From the NCBI GenBank assembly GCA_946554325.1, contig CAMNSB010000003.1, positions 1 to 47,111 of the forward strand: DNA of 47,111 nucleotides, given 5' to 3'. Under the pieces are notes generated by a model, which was not told the origin of the DNA, did no database searches, and worked only from the letters and a program-made list of their open reading frames with translations. Below, one piece after another: positions 1-47,111 of the stretch. Each line of letters opens with the position of its first letter. Position 1 is the stretch's first letter. The stretch comes from an uncultured Mycoplasmatota bacterium (GTDB lineage: Bacteria > Bacillota_I > Bacilli_A > RF39 > UBA660). The position numbers and the translations under genes are program-made.

Positions 1-2
1 AA

Positions 3-287
3 AAAATAATGGAGGGGAACAAGATTATGGAAGAATATTTAGAAGAGTCAAATGAGACAAGTAAAAAGGAAGAAATTATAGGACTATATGATAAAGAGTT
101 ATATGATGAAATGATGGAGTATCACAAATTAAAACATGCTAGAGAAGATGGGATGGAACAAGGGATAAAACAAGGTGCAAAGGAAAATAGTAAGAAAATA
201 GCAAAATCATTAAAAGAAAATGGTGTAAATATGAGTCTCATTATGCAAACCACAGAACTTTCAAAAGAAGAGATAGAAAAATTATAA
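3..287 (+). CDS. Rpn-family (PD-(D/E)XK recombination-promoting nuclease/putative transposase) C-terminal part, 5'-truncated by window edge
   Basis: Frame is open to the window edge. The tail EDGMEQGIKQG...KIAKSL...G...I.QTTELSKEEIEKL is typical of Rpn proteins. Confidence 0.75.
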   Translation, partial: KIMEGNKIMEEYLEESNETSKKEEIIGLYDKELYDEMMEYHKLKHAREDGMEQGIKQGAKENSKKIAKSLKENGVNMSLIMQTTELSKEEIEKL

Positions 288-386
288 AGGAATATACAGG
301 AAATTCATATTCTAATTTGAACTTAATTGATAAGTGACTTTTCAGGATAAATTTGATACAATAGAAAAGAGATAGGACGTGAGAAT

Positions 387-2180
387 ATGATAGAAAACAT
401 TAGAAACTTCTCCATTATCGCCCATATTGATCATGGGAAAAGTACACTAGCAGATAGAATTTTAGAAAAAACAGGAGCAGTTAGTAAACGGGAAGTAGTA
501 AACCAAATGTTAGATAGCATGGATATTGAAAGAGAACGAGGTATTACAATCAAATTAAATACTGCCTCACTGAGTTATCAAGTGGATAATACCACGTATT
601 TACTAAATTTAATTGATACTCCTGGTCATGTTGATTTTTCTTATGAAGTATCTAGATCCCTTGCTGCCTGTGAAGGAGCAATACTAGTAGTGGACGCCTC
701 CCAAGGAATTGAAGCACAAACACTAGCCAATCTCTATTTAGCACTAGAAAATAATTTAGTAATTATACCAGTCATTAATAAAATAGACTTACCCAATGCC
801 GATGTTTCAAAAGTAAAGAAAGAACTAATAGATTTAATTGGTTTTAAAGATGATGAAATCATTTTAACTTCCGCCAAAACAGGAGAGGGAGTAGAATGCC
901 TTATAAAGGCAATTGTCGAAAAAATTCCTGCTCCAACAGGAAATGGTAAGAAGCCACTTCAAGCTTTAATATTTGACAGCCTCTTTGATAGCTACAGAGG
1001 CGTTATTATATCAACACGTATTGTAAATGGATGCCTTTCCGTTGGAGACAAAATAGAAATGATGGCAACAGGTAAAAAATACGAAGTGGTAGAACTTTTA
1101 AAAAATACACCAAAAGAAGAAAAAGTGAAGACCTTATATACTGGAGAAGTAGGCTTTGTAGTAGCAGCTATCAAAGATATCGCTGCTGTAAAAGTAGGAG
1201 ACACAATTACTTTAGAACAGAACCCTACCAAAACTCCTCTTCCAGGATATCAGCCAATGAAGTCTATGGTTTTTTGTGGTCTTTATCCAATAGATAGCGT
1301 AAAGTTTGAACTCTTAAGAGAATCCCTTGGTAAATTAAAACTAAATGACGCATCCCTTACCTTTGAACCAGAAACAAGTGAAGCCCTAGGATTTGGCTTC
1401 CGATGTGGTTTCTTAGGCTTACTACACATGGAGATAATCAAAGAGAGAATTACAAGAGAAGCAGGAATTGACCTTATCACTACCTCTCCATCGGTAATAT
1501 ATAAAGTTACACTAACAAATGGAGAAGAAATAGAAATTGATGCACCAACCAAATTTCCAAGCAAAGAAAAACTAAAGACAGTAAAAGAGCCATATATCTG
1601 TACCAATATTCTATCTCCAACCGAGTATATTGGTTCCATCATGGAACTATGTCAAACCAAAAGAGGAAGCTTTGTTACGATGGACTATATCAATAAAACA
1701 AGAGTAAATATTCACTACGATATTCCTCTATCAGAAATTGTCTATGACTTTTTTGATAAGTTAAAGTCCTATACCAAAGGATATGCATCCTTTGACTATG
1801 ATTTCATTGGTTATAAAGAAAGCGACTTAGTAAAAATGGATATTTTATTAAATGGCGAAATAGTGGATGCCTTAAGTACCATTGTTCATAAGGACTTTGC
1901 TTATAGTCGTGGAAAAGCTGTTGTCAACAATTTAAAAGAAGTGATCCCAAGACAGTTATTCGAAATACCAATTCAAGCAACTCTAGGGAATCATATTATT
2001 GCAAGAAGTACCGTAAAAGCACTGAGAAAAGATGTTTTAGCAAAATGTTATGGTGGAGATATTACAAGAAAGAAAAAACTATTAGAAAAGCAAAAAGAAG
2101 GAAAGAAAAAAATGAAACAAATTGGTAAAGTAGAATTGCCACAAGAAGCATTCATGAGTATTCTAAGTGAAGGTGAATAA
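387..2180 (+). CDS. lepA: Translation elongation factor 4 (LepA)
   Basis: [37 protein letters not shown] and [18 protein letters not shown] motifs. Confidence 0.98.
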
Positions 2181-2181
2181 A

Positions 2182-2655
2182 ATGTTTGTAGTAGAAGATA
2201 ATGAATTTATAGAAGTAAAAGCTTATTATACAGACGATAACACAATATATGCACTAATAGGAGAAGAACTGATTACCTATCCTAATATAGAACACAATAA
2301 AGCATTCTTAGATTCACATATCCGAGAACAAGTAGAATGCTTTAAAGAGTTTTTAGATTTTTCTCATACTTTGCCAAACAGACAAGGTTTATTGAGTAAA
2401 CTAGAATATTTAAAAGATTATACCCGAACTATTCTAGGATTGCCTTATCTTAGAAATATTTGTTTTTTAACAGAATATTTAGACCAATATCAAAAAGCAC
2501 CATTTATGATGATTACCAAAGAATTAGAACTAGATAATACGACTATTGCTATAGAAAACCCTCTAGGTATTTCTAATATGTTAGATATAGATCCTGTTAT
2601 CATTCATGATGTAGTAGATGGTATTAAAAAATATCAGAAACAGGTAAGAAAATGA
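2182..2655 (+). CDS. Hypothetical protein with basic C-terminal tail
   Basis: ORF between lepA and hemW. ATG 2182 follows AAGGTG, and the stop overlaps the hemW start (ATGA). Confidence 0.7.
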   Translation: MFVVEDNEFIEVKAYYTDDNTIYALIGEELITYPNIEHNKAFLDSHIREQVECFKEFLDFSHTLPNRQGLLSKLEYLKDYTRTILGLPYLRNICFLTEYLDQYQKAPFMMITKELELDNTTIAIENPLGISNMLDIDPVIIHDVVDGIKKYQKQVRK

Positions 2656-3749
2656 CATCATCTCTATATGTTCATATTCCATATTGCAATACCGTTTGTA
2701 CTTACTGTGACTTTTGTAAAATGTATTATAATCCTGAACAAGTTTCCAAATACATAGACCAATTAAAAAAAGAACTAATAGAAGTCTACCATCAAGAGAA
2801 ATTAAAAACAATTTATATTGGGGGAGGAACACCTAGTTGTTTGAGCGAAAAAGAACTACACCAATTATTTTCTACTTTAAAACTAGTAAAAGTAGAAAAA
2901 GAAACGGAATACACAGTAGAGTGTAATTTTGACTCCATAACAATAGAAAAACTAGAATTACTGAAAAACTACGGAGTAAATAGATTAAGTTTTGGACTTG
3001 AAACCATAAATCCAAAAGGAGAAGAATATTTAGGTAGAAAAAACGATTTAGAGCATATTAAAAAAATAATCTCATACGCTGGAAAAATAGGTTTTAAAAA
3101 TATAAATATAGATTTAATATATGCTTATCAAAACGAAACCATAAAGACCTTAGAAAATGATATTGATTTTCTATTATCATTAGAGCCAACACATATTTCT
3201 ACCTATTCATTAATCATTGAAAAAAATACAAAACTAAGCATCAGAAAAGAACATCAAATAGATAGTGATCTAGATTATGAGATGTACCAGTTAATATCTA
3301 AAAAGTTAAAACAAGCTGGCTATATTCATTATGAAATCAGTAACTTTGCCAAACCAGGATATGAATCAAAACATAATTTAGTCTATTGGCACAACGAAAA
3401 TTATTACGGAATAGGCCTTGGTTCATCATCCTATCATAATAACCAAAGAATAACAAATACAAGAAGTATCACAAAATACTTAAAAGGCATGTATCATCTA
3501 GAAATTGAAAACCTAGATGAAAAAGATAAAATGATTTATGAGATTATTTTAAATCTTAGACTATTAAAAGGAATCAAAAAAGAAGATTTTCTAAAAAAAT
3601 ATCAAAAAAAATTAGAAGAAGTCTTCCTATATCAAGACTTAATCAAACAAGGATTAATAAAGGAAGAAAATGGCTATTTAAAAATACCAGAAGAAAAATT
3701 ATATATTAGTAATTATATTATAGAGGAGTTTATATATGGAAAAGAGTAA
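2652..3749 (+). CDS. hemW: Radical SAM heme chaperone HemW (HemN-like)
   Basis: LYVHIPYC-xxx-C-xx-CDF, YIGGGTPS and HYEISNFA motifs; lepA-hemW synteny as in Bacilli. Confidence 0.92.
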   Translation: MTSSLYVHIPYCNTVCTYCDFCKMYYNPEQVSKYIDQLKKELIEVYHQEKLKTIYIGGGTPSCLSEKELHQLFSTLKLVKVEKETEYTVECNFDSITIEKLELLKNYGVNRLSFGLETINPKGEEYLGRKNDLEHIKKIISYAGKIGFKNINIDLIYAYQNETIKTLENDIDFLLSLEPTHISTYSLIIEKNTKLSIRKEHQIDSDLDYEMYQLISKKLKQAGYIHYEISNFAKPGYESKHNLVYWHNENYYGIGLGSSSYHNNQRITNTRSITKYLKGMYHLEIENLDEKDKMIYEIILNLRLLKGIKKEDFLKKYQKKLEEVFLYQDLIKQGLIKEENGYLKIPEEKLYISNYIIEEFIYGKE

Positions 3750-4317
3750 ATGTTTTTTAAAAGAATTAAATTATATAAAGGATAACAATTTGAGAGGAAG
3801 TGCTACTAAATTAATAGAAAACTTGCCTGATTATTTTTTTGAAGTAGCGGCATCATCAACGGGAAAATACCATCCAAAGTATGCATTAGGAAATGGAGGA
3901 CTTATAAGACATACCAAGGCAGCAGTGCGTTTTGCTTATGAATTACTTAGTGATCCATCTATTGGTGATAAATACAGTGAACGGGAAAAAGATTTAATGA
4001 TAATTGCTTTAATAGTCCATGATGGACTAAAACATGGAATTACAAAAGATACTTATGTTAAGTTTGAACACCCAATTCTAATTGCAAATTTAATAGAGGA
4101 AAAAGGAAAAGAATTAGGATTTACAAAAGAGGATGTTGCACTCTTAAAATCAGTAGTATCCTCTCATATGGGACCATGGACGACAAATAACTATAGTGAT
4201 ATAATTCTTCCTGCCCCTAAAACAAAATATGAAAACTTTGTTCATATGTGTGATTATCTAGCCAGTAGAAAATGTTTCTTACTAGAATTTGATGGAAACA
4301 ACAATATTATTGACTAA
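3736..4317 (+). CDS. HD-domain phosphohydrolase
   Basis: SSTGKYHP, GGLIRHT, VHD, SHMGPW and CDYLASR metal-binding motifs. Confidence 0.8.
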   Translation: MEKSKCFLKELNYIKDNNLRGSATKLIENLPDYFFEVAASSTGKYHPKYALGNGGLIRHTKAAVRFAYELLSDPSIGDKYSEREKDLMIIALIVHDGLKHGITKDTYVKFEHPILIANLIEEKGKELGFTKEDVALLKSVVSSHMGPWTTNNYSDIILPAPKTKYENFVHMCDYLASRKCFLLEFDGNNNIID

Positions 4318-4361
4318 ACGTTTGTTCTAAGGTATAATAAGTTTAGAATTGAGGTGAGAAA

Positions 4362-5024
4362 ATGGGAAAGTTAATTGTGATCGAAGGAACAGAATGTTCT
4401 GGAAAAGAAACACAGTCAAAAATGTTAGCAAAAGTATTAAAAGAAAAAGGATACCCAGTCGTACATTTTGCCTTTCCTATGTATGATACTCCAACAGGAA
4501 AAATTGTAGGAGGTTCTTATTTAGGAAAAAAAGAAATTTCTCCCTCATTTTTCGAAGAAGACCCATCTGAAGTAGATCCCTATATCGCTTGCCTTTATTA
4601 TGCTGCTGATAGAAAATATAATTTTAATAAAATTGAAAAGTATTTAAAAAAAGATTATTTTGTAATTTTAGATCGTTATATTTCATCTAATATGGCACAT
4701 CAAGGGGCCAAAATCTTAGATAAAGAAGAACGTTTCCACATGTATCAATGGATTGATAAACTAGAGTACTGGCTCTTACAACTGCCAAAACCAGATCAAA
4801 CATTTTTTCTTCATTTGCCATATGAGTACTCTAAAGAGTTAAAACAAAAGGAAAATAAAATAGAGAATAAAGAGTATTTGAAAAATTCAGAAGAGGCATA
4901 CATAGAATTATCAGAATTATATAATTGGAATAGAATTGAATGTATAAAAGAAAACAAAATAAAAACAATTGAACAAATCAATCAAGAAATATTTGAACGA
5001 TTAGATTTAAATATTAGTAAGTAA
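4362..5024 (+). CDS. tmk: Thymidylate/deoxynucleoside monophosphate kinase
   Basis: P-loop IEGTECSGKETQ, FP.Y, YAADR, LDRY..SN.AHQG and LPKPD. Confidence 0.85.
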   Translation: MGKLIVIEGTECSGKETQSKMLAKVLKEKGYPVVHFAFPMYDTPTGKIVGGSYLGKKEISPSFFEEDPSEVDPYIACLYYAADRKYNFNKIEKYLKKDYFVILDRYISSNMAHQGAKILDKEERFHMYQWIDKLEYWLLQLPKPDQTFFLHLPYEYSKELKQKENKIENKEYLKNSEEAYIELSELYNWNRIECIKENKIKTIEQINQEIFERLDLNISK

Positions 5025-5042
5025 ATTGCTAATATTTTTTTA
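5009..5042 (+). terminator. Probable intrinsic terminator after tmk
   Basis: AATATTAGTAA-GTAAA-TTGCTAATATT hairpin followed by a T-run. Confidence 0.55.
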
Positions 5043-5232
5043 AATTTTAACAAAACAGAAAGTAGAAAATGAGTTGCAAAATTCTACTTCTTTTACATAT
5101 TATGTTTGTTAAAATAATACTCATAAAGGATGCTACTTTGTGAACTAAGTAGATTCTTTCGTTTATTTATCTTACTTTCTTTTCTATGACTATTTTTTGA
5201 CTATGATTATAAAAGTGTCATATTTTGAATAA

Positions 5233-5541
5233 GCAGAAGTAGGGTTAATGTATCCAAGTGATTATGGATATGCTGCGGGAACTAGCAGTTGCTTAGCAAC
5301 AAGTCTGAATAATTATGGTACTGATTGCTATAAAAAGAACTGGTTGTATTCTGGTGGTGAACATATGATTACCCCAGGAGGTATTACTACAATTACACAT
5401 TTAACTGTGGCAGGAAATGTTATTCCTTATAGCGAAGCTACTAGTTCTGCTGCTGTTCGTCCTGTTGTTTATCTTAAAGCCAATATTTTAACAACAGGCG
5501 GAGACGGTAGTAGCACATCCCCTTATCAACTTGGTTTGTAG
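5233..5541 (+). pseudogene. Orphan 3' fragment of a surface/pilin-associated protein with CLec-like (DGR-target-type) C-terminus
   Basis: Reads AEVGLMYPSDYGYA...AVRPVVYL...GGDGSSTSPY directly after an in-frame TAA (5230-5232). It is paralogous to the 46525-47109 protein and has no N-terminal part or good RBS. Confidence 0.65.
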
Positions 5542-5727
5542 AAAAATCTCAACAAATAAATACGTGTATAATAGTATGCTGAGAATATAGAAAATAATAT
5601 CATGATTATCATATGAATTTAGAATACAAGAAGGCTGAATGATTAGAAGAGAAAACAGTATTCGAAGTAATCATAGTAATATTAAAATTTAGGTAATAGT
5701 AATAAAATTTTTATCTAAATAAAACAA

Positions 5728-5780
5728 AAAAATAATCGAATAGAGAAAGCGTGTTAGTTTTTCTACTCGATTATTTTTTA
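5728..5780. terminator. Long hairpin, probable bidirectional terminator
   Basis: AAAAATAATCGA..TAGAGAAA / TTTTTCTA..TCGATTATTTTT inverted repeat between convergent units. Confidence 0.6.
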
Positions 5781-5804
5781 TAATCTACAACATATTTAAT
5801 AAAT

Positions 5805-7250
5805 CTATGGTATATGAGTTTGTTTGTTAATAGGTGCTGTTAGTCCTGAGAATGTAGCATTGACTGGAAGGGGGCTTGCCGTTAAGTTCCTAGGTAATTC
5901 ATTTAATTGCTCAGCAATCGTAGTAGGCGTTGCCTTCGTCATACTCTCTATTGCACTTTCCTGTTCTTCTTTTTTATCCTCCTTAGAAGGAGAACTTTCC
6001 TCTATCTTTTCTTCACTTTTTACTTCCTGCTTTTTATTTTTCTGATATTCTTCTTCGATATCTGCATCAATTTCAATAATACGATAAATTTCATCAAAAC
6101 TAGTAAGACCCTCTAATACTTTTAATAAACCATCCTGAAGTAGAGTAATAACATCAGACTCATAAACTAAATCTTCAATATCTTCTTTTTCTATTCTTTC
6201 ATTAGCAAGAGCATCTCGAATGGAATCACTAATTTCTAGTACCTCCTGAACGGCAATACGACCACGATATCCATTATGACAATTAGGACACCCTTTAGGA
6301 TTGGCTGTATAAAGTTTATCGACATCTTTATCTAAAACCACTTTAAATATTTTCTTCTCATAAGCAGTCGTCTCTTTTTCCACTCTACATTTTGGACATA
6401 GCATTTTAGCAAGTCTTTGCGAAATAATACCAGTTAAAGCACTAGAAAGTAAGTATCTCTCTACATTCATATCCATAAGACGTTCAATCGTAGATAAAGA
6501 ATTATTCGTATGGATAGTAGATAATACTAAATGTCCGGTAATAGATGCACGAACAGCAATCTGAGCCGTCTCACTATCACGAATCTCCCCAATCAATATA
6601 ATATTAGGATCTTGCCTCAAAATAGAACGTAAGACAGTAGCAAAAGAAAGTCCAATCTCACTATTTACTTGAACTTGATTCATTCCCTCAATATTCATCT
6701 CAATCGGATCCTCTACAGTAATAATATTAGTCTCAGGCTTATTTAACGTCTGCAAAATAGAATAAACAGTAGTAGACTTTCCAGAACCAGTCGCACCAGT
6801 AATTAAAATAATTCCATTAGGAACCTGAATCATTCGCTTTAACTTTACAAAGTTCTCATCACTAAAACCTAAACTATCAAGTCCAGATAAACTTCTAGAA
6901 TAGTCTAAAATACGAATAACAATTTTTTCACCCTTATTAGTAGGTAAAGAAGAAACACGCATGTCAAGATTTACTCCACCAATAATTCCCTTAATCGCTC
7001 CATCCTGAGGAAGACGACTTTCTGTAATATTCATGTTAGCAAGCAGTTTTAGCCTCGTAGTGAGGTTTCTCTCATAGGCTTTTGGAATAAATGTATAATC
7101 CTGTAAATCTCCATCAATGCGAACACGAACCATCATCCCTTCTTCCCTCGGATCAAAGTGAATATCACTAGCACTATTTTCAGAGGCATAAACAATAATA
7201 TGATCAGCAATCTGTGTAATTGCCGTTTTTGCAAAATCAAACGTCACCAT
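5805..7250 (-). CDS. GspE/PulE/PilB/ComGA-family type IV pilus assembly ATPase
   Basis: ASDIHFDP, RLPQDG, Walker A GATGSGKST, ITVEDPIE, LRQDPNIILIGEIRD, TGHLVLSTIHTN and two CxxC motifs. ATG 7250 follows AAAGGGG. Confidence 0.93.
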   Translation of the reverse strand: MVTFDFAKTAITQIADHIIVYASENSASDIHFDPREEGMMVRVRIDGDLQDYTFIPKAYERNLTTRLKLLANMNITESRLPQDGAIKGIIGGVNLDMRVSSLPTNKGEKIVIRILDYSRSLSGLDSLGFSDENFVKLKRMIQVPNGIILITGATGSGKSTTVYSILQTLNKPETNIITVEDPIEMNIEGMNQVQVNSEIGLSFATVLRSILRQDPNIILIGEIRDSETAQIAVRASITGHLVLSTIHTNNSLSTIERLMDMNVERYLLSSALTGIISQRLAKMLCPKCRVEKETTAYEKKIFKVVLDKDVDKLYTANPKGCPNCHNGYRGRIAVQEVLEISDSIRDALANERIEKEDIEDLVYESDVITLLQDGLLKVLEGLTSFDEIYRIIEIDADIEEEYQKNKKQEVKSEEKIEESSPSKEDKKEEQESAIESMTKATPTTIAEQLNELPRNLTASPLPVNATFSGLTAPINKQTHIP

Positions 7251-7342
7251 ATGATTCAACCCCTTTGTTATTTTCCTATGGTATTTTACTATAAAATATT
7301 ATATAATAAATTTATAAAAATAGCAAGGAAAGATGTGGATAT

Positions 7343-7990
7343 ATGAAAAATGAAAAAGGCTTTGTCTTAGCAGAAACATTAGTAGTAGCAGTAGCAGTAA
7401 TGACAATATTTTCTCTTCTATATGCCAATTATTATCCCTTAATTGGTGAATATGAGAAAAGAGAAGTCTATGACAATATCGATAGTAAATATATTGCCCA
7501 TTGGGTAAGAAAAATATTAGTAGAAAAATCTACCAATCAAGCATTCACCACGATGAATAGCTGTGAAGGAAATTGTCATGTCGTTTATGCCTCATTCTAT
7601 GAAGACAAAAAAAAGAATGAAAATGAAATCATCCGCGAAAAAAAAGTTTTACTAGATAAAACAGATGGGCTCTTAGGCGACAACGCATCCTATTTACAGA
7701 ATTATATAGATGCAACCAACATTAAAGCTATTTTAATAACCAATTATAATATAGAAAGCTTCAAAGCTTATGTAAAAGAAAATAAAGAAATATCAGTAAC
7801 AGATATTACAGACAAAGAAAACTTTAATGAAAAAGTCATAACAAGGGGATTTCGTGATTATATAGAATACTTACCGAAATATAATAAAACACCTTCCCAA
7901 AATGGTGCATCATATCGAGTAATTGTAATTATCGATCACAATACCTCCAAAGAATATGACTCATACGCTACAATTGAGGTGAAAATATGA
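7343..7990 (+). CDS. Prepilin-type (class III signal peptide) protein
   Basis: MKNEKG|FVLAE followed by a hydrophobic helix; Glu at +5. Confidence 0.85.
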   Translation: MKNEKGFVLAETLVVAVAVMTIFSLLYANYYPLIGEYEKREVYDNIDSKYIAHWVRKILVEKSTNQAFTTMNSCEGNCHVVYASFYEDKKKNENEIIREKKVLLDKTDGLLGDNASYLQNYIDATNIKAILITNYNIESFKAYVKENKEISVTDITDKENFNEKVITRGFRDYIEYLPKYNKTPSQNGASYRVIVIIDHNTSKEYDSYATIEVKI

Positions 7991-8673
7991 AAAAGTTAAA
8001 TAACAAAGGAATGACCTCTATTGAAATATTGATTAGTTTCATCATAGTAACAGCCATCACCATTTCTCTTTTTGATACCGTAACAAACTATAAAACAAAA
8101 CAGCAAATAGAGTCCTATAAAAATATCATAACAGAATATAAAAACTCACTAACAAAAATAATAAATGATGATATCATTAAATATAAATTGGCTATGGTAT
8201 CAGAACCCAAGCAACTAGTAGATACAGATAAAATTACTTACAAAATGACTCTTTATTTTGAAAAAAATTTACTGAACAAAACTACATGCTCTACAAACTA
8301 TGGGACAAATGGATGTCACAAGACAATAGAAGTAGTGAAACATATCAACCTACCACCTGATGTAACAGAAAATGAAAAAGTAGACTATATTATTTATCCT
8401 GAAGTAGTTGGCACAACTATGAGAAAACAGACCTATACACTTCCTGATATTGGGGCAGGCTATGAAGAAGGCGAAAAGGTGGAGTCAGATGAGTTTATGG
8501 TAAAAGATATCCGCTATAGCAGCATATCATTAAAAAATCATGGTGATAATTTAATCATAGATATTGCTATATATCATCATGAACTATCAGACTACTATCA
8601 TATTTATATCGCTGCCCCTCTTGCTTATTACAATCCACTAACACCAGAAGTATTACCTTTTATAGAAAACTAA
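7987..8673 (+). CDS. Prepilin-type (class III signal peptide) protein
   Basis: MKKLNNKG|MTSIE followed by a hydrophobic helix; ATGA overlap with the previous gene. Confidence 0.85.
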   Translation: MKKLNNKGMTSIEILISFIIVTAITISLFDTVTNYKTKQQIESYKNIITEYKNSLTKIINDDIIKYKLAMVSEPKQLVDTDKITYKMTLYFEKNLLNKTTCSTNYGTNGCHKTIEVVKHINLPPDVTENEKVDYIIYPEVVGTTMRKQTYTLPDIGAGYEEGEKVESDEFMVKDIRYSSISLKNHGDNLIIDIAIYHHELSDYYHIYIAAPLAYYNPLTPEVLPFIEN

Positions 8674-9574
8674 AAAAAAGATAAAACAGGAAAATACTAA
8701 TACCCACTTGAGAAATTCTACTCAAAAGGAAGTTACGATATAATATTGGACTATTACTTATTATACTTAAAACCTGCATATGAATAGAAAGAGAACCAAA
8801 AGAGAGAAAAAGTAAAATAATCATTCCCTGTAAAAGAGGGGAGAGGCTTTGTGGGATATGGCTAATTCCCTTTGTAACTTCCAAAAGACCAGTTATTAGA
8901 AAACTTCCCCTAAAAGAAATTATCTTAAATAAAACGCCACTTAAAACAAAAAATAAAATACTAGTACCAAGGATTAGAAACATAAGACGAAATGTTTTAA
9001 AAATAGAACTAGATAAAGTAGTAATAAAATCACTATCCTTAGAATAAGTAGGTATCTTAGTTCTCTCTATTACTTTTGGTCTTATAATAAAAGCAATTAT
9101 AAAATTAGCAAGAAAATGGCTGATTAAAATAAAGATAGTAAGTCTTTTATTATGTGTAATTAAAAAGCATGTTCCCAAAATAAAAAGGGGATTAGAAAAA
9201 TGAGTAAAAGTAATTAAATAATTTGCCATATGACTTGATATCATTTTTCTATCTAGAAGCTCTTTTGTATATTTTGCACCACTAGGAAAACCAGAAACCA
9301 TAGAAAGAAACAAGACAAAAGCCCCCATGCCATTACAATGAAATACCTTTTGAAATAATTTATCACATACTCTAGCAACTTTTTCTGGAAAATGATAATA
9401 AATAAACAAATCTGTAATAATATAAATAGGAAAAACAGCAGGAAAATATTTGGTAATAAAAGTAATTAAAGCGGTTTCTACTTCGGAAATAACAAAAGTA
9501 GGATAACAAAGAATAAAAAGTAAAAATAAGAAAAGAAACAAAATAATCACATTAGAATAATCTTTTTTTAGCAT
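8660..9574 (-). CDS. ylbJ: Sporulation integral membrane protein YlbJ
   Basis: Multi-TM protein with FPAVFP, SGFPSGAK, FSNPLFILG, GLLEVTKG and FGSLSIHMQV; divergent from ylbL. Confidence 0.85.
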   Translation of the reverse strand: MLKKDYSNVIILFLFLFLLFILCYPTFVISEVETALITFITKYFPAVFPIYIITDLFIYYHFPEKVARVCDKLFQKVFHCNGMGAFVLFLSMVSGFPSGAKYTKELLDRKMISSHMANYLITFTHFSNPLFILGTCFLITHNKRLTIFILISHFLANFIIAFIIRPKVIERTKIPTYSKDSDFITTLSSSIFKTFRLMFLILGTSILFFVLSGVLFKIISFRGSFLITGLLEVTKGISHIPQSLSPLLQGMIILLFLSFGSLSIHMQVLSIISNSPILYRNFLLSRISQVGISIFLFYLFFSFL

Positions 9575-9609
9575 ATTTCACCTACTTTTTGTTATAATGG
9601 TAGAAAGGG

Positions 9610-10647
9610 ATGATAATCATGTTTAATAGACTGTATGAAAAAGTAAAAACAATTATGAAAGAAAACTACAAAGGTGCTCTTCTTTTATTACTATTATATG
9701 GGGTATTGATGTACCCACTAGACTATTATATTGTAACAGGTGGTGGAACGATTGATACGAAAAATAGAGTTCAGATAAAAAATAGTTATAAGCAAAAGGG
9801 CAGTTTGCACCTAGCTTATGTAGAAGAATTAAAAGGAAATGTAGCGACCTACTTGTTAAGTTATATCATTCCTCATTGGGAAAGAACGAGCGCTAATCTT
9901 TATAAAATAGAAGATAAAGAGGATATAGCATCAGTTGATTTTAGAAGCCGACTAGAACTAGAAGAATCGATTAATGCAGCAATTAAAGTCTCTTATGAAA
10001 AGGCAAATAAAAAGTTCGTTATAGAAAATGAACATATCTATATTATTTATGTCAGTGAAAAAAATGATAAAAATTTAAAGGTAGGGGATGAATTAAAATT
10101 AGTAGCAGGGGAAAAAATAAAAGATTTAGATGCTTTAAGGGAAATGATTGAAACTTATGAAGTAGGGGATAAAGTAAAACTTACAATCTTAAGAGACAAA
10201 AAAGAAAAAGAAGTAGAAGCAGAAGTCTATCTAGAAGAAGGAAGAAAAATATTAGGAATTAGTATTATTAAAAGCTATGACTATAAAACAGATCCAGAGT
10301 TAAAACTCATTTTTAATAAAAGTGAGTCAGGTCCCTCTGGGGGTATGATGTTATCCCTTGATATCTACAACAAATTAACCAAAAAAGATATTACAAAAGG
10401 CTATAAAATTGTAGGAACAGGAACGATAGATGAAAAAGGAAAAGTTGGTGAAATTGGTGGTGTTGAGTATAAACTAATGGGTGCTGTAAAAGAAAAAGCA
10501 GACATCTTTATAGCACCATCTGGTAGTAATTACAAAGAGGCAAAAAAAATAGCCAAAAAGAAAAAATACAAAATAAAAATAATAGAAGCAAAAACTATAG
10601 ATAACGTATTAGAAGAACTTGAAAAGTTACCAAATAAAAAGAAGTAA
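9610..10647 (+). CDS. ylbL: PDZ + Lon-like (S16) protease YlbL
   Basis: N-terminal TM, PDZ-like centre, GPSGG catalytic Ser, GTGTI...GEIGGV.YK; the start may be 9619. Confidence 0.85.
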   Translation: MIIMFNRLYEKVKTIMKENYKGALLLLLLYGVLMYPLDYYIVTGGGTIDTKNRVQIKNSYKQKGSLHLAYVEELKGNVATYLLSYIIPHWERTSANLYKIEDKEDIASVDFRSRLELEESINAAIKVSYEKANKKFVIENEHIYIIYVSEKNDKNLKVGDELKLVAGEKIKDLDALREMIETYEVGDKVKLTILRDKKEKEVEAEVYLEEGRKILGISIIKSYDYKTDPELKLIFNKSESGPSGGMMLSLDIYNKLTKKDITKGYKIVGTGTIDEKGKVGEIGGVEYKLMGAVKEKADIFIAPSGSNYKEAKKIAKKKKYKIKIIEAKTIDNVLEELEKLPNKKK

Positions 10648-10670
10648 AACATAAGTGGAGGATTTACAAT

Positions 10671-13232
10671 ATGAAAAGAAGTACCGTAGATAGAAGCAAA
10701 CTTTCTCCTATGATGATGCAATATATGGAGATAAAAGATCAATATGAAGACTCCATCATCTTTTTTCGATTGGGAGATTTTTATGAAATGTTTTTTGAAG
10801 ATGCTATTACTTGCAGTCGAGAACTCGAACTCACTCTAACAGGCAAACAAGCAGGCCTAGAAGAGAAAGTTCCCATGTGTGGAGTTCCACATCATGCATA
10901 TAGTAGCTACATCGATACCTTAATTAATAAAGGTTATAAGGTAGCCATTTGTGAGCAAATTGATGATCCGAAAACAACAAAAGGAATGGTAAGAAGAGAA
11001 GTCATTCAAGTAGTAACAAAAGGAACAAGACTGGATGAAAGACTAGATGCGAAAGACCACAACTTCATCGCTAGCCTCTACGACTTTGGATACTGTTTTT
11101 CCCTTAGCTATGCTGATATTACAACAGGAGAGTTTTTCTCTGAACTATTCACAAAAGATAGCGACAAAGTTATACGTGAAATTACCAAATTATCCTTCCA
11201 GGAAATCATTGTAAATGATGAAATGGACCGAGAACTAATCAATACCCTACGCACTAGATATCAAATACTAGTAACAATTAGAAAAGAGGAATTAAAAAAT
11301 AATCTCTATTCCTATATTTATGAAGAAATAGACGATGAGCGTGTTATTACAAATATTAACCACCTTTTGTCCTATTTATTAGATACAAAGAAAAAAGAAC
11401 TAACACACTTGCAAAAATGTATTTTTATACACGAGCAAGACCATCTATTATTTGATGCCAGTACAAAAAAAAATTTAGAGCTAACAGAAACCATGCGAGC
11501 AGGGGAAAGGCAATATAGTCTTTTATGGCTACTAGATAAAAATAAAACCGCAATGGGAAGTAGATATTTAAAATATAATATCGAAAATCCTCTAACTAAC
11601 AAAAAAGAGTTAACTCGTCGCTATGACATGGTAGAAAAACTATCTACAGAGTTTATATTGAGGGATGACTTAATTAAATGTCTAGATAAAGTGTATGACC
11701 TAGAACGACTTGCCGGAAGAATTAGTTACGGAAACCTAAATGCTCGCGACATGTTACAATTAAAAACCTCCCTCCAAGCGCTGCCTGAATTAAAAAGAAT
11801 ACTAGAAGAGTTAGCCTATGATAAAAAAATAGAACCATTAGAAGAAGTAGCATCACTACTGGAAAAAGCAATAGCAGAAGAAGCCCCATTTTCTCTCCAC
11901 GAAGGAGGTCTACTAAAACCAGGATATAACAGTGAACTAGATAATCTTCGAAGTATTCGTAGTGGGTCCAAAGATTTTATTTTGGAACTAGAACAAAAAG
12001 AGCGTGAAAAAACTGGAATTAAAGGCCTAAAAGTAGGATTTAATAAAGTGTTTGGCTACTATATCGAGGTAAGTAAAGCAAATAAAGATTTAATTAAAGA
12101 TGAATTTGGATACGATAGAAAACAAACACTGGCTAATTGCGAGAGATTTATTACAAAAGAGTTAAAAGAAAAAGAAAATATAATCCTAGGTGCAGAGGAA
12201 AAAATTATCAGTTTAGAATATAAGTTATTTATGGATATCCGTGAAGTAGTAAAGCGCTATATCGATACCATTCAACAACAAGCCAAAATTATAAGTGAAA
12301 TAGATATGTTACAAGCATTTTCCTTTGTCTCAGAACAAGGAAAATATGTACGTCCCAACCTAACAGAAGACCATGCCCTAGAACTTATCGCCTGTAGACA
12401 TCCTGTTATAGAAAAAGTAATGAAAGATAAATATATTAGTAATGATGTATTAATGGATAAAACAACGAATATCTTACTAATCACAGGACCCAACATGGCC
12501 GGGAAGTCTACCTTTATGAGACAAACTGCCATTACCGTGATTATGGCCCAAATTGGCTGTTTTGTTCCTTGTTCGAAATGCAAAATGCCCATATTTAATA
12601 AAATATTTACAAGAATAGGGGCAAGTGATGACCTAGTTAGCGGTGAATCTACCTTTATGGTAGAAATGAAAGAAGCCAATTACGCGCTCCAAGAAGCAGA
12701 TGAAAACAGCCTTATTTTATTTGATGAGTTAGGAAGGGGAACAGCAACATATGATGGTATGAGCTTAGCACAAGCAATTCTTGAATATATCCATGATAAA
12801 ATAAAAGCCAAGACATTATTTTCTACTCATTATCATGAGCTAACTATCCTAGAAAAAGATTTAAAAGAGCTAAAAAATGTCCATGTATCCGCTATCGAAG
12901 AAAAAGGGAAACTTACATTTTTACATAAAGTAAAACCAGGTGCTGTGGATAAAAGTTATGGTATCCATGTTGCATCCCTTGCCTCCCTCCCAGATTCTTT
13001 AGTATCTAGAGCACTAGATATTCTAAATGTATATGAACATAAAAATGTAAAAAAGGAAACCTTTACTCAAACCTCTTTATTTTCCCAATTAGAAGAAGAA
13101 ATAGAAAAACAAGAAGAGAAGGAAAATCTAGTCGAAAAGAAAATCAAAGAGTGTAATCCATTAGAAATGACACCAATTGATGCACTAAACTTTATCTATG
13201 AATTACAAAAAGAAATGAAAAACAAAGAATAG
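10671..13232 (+). CDS. mutS: DNA mismatch repair protein MutS
   Basis: FFRLGDFYEMF, TGPNMAGKST, SGESTFMVEM, DELGRGT and FSTHYHEL. Confidence 0.98.
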   Translation: MKRSTVDRSKLSPMMMQYMEIKDQYEDSIIFFRLGDFYEMFFEDAITCSRELELTLTGKQAGLEEKVPMCGVPHHAYSSYIDTLINKGYKVAICEQIDDPKTTKGMVRREVIQVVTKGTRLDERLDAKDHNFIASLYDFGYCFSLSYADITTGEFFSELFTKDSDKVIREITKLSFQEIIVNDEMDRELINTLRTRYQILVTIRKEELKNNLYSYIYEEIDDERVITNINHLLSYLLDTKKKELTHLQKCIFIHEQDHLLFDASTKKNLELTETMRAGERQYSLLWLLDKNKTAMGSRYLKYNIENPLTNKKELTRRYDMVEKLSTEFILRDDLIKCLDKVYDLERLAGRISYGNLNARDMLQLKTSLQALPELKRILEELAYDKKIEPLEEVASLLEKAIAEEAPFSLHEGGLLKPGYNSELDNLRSIRSGSKDFILELEQKEREKTGIKGLKVGFNKVFGYYIEVSKANKDLIKDEFGYDRKQTLANCERFITKELKEKENIILGAEEKIISLEYKLFMDIREVVKRYIDTIQQQAKIISEIDMLQAFSFVSEQGKYVRPNLTEDHALELIACRHPVIEKVMKDKYISNDVLMDKTTNILLITGPNMAGKSTFMRQTAITVIMAQIGCFVPCSKCKMPIFNKIFTRIGASDDLVSGESTFMVEMKEANYALQEADENSLILFDELGRGTATYDGMSLAQAILEYIHDKIKAKTLFSTHYHELTILEKDLKELKNVHVSAIEEKGKLTFLHKVKPGAVDKSYGIHVASLASLPDSLVSRALDILNVYEHKNVKKETFTQTSLFSQLEEEIEKQEEKENLVEKKIKECNPLEMTPIDALNFIYELQKEMKNKE

Positions 13233-13256
13233 TTTTCTATATGCCAAAATTTACCA

Positions 13257-13285
13257 TTGGAAAGTTGTACCTAATTAGGTACAAT
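13257..13285 (+). promoter_or_regulatory. SigA-like promoter overlapped by a perfect 20-bp palindromic operator
   Basis: TTGGAA-17 nt-TACAAT; TTGTACCTAATTAGGTACAA at 13265-13284 is a perfect palindrome. Confidence 0.7.
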
Positions 13286-13303
13286 AGGTATGAGGTGAAG
13301 AAA

Positions 13304-13918
13304 ATGGGAAGATATTTTGCAAATGGACTATTAACTACTCTTATAATAAAAAAGAATAAAAGTGGTTTTATAGATCGTAATTTTGATTTAAAAAAGGAAC
13401 TAGATAATATTTTAAAAGATATCTCAAGTGTAATTGACGTTTCACTGTATGAGATAATAGAAGAAAATGAGGAAAAGTGCATATTGTCATTGAAGACTTC
13501 TGTTGTTAATGATAACATACACGAATTACTTCAAGAGTTATTTCCTTTAACGAGACCTAATACTTATGGCTTTTGTGATTTGAAAAGGACATCCGATAAA
13601 GAAATGATAATGAATTATTCTATTAAAGCTGAAAGACGATTGGATAAATTTTCAAAAAAAGATGAAATCTACACAATAATAGTTGGAAGTGCTGAAAACA
13701 CAGAAGATTTTCACTACTTTCCACTTTATTGGCTTATCAGTGATAAGAGAATTTATAACAACACAACGATTTATGGTGCAACAATATTACTGTGGATCGA
13801 TTGTAATAAATACTGTGGAGAAGATGAATATAATATGTTAAGGGTTATTAATGAGCTAAAAACAAAATACTATCAAAGTAAATTATCGAAAGCATTGATT
13901 TACTACATTACGGAGTGA
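13304..13918 (+). CDS. Hypothetical protein
   Basis: GAGGTG RBS before ATG 13304; no recognised motif. Confidence 0.75.
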   Translation: MGRYFANGLLTTLIIKKNKSGFIDRNFDLKKELDNILKDISSVIDVSLYEIIEENEEKCILSLKTSVVNDNIHELLQELFPLTRPNTYGFCDLKRTSDKEMIMNYSIKAERRLDKFSKKDEIYTIIVGSAENTEDFHYFPLYWLISDKRIYNNTTIYGATILLWIDCNKYCGEDEYNMLRVINELKTKYYQSKLSKALIYYITE

Positions 13919-13922
13919 TTAT

Positions 13923-14189
13923 TTGAAAAAAGAACAAATAGAAGAGTTTAAGAATAGAGAACAGTTTTTACTTGATTTAGAGTATCAGCTAATTACAGAT
14001 TTTATTAAAATCAGAAAAGAAAATGGACTTAGTCAAAAAGAGTTGGGAAAAGCATCTGAAACAATTAGAGAAACCATCGCTAAAATTGAAAATAAAATTG
14101 TTTCTCCACAAGTAGATACATTAATCAAAATTTTATATCCCCTAGGATATACGATAAAAATAGAAAAAATAGAAGATGAAAATAATTAA
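13923..14189 (+). CDS. XRE-family helix-turn-helix protein (HigA-like antitoxin/regulator)
   Basis: IRKENGLSQKELG...IAKIEN...PQVDTLIKIL.PLGY; TTG start. Confidence 0.85.
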   Translation: MKKEQIEEFKNREQFLLDLEYQLITDFIKIRKENGLSQKELGKASETIRETIAKIENKIVSPQVDTLIKILYPLGYTIKIEKIEDENN

Positions 14190-14206
14190 GAAAATCATCA
14201 AAAGTT

Positions 14207-14246
14207 TGAGCTTACCTAACGGACCAGAATAAGCTCATTTTTTTTG
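14207..14246 (+). terminator. Intrinsic terminator
   Basis: TGAGCTTA...TAAGCTCA followed by a T-run. Confidence 0.6.
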
Positions 14247-14380
14247 ATAACTATTTTATTAAAGGGGATAGCGAAATTTGATGAACAAATACTGTTTTAG
14301 CTAGCAACTTGCTAGGTTGCGAACATAGTCTGCCGTATGTTATACTTAAAATGAAAATGCATTGAAGATATATAATAATC

Positions 14381-14437
14381 TGTCGAATTTTGTTCCTACT
14401 TCTAGGAATTGTAATCACTTTTTTTAACTGATATACT
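14381..14437 (+). promoter_or_regulatory. SigA promoter with upstream Spo0A-type box
   Basis: TGTCGAA (0A box consensus TGNCGAA) at 14381-14387; TTGTAA-17 nt-TATACT with extended -10 TG. Confidence 0.55.
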
Positions 14438-14474
14438 GTCCTTAAGTAAAGCATAGGTAATAGGAGGGATATTG

Positions 14475-14846
14475 ATGAAAAAAACATTTAAATATTTGTG
14501 CATTGCTTTAATGATAACAGGAATTTTAGCAGGAGTTGGAGTTTCTGCAATATCTGTTAATTATGTAGATTTAAAAATTCCTGCATTTCAACAATTATAC
14601 ACAAGTGCAACTAAGAAAAAGACATCTGATAATAGACAAAAAATGAGACAAGTAGCTGCATCACACGCTGTTCGAGCAAAAATTTTTACTGATAGTGGAT
14701 ATACTAGATACGAACAACTAGTAACAGATAAAGATGTAACTTTTGGTGGTAATTCTGCTACTCCAGGAGACACCTGGTTTGTTATGCAAACCGTTGGAGT
14801 ACAACTTACTTCTACATCTTTTTATGGTAACTGGTTTGTAGATTAA
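14475..14846 (+). CDS. Small secreted protein (DUF2712-like, C-terminal G-x-W-x-x-D)
   Basis: Sec signal peptide ending VSA; beta-rich basic mature part ending FYGNWFVD; strong AGGAGG RBS. Confidence 0.7.
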   Translation: MKKTFKYLCIALMITGILAGVGVSAISVNYVDLKIPAFQQLYTSATKKKTSDNRQKMRQVAASHAVRAKIFTDSGYTRYEQLVTDKDVTFGGNSATPGDTWFVMQTVGVQLTSTSFYGNWFVD

Positions 14847-14961
14847 TCTATAAATAACCTATGCTTTGCGATATAATATGGTAAAAAAGTCTTTGCTCTG
14901 AAAAATAAATCTATCCTTTATAGTTATGAATCTAAATAGAGTAAAGGGAAAGGAAACGATA

Positions 14962-15852
14962 ATGAAAATATTAAAAAATAATAAAACTTTTTTGTTAAGC
15001 ATCACGATTCTTTTAGGCTTATTAATGTTTAGTTTCTATCAATATTATAGAATGTATAATGATGATGTTAAAAGATATAATGAAACAACAGAAAAATGTA
15101 AACTAGATTTCTCTTTAGAAATCTGCAAGGAAAATAAAAAGCCTATACACTATGATACTTTGACGTTGTTTTTTGATATTTTCACAATTGAAAGCCTATA
15201 TTGGCTTCAATTAATTGGCTGTATTTTTGTGATAGTCCCTGCAATATGGAGATTTCATAAAAGACATAAAAATGGTTTTTTCAAGAATTGTTTACTGAGG
15301 GAAAACTATAAAGAATATTTAAAAAAAGAATTTAGATATGCATATATGGCATCATTTATACTTCCACTTTTGGCATTATTAGGCTTTGTATTATGCTATA
15401 TAGTATCAGGCTTCAGTTTCGATCATTCTCCTACCATAGAATGCTATGGTAAATATATTCCAACATTTAATTCTAAATATCTTTCAATGGGAATACTATT
15501 CCCAATATTATATATATTAAATTTGTTCTTTCATAGTATTTTTTATATTAATTTAGGTTTAATTTCTTGTAAAAAAAATAAGAACATTTTGGTAGCAATT
15601 TTAGTTACATTTATACTTTTTATTGGTATGAATATATTATGTGAAATTGTAATTGGAGGTTTTGTTTTTGAGGGAATGTTAGGAATTGCAAAGGCTTCTA
15701 ATATTTTTAATATTTTCAACATATGGGCATATAGTGACACCACACTCAGTTGGATGTTGCTACTCGGATTTTTGTTAGCATTCGGATCTTTTGGAATGTT
15801 AATGATGACATATCGAGACAAAGAGGAAGTGATTATAGAAAGTGAAAAATAA
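14962..15852 (+). CDS. ABC-2-like multi-pass membrane protein
   Basis: About 6 hydrophobic segments; operon with ABC ATPase. Confidence 0.7.
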   Translation: MKILKNNKTFLLSITILLGLLMFSFYQYYRMYNDDVKRYNETTEKCKLDFSLEICKENKKPIHYDTLTLFFDIFTIESLYWLQLIGCIFVIVPAIWRFHKRHKNGFFKNCLLRENYKEYLKKEFRYAYMASFILPLLALLGFVLCYIVSGFSFDHSPTIECYGKYIPTFNSKYLSMGILFPILYILNLFFHSIFYINLGLISCKKNKNILVAILVTFILFIGMNILCEIVIGGFVFEGMLGIAKASNIFNIFNIWAYSDTTLSWMLLLGFLLAFGSFGMLMMTYRDKEEVIIESEK

Positions 15853-16603
15853 AATAGAGATTTTAAAGTATATTTTTAAGACAGATATTTTCAAGTTAAT
15901 TATTATTCTTTCTATAGGAGTAGGCTTATTTGCTGGTAATTATTTAACAGGATTAACTATTCCTAATTCTCCCAAAGGATATTTCGCTAGTCTTTCTAAT
16001 ATATATACATCTCAAACCTTTCACACTATTTTCTTGGTAATACTACTAATTAATAGCCTGTATACATTAAAAACATTTGAAAAATTAGATTTTTATATTA
16101 TACGCATAAAGAATAAAAAAAAATATATAAAAGAACTTATCAGCCTAGTAACAATCTCCAATATTTCTATTATTTTATTAGAACTTGGCATAATATTATG
16201 CTGTCTAAATATCAATAGTAGTTTTTCACTAGGAATAGTAAAACATAGTATATATAACATTTCCAATATTCAATATATCTTATTCTTTTTTACAAGATAT
16301 ATGATTATTACAGTAATTCTATCCAATATAAATATACTTTTATTAAAACTATTTAATAAAATATTTGTTTTAATAGTAGATATTTCTTTCTTAACATCTT
16401 TATTCTTTATTCCATATGATACTAGGATCCTTAATTCTGTTCAAAATCTACCTTTATTTCCTCAAAAATATTATCTTCCACTACACTGTTCTAGTTTTTC
16501 CTTAGAAATTGTGATGTCAATTTCAATCATTTTTATACTCGTACTTGTTCTCTACACAGTTTCAACCATAGTATGCCATAAAACGAAACAGGTGATCGAA
16601 TAA
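15842..16603 (+). CDS. ABC-2-like multi-pass membrane protein
   Basis: Hydrophobic, very AT-rich, overlapping start/stop. Confidence 0.7.
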   Translation: MKNKIEILKYIFKTDIFKLIIILSIGVGLFAGNYLTGLTIPNSPKGYFASLSNIYTSQTFHTIFLVILLINSLYTLKTFEKLDFYIIRIKNKKKYIKELISLVTISNISIILLELGIILCCLNINSSFSLGIVKHSIYNISNIQYILFFFTRYMIITVILSNINILLLKLFNKIFVLIVDISFLTSLFFIPYDTRILNSVQNLPLFPQKYYLPLHCSSFSLEIVMSISIIFILVLVLYTVSTIVCHKTKQVIE

Positions 16604-17292
16604 TGAGATATTTAATAACAAATGATTTACAATATATAAAGAGAAATAAAGTTAAATTATTATTATATTGTCTTGTGGCATTATTTATAGGAATATTTTT
16701 TAAATTATCAACTGGTTATCTAAAAAGCAATTATACTTTTTATTCTGCTTTGGGTTTAAAATTTGAAAGTACTGATATAATTGCTTTATTAATATTTTTA
16801 ATTCAGCAAATTGTATTAGTTATACTAGCAATAGATATCATAGAAAAAGATATATCTAATAATATGGCAAATATATTTCTAAGAATGAATATGACAAAAT
16901 GGATTATATCTAAAATTGCGATAATAATCATATTGAGTTTAATATTAAAAGCAATTATATATATCTTTGCTATAAATATTGATTTGTTAATGAATAATTC
17001 TTATTATATAAATAATTGGAGATATGTAATTATTTGGTATGCTAAAGATAATTTAATTACTTTATTTAACTGTTTATGTTCTTTAATACTTTATATAATA
17101 ACATTAAGTCATAAAAACAAAATGCTCTTTATAATTGTAATAGGAATGACTCTTTTCCTATATAATACTAGATTTGATTTTTTTAAAATGAAATTTACAT
17201 TCATAATGCTGACTATTATTATGTTAGACATTTTAATCATCATGCTATTAAGAGTAAAAAGAAAAGAAATTTTAGAGGTGAAATTAATATGA
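16603..17292 (+). CDS. ABC-2-like multi-pass membrane protein
   Basis: Hydrophobic; TAATG coupling with the previous gene. Confidence 0.7.
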   Translation: MRYLITNDLQYIKRNKVKLLLYCLVALFIGIFFKLSTGYLKSNYTFYSALGLKFESTDIIALLIFLIQQIVLVILAIDIIEKDISNNMANIFLRMNMTKWIISKIAIIIILSLILKAIIYIFAINIDLLMNNSYYINNWRYVIIWYAKDNLITLFNCLCSLILYIITLSHKNKMLFIIVIGMTLFLYNTRFDFFKMKFTFIMLTIIMLDILIIMLLRVKRKEILEVKLI

Positions 17293-17924
17293 AATTAAAA
17301 GTTAATAAATTATCAAAAAAATTTAAGGAAGAAGTAATTCTAAATAATTGTTCATGTTCCTTTGAAGAGGGGAAAATTTATGGATTAGTTGGGAGAAATG
17401 GAAGTGGAAAGAGTGTGTTTTTAAAAATTATATGTGGTTTTTACACACCAACTTCTGGAGAAATAACTATGGATGATTATAATTATATTGCACATAATGA
17501 ATTTCCCAAAGATACCCGTGCTTTGATTGAAAAAAATAATTTTCTCTCTGATTTGAGTGGCTATGATAACTTAAAGCTTTTATCGTCCATACAAAATAAA
17601 ATTTCTGATGAAGAAATTATAGAAACTTTAAAACAAGTGGGACTTTCTGAATATAAAGATAAAAAGTTTAACACCTATTCATTAGGAATGAAACAAAAAT
17701 TAGGTATTGCTCAAGTTCTAATGGAAAACCCTAAATTGATGATTTTAGATGAACCTTTTAATGGTATTGATGAAAAATCAGTAGAAAGGTTGCGAGAGTT
17801 ATTATTAAAAAAGAAAAAGGAAGGACATCTCATTATTATTTCATCCCACATTAAAGAAGATATAGAATATTTGGCAGATGTTATTTATAAATTTGATAAC
17901 GGTAAAATAATCCAAAGTAAATAA
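17289..17924 (+). CDS. ABC transporter ATP-binding protein
   Basis: GRNGSGKS, YSLGMKQK, ILDEPFNGID and SSH. Confidence 0.95.
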   Translation: MKLKVNKLSKKFKEEVILNNCSCSFEEGKIYGLVGRNGSGKSVFLKIICGFYTPTSGEITMDDYNYIAHNEFPKDTRALIEKNNFLSDLSGYDNLKLLSSIQNKISDEEIIETLKQVGLSEYKDKKFNTYSLGMKQKLGIAQVLMENPKLMILDEPFNGIDEKSVERLRELLLKKKKEGHLIIISSHIKEDIEYLADVIYKFDNGKIIQSK

Positions 17925-18026
17925 GAAAACAATTTATTAATAATTAAGTATTGTAATATATGAAGAGGCAGTAGAAATATATAGTATTTTTAGTGTCTCT
18001 TTTTTGATTTTAAGAGGAGTACAAGA

Positions 18027-18251
18027 ATGGAAGAAGAATTATACTATGGAAAAATTGCTATAAAGCTAAAAGATATTATGGAGCAAAAACAAATATCTAT
18101 TTATAAATTAAGTAAAATGACACATTTAAAATATGAAATTATTAAAAAATATTATACAAATGAAATTAGTCGATATGACGATAATACTTTAATAAAATTA
18201 TGTTATTTCTTAAATTGTAATATTAGCGATTTGATTGTGTATAAAAAATAA
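18027..18251 (+). CDS. Cro/C1-type HTH (HTH_26-like) regulator
   Basis: IKLKDIMEQKQISIYKLSK...LIKLCYFLNCNISDLI; GAGGAG RBS. Confidence 0.85.
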   Translation: MEEELYYGKIAIKLKDIMEQKQISIYKLSKMTHLKYEIIKKYYTNEISRYDDNTLIKLCYFLNCNISDLIVYKK

Positions 18252-18401
18252 AATGTAAAATTAAATAGTATACTGAATTATTACTACTTATTATCAATAA
18301 ATATAATAAAGTGGAATTTTCAATAAAATTGAAGGTGAATAATTGTTTAACAAAATAAGCATTTTATAATATAATATGCTAGAAATTGAAAGGAGAATTA
18401 T

Positions 18402-18977
18402 ATGGCAGGATTAAGAAAATTTGACGGTAGTTTATCATTAGATGGAGTTGTTAATTTCTTAGAAACTACTCAACAAGCAACAAGTTTAGAAAACTATAAT
18501 TGTACGATAGATGAGAATCGTTTTACTGCAATTTTAGATGATAACTCTCTTGCGTCAAGAGAACAACCAAACGAAATTGCACTAGAAAAGGACGCAGAAA
18601 GAGTAACAATTTGTACTAGTACTAATTTTGAAGACTCACGTAGGAGTTTAGGAAATTATATGGGTTTAGAAATAGAAGAAACTAAAAATATAGCAATGAA
18701 TGAGAAAACAACAATTACTTATGAAGAGTTTATCAATGTAGTTAAAAATACTCAAAAACAAATTAGTTGGTATACTACAACAGGAGGCGAAAAAGAGGAA
18801 TATTATGACTATTCATCTAGTGAAACATTACCTCTTGATTCAAGTTTAGCACTACATGATAGATTGATGACAAATGAAGAATATCGTCTTCGCACTATGT
18901 ATGAGTATTGGCATAATACAAGAGGGAACAGAAATAATCATGCAACGGGAAAAACATATAGTAAGACTGTACGCTAA
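18402..18977 (+). CDS. Hypothetical protein, acidic body with basic C-terminal tail
   Basis: GAAAGGAG RBS; own terminator hairpin at about 18976-18998. Confidence 0.8.
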   Translation: MAGLRKFDGSLSLDGVVNFLETTQQATSLENYNCTIDENRFTAILDDNSLASREQPNEIALEKDAERVTICTSTNFEDSRRSLGNYMGLEIEETKNIAMNEKTTITYEEFINVVKNTQKQISWYTTTGGEKEEYYDYSSSETLPLDSSLALHDRLMTNEEYRLRTMYEYWHNTRGNRNNHATGKTYSKTVR

Positions 18978-19152
18978 AAGCATTTATTGCTTTTTTTCTT
19001 TTGGCTAATTTTTAAAATAAATGTGTCTCTCATAAATTAGAGGGTATGCTTAGAAAAAACTCAGGCATTCAAATTTATTTTGAATTTGGTACTTTAACTA
19101 TTTTATTATAGACAATACTGTGATAAAATAATAAGAAAGACAAGGAGAAAAT

Positions 19153-19659
19153 ATGAAAGCAAATTATGAAAATGAAGATTATAAAACAGACACTCAAATG
19201 ATCATTATGCTCTCTCTTATTCTCATATTTCCTATTGGTTGGGGAAGTATAAATTTTATTCAATATGGACTAAGTCCTAAAATGATAATCTTAGTTTTAT
19301 TCTTTGTAATTCCACTGCTAATTATGATTTTTTTCAGCTATAGAGAAAGAAAAAAGCATCTAGAAGAAAGATATAAAAATCAGTATATCATGAAACAGGG
19401 ACAAGTAGTAGAAGGAACCATTCTAAAAATATGGACAGAATCAACCCGTACTGGAAATGATGCTAGCGATAGGATCATAAGAATTAACAAAGCCCGAGTA
19501 ATGTTTGAAATAGATGGTCATAAAAATATAATAGAACTAGACCATTTATGTTTTAGACCAAAGAAAGAGTACAATGGAAAAAAAGTAAAAGTGTATGTAT
19601 TAGATTCTTCTAATGTTTATGTAGATATTATTAATGAAGTAGAAAGGAGCACATCATGA
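19153..19659 (+). CDS. Hypothetical 2-TM membrane protein with C-terminal beta domain
   Basis: AAGGAG RBS; two hydrophobic helices; ATGA overlap with nusB. Confidence 0.75.
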   Translation: MKANYENEDYKTDTQMIIMLSLILIFPIGWGSINFIQYGLSPKMIILVLFFVIPLLIMIFFSYRERKKHLEERYKNQYIMKQGQVVEGTILKIWTESTRTGNDASDRIIRINKARVMFEIDGHKNIIELDHLCFRPKKEYNGKKVKVYVLDSSNVYVDIINEVERSTS

Positions 19660-20063
19660 AAAATAGAAGTGAATTAAGAGAAATTATAATGAAAGTCATT
19701 TATCAAGTATTAATATATGAAGATACGAATCTTTCTTATCATATCGAAGATTTAATAAAAGAACAGATAGAAGTAGAAAATGACTATGTAAGTGAAATGA
19801 TAAAAGGAATACTAGAAAATAAAAAAGAATTATACCATCTTGCTGATAAGTACTTACTAGACTGGAAAATGTCTCGTCTGAATAAAGTAGATCAAGTAAT
19901 CATTGCAATGGGAATTTATGAATTAACAATGACAAAAACTCCTGCTATTGTGGCCATTAACGAAGCAATAGAGTTATCCAAAAAATATAGTGAAGAAAAA
20001 GTAACAAAAATGTTAAATGGAGTTCTTGATAATATCTATCATAGTGAGGATTATCATGAATGA
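19656..20063 (+). CDS. nusB: Transcription antitermination factor NusB
   Basis: RSELRE..MK.IYQ, W..SRL..VD, AINEAIELSKKY and NGVLD. Confidence 0.95.
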   Translation: MKNRSELREIIMKVIYQVLIYEDTNLSYHIEDLIKEQIEVENDYVSEMIKGILENKKELYHLADKYLLDWKMSRLNKVDQVIIAMGIYELTMTKTPAIVAINEAIELSKKYSEEKVTKMLNGVLDNIYHSEDYHE

Positions 20064-21312
20064 TAAGTATATTACTGTTAGTAGTTTAACCAAATATATT
20101 AAATATAAAATAGATAACGACATTCATTTACAAGAAGTATTTATAAGAGGGGAAATTTCTAACTTTAAGGCACACTCAAGAGGACACTTTTATTTTACCC
20201 TAAAAGATGAAACAAGTAGAATCAATGCCATTATGTTTGCATCGAATACAAATAAACTTCCCTTTAAGCCAATGGATGGAATGAAAGTGTTAGTAACAGG
20301 AAAAATTAGTGTTTATGAAGCAACTGGAGCCTATCAAATCTATGTCTCCGATATGTTAGAGGATGGAGTAGGAAATTTATATATTGCTTATGAACAATTG
20401 AAAAAGAAATTAGAAGAAGAAGGTTTATTCAGAACTGACCAAAAAAAGAAAATTCCAAAAATCCCTGAGAAAATTGGAATTGTAACAGCGCCAACAGGAG
20501 CAGCAATTCGTGATATCTTATCAACTATTAATAGAAGATGGCCTTATGTAACAACATATTTATTTCCGTCCTTGGTTCAAGGAATGGAAGCAAAAGAAGA
20601 TATTGCAAGACAAATTAAAAATGCCGATAACTTTGGATGTGATGTACTAATTGTTGGACGTGGGGGAGGATCTATCGAAGACTTATGGAGTTTTAACGAA
20701 GAAATTGTAGCAAGAGCAATATTTGATGCTAAAACGCCAATTATCAGTGCTGTTGGTCATGAAGTAGACTTTACGATTGCAGACTTTGTCGCTGATGTTA
20801 GAGCACCAACTCCAACAGGAGCAGCCGAAATGGCAGTACCAAGTGAGGAAGATGTTAGAAAACACTTAAAACAATTAGAAATTAGAGCAACTAAGATAAC
20901 AAGTAACATAACAAAACTAAAAAGAGAAAAATTAACTCAAATTACAAGTAAATATATCTTTAAAAACATAAATTCAATTTATGAACCAAAGGAACAAGCA
21001 TTTAGTTATATTTTAGATAAATTAAAAACAACAAGCAAAAACTTAATAATGCAAAAACAAAAAGAACTAGATAATTATAAAAGCAGTTTCATCTTTAAAA
21101 ATCCTGATCTATTGTTGGATAAGCCAAAAAACAAATATTTACAAATGATTTCAAAGTTAGAAACTCTTAGTCCACTTCTTACATTAAAACGTGGATATGC
21201 TATTGTAAAAAAAGAGGGAAAAGCAATAACAACGAAAAAAGACGTAAAAGCAAAAGACAAACTCAGCCTTGCATTGCAAGATGGAGAAGTAAAGGTAGAA
21301 GTAATATCATAA
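20056..21312 (+). CDS. xseA: Exodeoxyribonuclease VII large subunit
   Basis: GEISNF...GHFYFTLKD, GRGGGSIEDLWSFN and SAVGHE.DFTIADFVAD.RAPTPT. Confidence 0.97.
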   Translation: MNDKYITVSSLTKYIKYKIDNDIHLQEVFIRGEISNFKAHSRGHFYFTLKDETSRINAIMFASNTNKLPFKPMDGMKVLVTGKISVYEATGAYQIYVSDMLEDGVGNLYIAYEQLKKKLEEEGLFRTDQKKKIPKIPEKIGIVTAPTGAAIRDILSTINRRWPYVTTYLFPSLVQGMEAKEDIARQIKNADNFGCDVLIVGRGGGSIEDLWSFNEEIVARAIFDAKTPIISAVGHEVDFTIADFVADVRAPTPTGAAEMAVPSEEDVRKHLKQLEIRATKITSNITKLKREKLTQITSKYIFKNINSIYEPKEQAFSYILDKLKTTSKNLIMQKQKELDNYKSSFIFKNPDLLLDKPKNKYLQMISKLETLSPLLTLKRGYAIVKKEGKAITTKKDVKAKDKLSLALQDGEVKVEVIS

Positions 21313-21339
21313 TTACTAAGTATATGAGGAGAGAAAAAT

Positions 21340-21570
21340 ATGGAAAAAGAAAAAAAAGAGAAAAGTTTTGAAGAAAACTTAGAAGAACTATCTGCGATCG
21401 TAGAAAAATTAGAAGCAGGAGAAACTCCTTTGGATGATGCCATCGAAGAGTTTCAAAAAGCAATGAAATTAGCAAAATCATGTGATGAAAAATTAAAAAC
21501 AGCAGAAGACGCTATTCATAAAATTGTGGATAGTGATAATGAAATAAAAGATTTTGAAATAAAGGAATAA
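21340..21570 (+). CDS. xseB: Exodeoxyribonuclease VII small subunit
   Basis: SFEENLEEL..IVEKLE.GE.PLDDA; follows xseA. Confidence 0.95.
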   Translation: MEKEKKEKSFEENLEELSAIVEKLEAGETPLDDAIEEFQKAMKLAKSCDEKLKTAEDAIHKIVDSDNEIKDFEIKE

Positions 21571-21722
21571 TTTTGCTAAAAATTTTTTCTACCATCACCA
21601 GTAGTATTGAAAGAAGAAATTAGAATGAAATAGGATGAGTATTAGAAAAATAACCATCTCCAAGAATAAAAAACCTAACCATTTTCTAAAATAAATTACT
21701 ATATAAGTGAAAGGTGATTATT

Positions 21723-22196
21723 ATGGATAAGATTTATGATGAATATTATTATAAAATATATAATTGGGCAATAAAAAAAACAAAGCATAAAGAAGATGCA
21801 GAAGATTTGACGAATAGTGTTTTTTTAGCAATATTTGAGTATTTTAACAAAAATATCAAAGTTGAAAAATTAGAAAATTTAATATGGAAAATTGCTTATA
21901 ATTTATGGTGCACCAAAGCAAAAAATTATATGAAAGAAAAAAATAATACAACATTTGATGAAAATCACGAATTAGGTTATGAAACTCAAATGTTAGATAA
22001 AATTATATATAAAGAAATCATAAATAATTTAGATAATATTGGTTTAACAAATAAAGAAAAAACAGTATTTAATATGTACTATATAAATGACCTTTCAATA
22101 AAAGAAATTAGTAAAAAAATAAGCACTAAAGAAGCGAATATAAAATATTTTCTTTATAGTGCAAGAAATAAGATAAAGGAGAAATATGATGAATAA
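21723..22196 (+). CDS. ECF RNA polymerase sigma factor
   Basis: Region 2 (DAEDL...VFL, LIWKIAYN) and region 4 (LSIKEIS...NIK..L.SARNKIK). Confidence 0.88.
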   Translation: MDKIYDEYYYKIYNWAIKKTKHKEDAEDLTNSVFLAIFEYFNKNIKVEKLENLIWKIAYNLWCTKAKNYMKEKNNTTFDENHELGYETQMLDKIIYKEIINNLDNIGLTNKEKTVFNMYYINDLSIKEISKKISTKEANIKYFLYSARNKIKEKYDE

Positions 22197-22878
22197 TTTA
22201 AATTTAGATAAGTATTTGAATATGGTCAATGATGAAAAAATAAAAAGAGGACTAAAAGCTTATATTCCATTATATCCCATGTTAAGAGTAGAAAATGAAA
22301 AATTATATGTTAGTGTAATGTTAACAGAAGAGCATGATAATGTTTGGAGCAGAGAAGAACAGATTAAACCTGAATATTGGATTTTAATTGATATTATTGA
22401 AGATAAGATTTTAGAATTCAATAAAACAGAAGATAAAGATTTTGTAATTGGAAATTTAATCCCTAAAAACACTGATAACAAACAACAGGAAATCTCAAAA
22501 TATACAGTCAAGAAAACATTACAATATAAAAACTATTTGATGGAAGATATAAAAAAGGAAGAATTGCCATTACAAAAAAAATTATCTAATACCCTTGGTA
22601 GTGAAATGGAAATTGATGGAGAAAAAGTGAATATAAATGATTATTTATTATCAAATTTAGAAGAAGATATTAAAGCAAAAATTAACGATTTAGTGGATAT
22701 TCTAATACAATCAAAGTATGGTTCAATTACTTTCTATTATGATCAATTGTTTACTAATATTGTAAATAATTATAAAAAAGATAAAACGATTGCGAATGAA
22801 AAAATTAAATTATGTATTGAAATAATGAATAATTATTATGATGGCGTTATAGGAATTGATAATTTGTTTAATGTTTAG
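22186..22878 (+). CDS. Hypothetical cytoplasmic protein coupled to the ECF sigma
   Basis: Overlaps the sigma stop; no TM segment. Confidence 0.75.
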   Translation: MMNNLNLDKYLNMVNDEKIKRGLKAYIPLYPMLRVENEKLYVSVMLTEEHDNVWSREEQIKPEYWILIDIIEDKILEFNKTEDKDFVIGNLIPKNTDNKQQEISKYTVKKTLQYKNYLMEDIKKEELPLQKKLSNTLGSEMEIDGEKVNINDYLLSNLEEDIKAKINDLVDILIQSKYGSITFYYDQLFTNIVNNYKKDKTIANEKIKLCIEIMNNYYDGVIGIDNLFNV

Positions 22879-23002
22879 AAAAATCAGACTAACTTCTAAA
22901 ATAAGAATTAGTCGTTTTCTTTTACCAATATTTATAAGATTTTTTTTAAATATTTTATCCATAATATAAATGTAGTAATCGTTTTTAAAAGGAGATGATA
23001 GG

Positions 23003-23986
23003 ATGAATTTTAAAAACAAACTACATTATTTTATTACCTTTCTTTTATTTATTCTGCCACTAAATGTCTTTGCTTATTCAGACTATATTATCCCAGGCGG
23101 AGCAACTGTTGGAATTGAGGTAAACTCCAAAGGAGTTTTAGTAGTTGGATTCTATAAAGTCGATAATACTTACATTGGACGGGATGCCGGATTTGAAGTA
23201 GGAGATAAAATCCTAAAAATAGATGCCAAAGAAGTAAATAGTATTGACGAAATGATTACAAAAATCGAGGAAAATACGAGTAAAAATATTGTAATCACAG
23301 TAGATAGAAACAATAAATCTCAGGAAATAAAACTAAAACTAGAAAGTGACGAAAATGGGGTATATAAGACAGGACTATATGTAAAAGATCAAATTACAGG
23401 AATTGGTACATTAACTTATATCGATCCACAGACAAGAAAATTTGGTGCCCTAGGACATGAAATCATGGAAAAAACAACTGCCCTCAAATTCGAAATCAAA
23501 GATGGAACGATTTTTAATGCCAATGTCGTAGGAATTACCAAAAGTGAGAAGAATAAAGCAGGAGAAAAAAATGCCACTTATAACAAAAATGCTGTATATG
23601 GAAAAATAGAAGAAAACGAAATTTCTGGAATATTTGGTAATTATACAGATTCTCTACCAGAAGAAGAAAAGTTAAAAGTAGCTCCATCAAGTGAGGTTCA
23701 TACAGGAAATGCTATTATCAGAACAGTAGTAGAAGGAGAAAAAGTAGAAGAATATAATATTAATATTTTAAAACTAGATGATGCCAATAAAACAAAAAAT
23801 ATCCTATTTGAAATTACAGATGAAAAACTACTGGAAAAAACAGGTGGAGTAGTGCAGGGAATGAGTGGTTCTCCCATATTGCAGGATAATAAAATTGTTG
23901 GTGCCGTTACCCACGTAATTGTAAATGACAGTACAAAAGGTTATGGAATATTTATTACAACAATGTTAAAGGAAGGAGAAAATTAA
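23003..23986 (+). CDS. spoIVB: SpoIVB peptidase (S55, PDZ)
   Basis: PGG..VGI, GIGTLTYID, FGALGH and TGGVVQGMSGSPILQ..K.VGAVTHV. Confidence 0.93.
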   Translation: MNFKNKLHYFITFLLFILPLNVFAYSDYIIPGGATVGIEVNSKGVLVVGFYKVDNTYIGRDAGFEVGDKILKIDAKEVNSIDEMITKIEENTSKNIVITVDRNNKSQEIKLKLESDENGVYKTGLYVKDQITGIGTLTYIDPQTRKFGALGHEIMEKTTALKFEIKDGTIFNANVVGITKSEKNKAGEKNATYNKNAVYGKIEENEISGIFGNYTDSLPEEEKLKVAPSSEVHTGNAIIRTVVEGEKVEEYNINILKLDDANKTKNILFEITDEKLLEKTGGVVQGMSGSPILQDNKIVGAVTHVIVNDSTKGYGIFITTMLKEGEN

Positions 23987-24008
23987 AGGGTATTATACCC
24001 TTTTTTTG
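23984..24008 (+). terminator. Intrinsic terminator
   Basis: AAAGGGTA-TTA-TACCCTTT followed by a T-run. Confidence 0.7.
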
Positions 24009-24096
24009 ACATAAAAAAAGAAAATAAGTATAATAAATTAGAATGAATAATAAAATAATTAACATTGCCTATCAAAAAAGGAAGAGGGGATAGTAT

Positions 24097-24729
24097 ATGG
24101 CATCAGCAATTATACATATGGCTGTTGGAAAATGTATTGGCGATATTGTTGGAAAAAGTACAAAAGATTTCTTTTTAGGAACCATCGCTCCAGATATTAG
24201 TAAGATAGTAGGAGAAGAGAGAAAAATCTCCCACTTCGAAGATAAAGATAAAAATATTCCAAATATAAAGCATTTCATAGAAAAATATAAAGATGATTTA
24301 ACAAAAGATTTTGAGTTTGGTTATTTAGTTCATCTATATACAGATAAATATTGGAGCGAAAAGTTTATACCATCTCTAGTTTATAACAATGAAATCAAGC
24401 TACTAGATGGAACAATTATAAAATATCCTCCCCAAAAAATACTGGAATTAATCTATAACGATTATACCAATATTAACATCTCCACAATTGAAGATCATGA
24501 GCTAGATTTATCCCTATTTTATGAAGAATTTCCATTCCCAAAAACAAAAATAGAAGAAGTAAATAAAGACTTCAAAAAACTAATTGATAAAATGGGACTT
24601 ATTATTGAAAACTCAAAAAGTGAAAAACACTATTTATTTAATCAAGATACAATTAATAATTTTATCGAAGAGTGTAGCATCTATATTTTGAAAGAGTTAA
24701 AAGAAAATAATATTTTAATAAACTCATAG
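24097..24729 (+). CDS. Zinc-dependent phospholipase C-like/metal hydrolase family protein
   Basis: MAS..IH, FFLGTIAPD, SHF and GYLVHLYTD.YW. Confidence 0.75.
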   Translation: MASAIIHMAVGKCIGDIVGKSTKDFFLGTIAPDISKIVGEERKISHFEDKDKNIPNIKHFIEKYKDDLTKDFEFGYLVHLYTDKYWSEKFIPSLVYNNEIKLLDGTIIKYPPQKILELIYNDYTNINISTIEDHELDLSLFYEEFPFPKTKIEEVNKDFKKLIDKMGLIIENSKSEKHYLFNQDTINNFIEECSIYILKELKENNILINS

Positions 24730-24738
24730 AAAAATATA

Positions 24739-24767
24739 GTATTTTTTTTCTAAATAATACCATATTA
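24739..24767 (+). promoter_or_regulatory. Possible SigG-type forespore promoter
   Basis: GTATT-17 nt-CATATTA upstream of the DUF421 gene. Confidence 0.4.
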
Positions 24768-24781
24768 ATAATGGTGATACA

Positions 24782-25504
24782 ATGAACATGAATATTAATA
24801 TAGGAGAAGCACTAGGAATTATTCCAAGTAGTCTAATTTCTCTATTAACATTATTTATTATTACAAAAATTATTGGAAAAAAACAAGTCTCAGAACTAAG
24901 TTTATTTGACTATGTAATTGGAATTTCTATTGGTAACTTTTCTGCCGAAATGATTATTAATAAAGAGGTACAGTATATTAATGGTATGATAGCAATCATC
25001 GTCTTTGGACTTACAGCATGGCTGGTAAATTTCTTAGCAAGGAAAAGTATAATGATAAGACGATTATTAATGGGAGTACCAACTGTAGTCATAGAAAAGG
25101 GCGTAATCATAGAAAAAAGTTTAAAAGACTTAAATATGGATATCAATGATCTATTAGAATTTTTACGAAGTGAAGGATATTTTCATATCGAAGAAATAGC
25201 CTATGCCATTATGGAAGCAAATGGACAACTCAGTGTTTTATCAAAATCACTATATAAACCTGTTACACTAAAAGATATGAAAATAACAAGTAGTAAAGAA
25301 GAACTAGATAGCAATATCATTATAGATGGAGAATATATGGAAGAAAATATTAAAAATTCTAATAAAGGAATGGAATGGATTAAAAAAGAATTAAAGAAAA
25401 ATGGATATCAAAGTGAAGAACAAATCCTTTTAGGAGTAATTAGTAACAATAAATTAATTCTCTATCCAAAGAATCAATATGAAGCTGAAGAAGTATTGGA
25501 ATAA
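24782..25504 (+). CDS. DUF421 (YetF/YdfS-like) membrane protein
   Basis: GKKQVSELSLFDYVIGISIG, G.PTVVIEKG and AIMEANGQLSVL. Confidence 0.9.
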   Translation: MNMNINIGEALGIIPSSLISLLTLFIITKIIGKKQVSELSLFDYVIGISIGNFSAEMIINKEVQYINGMIAIIVFGLTAWLVNFLARKSIMIRRLLMGVPTVVIEKGVIIEKSLKDLNMDINDLLEFLRSEGYFHIEEIAYAIMEANGQLSVLSKSLYKPVTLKDMKITSSKEELDSNIIIDGEYMEENIKNSNKGMEWIKKELKKNGYQSEEQILLGVISNNKLILYPKNQYEAEEVLE

Positions 25505-25556
25505 ACAAATGAAATATGCTATAATAATGAATTTAAGAGGGTAAGTAGGTGACAAT

Positions 25557-25892
25557 ATGAAAGTATGGACAAAGATAAAACTAAAAGATAGAGATAAAAA
25601 TATTGAAATATTAAGCAATGCGATAACCAATTATTTATATAAATATGGTCCTATTACAGAAGTTTGTAAAAAATATGGAATAACATACTCTGAAAGAAAG
25701 AAAATAGAACAATATACAGCAAATAGAATTGCAGGAATACTAACATTATATTTAGCAAAAGATTATAAAAGGGTTAACGACATCATCAATAAATATTACA
25801 ATAGCAATGACATCTTTAAAGAAGAAATTATTCCAGAATTAGAAGGATATATTGAAAGAACAAGAAGCAAAGAATATAACAAAAAAGATTAA
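25557..25892 (+). CDS. Hypothetical protein
   Basis: Extended -10 TGCTATAAT and AGGTG RBS upstream. Confidence 0.75.
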   Translation: MKVWTKIKLKDRDKNIEILSNAITNYLYKYGPITEVCKKYGITYSERKKIEQYTANRIAGILTLYLAKDYKRVNDIINKYYNSNDIFKEEIIPELEGYIERTRSKEYNKKD

Positions 25893-25910
25893 AGAGAAAC
25901 TTTAATCCTT

Positions 25911-25997
25911 TTAAATATATAAAAGAGCACTAATAAACCCTGCTATCATAGCAATAACCATAATAATAGCAACAATACGTATAATCGTTTTATTCAC
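25911..25997 (-). CDS. 28-aa single-TM small protein (DUF4044/Prli42-like)
   Basis: GAGGTG RBS, GTG start; MNKTIIRIVAIIMVIAMIAGFISALLYI*; not in the ORF track. Confidence 0.7.
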   Translation of the reverse strand: MNKTIIRIVAIIMVIAMIAGFISALLYI

Positions 25998-26100
25998 ATG
26001 CCTCACCTCTTTATACATTATAAAATAAATGTTATAATTTGTAAATTATTTTTCTACATGTTTAAGCCAATCTTTAATATGATTTATAAAGAGGTGGCTT

Positions 26101-26694
26101 ATGAAAAATCAAAGCAAAAATCAAAAAAAACTATTTGTAGGACTCATTATAACTGGAATAATAGCAATTCTATTAGGTCTTTTTTTTGTAGCCATTTTAA
26201 AGATAGCAGATAAAGAACTTATAAAAACTACAATTACAAACTTTATGAAACAAGTAAAAACACAAAGACTGTTCTACCAAGAAGCCATGATACAAAGTAT
26301 TTTAGGAAATACAATAAAAGAAGTACTCCTTTTCTTTTTAGGTCTTTCTATCATTGGTCTACCAATCATTTTTATCATTTATCTATCCCAAGCTTTTACT
26401 CTAGGATTTTCAATTAGTAGCATCCTCTACGTTTATAAATGGAAAGGGATCCTTTTATCTCTAATTTATTGCACCCCCCTAATCATTAATCTACTAATTT
26501 TTCTAATTCTATCATACTACGCACTATTATTTTCAAAATATTTGTTTTATCATTTATTCTTAAAAAAGGAATTATCATTTAAAAAAATCATGAAAAGATA
26601 TATTAAAGTTTTTGGAATAGGAACTATCTGTTTATTACTAAGTAGTCTAATAGAAGTATTTTTAATACCAAAACTGCTAGCTTTCCTTCTCTAG
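26101..26694 (+). CDS. spoIIM: Stage II sporulation protein M
   Basis: Multi-TM with LGLSIIGLPII...FTLGFSI and SSLIEVFL.P. Confidence 0.8.
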   Translation: MKNQSKNQKKLFVGLIITGIIAILLGLFFVAILKIADKELIKTTITNFMKQVKTQRLFYQEAMIQSILGNTIKEVLLFFLGLSIIGLPIIFIIYLSQAFTLGFSISSILYVYKWKGILLSLIYCTPLIINLLIFLILSYYALLFSKYLFYHLFLKKELSFKKIMKRYIKVFGIGTICLLLSSLIEVFLIPKLLAFLL

Positions 26695-26773
26695 TAAAAA
26701 TCTTTTGATATCAAGGGTTTACTTACTAGTTTTAAACCTGATATAATGATAAAGAGATGTGGGAGATGATGTA

Positions 26774-27808
26774 ATGCAAAAATGTTTAGTTGCAATGAGT
26801 GGAGGAGTAGATTCAACTGCTTCAGCATTATTATTAAAAGAAAAAGGCTATGAAATAGCAGGAGCAACCATGCGTCTTCTAGACGATGAATCAAGCGAAA
26901 AAGCAATAAAAGATGCCAAAGAAGTTTGCAAAACTTTAAAAATTAAACATTATGTCATAGATTTAGTAAAAGAATTCAAGGAAGAAGTAATAGACTATTT
27001 TATAAAAACATATAAAGAAGGAAAAACTCCAAATCCATGTGTGGTTTGTAATAAAAAATTTAAATTTGATTTATTCTTGAAAGAGGCAAAAAAATTAGGA
27101 TATCCACTAATAGCAACTGGGCATTATGCAAAAGTAGAAAATGGAAAAATCTATAGAAGTAAAAATCTTAAAAAAGATCAGAGTTATTTTTTATATGGTA
27201 TAAAAAAAGAAACCATCAATAACATTCTCTTTCCTCTAGAAGATTTTAAGACCAAAGATGAAGTAAGAACTATAGCTTACCAAGTGTCTCATAGAATTAG
27301 TAAGAAAAAAGATAGTGAAGATATATGCTTTATTCCTAATAATGATTATAAAATATTTTTAAAAAAAGAGGAGAACTCTTCTGCTACAGGAGATATTTGT
27401 CTAAAAGATGGGACCATTCTAGGAAAACATTATGGCTTAGAATATTATACAATCGGTCAAAGAAAAGGCCTAAATATCTCTTATAAGGAACCACTTTATG
27501 TAATAGAGTTAGATAGAGTAAATAATAGTGTAATAGTAGGGAATAATGAAGATTTGATGCATGATACATTAATTGCTAGTGATATTTCTTTATTAGTAGA
27601 AAAAGTACCTATTGAGGTAAAAGCAAAGATACGTTCTCAAGGAAATTTAGAACTAGCAATATTAACAATGATATCAAAAGATAAAATAAAGGTTACATTT
27701 AAGCATAAACAACGAGCAATTACAAAGGGACAATCTGTAGTATTCTATGAAGAACAAGAAGAAGGAACCCTTTTAATAGGAGGAGGAATTATTACAGATA
27801 TCATCTAA
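26774..27808 (+). CDS. mnmA: tRNA 2-thiouridylase MnmA
   Basis: AMSGGVDS, TPNPCVVCN, ATGHYA, KDQSYFL, DSEDICF and YTIGQRKGL. Confidence 0.97.
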   Translation: MQKCLVAMSGGVDSTASALLLKEKGYEIAGATMRLLDDESSEKAIKDAKEVCKTLKIKHYVIDLVKEFKEEVIDYFIKTYKEGKTPNPCVVCNKKFKFDLFLKEAKKLGYPLIATGHYAKVENGKIYRSKNLKKDQSYFLYGIKKETINNILFPLEDFKTKDEVRTIAYQVSHRISKKKDSEDICFIPNNDYKIFLKKEENSSATGDICLKDGTILGKHYGLEYYTIGQRKGLNISYKEPLYVIELDRVNNSVIVGNNEDLMHDTLIASDISLLVEKVPIEVKAKIRSQGNLELAILTMISKDKIKVTFKHKQRAITKGQSVVFYEEQEEGTLLIGGGIITDII

Positions 27809-27883
27809 ATAACTAAAAGTGTCAATTTACACTTGACTATTTACATTTTCTTGATAAAATTATATTAGGAGGGTAGATGTAAC

Positions 27884-28651
27884 ATGAAAGAATTAAATGA
27901 CATCTTAGTAGAATTAGGAATTTCTAAGGTTCGGTTAGCAAAATATTTAGGAGTATCAAGACAAATGTTATATAATTATTTAGCATTAAATTCCCTAAAT
28001 GAATGGCCAAAAGAAAAATCTGTTAGATTATTAAGTTTATTAAATATCAAAACAGAAGAAGAAATTAAAGGATTAGCAGTAGATGGTGATTATATTATTG
28101 AAGTAGAAAGTAGACTTAACGAAGGTGTAAAAGACTCTTCTAATCGTGAAGTAATCGCTGATTTAAAAGGATTTAATAAAAAAGAACAGGAAGTACTATC
28201 TGATATTATTAATCTGTTAAAGGAAAAATTATCAGAGGATAGATCCAAGGATACGTATACTACTTATTGTTATTTATATCACTACTTGCAATCTATGGAT
28301 TCAGCAGAAGAATTAAAATACATCTTAGTATATATGTCAAAGTCCCTTGGATTTACAGGTGTAGAAGAGTATGTTTATAATAGAGATAAGCAATTTATGT
28401 TTGAAAGTATCATGTTTTCTGCTATGACTCTATATAATAATGGTGGAGCATCTAAAACCAAATTAGCAGAGACACATAAAAGATTTGTACAGGATATTGA
28501 ACATAAAAATGAAGAAAAGTTAAGCCGTACACAAGAGTTAAATACTGCCAAAATTCAAGCATTAAAAGAACTCGGATATACAGAAATTAACGAAGAAAAT
28601 GCCAAAGAAGTATTGGAAAAAATTGCTGAAATTCAGTCTAGAAAAGTATGA
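27884..28651 (+). CDS. N-terminal HTH DNA-binding protein
   Basis: LGISKVRLAKYLGVSRQMLYNY HTH; AGGAGG RBS; inverted repeat AAGTGT...ACACTT near the -35. Confidence 0.8.
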   Translation: MKELNDILVELGISKVRLAKYLGVSRQMLYNYLALNSLNEWPKEKSVRLLSLLNIKTEEEIKGLAVDGDYIIEVESRLNEGVKDSSNREVIADLKGFNKKEQEVLSDIINLLKEKLSEDRSKDTYTTYCYLYHYLQSMDSAEELKYILVYMSKSLGFTGVEEYVYNRDKQFMFESIMFSAMTLYNNGGASKTKLAETHKRFVQDIEHKNEEKLSRTQELNTAKIQALKELGYTEINEENAKEVLEKIAEIQSRKV

Positions 28652-28738
28652 CAAATAAAAATAAATATGATAGTATAATAATATAGCTTTTATGATAATT
28701 TCATAAAAGTTTTTAAATACTAAATAGGATGTGATTTT

Positions 28739-29374
28739 ATGAAAAATATTACGATAAAAGCAAATTTTATTCCTCTTGCATTAGCAAGTACATTAACATT
28801 ATCTACTTTCTCAATAACAGGATGTGTAAAGAAAATGGACTGTGATATTAAAGACGAGCATTTACACAAATATATTAGTGAGGAAGGTTTTGAAACCTAT
28901 ATAGATAGCGAATATGAAATTAAAAATAATATGAGCTGGACAAAAGAGATAGCATCACCTAATAAAGAGCTAAAAGTAATGGATGAATTTCATCTTATTA
29001 AAATTGAAGATAATTTAGAAGCATTAGAAGAATCAATGAAAACGGATTTACCTTATATAGAGTATGAATACAAGTTTACTACATATCGGTCGCAAAAAAT
29101 AGGAAAAACTACCATTCGTTATCCAGTATCACACTATAGGTATACAGAAGATCCTGAAGATAGTAGATTAACAGGCTATATCCGTGATGTAGATTATAAA
29201 TATAAGGGATACAGAATTGGTGAGAGTAAGAAAGGAAAAACAATTTTAATAGAAAGTGAATTAGTAGATGACCTTTCTAATATTAAGACAGAATATCCTT
29301 ATTTCAAATTAGAGGATTACAAACAAAAAGTATATTCCGAACAGTATAAAAAAGAAAAAACAAAAGTAAAATAG
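28739..29374 (+). CDS. Putative lipoprotein, hypothetical
   Basis: Signal peptide with lipobox-like ITGC. Confidence 0.7.
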   Translation: MKNITIKANFIPLALASTLTLSTFSITGCVKKMDCDIKDEHLHKYISEEGFETYIDSEYEIKNNMSWTKEIASPNKELKVMDEFHLIKIEDNLEALEESMKTDLPYIEYEYKFTTYRSQKIGKTTIRYPVSHYRYTEDPEDSRLTGYIRDVDYKYKGYRIGESKKGKTILIESELVDDLSNIKTEYPYFKLEDYKQKVYSEQYKKEKTKVK

Positions 29375-29389
29375 GGAAGGGAAGAGTCT

Positions 29390-29700
29390 ATAAGATCTAA
29401 GGATTTCGATTTATAACATAATCCTGATAATTAGAATATCTCGTATAAAATATGATGAGTGGTATATCAAGCTCCTTACATATTTTTTTATCTTTAATCC
29501 CTTATCTGCCTTTTTTTCATACTAGGAGTCTTATCGTTGAGTTCAATTAACAATAAAACTTCAGAATAATCTCTTGAAAGAATAGCAAAATCAATATTCC
29601 GAATTTGTATTTTTAAGTTTGGTAGTAATAGACGCTAAATTAAGTTGAGGAACTATCTGATATTTAGATTCTAATGGTTTCAATATTGATTTATTATAGC
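29390..29700 (-). pseudogene. Decayed DUF2726-like (PD-(D/E)XK-type) gene
   Basis: Minus-strand pieces KYQIVPQLNLASI / RNIDFAILSRDYSEVLLLIELNDKT...RQIRD* / KICKELDIPLI, broken by a frameshift and stops. Confidence 0.65.
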
Positions 29701-30104
29701 ATAATGATAAAAGTTAGTAAATCTTAACTTCCTATAATATAGATTATGTTAACTTATTAAAATTAATATACACCACATCTTAATAATAATAAAATAATCT
29801 TCTTAATCATAATCATATATAATCTATATTCCTCTAAAGTAAATCACAATATTCTAAAATGTCATTTTCTTCTATGAATTGTAAGATTTCTTTTTTACAT
29901 CTCATAACTTCAGTTTTAGTCAGTTCATTAACTGACTTACTACCAAAACCATTTAATAGAATTCTATCTCTGTCATCATATTAATACTTCTCTTAGATTT
30001 ATATATGATTAATTATATAATTATTAAAATGCATTCTAAGCAATTTATCTTCTTCTATTAGTCGATAAGTTATCCATCTAAATTAACTAAAATACATCTT
30101 AATT

Positions 30105-30134
30105 GTATAAAATACTATTTCTATGCTCATAATA
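30105..30134 (+). promoter_or_regulatory. SigG-type forespore promoter
   Basis: GTATA-18 nt-CATAATA matches the SigG consensus. Confidence 0.55.
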
Positions 30135-30155
30135 GATAAAGAGAGGAGAAAAATT

Positions 30156-30374
30156 ATGAAAAAGAAAGATAATAATCAAACAATTAAATGTGACGTTGAA
30201 TCATGTAAATATAATGATGAAGAGGGGACTTGTGAATTAGAAGAAATACAAGTTGGCTGTGACTGTGATAACGATAAATGTGCATGTTCTGAAGAGACAG
30301 TATGTCAATCATTTGAAGAAAATGAAAATAAAACATCATCTGATGATAAAGAAGAAACAGAAGAAGAGAACTAA
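30156..30374 (+). CDS. DUF1540 Cys-rich small protein
   Basis: IKCDVESCKYN..G.C....I.VG...ETVCQSF; GAGGAG RBS. Confidence 0.85.
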   Translation: MKKKDNNQTIKCDVESCKYNDEEGTCELEEIQVGCDCDNDKCACSEETVCQSFEENENKTSSDDKEETEEEN

Positions 30375-30375
30375 G

Positions 30376-30402
30376 AAAAAGAGGGGACTACTCCCCTTTT
30401 TT
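30376..30402. terminator. Bidirectional terminator
   Basis: AAAAAGAGGGGA-CTAC-TCCCCTTTTTT between convergent genes. Confidence 0.75.
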
Positions 30403-31567
30403 AATTTAGTTCATCTAATATACTAATACCAATCTCTGGCAAATCCACTTCAAAATTATCAGCAATTGTAGCACCAATATTAGCAAAAGTATTAAATGGA
30501 CTTAAGCGTTTTGGTTCTAGGAAACTACGACTATATAAAATAACTGGCACATTCTCCCTAGTATGATCATTTCCAGGAAAAGTAGGATCATTCCCATGAT
30601 CTGCTGTAATAATTAATAAATCATCTGTTTCCAGCTTATTTAAAATCATAGGAATTTCTACATCTAACTCCTCTATCGCCTTTGCATAACCATCCACATC
30701 TCTAGTATGACCATATAGACTATCAAAGTCACTTAAATTAATCATACATAAACCAGTAAAGCTCTTATCCATAATATCAGTTAATTTATTAATTCCCTCC
30801 ATATTAGAAGTAGCCTTAATATTTTTATTAATTCCTTCCCCATCAAAAATATCATTTACTTTTCCAATAGCAATAACATTATAATTATTTTCTACTAAAC
30901 TATCTAAAACAGTCTTCTTAGGAGGCTTTATAGCATAGTCTTTCCTTCCATTGTGATTAAGTTTAAAATCCCCACTAACACCAGTAAAAGGCCTGGCAAT
31001 GACTCTCCCTACTCTCCAATCTTCTTTTAGTGTAATAGCACGAATCTTTTCACAATATTCATATAATTTAGACACAGGAATTACATCTTCATGTGCTGCA
31101 ACCTGTAAATCAGAATCTGCTGAAGTATAGACAATTAAAGAACCATAATTAAGCTGTCTTTCCCCTAATTCTGCAATAATAGACTCATCATTGCAACATT
31201 TATTACCAATAATACGACGTCCTGTCACTTCCTCAATACCAGTTAAAACTTCAGGTGGAAAACCATTATTAAATGTCTTAAAAGGAATATAATTCGTAAT
31301 GCCCATCATTTCATAATGTCCATTTAAAGTATCTTTTCCTGCATTATTCGGTTTTGCTATTGTATAATATGCTTCTACTTCTGTATTTTCTTTCATATTA
31401 ATCGTATCTAAAAAGCCAATCTTTTTCAAATTAGGAATAAACAAATCACTTTTTTCTTTAACATGTCCCAAAGTATTTGCCCCTACATCTCCATAATTAT
31501 TAGCATCACTCGCTTCCCCTACTCCTAAGGAATCCAAAATCATTACAAATATACGTTTAAATTTCAT
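30401..31567 (-). CDS. deoB: Phosphopentomutase
   Basis: ILDSLGVG, GKDT..GHYEM, YTSADS, RVIARPF, DFDSLYGH and TADHGNDP. Confidence 0.96.
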   Translation of the reverse strand: MKFKRIFVMILDSLGVGEASDANNYGDVGANTLGHVKEKSDLFIPNLKKIGFLDTINMKENTEVEAYYTIAKPNNAGKDTLNGHYEMMGITNYIPFKTFNNGFPPEVLTGIEEVTGRRIIGNKCCNDESIIAELGERQLNYGSLIVYTSADSDLQVAAHEDVIPVSKLYEYCEKIRAITLKEDWRVGRVIARPFTGVSGDFKLNHNGRKDYAIKPPKKTVLDSLVENNYNVIAIGKVNDIFDGEGINKNIKATSNMEGINKLTDIMDKSFTGLCMINLSDFDSLYGHTRDVDGYAKAIEELDVEIPMILNKLETDDLLIITADHGNDPTFPGNDHTRENVPVILYSRSFLEPKRLSPFNTFANIGATIADNFEVDLPEIGISILDELN

Positions 31568-31578
31568 AATTATCTCCT

Positions 31579-32466
31579 TTACTTATGATCTCTAGGATGA
31601 TAGGTATGATAATCTCCCCTTACCTTTTCATCACTAACATGAGTATATATTTTAGTCGTTGAAATATCAGAATGCCCAAGTAACTCTTGAATACTCCTAA
31701 GATCAGCCCCTCTACTTAACAAATGTGTAGCAAAAGAGTGCCTAAGGGTATGAGGAGAAACACAAGAATTTAATCCTTTTTCTAATAGTATTTTTTTCAA
31801 AATTTTAAAGAAACCTTGTCTAGATATTTTCTCCCCTCTATTATTTAAAAACAAATAGTCATTATTCTTATTCTTTAATAATATACCACGTTTCTCTAAA
31901 TAGAGCTTTACATAATACATACTATACTCTCCTATTGGAATAATTCTCTCTTTTCTGCCTTTTCCTACAATTCGAATAATACATGATGTATAATCTAAGT
32001 CAAAAACTTTTAATTCAACTAATTCTGAAATTCTAAGACCAGTTCCATATAATAATTCTAGCATAGCTTTATTACGATAGTCAAATGGAGTATCTAGTGA
32101 AATATCCAAAAGAAGGTCCACGTCTTCTACACTTAAAGTTTTAGGAAGGCGTTTCTTTAGTTTTGGTCTACTAATACTACTAGCAATATTTTCTGTTATA
32201 ACGCCACTTTTTTCTAGGTAAGAGAAAAAGTTTTGAATTGTGGTTAATTTATGAGCAATTGTAGTATCCGCTTTACCATTTTCTATTTCTTTTTTTAAAT
32301 GAGATTCTAAATCCTTCGTTGTTATGTTTTGAATACTAATATTTTTATCTAAATAAAGACATAACATTTTTAAATCATTTCGATAAGCATCAATGGTTGC
32401 ATTGGAAAGTCCCTTTTCAAAAGTACAGTAATTCAAAAAATCATCGATTGCATCTTGTATTCCCAT
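31579..32466 (-). CDS. xerD: Tyrosine recombinase XerD (RipX)
   Basis: LYGTGLRISEL, GKGRKER, SPHTLRHSFATHLL and LLGHSDISTTKIY; xerD-deoB synteny as in Bacilli. Confidence 0.9.
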   Translation of the reverse strand: MGIQDAIDDFLNYCTFEKGLSNATIDAYRNDLKMLCLYLDKNISIQNITTKDLESHLKKEIENGKADTTIAHKLTTIQNFFSYLEKSGVITENIASSISRPKLKKRLPKTLSVEDVDLLLDISLDTPFDYRNKAMLELLYGTGLRISELVELKVFDLDYTSCIIRIVGKGRKERIIPIGEYSMYYVKLYLEKRGILLKNKNNDYLFLNNRGEKISRQGFFKILKKILLEKGLNSCVSPHTLRHSFATHLLSRGADLRSIQELLGHSDISTTKIYTHVSDEKVRGDYHTYHPRDHK

Positions 32467-32559
32467 AAAATCACCACTTATATTATACAAAACAACTAGC
32501 AAAATTTCAAATCATCTAGGCTATAGATTTTAATCATAAATAGGAAAGAAATTTTAAAA

Positions 32560-32964
32560 TAAGATCTAATACTTAGATTTTTGAATAATAATAACGATTC
32601 CCAAAAAGAGAATAGAAAAGCCAATGACCATAAGCCTGCATAAGGAGCATCTTTACTTTTACAGTCTGCTGGATTCTTAGGATCATAATATATTTCTATT
32701 TTTGTCCTTCATGCATTTCTGTATAATATAGATCAAGTAATTCATCATGAATGACATCATTTACTTTATAGGTTATATATACATAGTAAGTTGGACTATC
32801 ATCCGAAGCACTTTCATAGTGAGAATCTATTTTTGTAATGAGCGTTTCTGTTGTGGAAGCACTTTTTATAAATTTCATATTGTTAATCTGTATACCCCCT
32901 ATTACGAGTACTAGTATTCCTACACCTGAAAATATAATCATACCTAATTTTTGATCCTTTTCAT
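32560..32964 (-). pseudogene. Frameshifted DUF3592-like membrane protein
   Basis: TM-beta-TM layout. ...YYTEMHEGQK* continues in another frame as IEIYYDPKNPAD; the 5' end is also frameshifted. Confidence 0.55.
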
Positions 32965-33259
32965 CTCCATTTTCAATTTCACTTGAAATATGAAATATAT
33001 ATATCTTCTTCATTTTGATAGACTGGATGCCGTCCTTTGATATAACGAACAAATTTAGGAATAAAATTGAATATTGGAATGATGAATAAGATAGCAAATA
33101 GGAGTAAAATTGGGCTTTCTGTCAATATTTTAAAAAAGGGCATACTTCTTTCCCCTTCCTTTCAAAGTGATATAAATATCCCTATGCTATAACTATTATA
33201 AGAATATTATTCTCTTTAAAATATCAAAAAAAAATGATACTATATAGTTGGTGATCATT

Positions 33260-34480
33260 ATGGAAAAACCTTTAGCCTTAAAACTAGCCCCTAATTCTTT
33301 AAAGGAAGTACTAGGACAAAAACATTTAATTGGAAAAGATAAAATTTTAACAAATCTTGTAAAAAATAAAAAGATATTTTCTATGATTTTATATGGAAAA
33401 CCTGGAATTGGTAAAACATCTATTGCGAATGCTATGGTAAATGATTTAGGAGTACGATTTCGTTTTTTTAATGCTACTGTGAATAATAAAAAGGATTTTG
33501 ATATTATCATAGAAGAAGCTAAAATGTATGATGGTCTTGTTTTAATTATGGATGAAATTCATAGACTAAATAAAGATAAGCAGGATTTATTATTACCACA
33601 ACTAGAAAGTGGTCTAATTACCTTAATTGGTATGACAACATCAAATCCCTATCATGCAATTAATCCTGCCATTCGTAGTAGATGCCAGTTATTTGAATTA
33701 AAAGAATTGGAAACAGATGATATTATAAAAGGATTAAAAAGAGCTTTAAAGCATAAAGATTTAGAAGGAATAAAAGCAGATAAAGAGGCTCTTATCTATA
33801 TTGCATCTCTTGCAGGCAGTGACCTACGATTTGCTTATAACTTATTAGAAGTTGCATACTATACTACGGATGATAAACATGTTACGATGGAAAAAGTAAA
33901 AAAAATCTACTCAAAGCCTGCATTTTTTCATGATAAAGACGCAGATGGTCATTATGATATTTTAAGTGCCTTTCAAAAATCTATTCGTGGTAGTGATGTA
34001 GATGCTTCTCTCCACTACTTAGCAAGACTGATTATGGCAGGAGATTTAGAAAGCATTTATCGTAGAATGAGTGTCATTGCTTATGAAGATATCGGGCTAG
34101 CGAATCCCAGTATTGGTCCTAAAGTAGATGCCGCTATTCATGCTGCAGAACGTGTAGGACTACCAGAAGCAAGAATCCCCCTTGGCACCATTGTTACAGA
34201 AATGGCCCTATCTCCTAAATCTAATACGGCACACATTGCCCTAGATAAAGCATTAGAAGATATTGAAAAAGGAAATACTGGAAATGTTCCTAATCACATA
34301 AAAACAACATCCGCTGATTATAAATATCCCCATGACTATATAGGATGCTTTGTTAAACAGCAATATTTACCCGATAAGATAAAGAATGTAAAATATTATG
34401 AACCAAAAAACAGTGGATATGAGTCTACTATCAAACAAATATATGAAAAATTAGAAGCATTAAAAAAGAAAGGCAATTAA
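33260..34480 (+). CDS. rarA: Replication-associated recombination protein A (RarA/MgsA)
   Basis: GKPGIGKTS, DEIHRLNK.KQD.LLP, SAFQKSIRGSD, EDIGLA and YKYPHDY. Confidence 0.96.
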   Translation: MEKPLALKLAPNSLKEVLGQKHLIGKDKILTNLVKNKKIFSMILYGKPGIGKTSIANAMVNDLGVRFRFFNATVNNKKDFDIIIEEAKMYDGLVLIMDEIHRLNKDKQDLLLPQLESGLITLIGMTTSNPYHAINPAIRSRCQLFELKELETDDIIKGLKRALKHKDLEGIKADKEALIYIASLAGSDLRFAYNLLEVAYYTTDDKHVTMEKVKKIYSKPAFFHDKDADGHYDILSAFQKSIRGSDVDASLHYLARLIMAGDLESIYRRMSVIAYEDIGLANPSIGPKVDAAIHAAERVGLPEARIPLGTIVTEMALSPKSNTAHIALDKALEDIEKGNTGNVPNHIKTTSADYKYPHDYIGCFVKQQYLPDKIKNVKYYEPKNSGYESTIKQIYEKLEALKKKGN

Positions 34481-34484
34481 GCCT

Positions 34485-35432
34485 TTATATGTGAAGTAAA
34501 AATATATCAAACCCCAAAGTGGCATCTACCTGTCCACTTTTAATTTTATAATCTAAATCATGTAGTTTATGAATCATCTCTCTTAACTCACTTTCTTGGT
34601 AGAAAGGTAAAAACTCCAAAGTTTTTTGAATACGAAAAGGATGTTCCTTTAAATACTTAGCTATTTCATCTTTTTTCATTCCTTTTCTTTTTGCAAGTAA
34701 TACTTGATAAATTAGTTTTATTTGACTTTCAATAAGTCCAATCATAGAATGAGGTTCAAAGTGATATTCTTTTAATAATTCATAGTATTTAAAGATATTT
34801 CCCTTATCCCGATTTGCTAAATGTTTAACAAATTCAAATGCTAGTTGATCCATATCAGGTCTCTTCTTAATAACAACATCTTCAATATCCGAAACAGTAA
34901 TTTGACGAGTATCATATTCTAACATTTTTAACTTTTCGCATTCACATACAATTTTTGAAATATCCTCTTTACAATATTCTAATATTTTTTGTTCTGCTTC
35001 ACGAGATATTTGATATCCTTGAAGACATTCTTGCAAGATAGCTTTAGGAGTCACAGTAACAGGAATAAGGGAAACTATTTTTTTAATTTCTTTTACAATT
35101 TTCTTTCTCTCATCACATTTCATAACACTCATAATCAATAATACATCAGGACTTGGATTTTTCAAGTATTTCATGAGGTGTTCGATCTCTTCTTCTGAAA
35201 AAGAAGCATCACTTGTTGTTAAAAATAAGGCATTACGTATCACAATGACTTTACGAGGGCTTAGAAAAGAATAAGTATCCATATCCTCTAACACTCGTGA
35301 TAACGTACTGTCCTCTAAATCATAAGTGGAAACCTCTGCTTCTTGAAAATGATTTTGTTGGATCAAGGAAGAGATCTCTTTTTGTAAAGTAGTAAAATCT
35401 CCTCCCTCTATCAAATAGCAATGATTATCCAT
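34485..35432 (-). CDS. holA: DNA polymerase III delta subunit
   Basis: TYSFLSPRKVIVIRN, DERKK..K, HPFRI and DLDYKIKSG. Confidence 0.88.
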   Translation of the reverse strand: MDNHCYLIEGGDFTTLQKEISSLIQQNHFQEAEVSTYDLEDSTLSRVLEDMDTYSFLSPRKVIVIRNALFLTTSDASFSEEEIEHLMKYLKNPSPDVLLIMSVMKCDERKKIVKEIKKIVSLIPVTVTPKAILQECLQGYQISREAEQKILEYCKEDISKIVCECEKLKMLEYDTRQITVSDIEDVVIKKRPDMDQLAFEFVKHLANRDKGNIFKYYELLKEYHFEPHSMIGLIESQIKLIYQVLLAKRKGMKKDEIAKYLKEHPFRIQKTLEFLPFYQESELREMIHKLHDLDYKIKSGQVDATLGFDIFLLHI

Positions 35433-38115
35433 TTAAAATTTCCTCTTTAACCTCATGCAATAGAGAATCCAAATCTGCTCCATCACGAGTTCCACCTTGT
35501 GCGAAAGTATCGCTTCCTCCCCCATTACCATGGGAGAAAATAGAAACTTTTTTCATAAGATGACCCGCATGAACCAAACTGTTACTACGACAAATAAAGT
35601 TAACACTCCCATCTTCCTTCTGATTGGCAAAGAAGATAAGAATAGATCCATATTGATTGGCAATCTCATCGGCAATTGTTTTCAAAATATAATTATCCAT
35701 ATTCTCTACTTTCATAATTAGGAAAGAAAAATTCTCCCCTTTTTCTATTTTTTCACGATAAGGATCTAGATGAGCTAAAGTATGTTCTATCATACACTTT
35801 TGAAATTTCTTCTCAAGATCTCTAACTTCTGATTGTATATAAGAAAGTTCATTGGCATTAAAAATAATATCTTGATAAGTAGTAGGAGGGGTATTATCAA
35901 TATGAACATCAAAGTCTAGTAAAATTCCATTTTGAGCCGCTTTATCCAAAATTCCCTTTGACTTCATAAGGAGCTGAATCATCTCATCATTGTAAGGCTT
36001 AATCACTTCAAATAAGGTATTCTCAATTTTTCTTCCTGTAACAGCTTCTATTCGGTAAGTATTACTACCCTTAGACTCATAAGAAAAAATAGCAAACTTT
36101 TTAATATCTTTCGTATTACTAACATGAGTACCACCACAAAGTTCAATAGATTTTCCCATTTTAACAACGCGAACCATATCCCCATATTTTTCAGTAAATA
36201 AAGCCATAGCCCCCAACTGTTTTGCTTTATCGATAGGCATTACCTCAGTAGATACAATGAGCTGTTTTGAAATAAGGTCATTAACCATTTTTTCAACCTC
36301 CAAAACCTTGTCATCCGTAAGTTTAGAGGCATAGGTAAAATCAAGTCGAAGGCGTTCACTATCCACATAACTTCCTGCTTGATGCACACGATCTCCAAGT
36401 AATTTACGAAGAGCATAGTGAAGTAAATGTACACTAGAGTGATTTGCTTCAATAGCACGTCTTCTTTCTTTATCCACTACAATCTCACAATCATCTTTTA
36501 GTTCAATTACCCCATCCAGCAACTTAATTTTATGAATATGTTGGCCATTAGGTCCTTTAAAAACATCTAAAACACGAGCTTTAAAGTTTTTTCCAACAAT
36601 CATCCCAGTATCGCTCACTTGTCCTCCACTTTCTGCATAAAAACAAGTTCTCTTAAGGGCAATATACCCATCATGTTCTAACCTTTTTTCACACTTCTCA
36701 GAAGAGAAAATACCAATCACATTACTCTTAACTCGATAAAGTCCATAAACAAAGGTAGACTCCTTCGTAAAATCTATTAAAACCTGTTTATGACTAGCCA
36801 TAGCCGTTTTTGTCTTCGCATTTTTTAACGAAAGTTCTTTTTGCATCTGCATATATTGATTAAACTCTTCTCTACTAACAGAAAAATGATGCTCCATCAA
36901 ATATTCTTCTGTAAGTTCAAAAGGAAACCCAAAAGTATCATATAACTTAAAAGCATCCTCCCCAGAGATTTTATGATCTGAAGAGTTCTTCATAAGTTCC
37001 ATAAGACGTCTCTCTCCTGCTTCTAAAGTATTTAAGAATAACTTTTCTTCTTCCATAACAAGTGCTTCCACAACACCTCTATGTTCATCCAAGTAAGGAT
37101 AAGCATCTCTCATAATACTTACCACATCAGAGACTAAAAGATATAAAAATGGTTCTGTAAAGCCTAGTTTTTTTCCATAGCGTACACTTCTTCTAAGAAG
37201 ACGTCTAAGTACATAACCACGCCCCACATTTTCAAATACAGCACCATCTGAAAGGGCAAAAGTAATAGTTCTCATATGATCAGCGATTACTTTAAAAGCC
37301 GTTTGTCCCTCATAAAGGATACCAGTCATCTTTTCAAGTCGTTCAATAATAGGTAACAATAAGTCTGTTTCAAACGGAGTATCGACCCCTTGAAAAATAA
37401 TGCACCATCTCTCAAGACCAGCCCCAGTATCAATATTTTTATGAGGAAGTTCATGATATTTACTTCTAGGTGTATTTTTTCGTGCATTAAATTGGGAAAA
37501 AACATTATTCCATATTTCAATATAGCGTTCCTGTTCCTCATCTTTTTTAAACTTCTCTAAAGCATCCCCTGAAGGATCATAAGTCTCTCCTCTATCATAG
37601 AAAATCTCACTATCAGGACCACAAGGACCTTCCCCAATTTCCCAAAAATTCTCTTCTAGTCGAATGATATGATCTTCCCTCATGCCAAGGGAAAGCCACT
37701 TATGATATGCTTCATCATCGTCTGTATAAACAGTCACATAAAGCTTATCTAAGGGAATATCAAAATAATCCTTAGAAGTTAAAAGTTCATAAGCAAACTC
37801 AATAGCCTCTTCTTTAAAATAATCCCCAATAGAAAAATTACCCATCATCTCAAAAAACGTTAAATGTCTCTTAGTAACTCCAACGTTTTCAATATCATTT
37901 GTACGAATACACTTTTGAATATTAGTAATACGTTTAGACTCTGGAATCTCACTTCCATCAAAATATTTTTTTAAAGGTGCAACTCCTGCATTAATAAAAA
38001 GCAAACTATCATCATGAACAGGCACTAAAGAAGCACTCTCTTCTATTTTATGATTTTTATTTTTAAAATAAGAAAGCCACACATTTCTAATTTCATTATG
38101 ACTCATTTTTTTCAT
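35425..38115 (-). CDS. alaS: Alanine--tRNA ligase
   Basis: LLFINAGV, QKCIRTND, TFFEMMGNFS, IDTGAGLER, FYAESGGQ, ELCGGTHV and GGG..FAQGG. Confidence 0.98.
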   Translation of the reverse strand: MKKMSHNEIRNVWLSYFKNKNHKIEESASLVPVHDDSLLFINAGVAPLKKYFDGSEIPESKRITNIQKCIRTNDIENVGVTKRHLTFFEMMGNFSIGDYFKEEAIEFAYELLTSKDYFDIPLDKLYVTVYTDDDEAYHKWLSLGMREDHIIRLEENFWEIGEGPCGPDSEIFYDRGETYDPSGDALEKFKKDEEQERYIEIWNNVFSQFNARKNTPRSKYHELPHKNIDTGAGLERWCIIFQGVDTPFETDLLLPIIERLEKMTGILYEGQTAFKVIADHMRTITFALSDGAVFENVGRGYVLRRLLRRSVRYGKKLGFTEPFLYLLVSDVVSIMRDAYPYLDEHRGVVEALVMEEEKLFLNTLEAGERRLMELMKNSSDHKISGEDAFKLYDTFGFPFELTEEYLMEHHFSVSREEFNQYMQMQKELSLKNAKTKTAMASHKQVLIDFTKESTFVYGLYRVKSNVIGIFSSEKCEKRLEHDGYIALKRTCFYAESGGQVSDTGMIVGKNFKARVLDVFKGPNGQHIHKIKLLDGVIELKDDCEIVVDKERRRAIEANHSSVHLLHYALRKLLGDRVHQAGSYVDSERLRLDFTYASKLTDDKVLEVEKMVNDLISKQLIVSTEVMPIDKAKQLGAMALFTEKYGDMVRVVKMGKSIELCGGTHVSNTKDIKKFAIFSYESKGSNTYRIEAVTGRKIENTLFEVIKPYNDEMIQLLMKSKGILDKAAQNGILLDFDVHIDNTPPTTYQDIIFNANELSYIQSEVRDLEKKFQKCMIEHTLAHLDPYREKIEKGENFSFLIMKVENMDNYILKTIADEIANQYGSILIFFANQKEDGSVNFICRSNSLVHAGHLMKKVSIFSHGNGGGSDTFAQGGTRDGADLDSLLHEVKEEILNG

Positions 38116-38119
38116 TATT

Positions 38120-38683
38120 TTACTCCTCCTCCATACAATCTAATTCATTTAAAATTACTTTTAACCGTTCGTAATAATCATCCACAGTACCATTATTAAA
38201 AATGAAGTAATCTGCATAAGCAATAGGACCACCTTTCGCCAAATTTTCGATTTCTGAAATATCACGATATAAAATAGCATCTAATGAGAATGGCCGATCT
38301 ACTCTTTTTCCTACCCGTTCATAGCGTAAAGTTTTATCAGCAATAACACAAACTAATTTCAAATTAGGAAATTTTTCTATTAAATATTTATATTCATACC
38401 AAGAATAAAGTCCATCTAAAACAACATCATTTTCTTTTAAAGATTCGCATATATCTTTTTCTAAAAATTTAGCATAACACTCAGGGCCATGTTCATCTCG
38501 AAGTTTTTCTCGAAACTCTTTTTCACTCTTCCCATCAGCAGTCCGAACAACTCCTTGTTCTTCCATTAGTTTATAGGTAATACCACCAAAATAAAGTTTT
38601 ACCCAACCTTCATTCTCTAAATAATCAGTGGCAATACTTTTTCCACTTCCACTCATACCAACAACAGCGACTAATTTATTCAT
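38120..38683 (-). CDS. P-loop kinase (UPF0200/archaeal dephospho-CoA kinase-like)
   Basis: VVGMSGSGKS, VLDG and RD.SEIE...KGGPIA.ADY. Confidence 0.7.
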   Translation of the reverse strand: MNKLVAVVGMSGSGKSIATDYLENEGWVKLYFGGITYKLMEEQGVVRTADGKSEKEFREKLRDEHGPECYAKFLEKDICESLKENDVVLDGLYSWYEYKYLIEKFPNLKLVCVIADKTLRYERVGKRVDRPFSLDAILYRDISEIENLAKGGPIAYADYFIFNNGTVDDYYERLKVILNELDCMEEE

Positions 38684-39221
38684 TCTTACTTTCTCCTTCC
38701 TCTACAATCCGAAAAGCCTCCATTTTTAAACTTTCATCATTGCAATTTAGTACTTCAAAATCAAAATCATAGTATTGTTTTAGATCTTGTTCTGTAATAT
38801 GTCTTTTTTCTTTTTCAGTTAAAGAAGCATCATAATCTTTTCTTACTAAATGAATGGTAACAAGCGATGGATACTTAGTTTTTAGCTTCGTTATTTCTTC
38901 TAAAAGGCGCCCATCCGTAATAATACCAACATCGAAGAATTTATCTAAAATATGAATATCTTCAAAAAGTCTATTTAAAAGGAAATCAGGCATATGGAGT
39001 TCTTCTTTAATATATTCAATTCCCATCTGTTGAAGAAAACTGCGAGGTTTATCTTCTTCTTTTCCATTCCAACCAAAGTAATCATATGCGTAATGATATA
39101 GGGGTGAAGTAATTTTAAGAATACATACACGCTTTCCTAGTCGTTCCAATTCCTCTTTCATCATTTCCGCAAAGTAGTTTTTGCCACTATTGGCATAGCC
39201 AGCAATTAAATATAATTTCAT
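38676..39221 (-). CDS. P-loop nucleoside-monophosphate kinase-like protein (phage dNMP kinase/phosphomevalonate kinase-like)
   Basis: IAGYANSGKN, W.G.E..KPR.FLQ.MG, IITDGR..EE and HITE; GGAGGG RBS before ATG 39221. Confidence 0.7.
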   Translation of the reverse strand: MKLYLIAGYANSGKNYFAEMMKEELERLGKRVCILKITSPLYHYAYDYFGWNGKEEDKPRSFLQQMGIEYIKEELHMPDFLLNRLFEDIHILDKFFDVGIITDGRLLEEITKLKTKYPSLVTIHLVRKDYDASLTEKEKRHITEQDLKQYYDFDFEVLNCNDESLKMEAFRIVEEGESKNE

Positions 39222-39412
39222 ATACCCTCCAACAATAAAAGACCAAATTATAGGAGGACATAAACTGCCCGGTACCATCCTATATTGGTCTTAATTAGAT
39301 AACGGTTCTACCCGAATATACTCCAAAGTAGCTTTCCAAAAGACTTCCTATCTATTTCCACCTACCATAGACTCTCTTGAAGGATGATACTTTTGTACTT
39401 TTCTTTTTCAAC
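39222..39412 (-). ncRNA. T-box riboswitch, Ala (GCU) specifier
   Basis: Minus strand: UGAAAAAGAAAAGUA start, AGAGA and GGUGGAA stem I boxes, GAAA-GCU-AC specifier (39330-39332), antiterminator UAUAGGA-UGGUACC-GGGCA-GUUUA-UGUCC-UCCUAUA; upstream of the alaS operon. Confidence 0.9.
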
Positions 39413-39416
39413 GTAT

Positions 39417-40556
39417 TTAATTTTCTCTAATCATTTCCATCACATTCATTTTTTCATCGATGTATGTGAAAACAACTTTGAAACAAGCAATCACAGGAGT
39501 TGCTACAATCATACCTATAATACCAAAGAAATGCTGAAAAATCAATAGGCCAACGATAATTGTTACAGGATGAAGTTGCATTGCTTTTCCCATAATGAGT
39601 GGTTGATAAAAATTATTTTCTAAAAGTTGGACGACAACAATAGAAATAAGTGTAAAAATACCTACAACTGGAGAAATAGTAAATCCAACAAGAACAGCAG
39701 GAACTCCTCCAATATAAGGACCTAAGTAAGGAATAATATCTGTAATAGCACAAAACAAAGCAAATATCATAGGTGCTTTAAGTCCAGCCAAAGTAAGTCC
39801 AATACTTTGTGTAATAAAAACTAAAAACATAACAGCAAAAAGTCCCTGAATATAACCTCGTAATGAATGGTTGAGCCTCTTCATAAGTTCTTTTGCATCA
39901 TCATGATATTTTTTAGGTACAAAATCTAAAAGCCCAACTTTCACTTTACGAAAATCATATAACATATAAAATCCGATCATCATTCCAAGGATTAAAAACA
40001 TTCCTCCACTGACAATAGATTTAGCAAAATTAATAATCATATCAGGAAGTTTCGTAGTAAGACCAATTCCTACATTTTCAATAGATTGAAATATTTGATT
40101 TTTTACACTGCTAAGATCGATACCAGAATCTCCACTAATCGTTACAAATAGCTGATTAACCATTAACTTCAATTCTTTTAAAATACCAGGAATTCCTGTT
40201 ACAAACTCTTTTACTTGCCCAGTAAAGGTAGGAAGAAGCAGTGTAAGAAGTAACGCAATCCCACCAAAGAAAAGTAAAAAAAGCAAAATGCAAGCAAAAA
40301 TTCTAGGCATCTTCTTTTCTAGAAAAGAAGCAATTGGATCAAACAACCATGCAATCAAAAGTCCAATAAAAACAGGTGAAATAATAATTAAAACGGATTT
40401 AATAAACTCTAATATTTTCCATGTTTTAATTAAATAAGTACCAAGGGCGATTAAAACAATAATAGCAATAATAAGCCCAATTCGTAATAGCTTTTTGCTA
40501 AGAGAAATCACTTCATTTAAATTATCTACATCTAACTTATCACGTTTCTTAAGCAT
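39417..40556 (-). CDS. AI-2E family transporter (YrrI-like)
   Basis: Multi-TM; IIPYLGPYIG, QLLENN..QP.IMG...LHP and GMIVATP; lies upstream of alaS like B. subtilis yrrI. Confidence 0.9.
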   Translation of the reverse strand: MLKKRDKLDVDNLNEVISLSKKLLRIGLIIAIIVLIALGTYLIKTWKILEFIKSVLIIISPVFIGLLIAWLFDPIASFLEKKMPRIFACILLFLLFFGGIALLLTLLLPTFTGQVKEFVTGIPGILKELKLMVNQLFVTISGDSGIDLSSVKNQIFQSIENVGIGLTTKLPDMIINFAKSIVSGGMFLILGMMIGFYMLYDFRKVKVGLLDFVPKKYHDDAKELMKRLNHSLRGYIQGLFAVMFLVFITQSIGLTLAGLKAPMIFALFCAITDIIPYLGPYIGGVPAVLVGFTISPVVGIFTLISIVVVQLLENNFYQPLIMGKAMQLHPVTIIVGLLIFQHFFGIIGMIVATPVIACFKVVFTYIDEKMNVMEMIREN

Positions 40557-40632
40557 CCCATCATCTCCCATCTAAGCTTATTATAACACAAATATATGAT
40601 AAAATTACTATTCTTTTTCTAAAACTAAATCA

Positions 40633-41317
40633 TTAATTTTCGAGTTTATGATTTTCATCTATATATTGGTAGGGAAGCATATTTTGATTACTAATAACTG
40701 CTTTACCTAAATTTTTTTTTGGTATCATCTCTAGCCACTTTTGCAGCATGTCCATCCATTTTAACATTTTCTTATTTTGCTCTAATCCATAAGGTTTATG
40801 CTCTTTCGCAAGTTCACGAGTAGCAATTTCCCCTAAATCAGTAAGAGCAACTTCTATATCAGACATATTATCTCGAAGAGATTCTTTTCTGATCCCTTTA
40901 TATGATGTATATTCGCATGCTTTCATACCAGATCATTCTTTATATATTTCATTCGTAAATATTCCATATTCATAATTTTCAGTAATACCTCCCTCTTTCC
41001 ATATATCAGTTAGTCTATTTCTATCTAATATACTTTTTAATCTAGCCTCAATCCACTTATCAGAATATCCCCTTTTACGATAATAGCAAATTGCTCTTTT
41101 TATTGCTATTTCAGGATCAAATACTTCATCAATTCTCTATCCGACTAAAGAAGCTAACCACATTTTAAATGGCTCTGCTTTAGGACTAGGAATTGATTCA
41201 ATAAGTCTTAAAAAGCATTTGCAACATCAACAACACTAAAATAATAGTATTCTTTTTCACTATCCCAAATACTTCTAATCTCATTACCTTCAAATAAATT
41301 TGAAAAAGCAAATTCAT
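40633..41317 (-). pseudogene. Bro-N/phage antirepressor-like gene, decayed
   Basis: FEGNEIRSIWD..KEYYYFSVVDV, LRLIESIPSPKAEPFKMWLA, RIDE..DPE and LRDNMSDIE; in-frame TAG (41137-41139), TGA (40933-40935) and frameshifts. Confidence 0.8.
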
Positions 41318-41351
41318 AATATAAAAAATAATAGCAGCTAAATAACTACTA

Positions 41352-42140
41352 TTACCTTGTTTTTACTAACGTTTTATCTGAATAAAATGCTCCAATATAT
41401 TGTCTACCTGCTTTTGAACGATTGGTAAAAGAGGCAGAATGTGAATAATAATCAGGACTAGTAATGGTATCCGTTAATTTAAAGTTTACATTACAAAGAC
41501 CACATTCATTAAATTGATCAAAGATGGCTTGACGAATATTGATATTAAAAACACCATTTTCTCTTTCTATAATACTATTTTCCCATACTTTCTCATCTGT
41601 TGCCCATTTTGGATAAGAGTCATACATCCAATTAGGTCCAGCACAGGCAGAAACATATGCGAAAACATTTTTATCCTCGAAAGTAAAGCCTAGCTCTTTT
41701 TCTGCTTTATGTAATGCTTCAAATGTAAGTAATGGCAATTTTTTATCTACTAATTCACCACTACAATGACAAACAGCAGTAACATTATTTTCACAATCAT
41801 TTATAATCACAACAGGACAATCAGCAACTGGATGTCCTACAACAATTCCAGGCTCCTTATCAGTAGTAACTAAAATATCCTCTTTAATACTAACATCCCA
41901 TCCATCTTTAGCAGTTAGTATCTCGCAATCGTTCATAATACGATAAGTACCATTCTTATCTTTTTGATCAGCCATAAACATCTTGTGACCATCAAATCCT
42001 TTTTCTTCTCCTAAAATAAGCCTTCTTTTCAAAAAATCCTCTTTTCGGTAAGATGCAGGCAAAGAAGAAGGATAAAATCTAGCAACAGTATTCATATTCC
42101 CATAATAATTTTTTGTATCTAATATATTTACAGTACTCAT
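41352..42140 (-). CDS. PgeF/YfiH (laccase-domain, purine nucleoside phosphorylase-like) protein, divergent
   Basis: DILVT..PG...GHPVADCPVVI...AVCH and DTIT..DYYSH. Confidence 0.75.
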   Translation of the reverse strand: MSTVNILDTKNYYGNMNTVARFYPSSLPASYRKEDFLKRRLILGEEKGFDGHKMFMADQKDKNGTYRIMNDCEILTAKDGWDVSIKEDILVTTDKEPGIVVGHPVADCPVVIINDCENNVTAVCHCSGELVDKKLPLLTFEALHKAEKELGFTFEDKNVFAYVSACAGPNWMYDSYPKWATDEKVWENSIIERENGVFNINIRQAIFDQFNECGLCNVNFKLTDTITSPDYYSHSASFTNRSKAGRQYIGAFYSDKTLVKTR

Positions 42141-42238
42141 ACTTTTCTCCCTCAACTAAAAATATGCTCTATTTTCTCACAAAATACCATTATTTGCAAG
42201 GAAAGGTTTTTTCTTATATAATAAAAATGGTGATTAAA

Positions 42239-42811
42239 ATGTATACAATAAAAGAGGCCTTAGAGTATGAATTAATCATAAAAAACTCTAAATTTATAGC
42301 ACTAATACATCAAGTAAAGAAAAAAGAGGAAATAGAAAAATATCTAAATCTAGCAAAGAAAAAGTATCCAAAAGCAACACATTATGTATATGCTTATAAA
42401 ATTTCTAATATAGAAAAATCAAATGATGATGGGGAACCAAGTGGGACAGCAGGAATGCCCATTCTAAATGTACTAAAAGCGAAAGAGATTACGAATGTAT
42501 TAGTAATCGTAATTCGCTATTTTGGTGGTATTAAACTAGGTGCTGGAGGTCTCATTAGAGCATACGCCTCATCTTGTAAAAAAGTGCTAGAAAAAGCCCA
42601 CCTAGTCTCTTTAATTCCTGCTAAAAAAGTAAAAATAATAACAACCTACGCCAATCAAAAAGAGCTAGATTATCTAATAAAGAATAGTAAAATTTTAGAA
42701 AAGAACTTCACAGATAAAATTATATATATCGTATTAATAGAAGATGAACACATCTTAGATAACAAATTCGCCTATGAAGTAATAGGAGATGATTACATAG
42801 AAACTTGCTAA
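42239..42811 (+). CDS. yigZ: YigZ/IMPACT family protein
   Basis: IKNSKFIA, ATHYVYAY, DDGEPSGTAG.P and RYFGGIKLGAGGLIRAY. Confidence 0.93.
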   Translation: MYTIKEALEYELIIKNSKFIALIHQVKKKEEIEKYLNLAKKKYPKATHYVYAYKISNIEKSNDDGEPSGTAGMPILNVLKAKEITNVLVIVIRYFGGIKLGAGGLIRAYASSCKKVLEKAHLVSLIPAKKVKIITTYANQKELDYLIKNSKILEKNFTDKIIYIVLIEDEHILDNKFAYEVIGDDYIETC

Positions 42812-42819
42812 CACTCTTT

Positions 42820-44247
42820 TTAATGTTCCAAATACTCTTCTAATGCCTTTTGTGCTTCTATAGGATCATCCATTTCATCATCATAATAACTATGAAAAGT
42901 ATTAGTCTTTATTTTCCTAACATTCTCACTAGATGCTGTAACAATCATTTTTGTATCAAATAAATTTTGATAAGTATAAAATTTCTTCTGTTTTAAATTC
43001 TTAATTACTTCATCAATCACTTCTTTAGGATAAATTTGTGCATTGTTTCGTTCTGTATGATAAGTAATGTATTTATCAGAGACAAGATCAATTTCAGGAT
43101 GATAAGAATCATAATAATATTCAACATCAACACGTACTTTATCCCCTAGCGTATCATCAGTAGCATAAAAAGTATTATAATGTTCTTCTATTGTAAATTC
43201 TTCTTTCATATCATAGATTTCAGATACAATTTTTTTCTGATACTTAGGAGGTGCTCCATCAATATAAGTAAGTCCAGTAAAATACCAACAAGAAAGGGCA
43301 AACCCAACACAAGAAAGAATAATAGATGTAAAGAAGGTAATAAGAGAGGCTATCTGATTACTTTTTCTATTAGCAATAAATTGAATTAATAAAATAGCAA
43401 TTAAAATAGTGAAAGTAATTACCCCTATTCCAAGTAGAAAAGGTCCGACTAAGAAAAGTCCCTTAAATGATAATAGAATAAGAAGAACAAATAAAATGAT
43501 AAAAGTAACAAGAGCACATAAATCCCAAAGTAAAATAATCCCACAAATAAATTTTAAAAAGTAACTAAACAAAGTAGTTAGAAAATCAAAAACACTTAAA
43601 TGATCTTGATAGACATACTTCTTTTGTTTTACATGCGTTTTCTCATCATGAATAGTTATTTTTTCACGGCTTTGTTGTACTGGTTCATCTATGGAATCAG
43701 TAAGTTCCACTCGATCTAAATACTTTACTTTACAAATATAACAAAATGCTAAAATAGCAAAAATTCCATACGCTAAATTTAGTAAAAATGACCAAAGCGA
43801 AGCAAGTAATCTCATTACTACATTACTATCTCCATGATAAAAGATAGCATTAATAGAGTCTTCTAGAATTATAAAAGGAATTTTACATACAAGAATAACT
43901 GCACATATGATGAAAAGTGTCATCACAAATCGAATCATTTGAGATGCATTCATATTCTCTAAAAGAGCGATTGTTTTTCGAATGGATAATTCGATGGACG
44001 CAATAATAGAATGAAACAATCGATTATCTTGTCTTTCTTTTTCAGCCATGACATCTCCATTCACAAGGATATCTAAACTACAATGAAAAATACGACACAT
44101 CTCCGTTAGTTTTTCCATCTCAGGATAACTGGCCCCAGACTCCCATTTAGAAACGGACTGTCTAGTAACTCCTAACATTTCCGCTAGTTGTTCTTGCGAA
44201 ATATTTTTACTTTTTCGCAAATTCAATAAATTTTCACAAAATTTCAT
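42820..44247 (-). CDS. XRE HTH fused to multi-TM/extracytoplasmic domain (membrane-bound regulator)
   Basis: LRKSKNISQEQLAE.LGVTRQSVSKWESG..YP followed by about 6 TM segments. Confidence 0.85.
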   Translation of the reverse strand: MKFCENLLNLRKSKNISQEQLAEMLGVTRQSVSKWESGASYPEMEKLTEMCRIFHCSLDILVNGDVMAEKERQDNRLFHSIIASIELSIRKTIALLENMNASQMIRFVMTLFIICAVILVCKIPFIILEDSINAIFYHGDSNVVMRLLASLWSFLLNLAYGIFAILAFCYICKVKYLDRVELTDSIDEPVQQSREKITIHDEKTHVKQKKYVYQDHLSVFDFLTTLFSYFLKFICGIILLWDLCALVTFIILFVLLILLSFKGLFLVGPFLLGIGVITFTILIAILLIQFIANRKSNQIASLITFFTSIILSCVGFALSCWYFTGLTYIDGAPPKYQKKIVSEIYDMKEEFTIEEHYNTFYATDDTLGDKVRVDVEYYYDSYHPEIDLVSDKYITYHTERNNAQIYPKEVIDEVIKNLKQKKFYTYQNLFDTKMIVTASSENVRKIKTNTFHSYYDDEMDDPIEAQKALEEYLEH

Positions 44248-44261
44248 TTCTTCACCTCGCT

Positions 44262-44331
44262 CTAACTATAGCACTTTACATGGTTGCGTAGTACCAACTT
44301 TCGGTTGTTTTTTGTAAAATATTAGTTGCAT
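44262..44331 (-). promoter_or_regulatory. Probable autoregulatory operator/promoter of the XRE-membrane gene
   Basis: CAAC-N5-GTTG palindrome plus additional GCAAC half-sites near an extended -10 TGCTATAGT. Confidence 0.45.
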
Positions 44332-44353
44332 GATAAGAAAAAAGAATTACTTT

Positions 44354-44659
44354 TTATTTATGAAACAAATTTTTCATCTTCTCTTTTGGCATAAAACCTG
44401 TTTCTCTAGAAAGCAATTCCCCATCTTGATAGAAATAAATAGTTGGTACTACCATCACTCCATATTGATGTGCAAGTTCTTCATGATTATCAATATCAAT
44501 TTTAATAATGGTAATATCATCATTTTCTTTTGCCATCTCTTCAAGTTCTCCTCCAAGCATTTGACAAGGTCCACACCAAGTGGCAAAAAAGTCTACAACT
44601 ACCTTCCCTGTTTTAATTTCTTCTTCTAAGTTTATACGATTATCATAATGTTTTATCAT
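44354..44659 (-). CDS. trxA: Thioredoxin
   Basis: VVDFFATWCGPC and VPT. Confidence 0.95.
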   Translation of the reverse strand: MIKHYDNRINLEEEIKTGKVVVDFFATWCGPCQMLGGELEEMAKENDDITIIKIDIDNHEELAHQYGVMVVPTIYFYQDGELLSRETGFMPKEKMKNLFHK

Positions 44660-44671
44660 ACATTTCCTCCT

Positions 44672-45394
44672 TTATTTATAATGATAGATGAGTGGTGCTA
44701 AACCTTCTATATCATCTAATTTATCAGTTTTATCTAAAAGCTCTGTCATATCCTCACTAGTCACTACTTTATATTTTAGTAATATGTCTGCCACTTTTAA
44801 ATTAACTTGATTGGTATTAATAGAAGTTTCTGGATTCAATTTATCAGTTAATGAATAAATATCTCCTACTGCATCCTTAAAACCACCCAAAGAATTAGAA
44901 AGAATTGGTGTATCCATTAAAATATAGTTTACAACACCACTACTGGTAAATAAAGAGAACCCTCCTAGTGGAACAGAAAAGATAATAAGGGCAAAAAATA
45001 CATAAAGATACCCCGAAATAAGTCCTACCACAAAACCTAGTATCTTAGATGGTAAAGTAAGAATAAGCGTTAAATCCACAAATTTTTGTATAATTCCAGT
45101 AGTCTTTACAATAATTTGAAAAATAGCAAGCAAAATACTAGCAATAATCACAAAAGCAAGTACCTGATATAAAACTACATTTAAAATAGTAATCCCTTTT
45201 AATTTTCCCAAAAAGTCAAAAAAAGGAAAAAATTTCATCATAAAATTAGCCAGTGGATTTTTAACTTGAAAGGCAATCACATAAACTAGGATAGTTCCAA
45301 TTACCATAACTAGTTCTTTTAAAACACCACGTTTCATTCCTACAACGCCTGCAAGAATAATAAACAAAATAATAACAATATCGAAAATATTCAT
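44672..45394 (-). CDS. CvpA family (colicin V production) membrane protein
   Basis: DIVII...G.KRG..KEL; divergent from rnhC like B. subtilis yshB. Confidence 0.85.
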   Translation of the reverse strand: MNIFDIVIILFIILAGVVGMKRGVLKELVMVIGTILVYVIAFQVKNPLANFMMKFFPFFDFLGKLKGITILNVVLYQVLAFVIIASILLAIFQIIVKTTGIIQKFVDLTLILTLPSKILGFVVGLISGYLYVFFALIIFSVPLGGFSLFTSSGVVNYILMDTPILSNSLGGFKDAVGDIYSLTDKLNPETSINTNQVNLKVADILLKYKVVTSEDMTELLDKTDKLDDIEGLAPLIYHYK

Positions 45395-45567
45395 AACTTA
45401 CTTCCTTTCCAATACTTTCTATAAATAGTATAACCTATTTTTTAAAATTATGCTATAACCTTATGATAACAAATTGTAAAATGTATCTTTTATTTAATGA
45501 CTTTTTATCTTAAAATTGATACAATGGTATTAATAAAAACACTTATGAAAGGAGAAAATAATTCAAA

Positions 45568-46473
45568 ATGAATATGGTAATTAAGGTAAGCGAAGAAACA
45601 AAAAAGAAGATGATTGAGTATTATAAGGATAAGAAAAGAGATAAAGAAATTCCTTATGTTGTTTTTCAGGCAGATGAAGAGGATACGGTTATCACAATGT
45701 ACACATCTGGTAAAGTCATGTTTCAAGGAAAAAGTGCTGATGTAGATGCTACTATGTGGATGGAAGTAGATGGCCAAAGTGCAAAGAGTGAAAAAAAAGA
45801 AGATTTAGGTAAATATCATAACTGTACATCAGTTGGTAGTGATGAAGTGGGAACGGGAGACTACTTTGGTCCAATCGTAGTAACAGCATCCTATGTAACA
45901 AAAGAAGATGTAAAGTTCTTAGAGGATTTAGGAATCAGGGACTCTAAAAAAATTGATGATGAAAAAATTAAAAAAATAGCTCCAGAAATAGCAAAAAGAA
46001 TCAAATATCGTAGTATGATTTTAAGTAATAAAGAATATAATGAAAAATATAGTAAAGATATCAATATGAATAAAATCAAAGCCATCCTTCATAACAAAGT
46101 ACTATATCAATTAATAGAAGAAGAACATCCTAAAATTGATTATATTATTGTAGATGAATTTGCTAGAGAAAAAAGATATTATGAATATTTAGAGGGGATT
46201 CCAAACATCCAGCGAGGAATCACTTTTATGACCAAAGCAGAAGATAAAAACCTAGCAGTAGCATGTGCTTCTATTATTAGTCGTTATATCTTTTTAAAGG
46301 AGTTTGATAAACTTTGTGATACCCTTCACCTACCTCTAGTAAAGGGTGCAGGAAGTGAAGTAGATAAGATTGGAGAAGAAGTAGTAGAAAAATATGGAGA
46401 AGAAAAATTAACAGAGATTGCCAAACTTAACTTTAAGAATACAGAAAGAATTCTACATACCATGATATTTTAA
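45568..46473 (+). CDS. rnhC: Ribonuclease HIII
   Basis: N-terminal TBP-like YTSGKVMFQG; GSDEVGTGDYFGP, DSKK and AVACASIISR. Confidence 0.96.
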   Translation: MNMVIKVSEETKKKMIEYYKDKKRDKEIPYVVFQADEEDTVITMYTSGKVMFQGKSADVDATMWMEVDGQSAKSEKKEDLGKYHNCTSVGSDEVGTGDYFGPIVVTASYVTKEDVKFLEDLGIRDSKKIDDEKIKKIAPEIAKRIKYRSMILSNKEYNEKYSKDINMNKIKAILHNKVLYQLIEEEHPKIDYIIVDEFAREKRYYEYLEGIPNIQRGITFMTKAEDKNLAVACASIISRYIFLKEFDKLCDTLHLPLVKGAGSEVDKIGEEVVEKYGEEKLTEIAKLNFKNTERILHTMIF

Positions 46474-46497
46474 AGAGATGCCAAGCATCTCTTTTTC
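46473..46497. terminator. Bidirectional terminator
   Basis: AAAGAGATGC-CAA-GCATCTCTTT. Confidence 0.75.
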
Positions 46498-46524
46498 TAT
46501 ACATTTAATAATTCAAATGAGTGA

Positions 46525-47109
46525 TCAAGACACATTAGGATCTAAATCAACAGTAAACGGATCATCGCGACTCCCGTCCCCACCACCTACGATTGTCCCA
46601 GGTGCAAGTGAAACTGCGGGCCGAACGCCGAACGGGTTGTGCATGCCGTAGTTGCTCAGATTGCCACTGGAGCTGACGCCGAGGCCGTTAGCATAGTAGT
46701 AGTCGAAGTAAGACGGCGACAAAGCCCACCAATACTTATTCGTATACAAATAACTTAAACTACTATATCCACTCCATCCATGTCCTGCTAATGTTAACTC
46801 ATCTCCTGTGAGTAGTGCCACTGGATAGGTTAATGCTCCATTTCCATTCTCTTCACTTACTGTAAATTGATCTAATTTGTTAACACATTCCAAACTTGGT
46901 TGATGTAATACCACATTTCTTCCATTCGCACCAAATCTTGTATAAGTATTGGTACTAGAATCTTCATCCTTACTCTTTAATGGTCCATTATAGATACTCC
47001 TATCATTACACCATACTGTATCTTCCAACGAGTCAGTATAATCCAACATATTTGCCTGATACCAATTATCAATTGCCTTCTTGATTGTAGAATCATTTGT
47101 ATTGACAAA
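46525..47109 (-). CDS. Surface protein C-terminus with CLec-like DGR-target domain, 5'-truncated by window edge
   Basis: Frame is open to the edge (FVNTNDSTIKKAIDNWYQAN...). It contains WCNDR, YPVALLTGDE, YWWALSP...GVRPAVSL and GGDGS.DDPF. Confidence 0.85.
   Translation of the reverse strand, partial: FVNTNDSTIKKAIDNWYQANMLDYTDSLEDTVWCNDRSIYNGPLKSKDEDSSTNTYTRFGANGRNVVLHQPSLECVNKLDQFTVSEENGNGALTYPVALLTGDELTLAGHGWSGYSSLSYLYTNKYWWALSPSYFDYYYANGLGVSSSGNLSNYGMHNPFGVRPAVSLAPGTIVGGGDGSRDDPFTVDLDPNVS
46606..46735 (-). other. Putative DGR variable region (VR)
   Basis: 70/120 nt G+C in 46611-46730; 21 of 28 consecutive codons end in C and none in A; ends in the G/C-rich CGGCGTTCGGCCCGC. Confidence 0.75.
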
Positions 47110-47111
47110 CA

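What the first reader, a model, noticed from the sequence alone, without database searches (positions are those of the whole stretch)
46525..47111. Chromosomal DGR-type variable region on a surface protein, with no template or RT in the window
Seen: the gene's G+C jumps from 17/60 (46861-46920) to 70/120 (46611-46730) exactly over YWWALSPSYFDYYYANGLGVSSSGNLSNYGMHNPFGVRPAVSL. Of 28 consecutive codons, 21 end in C (tac ttc gac tac tac ... aac ggc ctc ggc gtc agc tcc ... agc aac tac ggc ... cac aac ... ttc ggc) and none end in A, the reverse of this genome's bias. The segment closes with G/C-rich CGGCGTTCGGCCCGC. Known: DGRs mutate adenines of AAC-rich template repeats, leaving NNC codons in C-terminal CLec-fold variable regions bounded by W-x-x-S and G-[VF]-R-P motifs. 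Here rnhC, a core gene, lies directly downstream, and I found no TR copy or reverse transcriptase in 47 kb. Inference: a non-phage, probably trans-targeted DGR diversifies a family of adhesin/pilin-tip proteins. Together with the paralogous orphan tip at 5233-5541 and the prepilin locus, this suggests a hypervariable pilus-adhesin system in a little-studied gut Bacilli lineage.
Basis: partly seen in the sequence, partly recalled or inferred. Interest (0 to 1): 0.85.

Follow-up and report, generated by a model that had tools for sequence, protein, structure and literature searches.

The report
Retroelement-diversified tip of a gut-bacterium adhesin
The GC-rich patch is a genuine variable region of a diversity-generating retroelement whose template, helper protein and reverse transcriptase lie on another contig of the same small gut-bacterial genome; this is a well-known kind of system, here rewriting several scattered surface-protein genes.

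Summary
Window 46617-46718(-) is a DGR variable repeat (VR) at the C-terminus of a gene cut by the contig end.

- **Cassette:** the window's genome holds the cognate cassette on contig C68, in the order AAC-rich template repeat (TR), Avd-like ORF, 493-aa reverse transcriptase (RT).
- **TR/VR match:** they differ at 19 of 102 positions, 15 of them at TR adenines. All 33 TR adenines sit at codon positions 1 or 2.
- **Other targets:** three more VRs (C26, C1, C66) share the same 3' flank and differ from the TR almost only at adenines. About ten further paralogues carry decayed VRs.
- **Location:** targets lie beside core genes (rnhC, smc) and the cassette sits among cellular genes.
- **Fold:** a paralogue's VR domain models (pLDDT 95) as a DUF6273/C-type-lectin-like fold.
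- **N-terminus:** the link to the prepilin locus is not supported. The closest full-length relative, and a 3'-open gene on C27, are VWA plus GBS104-like-Ig adhesins. The ~500-aa paralogues look TasA/camelysin-like.
- **RT extension:** the RT carries a C-terminal MutS-domain-I fold, a rare feature already noted in print.
- **Not shown:** ongoing diversification at this locus.

Verdict: a new member of a known kind.

The parts
46525..47111 (-). 3' part (194 codons plus TGA stop at 46525-46527) of a DGR target gene. Its 5' part is cut off by the contig end.
   Evidence: ORF list. 62% identical to residues 879-1070 of the 1071-aa VWA adhesin-like protein P0318. Weak DUF6273 match at residues 123-169 (E 0.0072, below cut-off).
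46617..46718 (-). Variable repeat (VR): the part that aligns with the assembled 102 nt of the template repeat on C68:7650-7549(-).
   Evidence: 81% identity to the TR. 19 mismatches, 15 at TR adenines (15 of 33 A sites against 4 of 69 other sites, Fisher p 4.8e-6). GC 0.58 against a genome mean of 0.30.
46719..46731 (-). Probable 5' continuation of the VR (TGGTGGGCTTTGT, encoding W-W-A-L). The matching 5' part of the TR is not assembled in this genome.
   Evidence: The full 13-mer is shared by the VRs of C3, C26 and C34; C1 shares only its last 10 bases. TRs of relatives extend over the homologous bases, e.g. L025.
46587..46616 (-). IMH-like 3' flank of the VR (CAGTTTCACTTGCACCTGGGACAATCGTAG), following the GC-rich 13-mer GGCGTTCGGCCCG at 46617-46629.
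   Evidence: The flank is identical in C26, C1 and C66e, and C3 differs from them at one base. The TR continues differently (ATTTTCACTAAAATAC...). This layout of a GC-rich start followed by imperfect TR/VR repeats matches the description of IMH/IMH* in Wu et al. (PMC5758913, passages read).
46475..46491 (.). Short hairpin (GAGATGC-TTG-GCATCTC) between the convergent target gene and rnhC; a possible shared terminator.
   Evidence: Read directly from the sequence. The consensus terminator scan did not call it (0 found).
45568..46473 (+). rnhC (ribonuclease HIII), a core gene convergent with the target gene. It shows that this VR is not next to the DGR cassette.
   Evidence: TIGR00716, 222.4 bits against a cut-off of 161.2.

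Best explanation
Window 46617-46718(-) is the variable repeat of a chromosomal diversity-generating retroelement. The cassette lies on another contig of the same genome (C68), in the order TR (AAC-rich, 33 adenines in the 102 nt assembled), a ~190-nt structured spacer RNA, an Avd-like 122-aa protein, and a 493-aa DGR-type reverse transcriptase with a C-terminal MutS-domain-I fold.

Inferred mechanism, by analogy with characterised DGRs: the TR-spacer RNA is bound by RT-Avd and copied into cDNA with random bases opposite template adenines. The cDNA then replaces the VR of any target gene that carries the matching GC-rich end and IMH-like flank.

The adenines occupy only codon positions 1 and 2 (15 AAC, 1 AAT, 1 AGT). 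Each round therefore rewrites up to 17 residues on the ligand-binding face of a DUF6273/C-type-lectin-like domain without creating stop codons.

At least four target loci dispersed beside core genes share the flank (C3 = this window, C26, C1, C66), so the element works in trans.

Shown here: the parts, the adenine-specific TR/VR pattern, the fold and the RNA covariation. Inferred: that retrohoming is still going on, and that the proteins are surface adhesins.
For: - **RT:** one RVT_1 match in the genome, on C68 (61.9 bits). The RT-clade profile hits the 328-aa 'Reverse transcriptase' 8ub7_A at E 3.1e-33, against 5.3e-16 for the best group II intron RT. YMDD and I-G-A-x-x-S-Q are invariant in 30 sequences.
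- **TR position:** the TR is adjacent to the RT and Avd-like ORF.
- **TR/VR mismatches at TR adenines:** C3 15 of 19, C26 15 of 16, C1 14 of 17 (Fisher p 4.8e-6, 3.8e-8, 4.7e-6).
- **Codon positions:** TR adenines sit at position 1 (17), position 2 (16) and position 3 (0).
- **C3 against C26:** 19 of 33 A sites differ, against 5 of 69 non-A sites, 13 of 200 upstream bases and 9 of 86 downstream bases.
- **Protein level:** among 6 sequences, including P0241 and P0242 from other sources, 16 of 17 A-containing TR codons vary, against 3 of 16 others.
- **Avd:** 12 of 15 orthologues hit NCBIfam DivGenRetAVD at E <= 0.01.
- **Spacer RNA:** 30 pairs, 23 with compensatory changes; 94.4% paired against 30-43% in slid controls; 0 of 500 shuffles reach the observed value.
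- **Relatives:** in 12 of 16 related loci a cis VR lies upstream of a homologous TR with most mismatches at A, all of them in 6 loci (14/14, 17/17, 21/21, 15/15, 22/22, 24/24).
- **Fold:** paralogue model pLDDT 95.2. The DUF6273 N-terminal domain of 9qa6 scores Z 13.5, then Lcl Z 6.1, C-type lectin domains Z 4-5 and TvpA Z 4.9.
Against: - The C3 VR has 4 non-adenine mismatches to the TR (C26 has 1, C1 has 3), so this copy may be older or less often rewritten.
- The TR is cut at its 5' end by the contig end, and the expected cis target just upstream is not in the assembly.
- The locus-specific population test failed. Logan contigs break at the VR and paralogues map on top of each other. Two exact-pattern scans of metagenome contigs found nothing.
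- Avd matches are all below NCBIfam's cut-off, and no Avd was found by profile in the PDB.
- The fold was modelled on paralogue C80, not on the window's own truncated protein.
- No GC-rich inverted repeat follows the IMH-like flank. Such a repeat is present in only 34% of DGRs according to PMC5758913.
- The C66 VR is almost unmutated (2 differences from the TR).
Confidence: 0.9

Rival explanations
1. Fossil VR. The segment was written by the DGR in the past but is no longer a substrate, so the pattern is a frozen record.
For: There are 4 non-A mismatches in C3, the most among the four flank-sharing copies. The family shows a graded series of decaying VRs: 60-61 of 69 non-A matches in C34 and C80, and 43-55 in eight other sites. 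So loss of targeting does happen. No direct evidence of current variation at this locus was obtained.
Against: RT, Avd and TR are intact. C3 keeps the IMH-like flank, one base different from the form that C26, C1 and C66e share. Non-A divergence inside the VR between C3 and C26 (5 of 69) is no higher than in the flanks (13 of 200 and 9 of 86), as expected if the TR still homogenises these positions. Non-A differences occur in accepted DGR targets (PMC5758913).
Confidence: 0.15
2. Paralogue gene conversion or recombination, not reverse transcription, created the patchwork. The AAC-rich copy on C68 would be just another pseudogene fragment.
For: The genome holds at least 25 paralogous C-terminal domains, some in tandem, which gives ample substrate for conversion. 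C66e is nearly identical to the C68 copy.
Against: Conversion cannot explain why differences fall on the adenines of one particular copy (15 of 33 A sites against 1-4 of 69 others). That copy is non-coding: its VR-matching frame ends four codons past the repeat, and the other two frames have stops inside it. It sits directly upstream of Avd and a DGR-type RT. The same TR-Avd-RT order recurs with homologous TRs in the 21 related loci examined.
Confidence: 0.03
3. A horizontally acquired GC-rich patch or compositional artefact unrelated to any retroelement.
For: None beyond the GC contrast itself.
Against: The TR match, adenine specificity, codon-position bias and conserved cassette.
Confidence: 0.01

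Closest known systems
Treponema denticola DGR (TvpA plus remote targets)
   Same: A chromosomal, non-phage DGR with one TR serving several non-adjacent target genes. The VR lies at the C-terminus of a C-type-lectin-like fold. Wu et al. report seven non-adjacent targets for it, and remote targets only for DGRs without phage association (PMC5758913, passages). TvpA (2y3c) aligns to the model at Z 4.9.
   Different: Per that paper the Treponema element represents the HRDC-gene architecture. Here there is an Avd-like ORF and an RT with a MutS-I fold, and no HRDC gene was seen on C68. The target scaffold is DUF6273-like, and the hosts are Bacilli with ~1.4-Mb genomes.
Bacteroides DGRs that diversify type V pilus tip adhesins (bioRxiv 10.1101/2024.11.15.621889)
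   Same: Gut commensal; chromosomal or ICE-borne DGRs rewriting adhesive surface proteins. They have Avd and, in some, a MutS-like accessory factor (Msl). Host mutS lowers retrohoming 5- to 10-fold (passages read). The Bacteroides fimbrial protein 4eps is the second-best structural match (Z 6.6).
   Different: There Msl is a separate small protein; here the MutS-I fold is fused to the RT. The targets here are not type V pilins. They are VWA/GBS104-Ig adhesin-like proteins and TasA/camelysin-like proteins.
DUF6273 DGR targets of gut Bacillota phages (tentaclins; Faecalibacterium prophages)
   Same: The same Pfam domain carries the VR and was judged C-type-lectin-like by the authors (PMC10743442 and PMC11792537, passages).
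   Different: Those are phage receptor-binding or tail proteins with cis DGRs. Here the targets are cellular genes beside rnhC and smc, and the cassette is among cellular genes.
Bordetella phage BPP-1 DGR (mtd-avd-TR-brt)
   Same: RT family (best PDB match 8ub7_A, which I recall as bRT), Avd, an AAC-rich TR, a GC-rich IMH start, and structured RNA 3' of the TR needed for priming (bioRxiv 10.1101/2023.10.23.563531, abstract and section 10).
   Different: The gene order here is TR-avd-RT. The targets are remote and multiple. There is no inverted repeat after the IMH-like flank. The RT is 165 aa longer.

Membership tests
Diversity-generating retroelement (DGR) | Reverse transcriptase of the DGR clade with an intact catalytic motif | tested here: met
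   RVT_1 at 60-62 bits. The clade profile hits 8ub7_A at E 3.1e-33 against 5.3e-16 for the best group II RT. Y247-M248-D249-D250 and I215-G216-A217..S220-Q221 are invariant in 30 sequences. That [I/L/V]GxxxSQ marks DGR RTs is recalled, not tested.
Diversity-generating retroelement (DGR) | TR/VR pair whose differences fall at TR adenines | tested here: met
   C3: 15 of 19 mismatches at A (15 of 33 A sites against 4 of 69 others, p 4.8e-6). C26: 15 of 16. C1: 14 of 17.
Diversity-generating retroelement (DGR) | TR adenines placed at codon positions 1-2 of the VR frame (AAC-type codons) | tested here: met
   17 adenines at position 1, 16 at position 2, 0 at position 3. Codons: 15 AAC, 1 AAT, 1 AGT.
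Diversity-generating retroelement (DGR) | Accessory protein (Avd or another) next to the RT | tested here: inconclusive
   A 122-aa ORF overlaps the RT start. DivGenRetAVD matches at E 6e-4, 20 bits against a cut-off of 80, covering 2-102 of 104 profile positions. 12 of 15 orthologues match at E <= 0.01, best 1.1e-7. No Avd hit in the PDB by profile.
Diversity-generating retroelement (DGR) | IMH at the VR end and a non-identical IMH* at the TR end | tested here: met
   A GC-rich 13-mer is shared (C3 differs from the TR at one base). After it the VR flank (C[G/A]GTTTCACTTGCACC...) diverges from the TR flank (ATTTTCACTAAAATAC...). The VR flank is conserved in 4 targets. Its function could not be tested.
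Diversity-generating retroelement (DGR) | VR on a C-type-lectin-like (or Ig) scaffold, usually C-terminal | tested here: met
   Model of paralogue C80 residues 193-493: pLDDT 95.2. 9qa6_A N-terminal domain (DUF6273) Z 13.5, Lcl Z 6.1, C-type lectin domains Z 4-5, TvpA Z 4.9. The window's own protein was not modelled, and its DUF6273 match is below cut-off.
Diversity-generating retroelement (DGR) | Ongoing mutagenic retrohoming (VR haplotype diversity in a population) | tested here: inconclusive
   Near-identical flanks with different VRs occur in proteins from other sources (P0241, P0242), but orthology to this locus is not shown. The read-laying result is confounded by paralogues.
Type IV pilin / prepilin-dependent pilus tip | N-terminal class III (prepilin) leader, or genetic linkage to the pilus locus | tested here: inconclusive
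   The N-terminus of the window gene is off the contig. Full-length paralogues begin with a SipW-type/TasA-like signal region. P0318 and the C27 gene begin with a plain signal-anchor. The T2SSE/prepilin-like genes lie 38 kb away.
TasA/camelysin (Peptidase_M73) proteins, for the ~500-aa paralogues | Peptidase_M73 N-terminal domain with a SipW-dependent signal peptide | tested here: inconclusive
   Homologues P0231 and P0237 (45% identical, 96% coverage) pass the Pfam cut-off (31.5 and 30.9 bits against 22.5). The genome's own paralogues do not. One hits TIGR04088 at 17.3 bits against a cut-off of 19. The Atlas's nearest cluster is camelysin, score 0.92. Five SipW-type peptidases pass the cut-off in the genome.
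MutS domain I (mismatch-binding domain), for the RT C-terminal extension | MutS_I fold and the Phe-x-Glu mismatch-contact motif | tested here: inconclusive
   Fold met: model pLDDT 90.2; every Foldseek PDB match listed is a MutS/MSH chain, the best being 1wbd_B (E 1e-4, rmsd 1.6 A over 80 columns). Sequence is weak: Pfam E 0.0018, below cut-off. Aligned with the window's own MutS, GIFYKTF lies over GDFYEMF, so Phe is kept and Glu becomes Lys. F40 and K42 are at least 90% conserved and Y41 is invariant. That the motif is the mismatch contact is recalled.

The most novel reading that the evidence does not exclude
The RT-fused MutS-domain-I module binds the mismatch-dense cDNA:VR heteroduplex and shields it from, or steers, host mismatch repair. 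This lets one cassette rewrite many dispersed loci efficiently. The roughly 28-member family, with its graded series of VR decay, would then be a living record of targets being recruited to and released from hypermutation in a minimal-genome gut commensal.
Probability: 0.2. Interest if true: 0.7.

Novelty: new member of a known kind. Interest (0 to 1): 0.5.

Why it matters
This gives a clean, internally controlled example of a cellular, trans-acting DGR in an uncultured, reduced-genome gut Bacilli lineage from mouse gut. Four or more targets sit beside core genes, there are two adhesin architectures, and paralogues are caught at different stages of losing their VR.

It also places the rare RT-MutS-I fusion in an abundant clade: among the 120 best-scoring homologue clusters listed (49-97% identical to the RT), 27 carry a precomputed MutS_I hit. 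That is timely, because host MutS was recently shown to restrain DGR retrohoming in Bacteroides. The fusion is directly testable in reconstituted systems.

For the scan itself, it shows that a 'VR without TR in the window' call can be settled by one whole-genome search.

Tried and rejected
**Locus-specific population variation**
- The look-up of sequencing runs gave 19 holder runs from 15 studies, mostly mouse gut.
- Read laying on 4 runs: contigs anchored in rnhC stop at 46599 (X3, X4) or 46623 (X5). The many VR-region contigs cannot be assigned to this locus rather than to C26, C1 or C66. No verdict.
- Exact-pattern scans of metagenome contigs with the unique intergenic flank and with the shared VR 3' flank each gave 0 hits.

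**Other negative or rejected results**
- Rfam on the cassette locus: no family at E <= 0.1 in the TR-avd spacer.
- The terminator/promoter scan between the target gene and rnhC found nothing.
- Inverted-repeat search after the VR found only an AT palindrome upstream of the VR.
- Contig joining: the last 200 nt of C3 have no overlapping contig end, only 71-79% paralogue hits. The link from C27 to C3 is therefore a hypothesis.
- The UDG-superfamily gene convergent with the RT was considered as an accessory gene and rejected. It is found next to the RT in only 1 of 80 related loci (L024).
- High-GC windows on C52, C54 and C16 were checked as possible second TRs and rejected. They are a collagen-like repeat, 23S rRNA and a Gly/Ala/Pro-rich coding stretch.
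- The PDB profile search with the RT clade listed no MutS chain at E <= 1. The MutS-I call rests on the fold search and weak sequence matches.

**Literature**
- No paper in the library holds 'diversity-generating retroelement' together with 'RF39' or with 'TasA'.
Supplementary Table S1 of PMC5758913 may already list RTs of this clade.
Full report
**Observation**

G+C is 17/60 at 46861-46920 and 70/120 at 46611-46730. Of 28 consecutive codons, 21 end in C and none in A, whereas the other 159 codons of the same ORF end in T 70, A 48, G 30, C 11. The peptide and the closing GC-rich run are present.

Only 12 of 46,375 120-nt windows in the 1.40-Mb, 30.2%-GC genome reach this G+C. The gene is on the minus strand and ends at 46525. 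It runs off the contig at 47111 and is convergent with rnhC (TIGR00716, 222 bits).

**The missing parts exist**

The window is contig C3 of a 92-contig genome (94.6% complete). That genome has a single RVT_1 match, on C68.

Reading C68 on its minus strand from its end gives four parts:
- a 102-nt AAC-rich repeat (7650-7549), cut by the contig end;
- a ~190-nt spacer;
- a 122-aa ORF;
- a 493-aa RT that overlaps the end of that ORF.

The repeat is 81% identical to window 46718-46617.

**Adenine specificity**

TR and VR differ at 19 positions, 15 of them TR adenines. That is 15 of 33 A sites against 4 of 69 other sites (Fisher p 4.8e-6).

In the VR reading frame the 33 adenines sit at codon position 1 (17) or 2 (16) and never at 3. 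The codons are 15 AAC, 1 AAT and 1 AGT, and the TR reads PSNFNNNNANGLNVNSSGNLNNNNVNNSNGVRP.

The shared GC-rich 13-mer is followed by different sequence in the VR and the TR. This is the IMH/IMH* layout described by Wu et al. (PMC5758913, passages).

**More targets**

I scanned the genome for windows that match the TR at non-adenine positions. It gave 14 VR-like sites besides the TR.

| Tier | Sites | Non-A matches (of 69) | Notes |
|---|---|---|---|
| 1 | C66 end, C26, C1, C3 | 68, 68, 66, 65 | Same 30-nt 3' flank (C3 differs at one base) |
| 2 | C34, C80 | 61, 60 | Different flanks |
| 3 | Eight other sites | 43-55 | Decayed |

C26 and C1 differ from the TR at 15 of 16 and 14 of 17 mismatches at adenines. 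The C66 copy is almost unmutated, with 2 differences. Two further contig ends (C70 and C1:1-51) hold only the conserved 3' tail.

Between C3 and C26, 19 of 33 A sites differ, against 5 of 69 non-A sites, 13 of 200 upstream bases and 9 of 86 downstream bases.

The C1 copy is a 64-80-aa orphan frame whose upstream DNA is unrelated (138 of 200 bases differ), yet its VR and flank are kept.

The C66 target lies beside smc and folD and the C3 target beside rnhC. These are remote targets.

**Variation elsewhere**

Two proteins from other sources (P0241, jgi; P0242, ena) are almost identical to the window protein for about 60 residues before the VR but differ inside it. Among six sequences, 16 of 17 A-containing TR codons vary, against 3 of 16 others.

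Whether these proteins are alleles of this locus or paralogues is unknown. The read-level test was inconclusive, and two metagenome scans found nothing.

**The target protein**

- **Fold.** A model of paralogue C80 residues 193-493 has pLDDT 95.2. Its best structural match is the DUF6273 N-terminal domain of the Thomasclavelia ramosa IgA peptidase (Z 13.5, rmsd 3.4 A, 191 residues aligned). Below it come a Bacteroides fimbrial protein (Z 6.6), Legionella Lcl (Z 6.1), many C-type lectin domains (Z 4-5) and the DGR target TvpA (Z 4.9). DUF6273 is already known as a DGR target scaffold in gut phages.
- **Paralogue count.** tblastn finds 25 paralogous C-terminal domains on 27 contigs, some in tandem.
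- **The ~500-aa paralogues.** They start with a signal region of the SipW type. Relatives 45% identical pass the Pfam cut-offs for Peptidase_M73 (camelysin/TasA) and DUF6273. The genome has five SipW-type peptidases over the cut-off.
- **The window's subfamily looks different.** Its best full-length relative, P0318 (1071 aa, 62% identical over residues 879-1070), is VWA plus an InlB B-repeat, with a weak GBS104-like Ig match. Contig C27 ends in a 3'-open 641-aa gene that is 60% identical to P0318 residues 2-641. That gene carries VWA_2 (62.5 bits), GBS104-like tip-pilin Ig (27.8 bits, cut-off 26) and Flg_new_2.
- **Reading.** The window fragment is plausibly the C-terminus of such a VWA adhesin. 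The physical link from C27 to C3 is not shown.
- **Prepilin link.** Nothing ties the gene to the T2SSE/prepilin-like genes at 5.8-8.7 kb or to the ORF at 5248-5541.

**The cassette**

- **RT clade.** The RT-clade profile matches 8ub7_A at E 3.1e-33. The PDB names it only 'Reverse transcriptase', 328 aa; I recall it as Bordetella phage bRT. The best group II intron RT scores 5.3e-16.
- **RT extension.** Residues 342-493 model at pLDDT 90.2. Every Foldseek PDB match listed is a MutS/MSH chain, the best with rmsd 1.6 A over 80 columns. Aligned with the window's own MutS, GIFYKTF lies over GDFYEMF.
- **Prior report.** Wu et al. noted weak MutS_I similarity in three DGR RTs and described a separate MutS-like accessory protein. 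Here 27 of the 120 listed homologue clusters carry a precomputed MutS_I hit.
- **Avd.** The call is weak but consistent.
- **Spacer RNA.** The TR-avd spacer is a conserved structured RNA. This fits the RNA elements downstream of the TR reported across DGRs (bioRxiv 10.1101/2023.10.23.563531, section 10).
- **Genomic context.** Downstream neighbours are cellular: UDG superfamily, radical SAM, patatin, VanY. The closest relative (L024, RT 79% identical) keeps the same neighbours.

**Relatives**

RT matches at E <= 1e-30 occur in 44 of 150 other genera of the same family, and the target domain in 54 of 150. By my hand cross-tabulation, 30 genera have both, 14 only the RT and 24 only the domain. 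Kin are not independent, so this is descriptive only. The one same-genus genome had neither.

Related loci come from MAGs labelled Bacilli, Mycoplasma sp., Erysipelotrichaceae and Tenericutes, with shorter RTs in Saccharibacteria. A homologous TR lies about 615-740 nt upstream of the RT in 18 of the 21 loci examined; in the other three the densest AAC window lay 1.1-1.5 kb upstream. A cis VR lies upstream of the TR in 12 of 16 loci.

**Verdict**

This is a genuine DGR variable region served in trans by a chromosomal cassette: a new member of a known kind. The variant features of interest are the multi-locus targeting beside core genes, the two adhesin architectures, the graded VR decay across a large family, and the RT-MutS-I fusion.

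The main open points are current activity at this locus, the gene's N-terminus, and the unassembled TR 5' end with its cis target.

Noticed in passing
G000 contig C68:5537-7015(-) (L011:916-2394), outside the window: The DGR RT has a ~150-aa C-terminal extension. It models as a MutS domain I fold followed by two long helices. In the motif aligned with MutS, Phe is kept and Glu is replaced by Lys.
   Followed up: partly
G000 C68:7548-7362(-) (L011:2729-2944) and 15 related loci: A ~190-nt conserved structured RNA lies between the TR and avd, with an invariant TGAAACA core. It has 30 predicted pairs, 23 with compensatory changes, and no Rfam match.
   Followed up: partly
G000 contigs C6, C11, C13, C26, C31, C34, C42, C45, C46, C52, C59, C60, C62, C63, C66, C72, C73, C80, C81: A very large paralogous surface-protein family: 25 C-terminal domains by tblastn, with tandem arrays on C45, C59 and C60 and a broken copy at C66:3033-4113. 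Many contigs end inside these genes, so the true number may be higher.
   Followed up: partly
G000 C66:8104-8205(-): A VR inside a target gene that is almost identical to the TR (2 differences), encoding an Asn-rich tip. A loose contig end in run X5 shows the same variant. Possible causes are a recent non-mutagenic homing event, a protected copy or an assembly effect.
   Followed up: no
G000 C1:183-422(+): An orphan VR in an 80-codon stop-to-stop frame, with no domain body and unrelated upstream DNA. Its differences from the TR are still adenine-specific (14 of 17).
   Followed up: partly
L026 (relative G126), about 60-1750: Four further TR-like copies lie in tandem upstream of the TR. Three have few of their mismatches at adenines (2 of 11, 5 of 14, 3 of 14). 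This is unlike the single cis VR of the other relatives.
   Followed up: no
G000 C42:4160-4603, C42:8423-8884, C23:16287-16766, C23:11519-11956, C13:21425-21775: Five SipW-type (archaeal-type) signal peptidase I homologues pass the cut-off in a 1.4-Mb genome. Three of them lie on the two contigs (C42, C13) that also carry family paralogues.
   Followed up: no
window 5248-5541(+): A 97-aa ORF that shares only the C-terminal tail motif (VRP..L...GGDGS..P) with the target family. It has no Pfam hit and did not pass the TR scan.
   Followed up: yes
window 5805-8673: A T2SSE-family ATPase (397 bits) lies beside two ORFs with prepilin-like N-termini. It looks like a competence or type IV pilus locus unrelated to the DGR.
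   Followed up: partly
G000 C52:1-420: A collagen-like Gly-X-Y repeat coding region (GC 0.56-0.59) at a contig start. It accounts for the other cluster of high-GC windows.
   Followed up: partly
L024:2418-4351: In the closest relative, two genes (410 aa and 230 aa) are inserted between the RT and the UDG-like gene, in an otherwise syntenic region. I did not identify them.
   Followed up: no
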